From positions 17,112,001-17,176,000 of the forward strand of contig OX597828.1 of the NCBI GenBank assembly GCA_951406725.2: a stretch of DNA of 64,000 nucleotides. The letters run 5' to 3'. The DNA comes from Octopus vulgaris. Lineage: Eukaryota. Below are positions 1-64,000 of the stretch, piece after piece; the stretch's first letter is position 1, and each line of letters opens with the position of its first letter. A program made the translations under genes and the position numbers. The notes beneath the pieces are model-generated. The model saw nothing but the letters and a program-made list of their open reading frames with translations. It was not told the origin of the DNA and did no database searches.

Positions 1-584
1 TTGCATCAATCAAGTAGGCCCATGATCTATTCCAAATAATTAAACTTAAATGTATTAACAATCCGCTCAGATCCATTCACTACCCGGCATATCAGACGGT
101 TTGCTCTGTGAGGAGATTTGCAAAGGCATAATTTGGATCGAGTTATGTGAAAAATTGTACATGGTCACACATAGTAGCTGTTTGTTTGGGTTCGAAGTTC
201 AAGAGGAAGAGTGCCTTCCCATCTAGTGGCTATGTAAACCTATTTTCGAAGCTGGAGGTTTTTCTTTTCCTGTCTGCATTTAGTAGCTTTAAAGTGTGAG
301 CGAGTATGCACAAACCGATCGTACTCATTAGCCTTGGAGGTCATATTAGAGTTGCTCAGCGGGTTAAGACAACAGTGTCAACCAGGACGCAGAAGGTTTT
401 ATATTGAAATGACCTTCTTCAAGTGGTTACTGTTACAGATGGTTACTGCATTTGCCGAAAGTTACCAAAAGGGACCCGGGTCTCCTGTACGTCTCCATTT
501 CTTGATTTGCTGAGTTCCCAAGCTATTTCCTTTCTTAAGACACTCATAAGACTTGGAGCCTCTTCCCTAACATGGTAACTGACC

Positions 585-735
585 CACTGTGACCCTAACA
601 GGTGCTACTACGCTGGGTCAGGGTAGACATGGAAGCAACACTCGCTAAGTGGTGGTTCCTCAATCCTCAAAACCTCGAAACTATTGACCCAAAGTTCCAC
701 CGCCAAGTGTTGTGTTTAAAGCGACACCAAGAACA
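585..735 (+). repeat. Degenerate dispersed repeat, probably retroposon-derived; related copy at about 15130-15250
   Basis: ctaacaggtgctactacgctgggtcagggtagacatgg...caccaagaaca resembles aactacctttccggtccagaacggaccggg...cataagcaggaca at 15131-15251. Confidence 0.4.
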
Positions 736-1056
736 AATAATACACCTACTAGAAATATATATCTAATCTTCTTGAAGACATTGCTGTCTTTACAATTGAA
801 GTGTATATTTGATAACAAAGTACTATGTTTAAAAAAAATCGACAAATGGAAACATGGTTGACATACCATTATTGCTTTTGACCGTAGATACGCCGGTCAT
901 GAACAACCTGGGGCTAAACAACAACAGCAACAATCACATTGTCGCTAAAACTATTTTCTGGTTTTGAGAAGACAAATTTCTTAAGATTGGTATTTAGGTA
1001 GTGTGTTGCATATCCCATGTATGTACGAATGTTATGTATGTATGTATGTATGTATG

Positions 1057-1088
<32 letters not shown>

Positions 1089-1149
1089 TGTATGTATGTA
1101 GGTAGGTAGGTAGGTAGGTATGTATACCTATGTGTGTGTGTCTTTGTGT

Positions 1150-1659
1150 CTGTAATGAAGAATAATACTATTAACTGCATAAGTAGTGATGGGGGAAGGA
1201 AAAATAAATCATATTGTCTCTGACTGCCCAGTCCTAATAAGGTAGATATCCATAAGCATGACAATGTCGGGGGCCTATGTTCAGTGGAAACTATGCCAAC
1301 ACTACGAAATGACAACAGAAAGAAGATGGTATAGATATATCTCTGAAAAGGACTCAGAAAATGACAAATGAACCATGCTCTGGGATTTTCCAGTGTACAA
1401 AGTTAGAGAGATCAAGGTTAATTGGGTAAGAAATATTTTTTAAAAGTGTCTTCTAATTGACATACCAGTCACAACAAATGACAATGTATCTTAAAAAGGA
1501 ACAGAAACTCTCGAAATACAAAGATCTGGAAATAGAAATGACCTGAAGGTAAAGACTAAAGAGAGAAATAATCTCTATAAGAATTAAGTATGGTTAAAAA
1601 CCACACACACAAATACATGACCGAAACGCCAGGACTTACGAATATGTATAGTATACAGT

Positions 1660-1690
<31 letters not shown>

Positions 1691-1830
1691 CAATATATAT
1701 ATAATATATATACGAATATATATAGTATACAGTATCTACTAGGATCTGCACACCTCTTACGAAAAGCACGTTCAATAAAGTAGGAAAACACAACAAATAC
1801 ACGAGGATCTAGAGCTGCGCTTGATAATGC
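1150..1830 (+). mobile_element. Degenerate 3' fragment of an R4/Dong-type non-LTR retrotransposon (CCHC knuckle + restriction-like endonuclease), interrupted by a TA microsatellite
   Basis: Frameshifted translation gives INHIVSDCPVL, WKLCQHYEMTTERRWYR, MLWDFP, LSKYKDLEIEMT and LLGSAHLLRKA, typical of the R4/Dong RLE C-terminus; many stops. Confidence 0.85.
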
Positions 1831-1899
1831 AGTGAAAGAATATGATGAAAATATGCCTACTGAACTATGATAAGGCTGCTTTCTAAAATAGAAATTTAT

Positions 1900-2070
1900 G
1901 GGGAAGATAAAAGACGATTATATTGATCCCAGTGTTCAACTGATACTTATTTTGTCGACCCCGAATGTATAAATTTCAAATTCGGTAGAATTTGAACTAA
2001 GAATATAAAATTGGAAGTAACGTTTCTAAATATTCTGTGCGGCGTGCTAACGTTTTGTCGGGTCGCAGCC
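1900..2070 (-). mobile_element. tRNA-derived SINE, family 2 (degenerate)
   Basis: Reverse complement of gttagcacgccg...gttcaaattc...ggggtcgacaaaataagta; matches the copy at 11799-12008. Confidence 0.8.
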
Positions 2071-2839
2071 ATAACAAATCAATTGGAAGACTGTACCTCT
2101 TCCCTGGAGTCGTCATTTTCGCCTACATTAATTTACAATTTACAATCTAATGAGAGATAGGATAGGATCGACCTTACTTGACTGAGTTTGCATTCATTTT
2201 CACGGCATTGCAAAATAAACGACATATTATGAACGGACCAAAACGTTCACGGCTCAGAGTTATATTTATTATATTTTCATTTTAAGTGAATGGTATAAAG
2301 ATTATATTCTTAATTCACGTTGACTATCGTGGAGCAGGCCTAAGCATAGTATTAAATATTAATATAGAAAATCAAATTTAAATGAAAATCCACCACGCTC
2401 CATTGTAGAATAATAATTGCTAGTTTCAGATTGAAGCCTTTTCTCAGCCGTATCTTAATTCGTTCATAATCCAAATAAATAGCATGGGTGTCTTCTTTCC
2501 CCAGTTCATGAATTATAATAGATTTGAAAAGTTAGATTAATTAACTTTCGCTATGGTTTTTCGTATTCATTTTATCTAATGTTTAATTACCAGCCAATCT
2601 ATAAAAGTATATTAAATCGGGGAGATAATTTTACAATACACGTATGCTGTAAATGTAAATGGAACTATTGTATTATAAAATATATTTTCCATAGCATAAA
2701 ACCTTATCGGCGTAATTAAGTGGAGAAGAAAATTTTCACAGTTATTTGAAATGTCAATCAGGTCCAACGTATGAATGCATATTTGAATTCGGTGACTCTG
2801 AAATAGTATTCGGTCATGAATTGGTTATTTATATTTATT

Positions 2840-3177
2840 CGGTCTTAGGTCTTAGCTTTATACATATATAAATATTTGGCTATTTCAGACATTATTGAGG
2901 TCATGCTTATTATGGGATGTCTATTTGACATGGCGCCCGTGTTTTCTTTTCTAAGAAACTATATTGATCGCTTTCTGAAATCTTGTGCTGCAAAATATTT
3001 TGATTTTATAGTTTGCGGTAATAGATTTATGAATTCACCAAAATTTGGTTTCTAATGGAAGATTCTTTAGAAGATCTCTTCCTCTCCTTTTCTCTCTTTC
3101 CTACACTACGCATGTACATACACATATGTATATATTTGGGTGTGTGTGCGTGTGTATGTAGTTTGTTAGTGTGTGTT

Positions 3178-3212
<35 letters not shown>

Positions 3213-3239
3213 GTGTGTGTGTGTATGTGTGTGTTTGTT

Positions 3240-3272
<33 letters not shown>

Positions 3273-3393
3273 CTGTGTACTGGCAGAAACGTTAGCACGC
3301 CGGGCGATATGCTCAACGGTAATTCGTCTGCCGTTACGGTCTTAGGTCTTAGCTTTATACATATTTAAATATTTGGCTATTTCAGACATTATT
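2840..3393 (+). repeat. 57-bp direct duplication (2840-2896 and 3337-3393)
   Basis: cggtcttaggtcttagctttatacatat[a/t]taaatatttggctatttcagacattatt occurs twice with one mismatch. Confidence 0.9.
3278..3340 (+). mobile_element. SINE family 2, 5' head only
   Basis: ctggcagaaacgttagcacgccgggcgatatgctcaacggtaattcgtctgccgttacg, then truncated. Confidence 0.8.
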
Positions 3394-3404
3394 ATATATA
3401 TCCC

Positions 3405-3570
3405 CCACTCCCAGGATTGGACGCCCGTCCATCGATGAATTACTAGATTTTGCTACAAGAGTAAATAAATGTGAAAGGAAATGTTCTGCTCCTGTATACA
3501 ACGCAATCCCTAACCACAAATCGAAACCAAAATCTCACGATTACGAGTGAAACTCCCTAACCACAAAATC
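3405..3570 (-). mobile_element. SINE family 3 (old, degenerate)
   Basis: Reverse complement reads gtggttagggag...tcgtgagattttggtttcgattt (tRNA-like A/B boxes); similar to 20827-21060. Confidence 0.55.
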
Positions 3571-3848
3571 ACTGCCTTTCACACACACACTCACACACCA
3601 CACACACACACATACACACACACACATCTCTGTCTGTGTATGTTTCTATGTATCTATCTACCTTCCTACCTACCAACCCACCTACCTACCTACGTGCCTA
3701 TGTACCTACCTACCTACCTACCAATCTATCTATCTATGTGCGTGTATGTGCATGCATGTATGTACGTATATACATAGAAACACACACACTCATATACACA
3801 TATATATATATTTATAAGTCTGTCTGTCTGTCTGTCTGTCTGTCTCTG

Positions 3849-3927
<79 letters not shown>

Positions 3928-3929
3928 GT

Positions 3930-4060
3930 CTATTAATAGCGGCAAAATTACATTAGAACCGTTCCTCGGAGTTTCACGTTCCCGTTTGTCGGAACGTGAA
4001 ATTCTGAGTAAAATTTTTGTGATTATTTTCCAGCTTTAATAAAAGTTTATCTTCGGTACT
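3930..4060. mobile_element. Small fold-back element with a degenerate hammerhead motif (Penelope pLTR-like)
   Basis: 18-bp inverted arms 3965-3982/3991-4008; minus strand CCGACAA-ACG-GGAA-CGU-GAAAC-UCCGA; plus arm ends GAAAU-UCUGA-GUA; abuts (TA)n. Confidence 0.55.
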
Positions 4061-6466
4061 CGAGTACTATTCTTTCTTAAGACATCTCCGCATTGACATG
4101 TCCATCTACTCGTTAGAGTCACTGGCCATGTATATATATATCTGCCTCAAAATCGTATCCTATCATTTTTGGGAAAGAAGAACACGTTGAAATGCCATGG
4201 TGCTACCTAAACTATGTTGATAGAAAAATTAGTTGAACACAGCAGGAAGATCTATTATCATATATGTTTTCTATAACAACTCGCCTCGAACTAAACAAGA
4301 ACAACGACTACAAATGAAAGCATCACTACGACAAGTCTGTGGCCGCACGTGACCAAATATTAACTTTTAAAAGGAGACATTTAGATAAATGTTCAACAAA
4401 TTACATTAGAAAAATGAAAAAAAAGGAATAAAAAAAACTCAACAAATCAAGGAATAATAAAAGATGGCTGCTTAATGGAAGTTTGAGGGAAAAATAAAAG
4501 CATATCAGCCTCAAAGTGAATATCATACAAAACATTGTATAAAAAATGTGAGATTAATTTATCACTTAGAATTTGACTTCTAAGCATGCGCAAAGAAAAT
4601 CATCATTAGAAAAATGAATTTGCTCTGATTAATCGTCGTTTATGTTGTACAACACTATTATTATATTTTTTCATAGCATTTTGCGAACCGTATATTTAAT
4701 GAAAATAATGTATTACATTATAAAAATATAATTATATTATTAGATTAAAAATATTTTATTTATTTATATTTTTTTTATAGAAGAGTGGCGCTTTATGTAG
4801 AATAGTGTGGTTTGTTTGGAGGTTTTTCCCAGTGGCCAATTACTGGTTCGTTACATTTACAATGGAAAGAGTAACGAGGGACAGTCAGGTTCATGACTGT
4901 GGCTAGATTCGTATGATGTTCCAAGAGGCAGAATCTGATATCTCACGCTTAATGGATCGTCTAATAGAGGGGAAGTAACCGGTGGGGAGAGATAGAAGAG
5001 GAAAGAGAGGGAAAGAGATCAGAGAAAGAGAGAGAGAGAGAGAGAGTGAGACATCGAAGATGAGAAGGGAGAGAGAATATATTTAAAAAACAAACTCACA
5101 GTAAAAATGTCGTCTATAAGAAACCTCAGATTTTTTCAACAACCGGCAATATAATAAAACATAAATCCCAATAACTACTTGGTATGATATTCTGACCCAC
5201 GTTGGTCTCCATCATTTTGATTTGTTTTATTTTTGCTTTTTGTTCGTTTGTTTATTAAGGGTGTCTGCGCAGCTGGTGTGGAAAAATATCCCAAAAGTCT
5301 TTATGCAAATGCTTCGGCTAATCGCTTTTATATTTCATAGTTTTACATCATTTGCAGATATATATCACCGAATCGTATGTAAACATATCTAACACGTTAT
5401 TAAATAAATATGTATGCATATACGTATACACATATATGTACATACACACTCAACTACAAATGTAGTTATATTTCTCCGTACAACTGCGTGCATACATATA
5501 GCAGATGTTTTCTTAACTTACAGAATGAAAAACACTCATCTTTCACATATTTTTCTCCTTTAAATTTTCCCTGACGAAAGTCTCTATCCGAAACGTTGCA
5601 TTTTCCAATCCTCAGGTACGTTCACTGTACTCTTCATATAGATGTTGCTAAACACACACACACACACATACACACACACACACACACAGACACACAAACA
5701 CACGCACATTCAAGCCCCTGCACAAACACGAACATAGGTACCTATATATATACCTTTATAGAGTGCGAGAAAGGGTAGACTATGTATTTAGTTAAACGTA
5801 TCGAAGCCGTTACACCAGAGGCCAAGGATTTCAACGCCGAAACTAAACAAAAGTCGAGGAGTATAAGGTTAGAAATGGAGTTGATCTATTAAGTTTCGAT
5901 GGGTTTTATGACAACTTTGCACTGTGTTCAGTTTTCCATGTACGAACAGGTACATATATACGTTCCTACCTAGAAATATGCATGCGAACATATATACATA
6001 CACGTATGCATACAAGGTTCAAATTAGTATTTTCGATTCAATTCCTCCTTTTACATTTTCCCCACTTTGGCTAGTCATTCCTTATTTCCTTCAAACCTAC
6101 ACACAGTCCTGCAAAATGAAAATTTTCGAAACGTCATGACCATCTACCTCCATTACTACACCAAACCGATCACCTCGCGCCCTTTTTTTTGTTCTCTCGA
6201 CAACTTTTATGTTGTCGGACTGTATACAATACTACTTGTCTGTCTGCCTCTTTTCCATTCGCTCTGTCTGTTTCTATCTTTCTCCTATCTCTCTCCCTCT
6301 CTCTCTTCCTCTCTCATATCTGGATCGATTAAAGTATGTGGCTGGTAATTCATGGCATTATCTGGTACCAATTTATCCGAAACTCTCGTAAGCCGATTAG
6401 AAATGTTTAATTCTCCAAACTCTTTATCCTTGCATCCATGCGTCCATCCTTCACTCCACCCATCAG

Positions 6467-6624
<158 letters not shown>

Positions 6625-6885
6625 GAAGTATAATCAACGATTGTATGAATAAAATGGTGCCGAAACAGGTGTTGTGAATTTTAAACCTCACATGTGTTCT
6701 TTATATATATTTATGTGTACGCGCGCACGTATTTGCCTAGAACCGCTCAGATACAGGGATATACATACACCGACACCAGTTGTCAAGTTAAGAACAGGAG
6801 TCAAACAGAGACAAATGTACACAACCACAGATACACTCACACACAGATACGCACAAACACACAGATGCATATATATACATATATC

Positions 6886-6958
<73 letters not shown>

Positions 6959-6989
6959 GCAACGGGCTTGTTTCAACAAGGGTGTGGTC

Positions 6990-7088
6990 GCTAGCGGTTA
7001 TGGTAGAAGGCAATCTCCCAAGGTACCACGCTGTGGGATTGAACACCGTACCATGTGCTTGGAATGCAAGATTTTTAACACACTGGTA
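6990..7088 (-). mobile_element. SINE family 1 head, degenerate
   Basis: cccaaggtaccacgctgtgggattgaacaccgtaccatgtg is the reverse complement of the family 1 head. Confidence 0.7.
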
Positions 7089-7121
7089 GTTCAGTGTATG
7101 TGTATGTGTATGTATATATAT

Positions 7122-7505
7122 CAGGAGTGGCTGTGTGGTACGTAGCTTGTATACCAACCACATGGTTCCGGGTTCAGTCCCCCTTCGTGGCACCTTGGGC
7201 AAGTGTCTTCTACTATAGCCTCGGGCCGACCAAAGCCCTGTGAGTGGATTTGGTCGACGGAAACTGAAAGAAGCCCGTCGTATATATGTATATATACATA
7301 TATGAGTGTGTGTGTATGTGTTTGTCCCCCTAGTATTGCTTGACAACCGATGCTGGTGTGTTTATGTCCCCGTTACCTAGCAGTTCGGCGAAGCAGACCG
7401 ATAGAATAAGTACTGGGCTTACAAAAGAATGAGTCCCGGGGTCGATTTGCTCGATTAAAGGCGGTGCTCCAGCCTGGCCGCAGTCAAATGACTGAAACAA
7501 GTAAA
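7122..7505 (+). mobile_element. Full-length bipartite tRNA-derived SINE, family 1
   Basis: A box gtggctgtgtggt, B box gggttcagtcc, internal TA/TG tract, 3' end cagtcaaatgactgaaacaagtaaaa; six similar copies in the window. Confidence 0.92.
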
Positions 7506-8281
7506 AAAAAAAAAGAAAAAATATATGCATACACACACAAGCGCACGGAAGCACACACACAGACACACTCACACAAATGTATACTCAAGAGTGTATGTAA
7601 GAGGAGCTACCACGCAGCTTCTTCTCTAAAATATTACACTCACGAAAAAGAGTTCAAACGGATGCTGCATGAGAACAAAATGACCACTTCATGATGTCTC
7701 GTCGTGTGAACGAAACTTAAACAAACATCTTTACCAAGTGAGTCATTTAAGTAGTTGTCAGAAAGAACGTCTTTCCTTTTTCCATTTTTTTTTCTTCTTT
7801 GGACTAAACACAAGAACTATAACGAAACCGAAACGAGTTTATAAGAAAACATGTGAGTCATTTCACAGATCGTCCACGAAAATGACCATCGAAGTTTCTA
7901 CTTCTGAAAATTCCCCGTTATTGTATGTGTTCGTTCTCCGACTTATTAAGTTTACAAGGTTGTCGTTGCTGCAGAAATCTATGCATATAAGTACAAATGG
8001 ACTCCTAAGCAAGAAATGAAACAAGAAGACGTGAACACATAAGCTTCCATACATATATATGCATACAAAGAATTATGGAGGCCCACAGATATATACACGT
8101 ACACAAATATGCCTGTGCGTTTGTCGATTGGCTAGTTTGTAAGATTCAGTACAGGGATTCATGAATAAATATGCGTCAGAATTTCTGCATACACATATAA
8201 ATGAATGCATGCTTATACATACACACGCATATACATAATACGAGCAATGATATGCACACACACACACACACGCACACACAC

Positions 8282-8370
<89 letters not shown>

Positions 8371-8475
8371 AATATACATATATCTATATATATATATACA
8401 TGTACTTACAAATATACTTAGTTATCCTTATTCAGACGGCGTAGTGCATTTATGATTCTCTCCCCTATCTATCTA

Positions 8476-8537
<62 letters not shown>

Positions 8538-8897
8538 AATCTATTTGCACACACAAACACACACACATACACACACACACATGTACATATAGGCATCCTT
8601 GGATATTTAAGCTAAAGTCTGATTCCAGCCGATGAAATGGAGAGAAAAATTGTAAATGCAGTGAAGTGTTGGAATGTGAATTATTGTGTAAAAATCAAGA
8701 AAATATTTACTGCTTCGTTAGAGAACAAATTGGCACAAATCATGTGGCGCAAACAAATAAACACTCCATTGGGAAGAAATTGGAAAAATATAATTAGGAA
8801 CACATATAAACGCGCATACGTGTATATGTACATAAGGATATGTAACTGCAAATAACGAAAATATTAATCATACGTGCATATATGTATATGTATGTAG

Positions 8898-8958
<61 letters not shown>

Positions 8959-9199
8959 CAGAGAGAGTCAGTGAGATACATACATATACATATATACATA
9001 TATATAAATATATATGCATTTATACATATATATTTGTGTGTATAGATATATATATATATATATTCACGCACATATATATACACATAAATAAATATATATA
9101 TATATATATACATACATACATATATTCATGGGGGTTAGGGTGGTGTATGAAGTTGTATATATATATGTATCTATCTGCATATGTCTGTATAGATAAACA

Positions 9200-9266
<67 letters not shown>

Positions 9267-10029
9267 CCATACATATATGTATACACATGTATATATATAT
9301 TTATATGTGTGTCTCTCTCTCTATATATATAGATATATACATATATCTATGAATTTATATATGTGCTTGCACGCGTGTGTGGCGGGGTAATTATGTATGT
9401 ATGTATTGGTGTATGCATAACAGCAGGTATTATTGTTTGCAAACATATTTTCTATTGGCTAAGATCGCTGTTTTAAAATTTGACAACACATTCACCGACA
9501 AACATCTTCACATATTTCCGATTGATTTTGCATATATATATATATATATATACATATGTATGTACATATATGTATGTAACTATACATACCTTACTAAATT
9601 GGTATTTGCGATTTACGCCAAGAGTGTAGTTTTCAAGTGGACGAATTCAGTGATGGAAAAACGGCAAGCTAAACAAAAAGAACACTTCAGACTAATTGTT
9701 ACGAAGACGAGAAATAAACAAGGGAAGAAAAAAAAAAGCTACATGTACTTATGTCCGCGTTATATTGTTAACGATGGCGAAATGGCCAGATAATTTTACA
9801 GTGATTGCACCAACAGTTAATAAATTAGCAAAAATCTTGCTGAATAGTACGGCATTAAATTACTTACACGCTGAGTTGTATATTGTAATCCTATCAAATG
9901 GTTATATATGATTTCACTCCGTTCAAGATTGGAGTTAATGAGATACTCATTCTTGTTAGAGAAATCTCACATGTCTTAAAAATTCAGAATACGCCTGTAT
10001 ATATGAATACATGTGTTTGGGTGAGCGTT

Positions 10030-10063
<34 letters not shown>

Positions 10064-10351
10064 TATCCATTTATGGTAACGTACACACATACATACATAA
10101 AGCTTAGCATGGTAAATTTACCAAAAGTTGTCGCCCCGGTGATTCGAAATTAGAATCGAATAATTCTGAACCAGAATTTTTTAAAGCACAGACGTGACTT
10201 ATGTCCATTTAGAGGTAATTAGTATAGAATATTATTATACATTTTATCAATATAAGCCAAATACATTCTAAAACAAAATAGTCAAAAAGAATCTGAAATC
10301 ACATAGACGTAAAAACAAAAATGTATGAACACATACATACACGATCTCCTA

Positions 10352-10423
<72 letters not shown>

Positions 10424-10430
10424 TATTTCA

Positions 10431-10808
10431 CTCTTTTACTCATTTACTTGTTTCAGTCATTTGAGTGCAGCCATGCTGGAGCACCGCTTTTAGTCGAGCA
10501 AATCTTATTCTTTGTAAGCCTAGTACTTCTTTGCCGGTCTCTTGCCGAACCGCTAAATGACGAGAGCATAAACACACCAGCATCTGTTGTCAAGCAATGT
10601 TGGGTGCACAAACACAGACATAAACATATACACACACATACACACATATACATATATATACATATATACGAAGGGTTTCTTTCAGTTTCCGTCTACCAAA
10701 TCCACTACGCTATAGTTAAAGACAATTGCCAAATGTGCCGAGCAGTGGGACTGAAGCCGGAAGCATGTTGATAGTAAGCTAGCCACTTACCACACAGCCA
10801 CCCCTGAG
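10431..10808 (-). mobile_element. SINE family 1 with internal deletions
   Basis: ttttacttgtttcagtcatttgagtgcagccatgctggagcaccgc...cttaccacacagccac. Confidence 0.9.
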
Positions 10809-10867
10809 CTTATACATACATACACAATTATTAATAATTGAGACGCAATTATTTATAATTGAAGAGT

Positions 10868-10958
10868 CCTACGCTGAAGAGGAAAATAGTTGGGTAAGAC
10901 ATAATTACTTAATTTTTATGCTTTCCTATGACTTAATTCCGAAACGTATTTCCGTAGG
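10868..10958 (+). ncRNA. Type I hammerhead ribozyme motif with long stem II (stem III damaged)
   Basis: CCUACG-CUGAAGA-GGAA...UUCC-GAAAC-GUAU-UUC-CGUAGG; perfect 6-bp stem I. Confidence 0.7.
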
Positions 10959-11144
10959 TGACTTAATATAGAATGATTGTCGTCATTTCTTTCTCTTTTG
11001 CCTGCGTTGTTTGCCTTTTAAGTGCTGTGGTTTTACTGGGATCTCCCTTTTAAGTAGGAAGAATAGCCAAAACTCTTTGACTGCTATTTCTAAATTCGGT
11101 TTGTGGTGAGGCAAATCGTTGCTAAACCCTTAATTACTTAGTAT

Positions 11145-11660
<516 letters not shown>

Positions 11661-11663
11661 ATA

Positions 11664-11712
<49 letters not shown>

Positions 11713-11798
11713 GTGTGTCTGTGTGTCTGTGTAATTCTCCTCTTTAATATAATGATAATAATAATAATAATTATTATTATTATTATCATCATCGTCAT

Positions 11799-12008
11799 AA
11801 AGCGGTGAGCTGGCACAATCGTTAGCACGCCGGGCCAAATACTTAGCGGTATTTCGTTCATCTTCACGTTCTGAGTTCAAATTCTGGTGAGGTCGACTTT
11901 ACTTTTCATCATTTCGGAGTCGATGAAATAAGTACCAGTTGAGTAACTGAGGTCGATGTAATCGACTTTATCCCCTACTCCAAAATTGCAGGCCCTGTGC
12001 CTTTAGTA
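11799..12008 (+). mobile_element. SINE family 2, full length, between (AAT)n tracts
   Basis: gcggtgagctggcacaatcgttagcacgccggg...gagttcaaattc...ttttcatcatttcggagtcgatgaaataagtaccag; central domain resembles the Meta/MESC-type SINE domain (from recall). Confidence 0.88.
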
Positions 12009-12815
12009 ATAATAATAATAATAATAAGAAGAAGAAGAAGAAGAAGAATTGTAGATATATATTATACTACACGTGTAGAATGCGCCTTTCGTTTGTCCCC
12101 TCGCTCGTATACACACAAACATGGACACACATTCATACACTCACACTCACAAACTTACACACACGCACACAGTGTCTCATGTCTCGGATAGCTCTAGTCC
12201 TATTGCTTGCAACGTCACAGAAATACTAAGACAAAGTGTTGGTGTTAATCTGTGCGACCAATTAACTGGTCCTCTATATTTCAAAGGGTATTCATTACTT
12301 TACAACTTGTGAATAGATCTAAAGTTTAGCTTCTACATTTCGCTGTTACTAATTTTTTTGTGTAATAATTTATCAATTATGCCTTATGGTTTGAAGCATC
12401 ACCACCAAACACCGACATACATACATATGAATGTATTCATACATATGTACATGCATATTTAAATGCATACATGCATACATACATACATACATAATTACAT
12501 AAATAGTGTTCTATGATATATGATTTCTCTCTAAGATATATGGCATTAGAATTCAGTGTTTTCTTTTATACGCCCATGCAGCCAATCTGAGTTCATTCTA
12601 TTTCTACACTCCACCTGCACACACACATACACACACACAAACACACACACAAATACACGCACACACAAACAAACATACACATGTCTGTGTATGTTTGTGT
12701 GTGCATGTATGGGCCCGGATATGCACCAGTATATATTATACATTATATATAAATATATATATATATATAGGTAGATTAATATATTCCTACATATCTTTAC
12801 TTCTATGTCTCTCTC

Positions 12816-12886
<71 letters not shown>

Positions 12887-13958
12887 GTATATGTACGTAT
12901 GCGAAACCCTATAGGCCACACTGGATATGGGCGTCGAATGGAAGTCAAAGATTGCACTGATACTCTCACTTATATACTTTCCTTGCTTATCCACCCCTTT
13001 CGCTCTTGATGGAAATTTGATAGTTACAAATATTTCATAGCAATATGAATGCTAATACAAGTAATTGTGTTTTTGCTTGTTTTCATAAGTTTAACCAAAT
13101 CTTCATTTAAATTAAATTTTGCTGTGAGTGGGGAAGGCTTCTATGTTTGGTTTCAACATCATTGTCTAAGATGGATGATCTCTTGAAATTAAAGTTGAAA
13201 TCAAATTGTGCATATCAGAAAACTAGTTTTCGAAAGTAATATATCAGCGTTTGTGGTCGTATAGCTGTAACTTAAAAAAACTTGCAGCTGTATGCAAACA
13301 TTCCACCTAACGTATAAAATCACAACACACATCCAGGCTCAAACACAAACACAGAAAAATATACAAAATGCACACACTTATACAAATAACACAAATATAT
13401 TAACATAATTTAGCTTCGAAATAAAGAGAAATTCTAAAGCTGTGTTAAAATTTCTACAGCGTATATATACATGTTTATATACGTGGAATAGAACACTAAT
13501 CATTTAATGCATTCCCAATTCTTATACAGAGTTTGGAAACACAACTATATTCGCATCACTTGACAAATATCTGCTTCTGCATGTGATCAGGCATGTAGGA
13601 CTAAATATATATTGAAACTTCACCAGGAGATAGCGAAAAAAGAACGATAAGTTAAATTATAAGTTTATTTAATGTAGCCAGTTTGTGTTAGTAGCTCAAA
13701 TGAGTGGAGTTGACGCAATTTCTAAATTGTGCCTCTTGTTAGACTAATTTGAATTTCAAAGGAAATAAAACGGCGTACCATTATAATCTAAATTAAAATT
13801 TTAATTATCTGAATTGATTATTTGACTATAAATATATGAATAGAATGTATAATCGAATCGAAGAAAAAATGGCAAGAGTAATTAACTTCGTAAATAACGC
13901 TCTGGGTAAACACCAATATCCATACACACACAGAGATATATATCTATATACAAATAAT

Positions 13959-13995
<37 letters not shown>

Positions 13996-14281
13996 GTATT
14001 TCGAAATCTAACATCACATCAGATTTAAGTCTGCTTTTCTCGTCATACAAACAAAACGTCTACAAGTTGTTTATAGATTCGTTATAAAATTAGAACACCG
14101 AAAGTGGTGAAGCTTATCAATTATTTTCGGGCGAGACACAGAACAGAATTTGATTCAGGGATTTCCCAGAGATACATAAACGAGCATTTACAACTATAAG
14201 ATCTTCTTTAGTACTCAAACCGTAGGTGCGTATACACACATAATTACATATAAACACACATACGCGCACACATATCCCTAC

Positions 14282-14323
<42 letters not shown>

Positions 14324-15248
14324 CGTAAAGTATATTTTCCACTTAAATCTGGCAGAACCATTGTGAGCGATGCTGCTGTAGTTTATAGCCCAAGGAAGAC
14401 ATCACCTCCAGCTCGTTAGCAATATAACGATACACTGCTTTTTTTAAGCTCTCTAAAAGAACGTGGACGTTTGGGCCACCAGTCAGGCCTTTCGCGATAC
14501 TCTTCAAGCCAGGGACTTTTTCAGCACTGCTTCGTTCACCTCCTGGGTAATTTCAACCCCACAAATGATGAATGGCCGTATAGCCACATTTCTGGATGTC
14601 ACAGCATGAACAAAGTCATGCAGAATCATTACCCGAAGTTTAAAAATATGCTGTTGAAGTGATACTCTAGTAACCAGGTGAAACAAAATTTGGGTCTCTG
14701 CTTCATGAATAATATGGAGCTTATGTATAACGTAAAGGTGACCCCAATGGCCTCCTAGGACCACAACACTTTAGTGCTAACAATGTATGATCCCTGTCGA
14801 ACTTCTCCCGTCGACCCTATAAGAAACGCTCAAGCTATCTCTAACTTGAATTTTAATAAAGCTGACGGGGAATCAGTCTGCACAGAGATCCACTAATAAA
14901 ACTGGCCCGACAGGCCATTTGTGGAAGAGAAGGACTAGTCACGATGGATTCCTGTGATGCTCCGGAAGTCATGTGAGAATTGCAGGATGGTTTGGACTCT
15001 TTTAATTGCAAGTTTAGTCAGAATATTTTTTCTCCTAGAAGGGCTACCTTCCTATGACTGCGTGAAAAATAAAGGGATTCTCCTCTAATGCTGGGAAATC
15101 TATTCAAGACATGGAGAGGACTCAGACAGAAACTACCTTTCCGGTCCAGAACGGACCGGGTTATATTGGTAATTGAGGGGTGACTTCACGCTCAACACAA
15201 CGCCAGAACTCCCGAAATGGTGCCTTGCCACCCGATGTCATAAGCAGG

Positions 15249-15281
<33 letters not shown>

Positions 15282-16993
15282 GACACACACGCACAAACAC
15301 ATACACTTACACACACACGCATACCCACAAATGTGCACAGGCACATACTCACACACGCACACACTCACACGCACGCGCGCTCTCGCACATGCGCACAGAT
15401 ACATACAAGCATACACATCCACACACTCACACGCACACACTCTCATGCACAAGCACACACACTCACACACACACACACACACACGCATGCGCGCATGATC
15501 GCATAGACATATGAAACCATACACACGAACATACTTACACACACACATTCATACACATATGTACACACACACACACACATGCACACAACAACACACACTA
15601 AAACACGCATATAAGCAAGTGATATCACCTTCGTTTATATGTATTAATTTTGAAATAAGGCGCTTAGCATTATGACATTATTTACCTGTAGGCTTCGCTC
15701 GCCTACAACCGTTTCGATATCGAACAACCAATAAACTTACCTCTTCAAATAATATTTCCCTATCAGTGTCAGTTAAAATACATTGCAACACAAGTTATAT
15801 GTCATCAATGCTGTTTCTTGGGTTATACCATCAAACATTTCTAGCCCAGATTTTTCTGTGAATTCTTGAATTCTTTTTCATGTTAGCTACGCCAGAGTGT
15901 CAATTCGGAGTGACTTATAACCCAGATAAATATGATTTATTTAAAGAAGAGCCAAGCAAATGCTTCAATCTGTTTTATTATTCGCCACTGTACCCCAATG
16001 CTAAGCAAAACAATAATTTCAGTCTGTCGTCATTTGGGAAAAAGTTTAATCTCGGCAATTTCTGAAAATAAGTGGCGAAAATAAAATAAATCACTGCTGA
16101 CATCACAATGTCATGATCATTTGAAAACAGAGCAGTAGCAATTTATGCAATTACAAGTAATATAATCAGAATTTGCTGGTGAATAACGCTAACCAACAGA
16201 CCAATTACGATAACGCCAATCAACATTCTGCTATGTAATACCTTTACGTTCTAAACGAATAAACATTGTATTTCGGTTTATATAAGCATATCGCAAATCT
16301 TATTTAAGTGCTTGCAACTTTTTGTACCAAAATATTATCAAATTGTATACACACATTCATAAATACACACACGCGCGCACATACACATATATGAATGCGT
16401 GTGTGCGTGCACAGGTGTGTGAATGCGTGTATGTGCTCTTGTGTGTGTATGTTTGTATCTGTCTATGTGCAATCGTGTGCGTTGCTGATTATTATATGCA
16501 TATTTATATTATATATATATATATATGCATGCATGTATGTATGTATGTATGTATGTATGTATGTATATATATATATGCTCAAACACTCACATATTTATAT
16601 GTATACATGCTTGCATATAGATATCTGTATACACGTGCATGTATATTCACATGAGTAAATACATATATTTTATCTCTATGTAAATTGCGGTATATATATA
16701 TATATATATATTTATGTGTGTGTGTGTGTATGTGTGTGTTTGTGTGTGTGTATGTGTGTGTGTAAGTGTGTGTGCGCGTGTGTATTTTCAGTCGGGTCAT
16801 CCTCTTGCTTCTATGAGTTTCACATGTCGGCACATAGGAGCTTCAGTAGAAAAAAAAAAAAGAAAGAAAAATTATGCGTCTCTACTTGTGAAACTCCGAG
16901 TAGCAAGAAGATGATACGACCACAATAAGATATCAGTATCAATACCGTGGCATAGTTTACCCTTTTTTTTTTTTACTGATAGTCAAGAAGAAA

Positions 16994-17047
<54 letters not shown>

Positions 17048-17460
17048 AGTTTAATTTCTTCGATGCCCCATATGATAAAGGAAATGCGATTTCGTTTTTA
17101 AAATACCATTTATTGTTTTTCAACACTTAGATAATATTTTTTTTCTTTTAGTTCTCTTCTTTGCTGTATTCTACAGAATTTCCAAGCTATTCCTTCACTC
17201 TTCCAGTTTCCCTATCTGTGTATTCCTTTTATCTATGTAGGTATCTACGTCTCTCCATTTTCTTCCTTTTTTATGTAATTTTTTTAGACACTTTTCAACT
17301 TTCCTTCATTCTCTTTATCTATCTATATTAGGGAGTTTTTCTTTCATCACATGACTTTCATCTTCTAAACTCTATCTATCTATATATCTATCTATCTGAT
17401 TGCCTTTCTAAATATTTCTGTATGTATTAGTTTGTCTCTCTACTTGCATATATATGTATA

Positions 17461-17577
<117 letters not shown>

Positions 17578-17585
17578 ATATGTAA

Positions 17586-17631
<46 letters not shown>

Positions 17632-17719
17632 CTATATATATTACACACACACACACACATATATGTAATTATGGGTGTGTTTGCGTGTGTATGTATATAG
17701 TGCAAAAATAAGGACGAGA

Positions 17720-17940
17720 TGACAGAAATATCAATAACTATTTGGGTGACGCCCAGAAAAAAACGGAAGAATTCTTTAACGTTTCGAACCTACGCTGTTC
17801 TACAGAAAAGGCAGATGAGGAGAGAGAAAACAGAATCGTGTCTGACGTAAACGGTCAGAGATATTTGCAATGACTGAAAGAGGAAGGAGTTGACTTGAGG
17901 CGTGAGTGGCCAGGGAGACAGCAGGGACCCGACATATATG
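17720..17940 (-). mobile_element. Possible Penelope-like 3' relic with a degenerate HHR motif
   Basis: Minus strand 17773-17810: CUUUU-CUGUAGA-ACAGC-GUAG-GUUC-GAAAC-GUUA-AAGAA; core and stem II are mutated. Confidence 0.4.
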
Positions 17941-18974
17941 TGTGAGCAAGCACGTGTGTGTGTATGAAGGCTAATGTGTGCGTGTATATGTAAGTACGAT
18001 AGCGGGCTGGGAGATCTGTGTGCAAACATGCGTGTGTTTATGGCGCTAATGTGTGACGTGTGTAGGCACGAAAGGTATCTGCGCGTGTGTGTATGTGTGT
18101 GTGTGTGTGTGTATTATGGGTATGTGTTATGTGTTTGGTAGGCTCTTTGACGAATGTGTCTCTGCTTGAATGTATGTGTGTACGCGCATGTGTGTGTATA
18201 AGTGTGTTTACATGTATTCGTGCGTGTTCATTATTCCAGTAAATGTGTGTGTGTGTGTGTGTGTATACGAGTCTTTCAGACATTCAGACGGATATTGCCC
18301 ATCAACGTTTGTGAGTTTGTGATGATACTGTGTGCGTCTACTTTCCGTGTGTTTATCCGTGTGTGTATGTGTGAGCGAGCGTGTGCATATGTGCGTGTGT
18401 ACTGTTTTAATTGCTGTATATGTATATATGTGTATGTGTGCATGCACATATATATGTATATGTGCCTCTGTGTGTGTGTGTGTGTGTATAAATAAAGAGA
18501 AAATTCACGCTTTACAAATTTATACGTGTCTATCAATATTTCTGTTTGTGTATGTTGCCCTCTGCTTTTGCCTTTTTTTTTATTTTAGCCTCCTTCTCTT
18601 TCACTTCTCTTTCTCCCGATCTAATGATACATAAATATCGCTTGTAACTTAGTGCCAATCGCCAAACGGTTACCCTGTCGATTTACAATCACTGTTTAGA
18701 TGGATTCCTCTTGTAATTCTACCAAAGTAATGATCCAACCAGGAGAGCAGATATTGAATACCTCCAAGGTTAATTACGACTGAAAACCAAAACAATGTTT
18801 ACAATACAAATGTTTGAAGAAATCACATGCCTTCGCTTCTTTTAGGGGTTTTAATTGCTTCAGTTTGTGCTAAAACTGCTATTTTTGCTAGAATAATTTC
18901 CCCGAAATGTTTATTAGTGGTATACGATTCCATTTTTCCATATAACACAGCACATTGAAATGTAATTGTATAGG

Positions 18975-19625
18975 AGACTAATATTTAGATTATTTCTGTA
19001 GTAAGCGCGGCTAGAGGGAAAGCTAATATCCTGTGTATAAAGAAAGCGGAAACCGCAACCTAATTTCTGTTCCACAAGGCTGATACTATCCATTGGAAAC
19101 GAATGAACATTTTAACATCCCATCGACGCAATCTTAAAAATATATAAAGGATCCGTTGCCTAATTAAAAGATACTAAAGTTTAGTTTAATATCCTGGCTA
19201 TAGCAGGCAGCAAACCATTTTCAATTCTATAAAGCCGTAAATATCCATGGTAAAGGATTTAATTATAGAACATTCCATGACAACATTCTCTAAAATATAT
19301 AGAGGTCGGTCTTTTGTGTAATCAAAATATATCAATATTTAGTTTAATACACCGGATATTGGAAGACGGAAAACCAGTTTCTTTTCTACAAGGCTGCTAA
19401 TATCCCCAGGAAAGATATTAGTGTTTATATCATGCCATCACGACATACGTTTTGCTTAATCAAAATATACCAATATTTATATTATTTCTACAGTAAGTGC
19501 TGTAGACCAAATAAATAATACACCGACTATCAAAGAATACCCGCTAATTTTTATTCCTCCGATAAGATCTCTGGGAAACGAATGAACGTCACACTAACCC
19601 GGTACTGCGTCAATATTTTTTCTAA
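18975..19625 (+). repeat. Old degenerate tandem repeat, about 4 units of roughly 130-190 bp
   Basis: Recurring taatcaaaatata.caatattta, taatatcctg/taatacaccg, acaaggctg..a.tatcc and ggaaacgaatgaac. Confidence 0.65.
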
Positions 19626-20056
19626 AAAGGAATACAAGTACTCATTGTAACAAATGGACCTTTATGTAATCAATCGATCTGCTAGAAATAGCAACCAAAT
19701 ATGACTAAATTGATAATTTGCAACAGAGAGAAAGAGAGAGAGAGAGAGATAGGAGTTGGGGAGAGAGAAAATAACCCTTCGGATGATATAGTAGTCTCAC
19801 AAATTTTCTTGTCTTTAAAGAACTTATTGGTCACGTGTGAAAAGTATTTCATTGCATTAACTCTTAGTCAGGGCTGACCTGAGGTGTTAAACCAAAGTAA
19901 TAGCAACAAAATGAATATAGGGAGAACGGACATATCACAATATTTTAATAATCAAGATATTTCTGTGAATATATAGACGATCTGCTTCATAGTAACACAC
20001 AAACATGGAAAGAACTATCTATATGTATATATATATGTACGTATTTATATATATAT

Positions 20057-20277
20057 ACTCTCTTTTACTCTCTTTTACTTGTTTCAGTCATTTGACTGCG
20101 GCCATGCTGGAGCACCGCCTTTTAGTCGAGCAACTCGACCCCGGGACTCATTCTTTGTAAGCCCAGTACTTATTTTATCAATCTCTTTTGCCGAACCGCT
20201 AAGTAACGGGGACGTAAACACACCAGCATCGGTTGTTAAGCAATGCTAGGGGGACAAACACAGACACACAAACACAT

Positions 20278-20324
<47 letters not shown>

Positions 20325-20484
20325 CGACAGGCTTCTTTCAGTTTCCGTCTACCAAATCTACTCACAAGGCATTGGTCGGCCCGAGGCTATAGCAGAAGAC
20401 ACTTGCCCAAGATGCCATGCAGTGGGACTGAACCCGGAACCATGTGGTTGGTTAGCAAGCTACGTACCATACAGCCACTCCTGC

Positions 20485-20485
<1 letters not shown>
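20057..20485 (-). mobile_element. SINE family 1, full length
   Basis: Reverse complement of the 7122 copy with a (ctcttttact) tail. Confidence 0.93.
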
Positions 20486-20522
<37 letters not shown>

Positions 20523-20826
20523 GAAAAACTTAGAATCAACAAAAGGGGGGGTATGGGTAGACATTTATTTGCGATCGCTATAATTGTTTCTACATAGATT
20601 TCCAGGCTTGCAGACACTTATTTATGCAACGTTTTCCTTAAATTATTAGATCTTGTGTTTCGTCAGGCGATATATAAATATTGTTGCCGTACGTTCAAAT
20701 TCTCAGCTTCAAAAGAATGTTATCTGTCGGTCAAGGATTGGAATTAGTAATAACTACAGTGTGTATGAAGAGAGATGTCTCTTGATACACACACTGGCTA
20801 CTAGTAACTCCAGGCCACGACAGACA

Positions 20827-21060
20827 GAAGGCACATAACCTAGTGGTTAGGGGCGGACTATCACGATCGCTAGATTGTGGTTTCTATTCTTAGATTGGGC
20901 GATGTCTTGTGTTCTTCAGCCAAATACTCCATATCGCGTTGTTCTCTGAGCATCACGCCCTCTGAATTGCGGCACACCTGAACACCTGATGGAGGGAGTT
21001 AGGTGATTTGAACAAAAACACTTGATCTCTAAGAAATTGTACGAACTTCATCCGTCATCG
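20827..21060 (+). mobile_element. SINE family 3 (old)
   Basis: aggcacataacctagtggttaggggcggact..cacgatcgctagattgtggtttctattc is a tRNA-like head. Confidence 0.6.
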
Positions 21061-21123
21061 AACGACCTATATACATACATGTATATATATGTGTGTATAT
21101 ATATATGTATATATATATATATA

Positions 21124-23425
21124 TAATAAATATTAGGGAATAAATCCAAATTTACAGGGAAAAAATCAGATTTAGGATTAAATCCAATTTTATAGTAAAA
21201 TATTATATAATATTATTAGAGACAAAACCACTATTTTGCAAAACAAACAAGGAAAGACTTAATCAATACATAAAATTTTAATAAAAAGTCAAAAAAACAA
21301 TTGTTTCTTGTCCTAATCGACAATCTTCAGGTGGACTTCCAATCTAAAATATCAATATTTTAAAATATAAAAATAATAATTTAAAAATAATTAAAGTATT
21401 AATGAAAAAATATAAATATATAATCTATATATAACCTATATATAATCCATATATAATCAATATATAAACAATATATAAACTAAAATAAACCTTTCAACAA
21501 TTAAATATAAAATATAAAATATAAAATATAAAACAAAACAAAAAATAAACTATATATACACCCATACACATATAACTAATTATATATAACCATTGTCTAT
21601 TTACGATGTTTGTTGTTTTATTGCATTGTTTCATTCATAATTTTTGAGTGGTGTTCGTTTTACCACGTGAATATTATTTTTAATTCCATTTATTCCATTT
21701 CTCCATTCATAATTTTAAAAGATGTTCGTTTCCAGAGCGGGAATACGTAGCACTATGGAAGCGAACGTCATTGAAATTGTGAATGGAATGGATGGAATTG
21801 GGAATTGTAACCGGGTGGTAGGCTAGCGTTGCTTAGGATTGGGAGTGGAATAATGTAGTAGAATGGCAGACATCGGGAATGGGCGTGGATTGCTGCAAAT
21901 TGTTTGTTGGGACTGCCAAGATAGACTAGAACTCATAAATACATATAATAATTTATCATGGTAGTTTTATTAAAGAATCCATTCATAATTTTTTTAAGTA
22001 GTGTTGGTTTGCCGCGTGAATATAGTTTTTAATTCCATTTATTCTATTTCTCCATTCATAATTTTAAATGACGTTTGCTTCCATGGCGCGTATTCTTTTT
22101 ATATATAAGTTATGTTCCTATGGTAACGTAATTTTGGTTTGATTTTTTTAACGGCTTAGAATTTAATTTCACTTCATAATTTGAAACTGACTTGAAAGTA
22201 TGTATATTATTTCTCCTTATGTCATATTGTTATTTTTGATATTCTGGTTAATTACGATGTATTTTATATATCGTTTATGTGTAATAATGTTGTTTTTCTT
22301 TGGAGTGTTTATGTATGTGAGATTGTGTGTGAGTGTGTGCGTATTTTGGTTGTGTAATTTGTTTATCTGTATGAGTGTGGGTGTGTAAATATTGTTGTAT
22401 ATATCGAGTTTGGTGAGTATGTATATGCGTATATGTGAGGGAGTGTATGTATGTGTTGTGTGTGTGTGTTTTGCGTATGTGTGTTTGTGTGTGAATGTGT
22501 ATATGGGATTGTTATATGGGTTTGGGGATGTATGTGTTAATTTGTCTGTGTGGGGAGGGAGTGGGTTTTTGGTGTATATTGAGGTTTATACGTTAGTATA
22601 GGTATGTGTGAGTGAGGTGGGTATTTGTATAAGTCGTGGGTCTGTGGTTTACGTGTGTGTATTTGTGTGTGAATGTTTAGGTTAGGGGGATTGCTATATA
22701 GGTTTGTTATAGAGTTTAGCAAAGGGAGATTTTATCATTATATGTTTTTGTGAGTTTTGGTTTATCATGGTAGTTTTATTAAGGAATTCGTAGTAATTTG
22801 TCTATTTACGATGTTTGTTGTTTTATTGCATAGTTTCATTCATAATCGTTTTACCAAGTGAATATAATTTTTAATTCCATTTATTCCATTTCTCCATTCA
22901 TAATTTTAAATGATGTCCGTTTCTAGAGCGGGAATGTGGGTTGTATGTGTGTGTGAGGGAGTATGAATAAGTATTGTGTTGAAGTATTTGGTTATTTTAT
23001 TTATTTATCGTTGCCTAGACGGTTTTATGTGTATGTATAGGGATGTATATATAGGTGGGTGTATATATAGTTTATTTTTTGTTTTGTTTTATATTTTATA
23101 TTTTATATTTTATATTTAATTGTTGAAAGGTTTATTTTAGTTTATATATTGTTTATATATTGATTATATATGGATTATATATAGGTTATATATAGATTAT
23201 ATATTTATATTTTTTCATTAATACTTTAATTATTTTAAAATTATTATTTTTATATTTTAAAATATTGATATTTTAGATTGGAAGTCCACCTGAAGATTGT
23301 CGATTAGGACAAGAAACAATTGTAGTGGCGGTTTTTTTGACTTTTTATTAAAATTTTATGTATTGATTAAGTCTTTCCTTGTTTGTTTTGCAAAATAGTG
23401 GTTTTGTCTTTAATAATATTATATA
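21124..23425 (+). mobile_element. 2.3-kb Penelope-like non-autonomous element with about 360-bp inverted terminal repeats carrying a minimal HHR, inserted in (TA)n
   Basis: Arms about 21204-21564 and 23056-23425 are near-identical reverse complements; internal direct repeats at 21592-21745 and 22798-22935; no intact ORF. Confidence 0.75.
23286..23328 (+). ncRNA. Intact minimal type I hammerhead ribozyme
   Basis: CCAC-CUGAAGA-UUGUC-GAUUAG-GACAA-GAA-AC-AAUU-GU-A^GUGG; canonical core, 4-bp stem I, 5-bp stem II, palindromic stem III ACAAUUGU. Confidence 0.88.
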
Positions 23426-23455
23426 TATATATATATAAAATATATACATACATAT

Positions 23456-23508
<53 letters not shown>

Positions 23509-23762
23509 TACACACACACACAGACACACATATATGTATCTGGATGTGTGTGCGTGTGTGTGTGTGTTTATGTGAGTGGATTAGTATTTCCAAAAAGCTG
23601 ATGATGTGGACAGGAAACGCACTATCTGCGCAATGCGGAATCGACAGACCAGTGACATGTTTTAAACTCCAGATTTTAAGGATTTGAAAATGTTAGTGTG
23701 AATAGCTTTAGAAATTTCCAGTAAATTAAATTAAAGCAGAAAAATACACACACACACACACA

Positions 23763-23841
<79 letters not shown>

Positions 23842-24448
23842 CCTGGGCATTAAATCAAGTGAGATCAAAATCATTTAGGGTTTTATCGCTTAGCCAATAA
23901 ATATACGTATCTATCTCATTCTTAAGAGTCAACATTGTACACGTCAACTGAGAGCTTTACTGTCTCGAGATGAATATCGAAAATAGTAAAGCTAAGACAA
24001 AAGATACGAACAGAGAACACTTGCGATAAACAACAGCAAGCGAGTTTCGTTGTAGACTGACGTATATTTCAACAGTAACGTGAACGAATGTCTGACACGG
24101 TAAACAAAAAAAACACAGTAAATATTGTATGATAACTAAGAAAATGATCTGACAATTTATGATAAAGAAACATTACAGTGGTGCCATTGCATCTATACAG
24201 GGAACCAAACTGATAAATATAGAGATAAATGAGAATGGTGGTAAGTATTACAACGCGTATATGTATGCACATACAAGCACGCAAACGGGCGTGCACGTAC
24301 GCACAAAAGCGCAAGCACCCAAATCCCAACACATTCACAAATACATATACACACACATATATACATACACACATCGTATACATACATAAATACATATATG
24401 TATATACATATATATATATATAAAAACATACATAGATACATACATAAA

Positions 24449-24480
<32 letters not shown>

Positions 24481-24594
24481 ATATATATATATATACAAAT
24501 ATATATACAGATATATATATATATACATATATATATATGTATACATACACACACACACATATATATATAAATATATATACATATATATATATAT

Positions 24595-24648
<54 letters not shown>

Positions 24649-24987
24649 ATATATTATATATATATATTTATTTATATATTTATATATTTATTTATTTATT
24701 TATTTATAAATGTACCTATCTTTATGGAGGTTTTGTATAACCATCTATAAAAATCGATCCTTCAACAAATAATACGGCAACAGTGTTTTACAAGCCTGAT
24801 AGTGAAATCTGGATTCTTTAACGTTTAGTAAGAGCGATAGTCATCTTCAGCTGTGTGCTAGTCAAGATTGAAACTACAAGGTTTACCGCTGTATGATGTA
24901 TGTATATACAGCATAATTAAAGTGTCGTTCCATCGACACTATAAGAACACATAGGAACACACAAATAGCATATGAAGATGATATGTA

Positions 24988-25042
<55 letters not shown>

Positions 25043-25336
25043 GTGATTGTGGTGCATGCACACACTCACATATGTGTGTGTGTCTAAACGTAGATACTTA
25101 TAGTAGAGATGTGTAGTTTTGTATGTAAAATGATATTAGTCAATATTCACGTACCTTATCTTTATATTGAGTCTTGCCAGATACTTTTGCGCAATAACGA
25201 TTGTAAGCATATACACATGCATGGGTATACTCACTTATATGTGTATATTTATATTTGCACACGCGCATAAACACCTACAAATCCTTTTTAATAAATGTGT
25301 GTTCGTGTATAGACATAAATGTATGTAACTACACAC

Positions 25337-25377
<41 letters not shown>

Positions 25378-25593
25378 TTATATATATACATATATACATA
25401 TATATTCATATATAATATCATATATACATACATACATGCATACATAAATACATAGACACGTACATCTATCTATCTATGTAATTATAATATTTATATATAG
25501 GTTAATATATATATATATACATACACGTATACATAAATACATACACACGTACATCTATCTATCTATATAATTATAATATTGATATATAGGTTA

Positions 25594-25628
<35 letters not shown>

Positions 25629-25630
25629 TA

Positions 25631-25692
<62 letters not shown>

Positions 25693-26215
25693 TACAAATA
25701 TGCGCACGTGTGTGTGTTTAGATTTATATAAACTTATATAAATATATATAAATGTATATCCATAAACACAGGCATATTTATAAATATGTTATTTCTTGTT
25801 TTGAGAGTATGCTTCGGGCAATGAGAATTTGAAATTTTAACAAAAGTAGCCGTGACAAAGAAAACTTTTATTTAATTATCTCTACATTCTTAATTATAAA
25901 ATATATGAAATATATTTTTCTCTTGGAATGTTACAAACACAATGCCTGCTTTTCATGACAGAACCTAAACATTAAGAGAGAACTGAAATAAGGTTTCTAT
26001 GTATTTTGTTCTAGCCTTGACATCAGTAGTTATTAATCTTCTGACTGACAGTATTAGATGTCAAAGGAAGGAAAAAGGAATGATAGGCGAGAGGATACGC
26101 AAAACGTAAGCAAATACCAAGGTGACTGACCAGTTTTGATGACCCAACCAGAAAGAATGACCTACATCGAAAACTAGTAAGGGTGTTATAACCATGGCAC
26201 CGATATATATATATA

Positions 26216-26309
<94 letters not shown>

Positions 26310-26413
26310 CAAAAATGTGACAAGAGCGCAAAACATCCAGACAGACGATATAAGGAAAACAAGGACGGATCATTCAGTTTTCTATCATCAGTCGAATTCC
26401 AGATTATCTTTGC

Positions 26414-26508
<95 letters not shown>

Positions 26509-26510
<2 letters not shown>

Positions 26511-26908
26511 GCGCGGGAGTGGCTGTGTGGTAAGTTGCTTGCTAACCAACCATATGGTTCCGGGTTCAGTCCCACTGCGTGGCATCTTGGGCAAATGTCT
26601 TCTGCTATAGCCTCGGATCGACCAAAGCCTTGTGAGTGCATTTGGTAGACGGAAACTGAAAGAAGCCTGTCGTATATATTATATATATATGTATGTATGT
26701 GTGTGTCTGTGTTTGTCCCTCTAGCATTGCTTGACAACCGACGCTGGTGTGTTTACGTCCCCGTCGCTTAGCGGTTCGGCAAAAGAGGCCGATAGAGCAA
26801 GTACTGGGCCTACAAAGAATAAGTCCCGGGGTCGATTTGCTCGACTAAAGGCGGTGCTCCAGCATGGCCGCAGTCACATTACTGAAACAAGTAAAAGAGT
26901 AAAAGAGT
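26509..26908 (+). mobile_element. SINE family 1, full length
   Basis: Same head, body and tail as the 7122 copy. Confidence 0.93.
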
Positions 26909-26929
26909 ATATATATATACCGACCAAGA

Positions 26930-27584
26930 ACCTCGATACAAATTGTATGTAGAAAAATCGTGTCAGTATCAAGGTCGCTGTAGGTGTGGCATATCTTTTG
27001 ACATCGAATGATAAATGTTTAAGTGAGTATAACAATCTTTGTATGTTTTTGAATGGCTTCAATGTATCTTACACACGGCTATTGTTTTACTTTCAAAACA
27101 CGGTCTTAGATAAATTGACTTGCCTGGCTAAGTAGAGAACTAAAAATATTTATTGTATTTAGGTTCGCCGAAAGAGGGTACATATACTTAAATTTACTTT
27201 GATTAAGGATACATGTGAAGACAAATCTTTGCGCAGGTAGTGTTGTTGAGACTAAGTAAATATTTAAAACTATGGCGTCTCTATATATCAACTAACGACC
27301 TCGCCACAAACTAGATGCAGACGTAAATTTTGACATCAAATGATAAATGTTCCACTGTAGATAACAGACTTTGTGTGTTTTTGAATGGTTTCCATGTATC
27401 TTCCATACTGCAATCGTTTTACTTTCAAAACCCGGTCTCGAATAATTTCGACTAATTTGGATAGTATTTATATTCGATGAAACAGAGTGCATGTATTAAA
27501 ATTTTCGTTGATTGAGGATACATATAAAGGGGAATCATCACCCAAATAATGTCGTTAAGACTAAGTAAATAATTTTACTACAGA

Positions 27585-27645
<61 letters not shown>

Positions 27646-28005
27646 TATAAATATGTGTGTGTGTATGTATGTATGTATGTATGTATATAAATAAATGGCG
27701 TTTAACGCAGGTGTAATTCAAATTCTTTTACTTCCGACTTGTGTGATTTTTTGCTACCTTGGTAACTATCTATTTTTCCGTGTTAATTGTTAACAAGGGA
27801 AAAAAACACACATCTCTTTCAATCAAAGACATCGTCAAAAACTAGACGCAGCGGCTGTGCGTCGATAACAAGGTAGCAGTAGATGCGACGCATATTTTGA
27901 CATCGAATGATTAATAATTAAGTGAAAGTAACAGATTGTGTGTGTTCTGAATGACTTACATGTATCTTCTATACTGCAATCGTCTTAGTTCCAATTTACG
28001 GTACA
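26930..28005 (+). repeat. Diverged tandem repeat of about 330 bp, three partial units, interrupted by (TA)n
   Basis: ttttgacatc.aatgat...gaatg..t..atgtatctt...atcgt.tta at about 26996, 27328 and 27895. Confidence 0.8.
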
Positions 28006-28429
28006 ATTTCCAGTTTATATTGCGACAATCTAAATACGTTCACAGAGGATAAATGCGAAGAAAGGTCGTTGACTTGGTGGCGTGGATGAGATCTTCATCC
28101 TTCCCTCCAAGCAACAGATTCCCTCATCAGCATGATTTATTTGGCGAAAATTAATTCTTTTCCTACATATCTGATTATTTCTTTTCCAAATTCCTTATTC
28201 GTGTTAGCAAACTGCACAAAATAAATATGTAAATACATAAAAAAACATTTAAGTATTTTGTCAAGCGGACTAGCATGATGTGTTTGTAATTCAATATTAT
28301 TATGATTTGATAAAAATTTATAAAGTATTGCATATCTGAATTTGAAATAAAAGGAAGCCGTGACAATGCAAACAGTTTTTGTGTTTATAAAATTGATTTA
28401 TAAAATTGATAAACAAATATACATATGTA

Positions 28430-28461
<32 letters not shown>

Positions 28462-28493
28462 ATGCATATATATATATATATATATATATTATG

Positions 28494-28566
<73 letters not shown>

Positions 28567-28932
28567 CATATATATATGCATATATATATATACATATATA
28601 TACACATATATGTATAGACACACATACGTACATGATGCAAATAGCATGAATCTGTATCTAAACATATACATATAAATATGTTCGCAAGAGGTTCTGTGTG
28701 TCTATATGTATATATGTTTGCGTTTCTTGTGAGTGTGTGAGTAGTTTTGTGCGTGTGAGTATGTGTATTTGTGCGCGCGCGTGCATGTTTGTATCTATGC
28801 TTAATAACCATGTATTGATTTTGCAAATATAGAAGGAAGTTTGGAATGTAACTTTTATAGAGTATATCTAAATAGATATATTTTGAACGACGGAACTACA
28901 ATCCTACAACTTATCTCAGCAAACACAGATGA

Positions 28933-28999
<67 letters not shown>

Positions 29000-29000
<1 letters not shown>

Positions 29001-29110
29001 CTCGCTTAGCCAGCGGGGTGGCGTCATTTGATGGCTCTAACAATGCGAAGCGCATTGGGACCAGTGATGTTTAACATCTGATAATCTGGTCGGTCACGGT
29101 GATCACGGTC
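29000..29110 (+). mobile_element. Probable SINE 3' fragment
   Basis: GC-rich island (ggggtggcgtcatttg...ctggtcggtcacggtgatcacgg) between TA tracts; recalled as a common cephalopod repeat tail. Confidence 0.45.
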
Positions 29111-29166
29111 AAATATATATGGGGGCTGGGGTGTATATGCACATACATGCATATATATATATATAT

Positions 29167-29577
29167 GCGCAGGAGTGGCTGTGTGGTAAGTAGCTTGCTT
29201 ACCAACCACATGGTTCCGGGTTCAGTCCCACTGCGTGGCACGTTGGGCAAATGTCTTGTACTTTAGCCTCGTGCCGACCAAAGCCTTGTGAGTGGATTTG
29301 GTAGACGGAAACTGAAAGAAGCCCGTCGTATGTATATATATATATATATGTGTGTGCGTGTATGTTTCTGTGTCTGTGCTTGTTCCCCTAGCATTGCTTG
29401 ACAACCGATGCTGGTGTGTTTATGTCCCCGCCACCTAGCGGTTATGCAAAAGAAACCGATAGAATAAGTACTGGGCTTACAAAGAATAAGTCCCCGGGGT
29501 CGAGTTGCTCGATTAAAGGCGGTGCTCCAGTGTGGCCGCGGTCAAATGACTGAAACAAGTAAAAAAAGAGAGAAAGA
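29167..29577 (+). mobile_element. SINE family 1, full length
   Basis: Same head, body and tail as the 7122 copy. Confidence 0.93.
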
Positions 29578-30357
29578 GGATATATATATATATATACACA
29601 CACGGATATACATGTCGGAAGACGGAAAAATGGTAGATGGATAGATAGATAGATAGACTGATATATAATTGTGTGTTTTCGAGAGGAGTTTTTTGTATTT
29701 ACGTCTAAATGAGAAGGTTCAACGTGTTTCCATGTATGCTAGTCACTAGATCCCAGTCTTTCAACCAAGCTTATGATCCTTCACAGACTTGAGATTACAT
29801 AAAAGGTAAATAAGTTGATATTCAGTTTGTGCAAACTATTTTATGTGACTGACATGTATGTTATGCTTCAGAAGATTGTGTAAGAGTGTTATACCAAATG
29901 TCTTGCTAAAGAGTGCATAACTTTGTCATTATCTGATATTGGGCTCTTAGACGGCTTATTTCGATAAAGTGATATTTCTTATATACAGAGCAGTACTCAA
30001 AATTTGCACTATCACTGGACTTAGCCATAGAATTCTATACATACTTATTTGCAGCCATTTCCCTAACACTTTTGTATGATTAAATCGGTTGCCTTTGAAG
30101 ACTGTGTTTCATTGGACTAATCAGGAGGGAGTCAGACGACGCTAGATCCGAGTTGTACAGTATATAGCAAATCAATGTCCAACCCAAGAAGTCCACCGAC
30201 TGATTTGTTGCCGGTTATACGTGTACAAAGTCTTAGTGAGTGTGGATAGTCTTAAGATTCTACTTTGGTTTCCTCATCCTGATGGCTTCATTAAACCCTC
30301 TTTGGAGATAACTAGTTCGATGGCAAGTCTTTTTCTCACAAAACAATTCTCGTTATA

Positions 30358-30896
30358 TTGGGTTGTCCGGAAAGTTCGTGCAGATTTATAGTATTTTAGA
30401 ACATGGTTGAGTCCATAAAATAGGATTTGACTACATCACCATTTAGAGCACAGTTTAAGCTATATTTTCTTGGAAGACGGTTTACGTTCCTATAACCTGT
30501 GTTAATTTTGTATCCCTTTAAAATGAAAGATAAGAAAGTTCATTTTCGGCACTTGATGCTTTGAGAACCAGAGAAAAATTGCTGCAGCTCGACTGTGATG
30601 TGTTACCCCACCCTCCATATTCACCAGATATTGCTCCTTCGGATTTCCACTTATTCAGGTCTCTGCAGAATAGTCTTAATGGTAAAAATTTCAATTCCTT
30701 GGATGACATAAACAGATACCTTGATGAATTCTTTCACATGAAACCACCTCAATTCTGGGAAGAGGGTATTTTCAAGTTAAAGGAACGATGGAGACGCATT
30801 GTGCAACAAAATGGTTCATATTTGGATGTAATGGCAAATATTTATTGACCTTTTTCTTTCCTTTAGAAATCGGCATGAACTTTCCGGACAACCGAA
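30358..30896 (+). mobile_element. Internally deleted mariner transposon with both TIRs and TA TSD
   Basis: TA|ttgggttgtccggaaagttcgtgcagattt ... aaatcggcatgaactttccggacaaccgaa|TA; N-terminus MKDKKVHFRHLML (ATG 30523) joined to LPHPPYSPDIAPSDFHLFRSLQN. Confidence 0.95.
30523..30848 (+). pseudogene. Mariner transposase remnant (N-terminal 13 aa + C-terminus with the YSPDIAPSD motif)
   Basis: ORF 30561-30848; most of the HTH and the first two catalytic Asp residues are deleted. Confidence 0.9.
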
Positions 30897-32577
30897 TACT
30901 TTTCATATCTTATTGCGGCAACATGTAAAGATACGTACTGATACAAACGTCATTTCCTAGCTGGCAATTTGATAAAAATGTCTACAGTTCACTTTATGAT
31001 AACGCGTCCTCCTTTTAATCGATTTTGATTCAACTATATAATCGCATGTCTAGAAATATGCCTGCTGCTGTTTCAACATATACCACCCCATTTCTGTATA
31101 ACATATTTACATTTGTTGTTTCGCTATATTTCGGCCCTAACTCAAGCGTACGTGCAAAAAAAAAAATTCTTAAATATTGACCATACATCTTATAATAATT
31201 CTTGTCCGTGTTTTATTTTTGAATACCATACAAGTGACATGAATTTCCTATTCGTGATGTGAGGGGGGAAATTTGAACTCTACTGCTATTTGGAACAGAT
31301 CAAACTACGGCATACAAAACCCATCTTTGAATCTCCACCCTGCTTGACACGTCTTTTTCATGTGCCTCAGGTCAGTCCCAAATGAAGCTGACTTCTGATC
31401 AATAAACATACTTTCTATTATGCAGGGAGTGTATCTAGAACTACATTATCCAAACCGTTGTTCAGAGTATTTGAGCTGTTTTTTTTTCTTAAACTCTTAC
31501 ATTTAGTGCCGCTGGTTAGGATTGTAAAGAATTTGAACATACGCTCCACAATTTATTAAAAATCTAAGCATTTTTGAAACGTGAATATGAATTTAATTTT
31601 AGCCCGGCTAGCTTTTGTACAATTAAGTAAATGTCTTCGTCATACATTCCTTAATTAGAACAGGTAGTTCAGCTTAGCGTTGAATGTCTAAGGCTATTCG
31701 TCTTTGAGTAGACGCATAGTCTTAGACCGTAGTCGAAACTTCTTGTCTAAGGATCTATCAGCTTTCTGAACGACACCCTACGTTTTTCACACTCAAGTCT
31801 CTTTAAGATTTTCCTCTCAGAGGAACTGTCACACCTTGAACATTACCATGTTTGTATGCATATTATAATATTACATGTACGGGTATATTAATCTAAGTTT
31901 GTTTCTCTGCACAAATCAGTAAATATTAGGTTTTAAAATTTGTATAGCAAAAAGAGCTATACAACCGTTATATTCACAACTGAGGAGACAAAATTAAGTC
32001 AAAACATTGGGACTTGCGTACCTAGCAAAGCACTGTGTGTTTCACGTCCAACTCTCTTTGAAATATTCACAAACTCTTACGTTTGTATACACATTATGAA
32101 TAGCATACTCACCGGTATTTTAAGTCGACAATCCATTTTAAAACAAGAGTAATATCAAAACTTATCAAGTCTATTACACTTGCATTTTAAAACAAATCTC
32201 AATGATCAGATTTGAGTAAGGGTTAATACTGGTCAATAGTAAATGGTTTAGCTGCTACTTGAAATATGTCTTTTGGGCTTTTATATGATATTTGTTAGAA
32301 ATAAAACACAGTAATTACACTGTGTGCTGCTGTTTATGACAATATAAATAAATACTTGCAGTGAGCAGTACCTACTTATAATCCTAGCTGCCTTGACTCC
32401 TTCGGGCAGAATTAAGATGCTTTATAATTAAAGCAAAATAAGGGAGTGACAGTTTAAGAGAGAACCACGAAATTTGTAGGCTGGACATGTATGCACAGAC
32501 ACACACACACTTGCACACAAATGCCTTTACACATAAACATACACATGTATATATGCATCTTCATGCATACATGCACT

Positions 32578-32630
<53 letters not shown>

Positions 32631-33105
32631 ATATATATGTATGTATGTATGTGTGTGTGTGTATGTATATATCTATATATGTCTATAGATAGATAGATAG
32701 ATATGGGTGTATGTGTTTAATATATATATCTTTGTATACATGTGTCTGTATAATATTTACGCATGTGCGCGACTGTGACTGTGTAGGTTTGTGTGTATGT
32801 GAGTGCGTGTGTGTGTGTGTCTTTGTAATCGAACGTGCAGTATGGAAAAGTATTGCTACTCTGGTTAAGAGACAATATGGATTGCGAAGTGCATACTACA
32901 CAAGATTGTGTCATTCTTTCGGTAGAATATATCATCTATTTTAATAGTTTCAGTCATTGTTGGAACCTCAACAGAGAACGAGGTCATATTTTCTCTCACA
33001 TATCAAGTGGTATTTTAAAGTTAAGAATAGTAAATTTAAATCTTGCAAGGATATAACGATTCTCTCTAATCGTGTCCAGAGTGATGCAATAAATGTTCAC
33101 TGTAA

Positions 33106-33320
33106 AAGGCGACGAGCTATCGGGAACTTTAGCTTGCCAGGCGAAATGCTTAGCATTATTTCAGCTGTCTTTACGTTGTGAGTCCAAATTCCGCCGAGGT
33201 CGATTTAGCTTTCATCCTTTTGGGGTCGATAAAGTAAGTACCATTTGCGTACTGGGGTCGATCCAATCGACTGGCCCCCTTCCCAATTATTTCGAGCCTC
33301 GTGCCTAGAGAAGAAAAGAA
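33106..33320 (+). mobile_element. SINE family 2
   Basis: aggcgacgagct...gaaatgcttagc...gagtccaaattccgccgaggtcgatttagctttcatccttttggggtcgataaagtaagtacc. Confidence 0.88.
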
Positions 33321-33806
33321 TAAATATTCATTGTAAGGGCAATTCTTACATTGTTGATTAAAGTCAAGGTATTGAGAAAGATAGGGTGTTCACGAGGGCT
33401 CTCCGTAGCAAGTATTTAATGGTCTTCGGGCGATTCTTGTATAATGATCCTTTACTTGCTTCCCAGAAAAAAAGTCTGGTGGTATTAAATCAGGTGGTCT
33501 TGGTGGCCAAAGTCCCTAAGAAATAATCCGTTCATCGAATAACTCTTGAATTAGCGCCATGGTGATACGCAGGTTGAAAAAATTCAATGAGGAGAGAATT
33601 CTTAAACACCCTGTACAAGGCTAATATATGTGTGTATGTGTGGGCGGCGTGTGGGTGTGAGTGCATTTGTGCATGTGCGCGTATGTATGTACAAATAAAT
33701 ATATACATGCAAGTATATGTGTGTGTATACAATAAGTATATACATGCATATATATGTTTCCCTATACAAACATATATGTATGATTATGTGTGTATACACA
33801 TACATG

Positions 33807-34024
33807 TACGACAGGGTACTGAAAAGTTCCTGGCCTTAAAGGAGTGCGAAGGGCCTGACTGGAGACCCAGACTTCTGAGTTCTTCTACAGGGCTTAGAAA
33901 AACTGTAGAACCGCTGCAGTATAAATGTAGATCTGAGAAGGGAATATGTTGAATAAAATCATGATTAACTGATCCTCCTGTAATCTTTTATCCAAAGTCA
34001 AACGCTGTTCAGTACCGTCTCATA
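33807..34024 (+). mobile_element. Mariner-derived MITE
   Basis: Imperfect TIRs gacagggtactgaaaagttcctggc / ttcagtaccgtctca; keeps the transposase 3' end (gaatatgttgaataa = EYVE*); sister copy at 45599-45808. Confidence 0.75.
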
Positions 34025-34214
34025 TATGCTTTTTCTCAAAAGTTTTATGCACCTATGTATCAGAATATATTGGTATAAACACACACACACACATACACAC
34101 AAACACAGAGTCACATATATAAAAGGGTAACTTATATGTACATCCATGAGAAAGAACATATATATATATATATATATATATAACTCCGACTTTCTATCTT
34201 TCTGTGTGTATATG

Positions 34215-34284
<70 letters not shown>

Positions 34285-34421
34285 TAATAACTAAAACATA
34301 TGCATATATAGATACATATATGTGCGTACCTAACTCTACATGTATATATACATGCATATATGGGTACAGGACACACACACACACACACACACACACAAAT
34401 ATATATATATAGATAGATAGG

Positions 34422-34456
<35 letters not shown>

Positions 34457-37400
34457 GATGTATTTGTATACTCATATATGTATATCTTGTATATCTAATA
34501 TTTTTCCATACCTATATCTGTATATGACTACTGTATATGTATATATGCGAATGATATATATATATATATATTTGTGTGTATGTGTGTATATGAGATTGTT
34601 TGTGTATTCATATGCCTTATCCCCTTTACTTCTCCGGTGATCATGAATCATCTGCGTAGTGTTTACAGAGCAAACAATTTGTTTTGACACTCCATTATCG
34701 TAGCTTTTGTTGGCTACATGGATCTGGTGACAAATGTGTATTGTAAGATCTTTGTGAAACACTCTTATTCAGAGAGATACAAAAATATCTGTCTCAGCGT
34801 GTCTATCTCAGTATAATATATGCACAGTTTCCAGCAGACAGAATATGAAATTAGAATAATACTTGTAATTATGCTTACGCAGGTTTCAAAACCACAATAT
34901 GCTGAAAACATACGCCATTAGACAGACAGACCGGCACAGAAAAATTACAGACACGCAGACAAGCATTTGTATAATAACCGGCATTTATACACACATAGTG
35001 GTTTAGCACAAATGTATTATACATACGCATAAACTACGTAACAGTATAGAAATGCATAAGCATGTATACAAGTATTTATTATATATTAATATGCGCATAC
35101 TGTGGGGAATAGAGTAGATACATTATATACATACACACGGAGTATAGACATGTACACACGTGCATTATGTATAGCCTGGTACACAAAACATTAATTAAAT
35201 GGAATTACACAAGGAAATGTAGAATGCCTGAGGCAATAAATTTGGTGGCGTGAATAAGATGATTCAGGGAGTGGCTGTAGTTAGAGTAACGAGTCGTGTT
35301 GAATAATATTCATTTATTTATTTACATTTTTTGGAGATATTTAAGCATATTAGCTACAATGAGATAGATATAGGTTAACGAAGGCGTGCACCATTTTCCA
35401 TAAACATTTACCTACATGAGGATTTTTTTTCCCTCGCTTCGTTCTCATAAATATATGCGTTGCATTTAAATATTCTCAGCCAGAAGGCTATCACGTAAGG
35501 ATGGTTAAACTTTACGTTTAACATTGCGAAACAAGTTACGACATTCATGCAAACCAAGAACAGTAACAAAATAGAAATAAATAAACGGGAAAAAAATGTT
35601 TATGAGACTTTGCGAGATTCTCGTCTAATAACCGAAGTTTTGAGATTAGGGATAATTATGTTTTGACATAATTGCTAGTGTTCTGTATAAATTACTGTAG
35701 CTTGTCATTTCTTTCGAAATTAAAATATCTGACCTTTTAGCCCGTGAAATGTCAAGAAATCTGTGACAGAAAGTATTTCTTAGTCTTAAAAGAGAGAGTC
35801 CTGCTTTTTTGGGGCTGTATATGAACACCTTTCAGCCTGGATTCTACGTAAATTTGCATATATACTTTGTGGTGTGTATATTTTGGTGTGTAAAATTTCT
35901 ATAGAAAATTTCGTTATCCCACTTTCCTTGTAATAACTACAATCCGGTTGCTGTAGAGTTATATGTTCTATCTGAAGTCTGAGCGAACATAAACATTCTA
36001 GTCCCATTACTTGAAATAGCAGTAAAATCTTCCTCAAATTCTAGGTTCCTGTTTGAAAAACCGACAGAAGGACTCAATGGTTATATTATTTCTAGATACA
36101 CTATGTGTGAACAAAACAAAATGACAAATATCAATGGCTAGAATCTTCTTTGTCATATGTCTGCTAATAAAACAACAACGGCGACAACTACGACGTCGAC
36201 TACGATGACAAGAACAGCACAATTTATCCCTCTTGCCTGAGAACTTCAGCAAATGGCATGTAGTTGCCATTATAATAAAGAAATGTCTCCGACTTCTTCT
36301 CCCGCGAGGACGTTCCAAGTAAAACTGACAAAACCGCTCCCCTACCACTTCCTTCCTGTCCATTTCTCATTCCTTGTACAGAAATTTTCCTGTGAGACTG
36401 CTCCACCTCATCATGTTTCGACAAATCCTCCACAACCCATATTATTTCAAACTGAAACAATGGACTCCAAAGAAACAAGCGAGGCGACGGCAAATTATAA
36501 ATATGAAGATCCCAAAGTGGAATAATTTAGTTCGCCGTAAAGAAGAGAAAATTTTCGACATTTTAGGTAGTGTGCTCCGAGAAACGGCCCTGTCCAAGAC
36601 GTCAGAATTCTCTTCTTCATAATTTATTCGTGTTTTTGACCTTATTCATTCTATTTAGTGCAGAATTGTTCTTATTATTGTAAGAATGAGGTTCCTCGCT
36701 CTCTGTTATTCCTAAATGAATGACTAACAACCAAATATATATCCACATGCAAAATCTTGACATCACATGTCTAGGTTGAAGACAGGCTCTTTTAAATCAT
36801 GCTCTAACTGTAATATAGCAAACTGTGTTTTCTCAGTGGTGCGAAATAAAATATAGATGCTACGCATCTCTGAGAAGCATAGTTACAGCACTACTCCATC
36901 TCTACTTAAAAATAGTATTAAAAGAATCCAGTAGAAACTTGACAACTGGTGTTACTCTCTCCGCAGTTGCAGATGTCCTCTTCTGATGACCAAATGTCTA
37001 CATTATGGTTTGAAGTGCTATTCAATATGAAAGCTTTTGCTTAAGACATCAGTTCTAAAAATAGGATTAAGTTGCACGTATGGCAAGTTTACTATATTCA
37101 GAATTAATTGGAACAATGTCATTTATTATACAGGAAAACCCCCCAGCAATACTACAATGGTTTGCTTTTTCTGAACAATGAATCTGTTTTATTCACACTT
37201 CTTCTCTGTTTTTCACTCTCACCGTGTCTCATTCCACAAACACCGGATTAAACCCGTTTCTTCGCCCTAAAATTTGAAACAGGACAGTAACGCTCCCTTC
37301 ACGCCTATATATTTTCTGTAGCTATCAAAAGTCAAGTTGAACATCAATCACATCAATCACACCAGTCTAGTGGGGAATACTAAAAATGCTATGGGAACAG

Positions 37401-38656
37401 CATCTCAAACCTGAACTAAAATGCAATTATCTAATAACCTTGCAATAAAACTGATAACATAGTATTAGCGTTCAAGTGATGCATAAACCTTTTAAGTTGG
37501 ATGTATATGAAGTAGAAGGACAATGATAATACTTCTAGCGAATTACTCAATAGTGAGATAGAGAGAACTGTAGCCAGCGTATTTAAAAGGAAAGAGAGAG
37601 ACAGACGGATACTGAAACTGCAAGCACCGGAGGATGGTTTAGTAGTGTGTTGAAATGATTCTGATAAAATGTACTGACGGCTTGATTTGTGAGAAAGTAA
37701 CCAATTAGCAACCAAACTGTGATCAATTCAGATCATATTTCAGATGCAAACAGAGCAACCATAATGTTTTAAGTGCTTAAGCCCTTTAGTGTTTTCTTTC
37801 GTAATGTTATGAGTAACACCATTGTTTTATGGGCGACATTAAGCTTATTTTATTGTTTTATTATCGTGATCTCCAAGGATAAAGACCTTTAGTAATTTCA
37901 AGAAAGTTTGTAACCATTTATTTTTAACTTTGTGAAAGACTTTAGAGACATGATTCTCGTCGAATTGTTGGGAAAACAAACATTTTTTATTTCGAGTGAC
38001 ATGTTAAGGTTTTCGACGTAAAGTTCGCAAATTATTAAAAGTATTTCATTTTCAAATCCTGCATATGTTTGTTGATGTAATTAGTTTAATTGTATACAGA
38101 CAGGATGAACATATGATTTCGACACGATTATTTTTCTGAAGAATATTTTGTATCAATAACCTATAACTCCCAATGGTTTAATATTAACGCACCATATTTA
38201 CGAGGGGCATTAGCAATTGATACACATTGTGTAACTACACAAATTAATATCATTATGTTAACAGAAGTTGATGAGGTGCATAGTTTCTTAAATGTTCGTG
38301 TGTTTAGAGAATATTTTACAGTTCTTATGAACTGTAAAATATTTAGTAAATAAATGACTAAATATCGTAAGGTCAACAGCGGCTAATGAGGTAATAAGAA
38401 TTATATCTCAAATGTTCTGATATACATCAAATGGGGTTTTGGTAAAAGTTCAATATCTTTTCTGGGTATGGAATATTTACCGTTCATTTAGCCCGCTTGT
38501 GTAAATTAATGTAGACATAAAGTTATAAAACCGACACACAGTTGATCTACTGAGCACTAGCACAGCGTAGGTATCTCTTTGAGATGAACTTGTATTGTAC
38601 TGCAAATGATTTAATGCGTCTACCTAGAGCATAACATAAACTTCAACACATTTTTA

Positions 38657-39344
38657 GGATCTTTACCGTTTGACCGAAAGATTTAAAAAATAATATTTTG
38701 TAACTAAACACTTTCAAACTTGGGACACTGAAAGAATGTGTCATATAAAACATTTTTTACTGTTAGCCTTTTTGAGAAAAACTTATATTTACGAAGTTAT
38801 TTCACGTTAAATTTCTCCTATTTCGGTAATTTCAACCAACCAATGACGTGTATTCAGCAGACTGAAATTACTGCTGTTTTTGTCAACAAGAACTTCCGGC
38901 AGTGTATATTCCGTTTGTCACTGTTATTTATGACAACCTTAGCCCTAAAACTCTAATCTTAACCCTAACCCTAAAATCTTAAAGCTAAAACTAGTACAAA
39001 CGCACGAACGATGTCATAAATAACAGTGACAAACGAAAAATACACCGCCGATAGTTGTTGTTGAAAAACAACGGCAGTAATTTTATTCAACTGAATACAC
39101 GTCACTGATTGGTTGAAATTACTGAAATAGGACAACTTTAACGTGAAATAGCTTCGTAAATATAAATTTTTCTCAAAAATGCTAACAGTAAAATATGTTT
39201 TATATGACACATTCTACCAGTGTCCGAAGTTTGATAGTGTTTAGTTACAAAAAATTATGTTTTAAATCTGTCGGTCAAAAGGTAAAGATCCTAAAAATGT
39301 TTTGATGTTTATGTTATGTTATGTCTGTCAAAAGGTAAAGATCC
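38657..39344. mobile_element. Fold-back MITE with about 280-bp TIRs starting GG, 8-bp TSD CATTTTTA (Merlin-like) and a telomere-like (CCCTAA) centre
   Basis: Arms 38657-38937 and about 39010-39291; TSD at 38649-38656 and 39345-39352; spacer aaccttagccctaa...aaccctaaccctaa. Confidence 0.85.
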
Positions 39345-39960
39345 CATTTTTACCACCCTAGTAGTCACTTTAAAACTATTTTTCATTACATTTCTTAGGC
39401 AGATTTTCTTTCTATATAAGGTATTATATAAAGTTATCGCTTTCGCATTTGTCGTTTTTCTCGCGGTTTATATATCAAACATCACCTACGAGTGATGTTA
39501 TCGACCACTATATATTGCGTAGCAAGATTAGTAACTATTTAATTCAACAACTGATGACAAGGTACTATAGTACTTAAAAGATATAGACCTCCAGCTGTCT
39601 TACTTCTGACAATATTCGTTGTAAATATTCCATTCTTTATTGCTGTGGTGTATTTTAGGTTGATTATTTCCATTTCATTATTTCCTGAAAGCATAAAGGT
39701 AAAACAAAACCGCCTTTTAACTGTTGAGTCGTTGTTAGATATATGTAAATCTGAGCAACAGCAATTCGTGAGCGTCTGTTTTTTCATTCAAGCGCATATA
39801 CACACAGACAAATACACAGAAGATTATATACAAAACTGAGAGGAATGACCACTAAAGTGGACACCTAATATGCTAAACATAGACGTCAAATCGCCATTAC
39901 CACGAAGAATGTGTTCTCAAGAAAAATCTCAGCAAAACACCAAAATGTAAAGATGAGCAA

Positions 39961-40002
<42 letters not shown>

Positions 40003-40053
40003 TAAATACATACATATATATTATATATATATATATATGTATATATATATGTA

Positions 40054-40093
<40 letters not shown>

Positions 40094-40229
40094 TGGTGTG
40101 TGTATGTATAGTTAATGTTTATACACATGGCACACACACACATATATAACCAAGTGTGTGTGCATGTGTGTATCTGTGTGTATGTGTTTTTGTGTTTATG
40201 TGTTTAAATATGTGTGTGTGTGTGTGTGC

Positions 40230-40263
<34 letters not shown>

Positions 40264-40559
40264 ACTCTTTTTACTTTTGCAGCCAGCACAAAGTTAGTTA
40301 TGAAGAATGTGACTCAACGGCCGGGCGTTTTTTCGCGTGGCACGTATCAAAGTTGGTAAATTGCCACGCATAGAACTCTTGACCCTGGAGTCCCTTTTGT
40401 AACTTTCTGCCGATTAAAAAAGAAACAAAAAAAAACGTATAAACAGATAAATATATTGATTTGCTTTTGTCGTGTTTCTTCTAGCATAACCGTCTGTCTC
40501 TGTCCCCGTCTCTCTCTCTCTTGATCACTATCCCTATCACTGAATATATATATATATAT

Positions 40560-40590
<31 letters not shown>

Positions 40591-40612
40591 TGTAGATGTA
40601 TGCTGTAATACA

Positions 40613-40653
<41 letters not shown>

Positions 40654-41051
40654 AAATACAGCAATACATAACATATATATATATATACATATATAGACAG
40701 TAATGCAGTATATATATATATATTTATATATATATATATATACAGTAATGCATTATATATATAGTTGTATATATGTATATGTATGTAAACACTTGTACAT
40801 ATACGTGTGTGTATGTGTTTATCGTGAAAGAGTGAGAGACAGAGAAAGAAAGAGAGAGAGAGAGAGAGAGAGCATAATGGTAAGAGTATAATTTATCGTG
40901 GTTCAGGAAAAAAAAACTATATCGTGCAGAGTATACAGAGTAATAGAATTACTAAGGGTTCTAACCAAAATCGAATCAACAAAGATATATTAAATAACGC
41001 GCTTTCATCTTTAAACTACTGAATCACTCCATACATACATACATACATGCA

Positions 41052-41108
<57 letters not shown>

Positions 41109-41271
41109 GTATATAGACTTATTGCGTATATTTACACAAAGAAGGGGGACAGCATCATGCATGGTTGAATATTGATAGTCCTCTCCAGCGATGCATAAGT
41201 TGCAGTATATATGGCGAGTTAGTTAGCCACACTTACTAAATAAAATGTATTACAATGTATGCTTATAGTAT

Positions 41272-41461
41272 TGCTTTCAAATCCTGGCACAAGGCCAGCA
41301 CGTTCGGAGTTGTGGGTAACACGCTACCATTGGCCGCAGTGCTCTACTGGTACTTATTTTATCAACTACGAATGGCTGAAAAGTAGAGTCGGACTCTGAA
41401 ATTTGAAATCTGAACGTAAAGCAGACGAAATGCCGCTAAGCATTCCGACAGCTCTTGGCTT
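41272..41461 (-). mobile_element. SINE family 2 (degenerate)
   Basis: ggcacaaggccagca...ctggtacttattttatc...gaacgtaaagcagacgaaatgccgctaagcat. Confidence 0.8.
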
Positions 41462-42299
41462 TGTATGTTTGCAGTATTAAATATCTATACTAGTTAAATT
41501 GGAGTGGTAGTGTCAGCCTGAAATCGCGTTCATGAATATAGGAAAATGATGTTCTAATTTCATATTTGGTGAAATTCACGATAGTATAACCTCTAATTAA
41601 TGTGTTATTGCAATATTTAATGTAATGATAATTAAATATCTCATTTGGCAATTGCTACGTAGCTACATAGCACCTATGATTAACTTCTGCTTGTAAGTCG
41701 ATGATTACCAAATATTGTACAGCCAGAATAAGCAGCCCTTATTTAGAGAATAGGATTTATTAGGCGACTCTTCAAACTGGCTGTGCTCCTTCGAAATAGT
41801 TGACTATTTTTTGTGATACCGGATCCAAGAAATATAAACTGGCAACCTTCTTTCTAGCTCGATAACACTAGCAAGCTCGCCATTCACACAAATCGTCGCG
41901 AGTCCAAGCCATCGACTTCTCTCATGTCATTCTTCTTCGATCTGAAACTCAATATTATTTTATTCCCAGTTACCCAATCCAGCATGCAGCAACACTGACA
42001 CTTTGTCTTTCGCACATTTTTGATGCAGTCCGACTCAACTAGCGCTCCTATCATTTCTGAACTCGTACTCTGCTCTTAACTCATTATCGTTAGGTATTAT
42101 CTTTTCCGAGTGTTACACACAGCATAGAATTTTCGATTACTCTTGATCCACTCAGAATACATGTTTATCTATTGCAACATCAGAAGTCTAAGCTGCCTAA
42201 AATCTATATTCCATGTTTCAGACTACTTTGTATTAGTCCTCCATTATCTAATAAAGTATATATACTTATAAAGTATATAGCCGCGTAAACCAAAATGGT

Positions 42300-42920
42300 T
42301 GAAAATGATCAAATTCTAAACCGACTGGTTCCATGAGTATCTGCAAAATGTCTATCAAAACATAACCCGTCTATCCAATTCTTTTCAATGACTACAAATA
42401 TTTCTGTTTTCGGATTTCCCCAATACCATGAATCCTTTTCAATTGAGCAGTTTCTCCAATAAAGAACCATGTTTGAATTATACACGTTATCTCTCCGGGT
42501 CATCAGGAGAAGACTACATTTTTGTTATCCTCTATACTGCGACATATAGACACATAGATACGTTCACACTATTCGTTACAGACACCCACACACATATACA
42601 CACCACCCGGATACATTAATGTGCATAACGTCACTCATATGGAATAACAGATCCATACAACTAAACACACCCTCCCACACACGCACCTATGTACACAACA
42701 ATTCCCCAGCCTCTATATTATACCTATTCGTAAGTTAAACGTTCCGATCCACTGTACACTGTCCACTCACCTCTGTTTATAATCAATCGTCAAACAACCA
42801 TCATAATTCCTACCTCTATTACATGTACTATAATCTGATACCCATTTGTCAACACGCACAAGTACCTCCCTTCTCTTCCTCGATAAAGAGTCTTAACTCG
42901 AAATATCTGACCCCTATTTC
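42300..42920 (+). mobile_element. Possible highly decayed Penelope-like element
   Basis: HNPSIQF...ISVF at about 42360 resembles the PLE RT HPxIxFT...ISFLD region; HHR-like relic UCGAUAA-AGAG-UCUUAA-CUC-GAAAU at 42880-42905. Confidence 0.3.
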
Positions 42921-44689
42921 TGTTATCGCGGTTAGCTCATGATCATGGATTACACATTACTGGCTAAGTTGTCTATGATTTACGATTTTAATTTATTGTA
43001 ACCTTGCTCACTTTAATGCTGAATCGCGCTTGATCATAAGGTTTGCTGGACAGAGGTTAACGTAGAGGTTAAGCAACAACATAATGCCATCAATAGGAAA
43101 CGAACACATGGTAATTACACAGTTCACCAAAGAATCTTACCTACCTGGCCAGTGTTATATACATCAATACTTATTCGTATCAAAAACAAAGTAGTTTTAT
43201 TCGATATTTCTCACTGAAGCTATTGTCGCTATTAATTATGTATGTAAGAAGTAAGTTTTTGTTACAACCTGTTCTTAATGCTTTCATGATAAATTGCCAC
43301 AAATGAAGAATACACTTCTGTTAACATGTTTATTGATTGACTAACTTCGTAAGGACTTAATTCGTTATAATCACAGAAGCGACCTATTGTCATTTCTAAA
43401 CTGAAGTGCTACTTAAAATATGAAAAGCAAATGACTGCAAGGCACTGAAAATTACTTGCAAATATGAAATATATCTTTGCTTTATAAACGTGTCATATAC
43501 AATCATCGACATTAGCAAATATGTCCTATATAATCGTAACCATACAAGAAATTATCAAGTGTTAATCCTCTTAAAAACAAAATGGATATATGTGTAATAT
43601 ATAGATTCTGGCAATGTTTGTTCTGGTGCGTGAGTACAGCACTTATTGATTATGATCTACATGGTTACAACGAGAAAATGTGTCGACATATTATCCTCTC
43701 AAACTCACAAGAAACAGTAATTATTTTAACAAAGAAATAAGTAATTCTCTTTCGCTTCCTCGTTGTGTATTTTATACACTGGGTTAATTAATCAAACGTT
43801 TCTAATCTTATTAACCCTATTTTAAGGATTGTATAATCGTATTTATTAAAGTTAAGTAATTAGAAAACATCAGCTTAGCATCATAAAGTGCGAAGAATAT
43901 ATTCTTCATACACTGTAGGTAATTGGTATCGGAATCTCTTTTGGAAACTAGAACAAAGAATGCATTTAGTTTTCTCGATATTAATTTGTGATCTTTCAAT
44001 AATGTAATTTCTACAATATCTCTATCCTACTCTCTCTCTCTTGCTCCCTTTCTTTTTATTTTTATACCTTTTCCTTCTCAAACACTAATTATGTAATCCT
44101 CTTTCTACCACTCTCCGTCTTTCCCACTCTCTGTCTTTACCTCTCTCTCTCTTTCCCTCTTATATCAACACATGCCATAAATGTGTGTAAATATGCTTCA
44201 ATTCTTTGTTTACTTGTCATGACGTCTTTCGTTTTTATTTTGAATTTATCGCTTTTGGAGCTCTCATAACCTACAAATATAATATGTAGGTTGATAATAC
44301 ATTCCTGCTATTTGATAAATTGGTAAGATTACTGAACCAAATAACTTCTTGCAGTTGCTAACACACATTTAAAATTCTATTTAGAAGTTCGATGTTTCTT
44401 CCCGCTCCGTTCACCATCTCGTTGGCGATGGATTTTAATACCAAGTATATCGTCGTTCCGTATCGCAAAATCTGTGATCTTGTAATTAGGTTGTACATCC
44501 TTATTCAGAAACAGTATGGTGAAACAGTATGCATATTGTATATAAAGTTTTCCGGTATTTGATGACGTAATTTTAAGTAACGTTTTACTATAAAACTGAG
44601 ATCGACTTTAGATTTCTTCACTCAGGCGACGATAGTTTAGATGCAGCTTAAATATACCGAACTGGATGAAGCTGCTAAATGCGATCCTT

Positions 44690-45052
44690 TAAAAATTCGT
44701 TTCCACGAACATTCCAATGGCTGGAGCAGTTTGAATGGGAAACGATGCCATACCTACCATATTCGCCGGATATTGTCATATCTGATTATAATTTATTCAG
44801 TAGTCTTCAGAATCATTTGGAAGAAACAAATATGAATTCTGTAGCACGAGAACTGTACTGGAGGAGTATTTTTCGCCACGGACGAGTGAATTTTGGAAGA
44901 GGGGCCTTGCAAGTCTACCAAATAGATGGAAGAGCATTGTAGAAAATGAAGTTGAGTATATTTTTAGATTTAAAAAACAACTTTGTTTATTATAAATTTG
45001 AACAATAAAAGAAATATTTAAAGAACCGCATCATTTTTGGGATGATTCAATA
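44690..45052 (+). mobile_element. Old mariner 3' fragment with right TIR
   Basis: WETMPYLPYSPDIVISDYNLFSSLQNHL; F W..G..SLPNRWKSIVENEVEY; ends accgcatcatttttgggatgattcaa|ta. Confidence 0.85.
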
Positions 45053-45598
45053 CATGCGTTGTGTTTGGAGATGGATTGTAGTAGTCACGACAGAAACGTA
45101 CTAAATTATAGATAGTTATCAGGGATGATCTGGGGATTAACTCTAACAATAACAAGAGTAAATATATAAATAGACTATATATATTCAAATTGATCGATAA
45201 GAACTAGCAGGCATACCTCGCTAAACTGAACGTTACATGCTGAAAAATCGCACTTGATGAATGGATGTAGAACGAAGAAGAACATCAGGCAGTACGCTTT
45301 TGACAAGAGGTGTTGCTTTTAGATTCAAAGTTCTACGACCGTAATTCTGCTGAAGGCTGATGTCGTTATAGAACAATAAAAGCACTGACGTCATCAACCA
45401 GAGCTATGGGAAAATAATCACTACAACCGATTAATATGCTAATGAACGCTATTAAGGATATGATAATTAACATCATGTGGCACTTATATAATGAAGGGGA
45501 TATACATACATACATACATATATATATATATATGTATATATATATATGTGTGTGTATGTATGTATGTATGTATGTATGTATGTATGTATGTATGTATG

Positions 45599-45806
45599 TA
45601 TATTGTGTGTTGAAGACTTCCAGGTTTTGCTTACAGGAGAATCAGTTAATTATGATCAATTCAACATATTCCTCTGAGATTCACACACACATTGTAGCGG
45701 TCCTCCTCGGGATTTCTAAGCCCCGTAAATGGACTCGGAATACTGGGCTTCCAACCAGGCGTTCGCAACACCCTTAGAGCCAGGGCCTTTTCAGCACCCC
45801 TTCGTG

Positions 45807-45808
<2 letters not shown>
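45599..45808 (-). mobile_element. Mariner-derived MITE, same family as 33807-34024
   Basis: Reverse complement shares gctgaaaag..cctggc, gggcttagaaa and ggaatatgttgaat..atcat.attaactgat.ctcctgtaa. Confidence 0.75.
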
Positions 45809-45889
<81 letters not shown>

Positions 45890-46059
45890 ATAAAGTTTTA
45901 ATTCTCAAACGCGTGATAATGATAATAAAATAGCGAGAACAGGATAAATTGCCCATACATTGCAGAAAAATATGTTACCGGCCAGCCATGAGATTCGAAC
46001 TCACCTACATATGCATTATACATGTATATACGTATATATCTGTATGTATGTATATTTTT

Positions 46060-46632
46060 GAAAAGGCCTGATCAAAAAGTATCCGGACTGTTGACATAGT
46101 AACGGAGCAATAATTACGCAAAGTAAAGCCGCTGGGCACAGATTGAATTTGAACTCTGTTGTGCATGCGCGTTATGTTTTAACGTCCTAGCACGCTTCCG
46201 CTGTTTCCAATAGTGCTTGGAAGGAAGATATGTAGCGTGTGATTGTTGCATTGACTATGACAGAGAGAGTTGTCATACCGATATCTGCTCAGAGGCCCAC
46301 GCAAAGTTGCAGAAAGTGTATGGCGAGGAGTGTAGTAGCCGCAGAGAAGTGTACGAGAGTTTCCGACTTTTCCAAGATGGCCTAAAAGATGTCGATACTG
46401 ACAAATTTTCTGAGAGATCGGCAACCAGCAGAACTGAGAAAACAATGCGGATGTACGTGCAACTGTGAGGGGAAATCGTCGAATCGCAATCAAAGGATGT
46501 GCAGATTAATTACGATTCAATTCAGTCTCTCATCACTGAAGATTTGTGTATGAAACGTGTGTAAGCCAAATTTGTGCCAAAACTGCTTTCAGTTGACCAA
46601 AAGGACACTTGGGGTTCAGTTCTACAAGACCT
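46060..46632 (+). mobile_element. Mariner 5' fragment (left TIR + HTH + WVPHEL-like motif)
   Basis: gcctgatcaaaaagtatccggact TIR; EAHAKLQKVYGEECSSRREVYE..RLFQDG; AKFVPKLLSVDQK. Confidence 0.88.
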
Positions 46633-46751
46633 GTCAGTTTGTCTGATGGCTGTTTCTCTGTCACTCTATTTACCTATCTATCTATCAATATATATATATA
46701 ATTGAATAAGGGTAGAAATTGATGCCAATCAATTAAAACCAGTGACCTAGC

Positions 46752-46777
46752 ATATTAAAAAAATCCGAAGATTAAAA

Positions 46778-46864
<87 letters not shown>

Positions 46865-46880
46865 ATATATGTATATATAT

Positions 46881-46942
<62 letters not shown>

Positions 46943-46980
46943 CATATATACGTATATTTTAATCTTCGGATTTTTTAATA
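46752..46980. repeat. About 27-bp inverted repeat enclosing a TA microsatellite
   Basis: tattaaaaaatccgaagattaaaaat ... atttttaatcttcggattttttaata. Confidence 0.8.
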
Positions 46981-47000
46981 ATGATATATATATATCTATT

Positions 47001-47039
<39 letters not shown>

Positions 47040-47244
47040 TTAAATTTATTAAGTCACTCTAAAGGAGATTACGACACCGTTACTGGAAATTAATAGTTAT
47101 CGCCATATTTATATGGCAGTCTTATAAATATAAGACCAAAGCTGTCGCTGATTAGCTCCAAGAGGCCACCGCCTCAAGCTAGCAATTTGACACACAACCT
47201 GCGTCCATTATAAACCTACGAATAGGGGAGGTCAGCCGCTTCAT

Positions 47245-47320
47245 TCTGCCAGTCAGACAGCTGCAGACATGTTTCAGGGTATTTGCCCTTTATCAATGCA
47301 ACGTAGTCAGACCCAGCAGG
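47245..47320 (-). ncRNA. Full-length type I hammerhead ribozyme, U3-A8 variant (copy 1)
   Basis: CUGCUGGGUC-UGACUAC-GUUGCA-UUGAUAA-AGGG-CAAAUA-CCCU-GAA-AC-AU-GU-C^UGCAGC-UGUCU-GAC-UGGCAG; cut between 47266 and 47265. Confidence 0.85.
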
Positions 47321-47624
47321 TGTCGCTACTGACTGTCCCTGTTCGAAGAATCTAATTACCTAGTTTCAGTGGAATACATCCATTTGTTTTCAATAATAGA
47401 AATATTAAAATTACTAAGTCTCTCTAAAGGAGATTACGACAGCGTTACTGGAAATTAATAGTTATCGCCATACTTATATGGCAGTCATATAAATATAAGA
47501 TTAAATCTGTCGCTGATTAGCTCCAAGAGGCCACCGCCTCAAGCTAGCTATTTGACACACAACCTGCGTCCATTATAAACCTTCGAACAGGGGAGGTCAG
47601 CCGCTTCATCCTGCCAGTCAGACA

Positions 47625-47666
47625 GCTGCAGACATGTTTCAGGGTATTTGCCCTTTATCAATGCAG
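47625..47666 (-). ncRNA. Hammerhead ribozyme copy 2 (core intact, distal stem I lost at the inversion junction)
   Basis: CUGCA-UUGAUAA-AGGG-CAAAUA-CCCU-GAAAC-AU-GUC^UGCAG; 365 nt from copy 1. Confidence 0.8.
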
Positions 47667-47869
47667 GAGCTAATCAGCGACAGCTTTTGTCTTATATTTA
47701 TAAGACTGCCATATAAGTATGGCGATAACTATTAATTTCCAGGAACGCTGTCGTAATCCCCTTTAGAGAGACTTAGTAATTTTAATATTTCTATTATTGA
47801 AAACAAGTGGATGTATTCCACCGAAACTAGGTAAAAAGGTTCTTCGAACAGGGACATTCAGTAGTGACA

Positions 47870-47945
47870 CCTGCTGAGTCTGACTACGCTGCATTGATAA
47901 AGGGAAAATACCATGAAACATGCCTGCAGCTGTCTAACTGGCAGG
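47870..47945 (+). ncRNA. Hammerhead ribozyme copy 3, probably inactivated
   Basis: GCUGCA-UUGAUAA-AGGG-AAAAUA-CCAU-GAAAC-AU-GCC-UGCAGC: stem II mismatch and GUC changed to GCC. Confidence 0.7.
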
Positions 47946-48096
47946 ATGAAGCGGCTGGCCTCCCCTGTTCGAAGGTTTATAATGGACGCAGGTTGTGTGT
48001 CAAATATCTAGCTTGAGGCGGTGGCCTCTTGGAGCTAATCAGCGACAGCTTTAGTCTTATATTTATAAGACTGCCATATAAGTATGGCGGTAACTA

Positions 48097-48136
<40 letters not shown>

Positions 48137-48255
48137 TACGCACATATATACATATATATATGAGTGTGTGTGCGTGTGTGTATAGAGGGAGTGAGAGAGG
48201 ATGAGAGAGACGGATAGATAGATCAGCCGATAGATAAATAGATAGATAGGTGCGT

Positions 48256-48418
48256 ACGGTTTGCCTCTTTCAAGATCTGCCTACCAAATCCACTCACAAG
48301 GCTTCGGTCGGCACGAGGCTATTGTAGAAAACACTTGCCCAAGATGCCACGGATATGGACTGAAGTCGGAATTATGTGGTTGGGAAGCAAGCTTCTTACA
48401 TCACAGTCATGCCTGCCT
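48256..48418 (-). mobile_element. SINE family 1 head (older copy)
   Basis: ctaccaaatccactcacaaggcttcggtcggc...cacttgcccaagatgccacg. Confidence 0.85.
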
Positions 48419-48758
48419 ATAAAATACATCCTATTGCTTTGAAACATCCCGACCACATATTATACTTCGTCGCAATGTGGCTATATGCGCGCAGTGCCAG
48501 GTGGAACGTGAAAAATTAGACATTGTACTTTGAGCGAAGAGGATAACGTCGAACAAACATAACAATGAAGAAAATTTATATTAAACCACACACACAAAAC
48601 ACCCACGGAAAATACACAGACTCTCACTCACTATCTGTCACTCCGCAGCACCATCCTTGACGCTCACATAAAAACACACATATAGACAAATAGATATGAG
48701 GGCGTGTATACGATCGCACGTGTTTTTTGACACAGCCATGAGTACGTTACATGTTACC

Positions 48759-48796
<38 letters not shown>

Positions 48797-49011
48797 CATG
48801 AAAATCCGTTATGAATCTGTTTTATATAAATCAAATAGGATAAGGAAATTTAATTTTAAATGATGTAAAGTCTATACAAAATTTTCAATCGGCTTTTCTC
48901 ATGAAAAGACATGGGGTATTTTGGAAACACGATGAAACGAAAAAAAGTCTTCATTCACTAAGTTTAATCATATTTTTTCCTCCAGCCACAGTAGACAATC
49001 AAGTCTAAGCC

Positions 49012-52690
<3,679 letters not shown>

Positions 52691-53009
52691 CATCACCATC
52701 AATGTCAACACTACTCCCATAATGGAGCATAATCCTCATCATTATAACGTCTCGTGGATTCTCGAAGCATGTAGAATCATGTGCAAATGTGGAAACAAAA
52801 TATTGATTCTTTCTTTTATAACGTTGCTTTATCATAACTTTGCCAGGTCTTCTCTTGCTGCATCAGTTGCCTTTATTTCCTGATGGCGAAACTTGACTAT
52901 GATCTTCAATTTATGGTATACAGATTCCGTATTTATCACCGTCCTAGTCTGACGTCATCGATTCTCTTGTTAAATATTGATTTTTTTTTTTAAAGTTAGA
53001 TAGAAGAGA

Positions 53010-53245
53010 ATTCGAGTTACATTGTGGTTGGTGTGTTGCATTATGATCGCAAGGTCGTCGATTCGATTCCCGGTCCGGATTTTGAGTTATTTACTTCAAT
53101 AAAATATTTTATTTCACGTTGGGCAATCTCACTCAGCTATAAATGAGTTACCCTCTAAACGAACTAGTGACCCCTTTAAGGGAGATGTTTATAATCTCGT
53201 ATATTTATACGTCATAGAAACATGATAAGCGACACCATGAGGCGG
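53010..53245 (+). mobile_element. SINE family 3 (degenerate)
   Basis: gtggttggtgtgttgcattatgatcgcaaggtcgtcgattcgattccc head followed by tttcacgttg...cactcagcta. Confidence 0.7.
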
Positions 53246-53259
53246 AGGAATCGGAGAGT

Positions 53260-54670
53260 ACTTAGTTACTTTGACAGAAACTGCAAAAAATAATAATTCA
53301 TAAATAAAAAGAAGAAGTAAAAAGAAAAGGAATAAAAGAACGACAAAATACAAGTGCATTGGCCCTGACTGATGAAAATCTCTAGGGTCTGGTTTGAAGA
53401 ATGTATATCTACTATTTTTAGCCGATTGAGTGACACCAACGAATGCATTTGCTAAGACTGGCGAAGACTTTTAGGGTCTGAATTGAAAATTACAAACTTA
53501 GTTACTTCAACAGAAACTGCAAAAGATACTAATGTATAAATAGAAATAAGAAATAAAATGAAAAGGAAAAGAAAGAACGATAGTATACGAAGATTAGGTG
53601 GCATTAATCATATCTCTATAACATTATGCCCATTGTACTGCAATCTGATTTACTTTCAGTTAGAAATAAAACTGGACAAATGAAGCAGACCTGTATGTAA
53701 CTTTATTCTCTGTATGTAACTTTTATTCTGTTGTTCTTTTCTTCTGTATAGAGTCCATCTGTGATATTGTATATTGGTATATGATTGCCAAATCTGAAAG
53801 CCAAGGTTTGTAATAGTGAAATATTTGATAAAGGGGAACTCTGGATATTACTGTAATATAATACTGGTACCCGTTTTCTATTTATTATACTTAAAAGGTA
53901 AAAGTTACGTTACAATCCCTTTCCATATTAAAATTATATCTGAAGTGCAAATAAAGAGAAAGATGAGGTGGGAAAACAAAATTCAACAGAGGGGATATTT
54001 TTATCCGTCATCATGTTCCAACCTTTCTACATTTGTAGACTGACGTTGCCATCTTAATCACGTTCAAATTGAAATTTGAGATAGATGGACAACTGGATGC
54101 ATAGGGCGAAAGACAATAAAACAAAGTAATATAGGGAGAGTTGCGAACATAGAGAACCACAAGGCAGACAAATAGAAAGGGTGGGGCTGAGGAGGGGGGA
54201 CGTTGCAAAGTCTAGCACTTACAGATGAAAATAAAATATCAGCCCAGATGGAAGGAGATCACAGTGAGGGATCCAAGTCCATCGGCCCAGACTGATGAAG
54301 ATATCTTGGGTCTGATTTGAAATATATATACCCACTATTTTTAGCTGGTTGAGCGAGAGCAATCAATCAGTACTCTAAGTGTATTGGCCAGGATTGACAG
54401 AAATTTCTAGAGTCTAAGTTGAAAATATACTGCTACTATTTTTAGCAGGTTTGGTGAGACAATGAAGGCTCTAAGTCTATTGGCTGAGGCTGAACTGATG
54501 AAAATCTGTAGGCTTTGAACTAAAAAATATATTTCTGGCTGTGATATAGCAATTTGGGATCAAAATACATTGCTCCAGACAGACGGAGATTTCTAGAGGT
54601 CTCAATCGAGATATATGTAGCTGGTAGGTTCAGCGACAGCAATGAGGACATCAAGTGCTTCGGCACTGGG
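53260..54670 (+). repeat. Degenerate minisatellite of about 95-100 bp (53350-53500 and 54270-54670) plus an 85-bp direct repeat (about 53260 and 53497)
   Basis: Recurring aagt...ttggcc..gactgatgaa.atctctagggtctg.tttgaa.aatat...ctactatttttagc.g.ttgag.gaca. Confidence 0.7.
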
Positions 54671-56029
54671 TATAAAGCAAAAATAATGTAGGGTAGAATA
54701 CAGATAGAGCCGTTCACGCTTTCCAATATACTTAATAAAAAACAAGAATTAAATCGTTTATATAATACATAATCCAGGATTTTCATTCATCGTTTGATTG
54801 AATTTTGAGATTTGTGTTGAAAATAGTAGAATATGAAAGTAATTGACTCCGAAGTTACATGATTGAATGATTGTATATACAACATTAGCTGCATACTTGC
54901 ATATTTGTTTAGGCCTGGATTTTTTTTATTAGACTAGACATGTGGGTCTAAACACACACATACACACACACACACACACATACACACACACACAAACACA
55001 CAAAGACAATCACACACACGTAAACATAAACAAACACACATATACATACACATATTGATACATACTTACATAGTCCTACATATGCGTATTAGATACATGT
55101 ATGTTTGTATATATATTATATAAATTATATATATGTATATATATATATTCACATATATGAATATTTATAGCATATTTATATACATGCATCCACACTCACA
55201 CATATACATATATATGTTTCCATGTTTTACAGCCGATGACTAATAATTTTCTGTTATGTTTATTGAGATATATCTGGAAAACCAAAAAGAAACAAAAAGA
55301 AACAAAAAAAAAAAAACAAAAGACAAAACTGCTTTGTTTTATTATTTCAAGATGAATAAATTAATACGGTTTGGAGCCAGTATATATATGTTGTTGTTTG
55401 TCTATTATATAATAAAGTAGTTTTGTAGATACTAAATCGAACGTTTCTCTTATATAATGCACTATCTCTAAGAATATTTATTGATATTGTTTGTTTTGAA
55501 ATATTGCAGCATTTCTCCAGAGCTGTCTTACACTATTTTTTATGGTAAGTGTTTAGTTATACTGTTTGCTTGATTCTGTTTGGCTCACAGAATAAGAGCT
55601 TCTTTAATCATGTTATATATTACGATATATTCCACAGCAAACTGATATGTCTCATAACATAAATTCTAAATACATCTCAATAGTTATATCATTGGTGATC
55701 GTCTCATACGCGCACACGCGCGTTCGCACATACGTATGTGTGTCCGTGTGTGTTTGTATATGCATTATGTGTCTGTCTATATGTGTTTGTATGTCGCTTG
55801 TGGTATATGGTTTTGTAAGATTTTTGATGTGAAATCGCGAGATAAAAACAGATTTTTTGATGTATCGTGGGAGGGTTGTTTTTGTTTTGAATAGCAGGCA
55901 AAGCAGGGGACACAACCGGTGAATGCATGTCATTTTGAGGCTACGAATGACGGTAAACAGTCACTGAAAGAATTGTTATATATATAGTTGATTATTTAGA
56001 TAGGTAACTAATTGAGTAAGAATCCTTTC

Positions 56030-56166
56030 TACTATGGGCACAGGGGATCGGGTAAGTCGATTATATTGACCCTAGGATTCAACTGATAAATTTATCGACT
56101 TCAAAAGAACGGAAGCCAAAGACTACCTCGACGGAATTGGAACTTACAACTTGAAGACGGACGAAA
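56030..56166 (-). mobile_element. SINE family 2 fragment
   Basis: taagtcgattatattgaccc...tttatcgac...acctcgacggaattggaact...gaagacggacgaaatg. Confidence 0.7.
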
Positions 56167-56178
56167 TGTACATGTATG

Positions 56179-56229
<51 letters not shown>

Positions 56230-56329
56230 TATATATATACGTATATATATATATACATTATATATATACGTATATATATGTATACGTATATATTATATAT
56301 ATACGTATATATGTATGCGTATATATGTA

Positions 56330-56378
<49 letters not shown>

Positions 56379-56381
<3 letters not shown>

Positions 56382-56566
56382 GGTCCCGGGTTGAGTCGGG
56401 GTTAACCACAGTAAATAAGGTACTCAATACATAGCAGAGTAAATTAATTTATTTTATAGAAGGAGCTTCTACAGGACTAGAACTGTTTCATTCAAAAGAA
56501 ATCATCAGGAAGCCTGATGATTTCTTTTGAATGAAACAGTTCTAGTCCTGTAGAAGCTCCTTCTAT

Positions 56567-56572
<6 letters not shown>
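56379..56572. mobile_element. Short fold-back insertion in (TA)n with a perfect 60-bp palindrome
   Basis: Arms 56450-56509 and 56513-56572 with 3-nt spacer AAG. Confidence 0.85.
56465..56513 (-). ncRNA. Type I hammerhead ribozyme motif
   Basis: GCUUC-CUGAUGA-UUUC-UUUU-GAAU-GAA-ACAG-UUCUAGUC-CUGU-A^GAAGC; stems I and III perfect, stem II weak (U.U first pair). Confidence 0.8.
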
Positions 56573-56644
<72 letters not shown>

Positions 56645-57614
56645 CATGTACGTATACATGTATGCACATATATGCATATATTTATGTAGGTATATTGTGT
56701 ATACTCTATATTTACGCTTTGTATTGCACATAGCTGGTTTCAGTAGTTCTTCACGATAAAACTTTCGTTTAACAGAGCATACACCCGAATATTTAATGTT
56801 ACTTTAGCTACTTTATTTCCATATTAGCTGTGTTGCTAAGACACAGCCCATTCCTACCACACCGAAATAAACATCTCCTTTCATCATTTCAAATCTATAA
56901 ATTCACGTATGAATTTAGGCCTCTCCATTGACGGATTTGTTGCTATAGAATGGCTATCATCATTCTACCTGCTGTTTAATCAGCCTCATTGCATTCTGCT
57001 TCTGGATTCTTTGAATGATATACTTCATCAATCACACAGTATAGCACCATCTCCTGGCCCTTGTCTGTCTGTTGCGGCGTTCTTTGTGTTGCAAGATATC
57101 CGGTTCGGGTTGATTTACATGAGGATAGTTTCTTCAGATGTTTCATCTGCTGTTAGGAGTCCTAAGGATATAAAGAATCATTAGCAATATATGTATATTG
57201 TTTAATATGAAAACAGGATCTGTTTTTATGTGGGCTGTGTCCGACGATCGTGCTGGGGCACTGGACAATGTTTGGCCTGTTCTCATCACAAGAAACTAGT
57301 AGTAACACATAAAAACGCATATTGAGTTTCTTGAATAATATCTCTCACCAAATGCTGTACATTTTGGTTGATCCTAACATCATGGAATAGTACACTATAT
57401 ATATATATATGCTTATATATATACGTATATATATAAATTATTCTCAATGTGGTTTTACAGTCAAGTTTTGGCTGCTATTTCAAGCGTGGTGGTATCTCTT
57501 AGATACCCAAAATTAAAATTTTAATAATAATTATTACCTTTGAAGGATTTATTCCCATGCTGGCCACTTGATAAGATCAGTATTTAAATATCGATCTTAT
57601 CCTTATTCATATAA

Positions 57615-57648
<34 letters not shown>

Positions 57649-58130
57649 TATTATAAAAGGCAGATTTTATCTGCCTCCCTTTGTCAGTTATAGAAATCTA
57701 CAATATAGGATTTCTTCAATTACAATTTACTTAGCATTTTTAAGAGTAGAATGCATCGGGTTTTGCCAGGTCCACTTTTTAAAATTTAAACTCCAATTAA
57801 GCAAAATTTACAGAAAACTCACATTCTGGTGTGTGTGTCAAATGCTTTTCTTAATGTGTTTTACACCACACGCACACGCACACACACAGTGTGCAAGGAA
57901 TAAAATGAAAGTAATTCACCTTTTGTAGTGAGTGACTCTTTCTGTCTGCCACTTCCTCTTTACACACATAGACACGCAAATATATAAATAAAATTGTAAG
58001 CTAACGTGCGTGTGTGTGAGTGTGTGTGTGCGTGTGTGTGTGTGTGAGGGTGCGTGTGTGTGTGTGTGTGCGTGCGTGTGCGTGAGTGTGTGACAGGAAA
58101 GTATTTTAGGACGAATATAAGACCTATATC

Positions 58131-58567
58131 GGCGATGTTTCGCTTGTCGTAGCACAGGTTTCCGTCGATTTCCGTAAAAAAATTATTTTTTTACATAAGT
58201 AATGAGAACGAAAGAGACTAAGAGAAAGCGATTGTATGACGAGGGATGTTCTTTTGAAGTTTCCGTGCATGGGACGCATTGATGTACATGTGTGTGTGTG
58301 TGTTTGATGGAGTGTGGGAGACAGACAGTATGTTGTGTAAGTGAAGTGCTTCTGTTAGTGTGTGTGAAGAGACAGAGAGAGTAATGTGTGAAAGAGAGAG
58401 ATAACTGAAATTTTTTACTCGGTTTATGTGTATATGTATGTACGCATGTATGTGTGTGTGTATGTATGTGTGTGTGTGTATGTATGTATGTATGTATGGT
58501 CGATTCAGTGTTTACATTTTTTACGGAAATCGACGGAAACGTGTGCTACGACAAGCGAAACATCGCC
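58131..58567. mobile_element. Merlin-like MITE nested in the Helitron
   Basis: About 50-bp TIRs ggcgatgtttcgcttgtcgtagcac...ccgtaaaaaa; exact 8-bp TSD CCTATATC at 58123-58130 and 58568-58575. Confidence 0.88.
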
Positions 58568-58575
58568 CCTATATC

Positions 58576-59053
58576 CAAGTAGCAGAAAGATCGCCCAAAA
58601 GTGTATATAGATATTTAAATGTATTTATATATTCATCTATACACAGATGTATGTATAATGTGTGTGTATATATTTCCATACACGTAACCATTCACTCCGC
58701 ACAAAGTTTTTTAGGACGAAAATAAGATCTAAAGTTATCTCTAAGTAGCACAGAGATCGCCCAAAAGTGTATATAGATATATAAATGTATTTATATATTC
58801 ATCTATGCACACATGTATGTATAACGTGTGTGTATATATTTCCATAGATGTAACCATTCACTCCATACAAAGTTTTTTAGCACGAAAATAAGATCTAAAG
58901 TTATCTCTAAGAAACAGAAAGATCGCCCAAAAGTGTATATAGATATTTAAATGTATTTATATATTCATCTATACACACATGTATGTATAATGTGCGTGTA
59001 TATATTTCCATAGAGGTAACCATTCAATCCATACAAAGTTTTTTAGGACGAAA
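58576..59053 (+). repeat. 166-bp tandem repeat, about 3 copies, inside the Helitron
   Basis: gatcgcccaaaagtgtatatagatat at 58589, 58755 and 58921. Confidence 0.92.
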
Positions 59054-59303
59054 ATATTTATATATAAAAGAAAGGTTGTGTGTCTGTCTACTCCGATTTA
59101 GATTCCTAACTACTCTCACATTTTGCGATGCAGTTTAACCAAAACCGGGTATCTTATAGTCGTGATTCATATAGAGCCCTTCTGTGTATTAGCGCGCGTC
59201 TACGATGAGTCTATGATTTTACAAATAATTTACCATCATTTTTTTCCATTTTAATGCATATTTTAAAAAATAAACGGAAGTAACACTCAAACTTCACACC
59301 AAT

Positions 59304-59825
59304 ATGCGTGCTCATATGCGACGTAATATCACATCAGCAGCATTTCCTCACACCCTCCTTGCACTTGGCGAACGCAAAATACCAGGGGATGAAAATGGTA
59401 ATATTGCCATCGATTCCATTTGTACCATTGTTATGACGCCTTCTGATCTCAGAGATGCAGTGTTCCCAGATCTACAAGCTAATTATCAGAATATGGATTG
59501 GATTGGCAAAAAGGCTATACTGACCCCGAGGAATAAAACTTTTCACCATAATAATGATGAAATGCTAAAACTCATTCCTGGGGAAGTCTATGTATATCAG
59601 TCTATCGATACAACTCCTGACCCAGAGGACGTCATCAACTATCCAATAGAGGTACTCAATTCCTTTGAGCACCCCGGACTACCACCACACTTTCTCAAAC
59701 TTAAAGTTGGTGCCCCTATAATGCTCATCAGAAATTTGGTTCCCCCAAAACAATGCAATGGCACACGTTTGATTGTTAAGTCCTTATCTCCCACCGTAAG
59801 CTTATATCAATATTTGCCTGAATAA
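59304..59825 (+). pseudogene. Helitron RepHel PIF1-family helicase fragment (open for 173 codons, truncated at both ends)
   Basis: NMR, AILTPRN, YQSID, LNS...GLPPHFLKLKVGAPIMLIRNL...CNGTRLIV motifs. Confidence 0.92.
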
Positions 59826-60549
59826 TCATCATAATTCAGTGCAATCATTAACAGTACTTTCAAGCAATTCAGCCCCGAGCAACGCCGGGCAATTCTGCTA
59901 GTATATATATACATATATGGAGAAGAATAATTAGTTTTAAATCTCGCACATGCAACTCGGTAACATAAAGTAGTCACTTCAGTGCATGTGATTTGAATGA
60001 CGAACTGGGAATGGAAACCGCACTTCGATTTGCGAAGTATTACTTACTATGTGGTGGGGGAACCATGAGTATATTTTGATACCACTGAAGAAATTATACA
60101 AGCTCAGATAAGATCTAATAAATAGTTTCTCAAATTCATAAAGTATTAACTCTAAGGTGGGTCTAAGATAAAGAAATATATTTGAACTTTTGACTTCTGT
60201 CATTTAGGAAAAAATTTCACCATGTATATTACCTTATTGTCTCAATTTTCACTGATTCTATTCAACTCCATTACTTCTTACCGTTGCAGAAATTTGATTC
60301 CAGAATGCCTATTCCAAGCAATAAAAATCACTATACCTAATCTAAGTCAAAACAAAGATATCACTTTACTTCTTATAATTAAAAACAATAGAAACAATTC
60401 AAACAGCAAGTCTAAATTATTTATTATCTGCTGGAATTTATTTTTCTTGAGAACGTGAAAGTTCGTCCTACCATTCAGAGTCAAATGAAATTTAATCCAG
60501 GGAAAATTATGAACGTTTATCATAAATTTGGCTTTGTTTGGAGAATTTG

Positions 60550-61205
60550 ACACCTCTCTCTCTCTCTTTATCACTCACCCTCATCTCTCTCCCCACTCAC
60601 ACTCAAAATGTGTGTGCCACTTTCTCTCACTTTTTATCTTGAGCAAATTTTTTGCAACACTCTCTCTCTTTCTTGCTCTCTCGTTCTTTCTTGGTCTATC
60701 TCTTGCTGTCTCTCTCTTGCTCTCTCTCTCTCTTGCTCTCTCTCTCTCTTGCTCTCTCACTCTCTTGCTCCTTCTCTCTCTATTGCTCCTTCTCCCTCTC
60801 TTGCTCTCTCTCTTTCTCTCTCTCTTGCTCTCCCACTCTCGCTCTCTCAAACTTTCAGCGGCGCTCTCTCTCTCTCTCTCCCTCTGTGTCTCAAACGTTC
60901 CGTAACTCTCTCTCCCTCTCTCTCGAAAGATCTGCAGCACCCACCCACTCTCCTTCTCTTTCTTTCTCTCTCTCTATCTAGATATCTATCTCTTTCTTTC
61001 TTACAAGCTTTCTCTAACGCTCTCTCTCCCTCTCTTTTTCACTCTTTCTCATACCAACTTCAGCGCGCTCTCTCTCCGTTTCAATCAAATCTTCTCAAAC
61101 CCTATCTAGATCTATATACCACTCTACCTCGCTTTCTGTCGCTTTCCGTCTCTTTCTTTCTCCTCCTCCAACCCAGTCTCCTCTCCTCTTCTGCAAATCG
61201 CTCCA

Positions 61206-61240
<35 letters not shown>

Positions 61241-61280
61241 TTCTCTCTCTCTCTCTCACTTTCTCTCTCTCTCTCTCTCT
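60550..61280. repeat. Long degenerate (CT)n polypyrimidine tract
   Basis: Direct reading; source of the Leu/Ser and Arg/Glu ORFs. Confidence 0.9.
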
Positions 61281-61954
61281 ATGCCTTTTTGTGCTTGGTA
61301 GTCGAACAAAAACAAATACAAATATCAACAACCAAGAAACAAAAATAACAAACAAACAAACAAACAAAACCCACTCGTGTGTTTACTGTGACAATACCTA
61401 ACTGCAGTTAAACGAAAGCCTGGAAGGAATTCACCGATGTTATTACCAAGAATGTGGCACCATCTCAACAAACATCGCACTAATTTCACTGATGTGACCG
61501 TCTTTACAATATTAATTACAGATCTTGCGATTTTAGCTTTATTCGTCAGATATAACACCAAAGTGGCATAAGAAATATTCACTTTATGATGCTTGAAACT
61601 TTACATACGTAACATTCGCGAGAATGGAATTCCGGTCTCTATCCATATGATGGTAATACAATGAATTTTGAATGAAATAAACCTCTAAGCCATTTAGAAT
61701 TTATGTTGTTCGTAAGTTATTAATTTAGCTCATTTTTTTACTTTCATTTCTGTCGTTCGTTTTTTTTTTATTCATTTAGCTACGTTTTCATAGAAATGCT
61801 ATGCAAAAAGTTGTCCACAGAAATGTTGAATATTTTTAATCAAATATTATGAATATTTAATGATATATGATCAATGATTAATAAATTCATAACTTAGAAT
61901 GAGAAACCTAAAACATAACAGAAGTATCGAAGTATTAGTCAATATATATATTGG

Positions 61955-62001
<47 letters not shown>

Positions 62002-62255
62002 AATATATACATATTAGGATGATATATTTATATAACTATATGCCTATATATATATATATAGACAAAATGAGAAAATGGAGAAATATATCTAAATCAATCA
62101 TCAACTATCAGATAATACCGAATCATATACTTTATTAAAACACTACACAATAGCAATGAGATTAGACATTAATACAGTACAGTAATTTACAACCCCTATC
62201 TCATTTTATATATATATATATATATATAGTTATATATATATATAAGATCATTCAA

Positions 62256-62448
62256 ATCGTGTCGCTTATCAGGTTTCTATGACGTATAAATAAACGACAT
62301 TATAAACATTTCTCTTAAAAGGGTAACTAGTTCGTTGTAGGGTAACTCGTTTCTAGCTGAGTGAGCTTGCCCAACGTGAAACAAAATATTTTACTGAAGT
62401 ACATAACTCAAAATCCGGACAGAGAATCGAAAGACGACCTTGCGACCA
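62256..62448 (-). mobile_element. SINE family 3, inverted close paralog of 53010-53245
   Basis: Reverse complement shares tcgcaaggtcgtc, tccggattt.gagttat, aaaatatttt.tttcacgttgggcaa, acgaactagt and tgataagcgacac. Confidence 0.8.
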
Positions 62449-62569
62449 AACATCTCTGAATTTGCACTATGTATGTTGGGATAGTGGGAATATGTAATCT
62501 TTGTATTTATATTTAGGAAGCAAGATTAGCTTACTTTCATATTATCAGTGTTGAAAAGTTTGAGGCAAA

Positions 62570-62705
62570 TTTTATCAATTGTTCTAGAAAAATAAAATAC
62601 AAAGTTAACCTCATTGGGTTTTGAAATCAGAAAATATAGATCTGAAACAAATAATGCAAAGAATCTTTTCCCTGAGCTTTAGCGATTCGACCAAACCACT
62701 GACTA
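62570..62705 (-). mobile_element. SINE family 2, very degenerate
   Basis: ttttatc...caaagttaacctc...tttgaaatcagaa...agcgattc. Confidence 0.45.
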
Positions 62706-63912
62706 AGTAACACAGCTTCGTATCCTCAACCTTGATATATCGCTTGTTGATATTGATGTTATTTAGTTCAATCTTTGATACAAAGTCATTCCAAATATGC
62801 CCATCCAGTTTTCTTTATTCTTAAAAACAAGAAGATAGGTCATATTATGCAACAGATCTTCCTCACCTTCCTCTATATATTTGTGAAAACAGTAGCGAAA
62901 TTTTAGGATGATATGGCTACTAATTCTAGTGAATCAAACGACCACGTTGCATCACTGTCGTCAGTTTCTACATCAGTAGTTTTACTCTTATATATTTAAG
63001 TAATAATGAGGCTTGATATTAACTTCAACAAGCTTTCCAGGTTTATATATCCAATGAGACCTTGTAACCAATTTCAGTAAATGACAGGTGACCACTTATC
63101 CTGTTTAATTTAACAGCTAAATCTATTTCACCCTTCCTCTCTACTCCTCCCTCTCTCTCTCTCCTTTTCCCCCCGTTTCTCTTTCTGCTTTCTTCTCTCT
63201 CAACAAATTTCCTAACTATTGTGAAACTGAGATCATATAATCTAAAGGTTTGCGCTAGTTGCCGCACGTTATCGTTCTTGTCAGTAACAGCAATCAATTT
63301 GAAGCAGCAGATTAGGAGTTGTAATTTGTTGTTGTTGTTTGTGATAGAGTTGGTGGTGTTGTTGATGGTGGTGTTGATGCTGTTGTTGTTGTTGTTGGTG
63401 GTGGTGATGTTGGCGGTGGTGGTAGTGAAATACTTGGTTAATCGCAGGTCACTCCTTTTAGCGGAGTACATCTATGAACAAAGGTATTCCAGTCATGCCA
63501 CTCCAGTCAATATATTTATAGCCGTATATCTAAAACCACATTACACACCAGCAGGTATGTATATATATATATATATATATTTATATATGTACACATATAC
63601 ACATATGTATATATACATATATATACATACATATATATATGTGTGTGTATATATAGAGATAGAGAGAGGGAGAGGGAGAGGGAAGAAGGGAGAGAGAACG
63701 AAAATCAGGCAGACTGACGGGTAGATAGTTAAGTTTACAGACATGACCACAGTTAATCTCCGGTCGAAACATCAGAGCTTTCTAAGTTATCCTATAATAT
63801 ATACCATATACACTTATTTAGACATACATTATATATATATATATATATATATATATAATGCCTTAATAGATCTGCTCCACAGTGAAGCGGATAGATATCG
63901 TAAGGTTGGTAT

Positions 63913-64000
63913 AAGAGCGGGATTGGCTATGTGGTTAAGAAACTCGCTCGGAAACCACGCGGTTCCTAGTTCAGTCCCACTGTGAGGCACTGAGTTCCTG
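63913..64000 (+). mobile_element. SINE family 1 head, at the window end
   Basis: ttggctatgtggttaaga...aaccacgcggttcctagttcagtcccactgtgaggcac. Confidence 0.8.

Follow-up and report, generated by a model that had tools for sequence, protein, structure and literature searches.

The insertion at positions 47031-48101 of the window, by which we mean the whole 64,000-nt stretch of Octopus vulgaris DNA analyzed here, belongs to a dispersed family of 362-365-nt units with thousands of copies in the 2.8-Gb genome, and its sequence characteristics make it very probable that this 365-nt repeat is a non-autonomous, hammerhead-bearing repeat class mobilised by Penelope-like elements (PLEs). The fuller reading, according to which it is a non-LTR retrozyme inserted by a Neptune-type PLE RT-endonuclease from a circular RNA template, we place at a probability of about 0.55.

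The insertion and its ribozymes

The insertion lies between two (TA)n arrays and is composed of 1.74 units on the minus strand (47031-47395 and 47396-47665) and 1.19 inverted units on the plus strand (47666-47794 and 47795-48101), which agrees with the approximately 1.7 direct and 1.2 inverted units within (TA)n reported in the preliminary description. Unit positions are given as q, which runs along the minus strand from q1 (47395) to q365 (47031). The unit has no open reading frame in any frame, as had also been reported, no tRNA was found in it, it shows no LTR layout, and the GC content of units is 0.40-0.43. Compared with a column-by-column majority sequence of close copies the pieces show 1.5-4.2% divergence, so the insertion is not among the youngest. 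The features of the locus are as follows.

46781..47030, unstranded: (TA)n tract adjoining the long 3' end (array to 47033)
47031..47395, minus strand: full 365-nt unit, q1-365, reaching at 47031 the long ('tailed') 3' end, which abuts (TA)n
47031..47088, minus strand: 58-nt tail, q308-365, separating the two fixed 3' ends of the family
47396..47665, minus strand: second unit, 5'-truncated, q96-365, head-to-tail with the full unit at 95% identity
47666..47794, plus strand: inverted arm, 5'-truncated piece, q237-365
47795..48101, plus strand: inverted arm, q1-307, stopping at the short (tail-less) 3' end and abutting (TA)n
48102..48161, unstranded: (TA)n tract adjoining the short 3' end (array from 48100)
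47260..47302, minus strand: minimal type I hammerhead with 6-bp stem I, UUGAUAA core, 4-bp stem II, palindromic helix III and C17 at 47266
47626..47666, minus strand: second hammerhead, C17 at 47631, stem I of only 5 bp
47888..47930, plus strand: third hammerhead, damaged, with a GCC site and a stem II mismatch
47213..47348, minus strand: predicted long interrupted stem extending stem I, about q48-95 with q135-183, with several compensated pairs

A structure-constrained scan for type I hammerheads on both strands of the whole window gave three matches, two on the minus strand with C17 at 47266 and 47631, exactly 365 nt apart, and an unrelated one at 23324. The GUC cut sites and their spacing were therefore already correctly given in the preliminary description, which had called the cores intact and complete; the two sites stand, the canonical form does not. 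The core is UUGAUAA, with a U3:A8 pair, and not CUGAUGA, helix III is one base pair with a palindromic tetraloop (ACAUGU), and the layout reads 5-6-bp stem I, UUGAUAA, 4-bp stem II, GAAA-CAUG-UC. Stem I at 47631 is reduced to 5 bp because the inversion junction at 47666 cuts it. These non-canonical motifs are minimal type I hammerheads, which are predicted to work only as dimers. The U3:A8 pair and palindromic helix III have been described in PLE ribozymes, for which PMC4209133 reports a need for dimerisation and weak in vitro cleavage. Rfam hammerhead models searched against 44000-52000 gave no match, only microsatellite noise. The motif is not a product of chance, since all 39 nt recur exactly at 334 places in the genome and the reversed control at none.

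Other elements are seen in the same window. The hammerhead at 23324 (plus strand, C3:G8, CAAUUG palindrome), a motif type which recurs in locus L067, belongs to a second PLE-like insertion with inverted ends at 21135-23420, in which no homology to the 365-nt unit was found. Frame 2 of 46181-46620 presumably holds a broken mariner-type transposase N-terminus, judging by its motifs, and the open frame at 59274-59825 we take to resemble the PIF1-type helicase of Helitrons. A short inverted pair about the same (TA)n tract, noticed by eye at 46755-46780 and 46955-46985, perhaps represents the ends of another TA-targeting repeat.

Pairing in the ribozyme appears to be maintained. In 28 distinct ribozyme rows 96.4% of cells are paired, compared with 24-52% in slid controls, and changes on both sides are found at five hammerhead pairs, counts which represent a handful of inherited subfamily events and not independent ones. 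None of 500 shuffles reached the covariation score, and on one of the five measures, further pair types, the shuffles were not beaten (492 of 500). The compensatory changes include ACAUGU to ACGCGU in helix III and A-U to G-C in stem II, and the long stem around the ribozyme together with the downstream hairpins is also compensated, at 9 of 91 pairs. The pattern supports structural selection on the hammerhead, which is kept by compensatory changes.

What a transcript of this particular locus would do depends, in the folding models, on where it starts. The whole minus-strand transcript is predicted to fold as a long hairpin whose arms, 47089-47524 and 47666-48101, are 94% complementary, and read-through RNA from the 48101 side would form a 436-bp hairpin burying the 47266 site. 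A transcript starting near 47666 is the only one predicted to adopt the double hammerhead; the crossed structure lies there 0.4-2.2 kcal/mol off the best fold, a low cost owed to the upstream copy being without its own long stem, while in complete tandem units it costs 6-11 kcal/mol (five of five pairs). Monomer release from this locus in vivo would thus depend on the transcription start, and the earlier statement that a minus-strand transcript would release a 365-nt monomer or circRNA seems overstated here, the motifs being minimal and of dimer type and the 47266 site buried in the read-through hairpin. By the same models the 47200-47700 minus-strand construct proposed with that statement is a good test substrate. 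The circularised unit is predicted to be highly self-paired, with circular MFE z-scores of -4.1 to -9.3 in five of five sense units (40 shuffles each) and z = -8.0 for the sense strand against -4.7 for the antisense. Of four sequencing runs available as contigs, three of them guessed to be RNA, two runs span all 29 bins, and some contigs cross the cut site or unit junction; tandem DNA gives the same junction, and the contigs show neither strand, ends, level nor circles. A B-box-like 9-mer at q173 was rejected as a Pol III promoter, being absent from the sister family described below, paired in a stem and accompanied by no tRNA. An intron donor-like site was spotted by eye near q35-41.

The family and the anatomy of its insertions

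The preliminary description had called for a genome-wide count of copies and tandem arrays. A DNA search returned 2,734 candidates, of which 40 were scored. Two mutually exclusive intact-core patterns, the ACAUGU type with 649 genome matches (20 in the control, and roughly 10 unrelated among the first 100 rows) and the ACGCGU type with 1,725 (control 0), together give about 2,370 matches, and a 23-mer from the tail has 2,670 exact matches (control 0). Arrays reach 5.5 units among 101 complete insertions, and arrays of five to six units exist. Subfamilies are 83-95% identical to the window unit, and the young ones contain units only 0.1-0.5% apart; in one young insertion (L204) five units are 0.11% apart and the inverted arm shows no difference over 600 compared bases.

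A search with the family profile also detected a distant sister family (E about 1e-8). Its unit of 353 nt is collinear with ours round the whole unit (score 191; shuffles 114 +/- 9, maximum 135), and it possesses a canonical C3:G8 core and its own palindrome, with 955 pattern matches (control 0). Many sister copies are 98-100% identical, older subfamilies 73-92%, and the same two-end anatomy is present, with 3' ends about 45 nt apart.

L256 and L269-L298, e.g. G000:C1:70536803-70537545: sister family loci, 353-nt unit, young

Insertion anatomy was examined in 101 distinct complete insertions, a sample which excludes pieces cut by locus edges or flanked by N and is enriched for intact ribozymes. 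The 158 outer 3' ends fall largely at two fixed points 58 nt apart, 81 of them at q363-365 and 57 at q299-312. More than half of the insertions (57/101) are inverted, and 45 of these 57 pair a long with a short end (q365 with about q307), as does the window copy. TA-rich sequence flanks 100 of 158 3' ends and only 4 of 44 outer 5' ends. Truncation at the 5' side is random, with inverted 5' arms and with (TA)n at the 3' ends, and any target-site duplication would be masked by the (TA)n flanks. Two ribozyme sites on the same strand were found in 25 of the 101 insertions of this enriched sample and in only 1 of 24 insertions picked by their tails. The commonest 5' breakpoint, q174 (16/147), is located at a palindrome that pairs with q49-55, a clustering which suggests cDNA fold-back or an alignment artefact.

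This anatomy is in accordance with what is known of PLEs, whose insertions contain partial tandems together with a 5'-truncated copy in inverted orientation, and bear a tail on one side (PMC8557442); in the Anolis PLE two internal RT start sites delimit the tail (PMC11167929). It supports insertion of the unit by a Penelope-type mechanism, as read from the ends of the copies. Mobilisation of a retrozyme by PLEs, as originally proposed, is in this respect borne out by the two fixed 3' ends, inverted arms and TA flanks, and the retrozyme-type tandem unit by a non-coding tandem repeat with a type I hammerhead in consecutive units and covariation.

Resident Penelope-like elements

At least three young, intact, (TA)n-targeting PLE families were found in the genome (loci L061-L067, L218-L247 and L309-L337). 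One has a 781-aa ORF with RVT_1 and GIY-YIG domains and a U3:A8 ribozyme. The second has a 775-aa ORF, with 76 of 76 scored copies 100% identical, and a hammerhead core CCGAAGA. The third, family C, has an 811-aa ORF with Pfam RVT_1 and a GIY-YIG match below threshold, a U3:A8 ribozyme, and 99.3-99.7% identity among four compared copies. Canonical PLEs consist of a single ORF; two of the three families carry a separate ORF1 of 479-495 aa upstream of the RT-EN ORF, and the 479-aa ORF1 had no Pfam match. All three families possess two 3' ends, (TA)n flanks and a CX4CxxC linker, the latter being of Neptune/Nematis type according to PMC8557442.

We looked for relatedness between the unit and these elements. 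When the unit was aligned locally to the termini of seven PLE-type regions, the scores stayed within those of shuffles. Blastn and nhmmer applied to 159 PLE loci, a small part of the more than 30,000 candidates, detected no terminal homology to the unit and only separate insertions or fusions. The linkage to a PLE RT/GIY-YIG ORF that the preliminary description had looked for did not appear, since in the sampled unit loci no PLE ORF is joined to the unit through a shared junction, and neither do the sampled loci present the unit as only the pLTR of a full Penelope element. At locus L106 the DNA between two ribozymes 3.9 kb apart proved to be an unrelated insertion with no PLE ORF.

Direct fusions of a unit with family C, with no TA spacer and on the 5' side of the unit, were found at three loci, the last of them by following the lead of the first.

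L082: unit-family C fusion, this 365-nt family
L296/L299: unit-family C fusion, sister family
L302: unit-family C fusion, sister family

Family C supplies the opposite 3' end in two of the three. Among 171 overlapping unit loci, the remaining PLE neighbours have TA tracts or other DNA between themselves and the unit. No units were present at 29 further family C loci, mostly young, which weakens the lead given by these chimeras. We tentatively consider template switching by the family C enzyme as their origin, at somewhat under even odds; insertion with deletion into older copies fits too. The three fusions point weakly to one Neptune-like PLE lineage as the mobiliser.

Template, rival readings and significance

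Under the reading we prefer, a locus carrying two same-strand ribozymes would be transcribed, the ribozymes would pair through the palindromic helix III as a double hammerhead, probably with the assistance of protein, and one unit would be cut out and circularised by a host ligase. The PLE protein would then nick (TA)n and cDNA would begin inside the RNA at q365 or q307, with one start per DNA strand, which would produce the inverted layout of a long and a short end. Synthesis would circle the template and stop at random, leaving 0.1-5.5 units. On a cleaved linear monomer cDNA synthesis would end at q131, yet only 2 of 153 5' breakpoints fall within q126-136 (0 of 36 in the tail-picked subset), and there is no indel at the cut site in any of 96 pieces. 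The cleaved linear monomer is thus likely not the template, which would be a circle or an uncut multimer.

Between these two the choice is less clear. With the same family and PLE enzyme, the template could be an uncut linear multimer transcribed from longer arrays, without any circle, the ribozyme trimming or regulating the RNA or being a protein-binding fold; this is possible, at odds which we set clearly below even. Such a multimer explains the seamless cut site and the missing breakpoints equally well, arrays of 5-6 units are available to encode it, and ribozyme mutations leave in vitro insertion by the Anolis PLE unaffected, ribozyme-dead RNA still being inserted and unprocessed RNA serving as the principal substrate (PMC11167929). 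Even in dimeric form the minimal hammerheads of PLEs show poor cleavage (PMC4209133), and of nine Xenopus retrozyme dimers eight were uncleaved (bioRxiv 10.64898/2026.07.22.740005). However, linear copying would shorten the family unless arrays regrow, and with only 1 of 24 tail-picked insertions carrying two ribozymes the length must be regained somehow. The dimer palindrome was preserved through double changes, the unit remained 353-365 nt and collinear over a deep split, and related repeats accumulate as circles in mussel, coral and axolotl (PMC7229834). It is the low number of double-ribozyme insertions, the young L204 array with its identical arm, the conserved palindrome and the circles of related repeats that favor the circle. 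Distances within a locus are often equal to or larger than the distance to the nearest other locus, and their comparison was rejected as a discriminator, as it does not separate circle from multimer.

Two further readings dispense with a free-standing element. One, which we consider very unlikely, takes the unit to be a mere pLTR, the truncated remnant of an autonomous Penelope-like element. In its favor, a tail, inversions, a minimal U3:A8 hammerhead and (TA)n targets are each characteristic of pLTRs, U3:A8 cores are shared by two of the resident PLE families, and few of the more than 30,000 PLE candidates were sampled. Yet in the sampled insertions q365 runs into q1 or into the flank and never into a shared ORF, the unit builds perfect head-to-tail arrays and has subfamilies of its own, and the ends of the 159 PLE loci are without homology to the unit; descent of the unit from an old pLTR is possible. 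Still less credible is a minisatellite that recombined or was duplicated as DNA and merely carried the hammerhead along: plain local duplications do occur at L156/L157, L165/L166 and L026, whereas spread at the DNA level would not be expected to produce fixed 3' ends with random 5' ends, a long end paired with a short one in 45 of 57 inverted insertions, TA flanks with a polarity, or RNA covariation specific to one strand.

Among known systems the closest are the metazoan non-LTR retrozymes (Cervera and de la Pena 2020), represented by 350-390-bp mussel elements and axolotl Rtz331/353 (PMC7229834). The octopus element shares with them an approximately 360-nt tandem non-coding unit of 41% GC, one type I hammerhead per unit and a highly self-paired predicted circle, and its weak palindromic helix III resembles that of axolotl HHR_Amex1. 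It differs in its minimal U3:A8 core, which in that text is tied to PLEs, and in the two fixed 3' ends, inverted 5' arms and (TA)n targeting, absent from the descriptions there; cleavage and circles have been demonstrated for those retrozymes, whereas for the octopus unit they are predicted from the sequence. A preprint by Li, Clavereau and Pollet (2026, bioRxiv 10.64898/2026.07.22.740005) argues that vertebrate non-LTR retrozymes derive from PLEs and are non-autonomous, and the 365-nt element, by its sequence features, fits the definition of a non-LTR retrozyme given there. The case made in the preprint relies on co-occurrence and on homology to pLTRs in Xenopus, and the four invertebrates it covers are three insects and a coral; in octopus there is an insertion footprint and no parent pLTR was found. 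The claim of an undescribed retrozyme family consequently holds in part: no published description of this family was found in the literature searched (Repbase/Dfam and the supplements of PMC7229834 and of the preprint lie outside that search), while the kind of element, including its PLE origin, is already in print.

With EN+ PLEs, namely Neptune/Nematis with their CX2-5CxxC linker and the Poseidon PAc of Anolis (PMC11167929, PMC8557442 and PMC4209133), the unit shares partial tandems, an inverted 5'-truncated arm, an optional tail, a minimal dimer-type hammerhead and AT-rich targets; the U3-A8 variant was first seen in Schistosoma Cercyon PLEs (PMC4209133). Unlike the EN+ PLEs, for which tails of 30-40 nt are published, the unit has a tail of 58 nt; it also lacks an ORF, closes on itself, and is not an autonomous PLE. 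The non-autonomous Chlamys elements, e.g. MRC1, are likewise non-coding, PLE-mobilised and multicopy in head-to-tail arrangement, but their 3' end resembles that of autonomous partners, while no partner homology was detected for the octopus unit, and PMC8557442 reports that canonical hammerheads are absent from most Chlamys, whereas the octopus family has a hammerhead.

In the papers considered here, the case for mobilisation of animal retrozymes by PLEs through RNA circles rests on co-occurrence, shared ribozymes and pLTR homology, and the octopus family adds a ribozyme repeat that encodes no protein and yet bears the insertion footprint of PLEs. Young subfamilies, 0.1-0.5% apart, coexist in one genome with young intact PLE ORFs whose copies are 99-100% identical, so that the existing in vitro PLE assay could test mobiliser and circle directly. 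A wider hypothesis, which we regard as rather unlikely, is that a superfamily of 353-365-nt ribozyme RNA circles lives as free-standing parasites of one Neptune-like PLE lineage, inserted by rolling-circle target-primed reverse transcription from two internal starts, the chimeras recording switches of the enzyme between parasite RNA and its own mRNA. If true, this would be a directly reconstitutable case of which enzyme moves animal retrozymes, and from which template.

Follow-up and report, generated by a model that had tools for sequence, protein, structure and literature searches.

The three hammerhead motifs found in the window, by which the whole 64,000-nt stretch of Octopus vulgaris DNA analysed here is meant, are all part of one insertion of a 365-bp non-coding unit, and this unit belongs to a family dispersed throughout the genome. 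By its sequence features, the motif is a real full-length type I hammerhead, likely to cut itself, in which the tertiary pair U3-A8 takes the place of C3-G8. This swap is shared across the subfamily to which the window copies belong. The 3-8 pair is, at the same time, not strictly conserved in the family, because lineages with a C3·A8 mismatch have been amplified; since these lineages also transposed, U3-A8 is regarded as a tolerated, context-dependent swap that is loosely kept by selection.

The insertion consists of two arms that meet head to head at 47665/47666 and lie tail-out in (TA)n (Table 1). The core reads UUGAUAA in all three hammerhead copies, as had been described before. The loop II sequence CAAAUA, which the earlier note had assigned to every copy, was found in copies 1 and 2 but not in copy 3. 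GAAA and the GUC triplet accompany the core in copies 1 and 2, and the GCC triplet of copy 3 corresponds to U16.1 changed to C; this copy is likely to be inactive. When folded as a circle, the monomer had a z-score of -3.3 relative to 60 shuffles. No frame of at least 90 aa was observed across the insertion, and neither the unit nor the adjacent DNA of the window contains an ORF with a reverse transcriptase (RT) and GIY-YIG. Decayed transposase-like frames, which may be mariner-like by their resemblance, lie immediately to the left of the insertion (window 46179-46600). Two consecutive complete hammerheads, the rule used in a 2026 preprint for an 'active' element, do not occur at the window locus and are present at other loci, such as L002, L014 and L072.

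Table 1. Features of the insertion and of the adjoining microsatellites, in positions of the window.
Feature	Position	Strand	Remarks
(TA)n microsatellite adjoining arm 1	46781..47033	.	
Arm 1	47031..47665	-	635 nt, ~1.7 times the 365-bp monomer; (TA)n at its 3' end
Full monomer	47036..47400	-	365 bp, non-coding, 41% GC
Hammerhead copy 1, type I, full length	47245..47320	-	only intact copy of the three
Core box UUGAUAA, copy 1	47290..47296	-	U3 = 47296, A8 = 47291
Stem I, copy 1	47302-47297 with 47265-47260	-	6 bp, one private U·G wobble
Loop UAC, copy 1	47305-47303	-	unpaired U1.7 at 47259
Distal helix, copy 1	47308-47306 with 47258-47256	-	3 bp
Stem II, copy 1	47276..47289	-	4 bp, with loop CAAAUA (47285-47280)
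Palindromic stem III and C17, copy 1	47266..47272	-	ACAUGU (47272-47267), C17 (47266)
Hammerhead copy 2	47610..47665	-	core 47661-47655; ends at arm junction 47665; without 5' loop strand and distal helix
Arm 2, inverted	47666..48101	+	436 nt, ~1.2 times the monomer; its 3' terminus is the second of the two ends preferred in the family and lies in (TA)n
Hammerhead copy 3	47870..47945	+	core 47894-47900; loop II AAAAUA, stem II mismatch, GCC triplet
(TA)n microsatellite adjoining arm 2	48100..48161	.	

Three helices surround the core and stem I is open-ended, which is the arrangement of a type I hammerhead, with helix III stable only as an intermolecular palindrome. The literal box CUGANGA is absent, UUGAUAA standing in its place. 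In copy 1, GAA separates stem II from ACAUGU, the monomer fold prediction gave pair probabilities of 0.84-1.0 for stems I and II, and the cut is predicted from the hammerhead consensus to fall between 47266 and 47265, after GUC. It had been proposed that stem I contains an internal loop UGACUAC/UGUCU; a better drawing of this region places UAC across from one U and, next to them, a 3-bp helix (GAC/GUC) in which every pair covaries. In the lowest-energy fold of the monomer, G5-A8 of the core pair with the UGUC that ends at C17 (window 47266-47294, minus strand). This pairing may represent an inactive alternative, strengthened by A8, that could keep monomers off. The expectation that searches for CUGANGA would miss such a core was borne out, and the Rfam scan of the window also returned no match at the gathering score. 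When E values up to 10 were allowed, the weak matches obtained were mostly microsatellite noise, and the top hammerhead was HH9, with 13.4 bits vs a gathering threshold of 52 and an E value of 8.2.

The whole genome (2.8 Gb in 227 contigs) was searched for related copies. Whole-monomer homology revealed U3-A8 in 39 of 39 core-spanning copies (best 30 loci of 40 scored among 2,732 candidates), and an exact pattern left open at positions 3 and 8 matched 94 times, with 91 U-A, two U·G, one C·A and no C-G. The subfamily consensus is therefore not CUGAUGA, as it would be if U3-A8 were the product of local decay of a canonical core. Although copy 3 is ordinarily decayed at three other positions, these counts refute such an origin, whose probability we regard as practically nil. 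A wider pattern with the loop CAANUA gave 1,005 genome matches against 0 for the reversed control, divided into 69 C-G, 47 C·A, 17 U·G and, by subtraction, 872 U-A. Loop II varies among subfamilies (CAACAA, CAAUGA, CGACUA and others), and since the CAANUA pattern missed subfamilies with other loops, loop II was relaxed for the replacement counts. In this way, 1,676 U3-A8, 699 C3-G8 and 132 C3·A8 matches were recovered, while all controls remained at 0; these counts cover three core classes, with U3·G8 left out, and as exact matches they are lower bounds. With at least 2,507 motif matches in the three classes, the family shows the dispersion and the high copy number of retrozymes.

A tree was built with 132 rows from 146 distinct motif matches, 14 having been dropped as short or uncovered, and it showed three starred clades, A, B and C, with bootstrap values that had not settled. 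Clade A has U3-A8 and comprises the window subfamily, at a median of 1.8% from its consensus, together with an older subfamily (7.1%). Clade B has C3-G8 and lies 6-7% from consensus; when its copies were retrieved by their flanks only, 19 of 22 had C-G. In clade C the core states are mixed among sequences that are about 1-8% apart, have common stems and a common palindrome, and differ at 3-8. Between clades, consensus rows agree at only 49-68%. It was also noticed that in subfamily B1, which has C3-G8 (for instance L037, L046, L051 and L058), the first position of the consensus stem II (10.1-11.1) is occupied by C opposed to A. L091 and similar rows are isolated hammerhead-like matches with unrelated flanks and other stem II sequences, and therefore indicate that further hammerhead families are present.

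The earlier note had treated the three window copies as evidence of covariation. Being parts of one insertion, they are not independent, and the evidence lies in the other subfamilies, among which stems I and II do covary at a similarity of only 50-64%. The structure test used 59 of 108 eligible rows, 50 of them distinct, which were related rows, mostly pattern matches, pre-filtered for at least 70% flank identity to a subfamily. In this set, 92.2% of cells were paired vs 72.6% in shuffled sets (a value reached by 0 of 500) and 26-52% with slid partners. Changes on both sides were observed in 15 of 17 pairs, including all six proximal and three distal pairs of stem I and all four pairs of stem II, and the pairings of stems I and II are absent from the search pattern. 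For two of the five measures the observed value was not extreme: at least as many pairs with two-sided change were seen in 37 of 500 shuffles, and at least as many pair types in 443. At positions 3 and 8, the 50 distinct rows had U-A in 27 cases, C-G in 17, U·G in 2 and other states in 4.

The bases that would hold loops 1 and 2 together were also retained. Dufour et al. (PMC2632901) described IL1.U1, the extrahelical IL1.C8 and the 3' A of CAAAUA as the contact bases of the Schistosoma mansoni full-length hammerhead. As described there, that ribozyme has the same loop 2, CAAAUA, the same U directly past a 6-bp stem I on the substrate strand, and the UAC that closes the 5' side of the internal loop. 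In the octopus family, U1.7 was present without exception (59 of 59 aligned rows), and both the U and the C in the UAC loop were conserved to at least 90%, none of these bases being part of the search pattern; the 3' A of loop 2 is fixed by the pattern, yet it was kept in at least 38 of 39 copies found by homology. These counterparts (U1, the extrahelical pyrimidine and the 3' A of loop 2) are thus present, and the contact itself is putative. The likeness to Schistosoma drawn previously holds for these bases, which are kept across subfamilies, but not for the shape of the internal loop, which is UCCA:GUAC (4x4) in S. mansoni according to PMC2632901 and 1x3 followed by three covarying pairs here. 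The proposal that covariation and tertiary contacts indicate selection for catalysis was likewise sustained in part. Covariation at 3-8 is loose, since C3·A8 lineages amplified; selection is argued chiefly from stems I-III together with the contact bases, and not from the 3-8 pair.

Stem III consists of AC-NN-GU, which leaves no room for a loop, and its two central bases cannot pair within one strand. A perfect palindrome was counted by eye in 95 of the 100 matches listed first among the 1,005. Four palindromes were distinguished by their central pair among the 50 distinct rows (UA in 27, GC in 8, AU in 6, CG in 5, other in 4), and each of them defines subfamilies. Such covariation makes sense only if two units pair and therefore points to cleavage as a dimer, which has been described for Penelope and axolotl hammerheads (PMC4209133, PMC7229834, PMC6765202). 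On secondary structure alone, the swapped dimer was predicted to lie 5.2 kcal/mol below two monomers. Because stem III is palindromic, a feature missed by the earlier note, an assay of the monomer would probably underestimate the activity.

The footprint of the insertions matched the Penelope type, with a partial tandem, an adjacent inverted copy and a microsatellite target. Among loci chosen for long matches, head-to-head arms were found at 17 of 42 young A loci, 9 of 34 loci and 16 of 30 C loci. Of the young A arms, 36 of 61 were longer than one monomer. The 3' ends lay mostly in (TA)n and fell at two fixed places past the cut site, ~175 and ~235 nt in clade A and ~183 and ~225 nt in clade C. 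Penelope-like elements, according to Craig et al. (PMC8557442), target microsatellites and insert as partial tandems next to an inverted copy that is truncated at its 5' end; unlike these, the unit has no ORF and is non-autonomous. The 5' ends of the arms were not enriched at the cut site (1 of 61, 0 of 48 and 1 of 47, vs ~1.5 expected in each case), which fits a circular template, yet leaves no direct trace of cleavage. Moreover, 28 private variants, one of them at the window locus, were common to all units of an insertion vs 211 that were unshared, which suggests that each insertion derives from a single template, be it a circle or a homogeneous array. Several arms (in L005, L008, L010, L011, L024 and L026) have a common 5' end at monomer position 204-205, counted from the cut site. 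They thereby exceed a complete unit by ~30 nt, which resembles the tail of 30-40 bp in Penelope elements, and L010 and L011 have the identical junction on different chromosomes.

Elements with GIY-YIG were abundant in the genome (148 matches among 150 scored), and some Penelope elements have an intact 781-aa frame with RT and GIY-YIG. These elements also end in (TA)n, and a minimal hammerhead with UUGAUAA and ACAUGU was present in 18 of 30 GIY-YIG loci, 57-111 nt before (TA)n; three full-length Penelope copies carry it at both ends. A Penelope-like element is put forward as the candidate mobiliser of the repeat. Catalysis by a heterodimer of the repeat and Penelope hammerheads was considered and rejected, given that their stem I strands are not complementary. 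Several loci deserve mention in their own right. L178 (at 778 and 5565), L180 and L181 (G000:C16:20834500-20841500 and others) represent a young autonomous Penelope-like family with many full 781-aa frames and the minimal UUGAUAA/ACAUGU hammerhead at both ends, and L181 also has an upstream 479-aa frame without a Pfam match. In L061:930-1320 (G000:C1:71103298-71106328), an inverted clade C arm passes directly, without change of sense, into a fragment coding for GIY-YIG, and no corresponding Penelope sequence flanks it on the opposite side; either the template was switched or the unit was inserted at the border of an older fragment. In L186:1903-5902 (G000:C1:172141000-172148000) there are two inverted arms of another Penelope-like element with a 745-aa frame without a Pfam match, and a distant U3-A8 retrozyme lineage lies beside them (L186:100-800).

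The shared core UUGAUAA and palindrome ACAUGU could suggest that the repeat is a detached terminal repeat (pLTR) of an autonomous Penelope-like element and no independent retrozyme, the more so as Xenopus retrozymes are related to pLTRs according to a preprint (bioRxiv 10.64898/2026.07.22.740005). However, no homology between the 365-bp repeat and Penelope terminal repeats was detected in 40 Penelope-bearing or candidate loci, whose ends could not be aligned beyond separate insertions. The Penelope hammerheads of this genome are minimal and devoid of the tertiary loops, no upstream Penelope frame in the same sense was seen in 147 family loci (frames of at least 150 aa scanned), and the units recur in tandem with a period of 350-365 bp. 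An origin as a detached pLTR is thus very unlikely.

The reading that we favour, and hold to be probable, is that multimeric transcripts of the repeat would be cut after GUC (47266) by paired hammerheads with U3-A8 cores, two ACAUGU palindromes pairing to build stem III of the dimer. The resulting monomers would circularise, and the RT/endonuclease of a Penelope-like element would copy the RNA at a cut in (TA)n, starting from both strands. Against this explanation, the amplification of the C3·A8 lineages indicates that spread does not strictly require Watson-Crick pairing at 3-8 in cis. In the same preprint on Xenopus, 8 of 9 predicted retrozyme dimers were reported to be uncleaved in vitro. 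Family-like pieces were found in contigs of 4 of 21 listed runs guessed to be RNA (three studies), contigs that cannot show strand, ends or level and were given no weight on either side.

The window subfamily has a Watson-Crick pair at 3-8, in the form of U3-A8, and C3·A8 sister subfamilies do not. A young C3·A8 subfamily accounts for 29 of the 47 C·A matches with the loop CAANUA, in 21 insertions (by eye), at 0.7% from consensus, and includes a tandem trimer. When this subfamily was searched by its flanks only, 29 copies were found, with 21 C·A and 8 C-G cores. A8 goes together with the loop CAANUA and G8 with CGA-type loops, with one exception among the 29 copies, and the C·A state is therefore inherited and not separate decay. 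On the sequence data, this young mismatch subfamily has spread. An older C3·A8 group, at ~10% divergence, comprised 26 of the 100 C·A matches listed first with the relaxed pattern (by eye). In this group, 18 loci and 2 U-A look-alikes share their flanks, and as the loci were picked for C·A, the group consensus is not proven by them. Its signature was found in 0 of the first 100 C-G rows and in 2 of the first 100 U-A rows listed, and this subfamily has probably spread as well.

The order in which these states arose was addressed by tree analysis. The best tree of clade C nests C3·A8 and C3-G8 inside U3-A8 (100/99), which would mean a path from U-A through C·A to C-G; AU tests did not reject alternative orders within the clade (p 0.26 and 0.28). 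A 56-row tree built after masking positions 3 and 8 required the state to change 7 times, in part through decay of single copies. A-to-I editing was also evaluated as a source or rescue of the core changes and found no support, as the variants shared within insertions included 4 A>G vs 3 T>C (p = 1.0; 28 variants, low power).

The mismatch lineages raise the question of a relaxed or vestigial ribozyme, in which U3-A8 would be slow or dead, the Penelope machinery would copy uncut multimers, and the fold would be kept for recognition or stability. This reading would accommodate the amplification of C3·A8 (29 matches in 21 insertions, plus the older group), the opposed C·A with which stem II begins in subfamily B1 and the lack of 5'-end enrichment at the cut site. 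Naiad elements are also described as spreading without canonical hammerheads (PMC8557442), and a scan of a type III hammerhead revealed that only the G3-C8 swap rescued the core, other swaps being of low activity (PMC9901934). However, a Watson-Crick 3-8 pair prevails in most sampled subfamilies (27 U-A and 17 C-G among 50 rows), copies found without the core pattern have an intact consensus core, and the contact bases associated with fast cleavage have been kept over ~50% divergence. A vestigial ribozyme is thus considered distinctly improbable.

The same lineages could also be explained by complementation in trans, in which units with a mismatched core would be cut by the catalytic strand of a sibling subfamily with the same stem III palindrome and stem I; selection on the core would therefore act on a group of compatible subfamilies and not on each lineage. 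The young C3·A8 subfamily and its C3-G8 sister group, which are of similar age (0.7% and 1.3% divergence), have the same ACCGGU palindrome and both stem I strands in common, and in a double hammerhead, according to the dimer model (PMC4209133), the core of one unit cuts the strand of the other. This complementation is purely inferred, and the 6-bp palindrome and stem I must outcompete intramolecular folding. Moreover, it accounts for the C·A lineages, but it is superfluous for the U3-A8 copy in the window. We give it a low, though not negligible, probability. A more speculative extension, which we hold as tentatively, is that the family represents the crossing of a fitness valley by a catalytic tertiary pair, with mismatch lineages cut in trans by palindrome siblings and the four palindromes acting as compatibility types; on this view the ACAUGU palindrome, being the same as in the Penelope U3-A8 hammerhead, might also help the RNA to associate with its mobiliser. 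Dimeric cleavage of multimers by U3-A8 hammerheads, followed by mobilisation through a Penelope-like element, remains the preferred explanation for the insertion in the window.

By its sequence, the element fits the metazoan non-LTR retrozymes at the family level. As described for coral, mussel (350-390 bp) and axolotl (Cervera and de la Pena 2020, PMC7229834; Li, Clavereau and Pollet 2026, bioRxiv 10.64898/2026.07.22.740005), it is a non-coding tandem unit, here of ~365 bp. Metazoan retrozymes of this kind also have less than 45% GC, one type I hammerhead per unit, thousands of motifs, a short palindromic helix III and Penelope-like elements in the same genome; with 365 bp, 41% GC and one type I hammerhead, the octopus unit lies within the usual ~170-400 nt and GC content of retrozyme units. 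In contrast to the elements described in these studies, the core is U3-A8 in most counted copies, the insertions are short and two-armed in (TA)n and not long arrays, and helix III has two pairs and a 2-nt centre without a tetraloop. None of the papers listed in literature searches, one of which was loose, concerned a cephalopod retrozyme or amplified C3·A8 cores, a result on which the further species lists in the supplements of PMC7229834 and PMC4209133 may bear.

The swap itself had been published in 2011 and 2014. Perreault et al. (2011, PMC3088659) described the covariation from C3-G8 to U3-A8 as natural and active in vitro, and Cervera and de la Pena (2014, PMC4209133) reported ~1,300 minimal U3-A8 hammerheads in the Cercyon Penelope-like elements of S. 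mansoni. The assumption that U3-A8 is a functional natural variant thus agrees with published work, and for the same reason it is not new in nature. The examples of Perreault et al. are scattered, whereas here U-A, C-G and C·A each define amplified subfamilies of a genome-wide family. Cercyon, as described in PMC4209133, has the same core swap, a palindromic 15.2-16.2/loop 3 region and a proposed dimer; its motifs are minimal and lie at the ends of a coding element, whereas the unit in the window is non-coding and its motif, of full length, has tertiary loops and stems of 6 and 4 bp. The spread of C3·A8 mismatch subfamilies is the point that goes beyond the earlier note.

These results have consequences for how such ribozymes are counted and studied. 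If ribozymes are counted by means of CUGANGA or Rfam, some seven out of every ten motifs in this family would be overlooked (1,808 of 2,507 in the three classes counted). The natural set provided by clade C allows it to be asked whether retrozyme mobility requires self-cleavage and whether dimers complement in trans, and the core-pair variants would allow testing how a catalytic pair evolves. If the palindromes do act as compatibility types, they would decide which retrozyme RNAs process each other.
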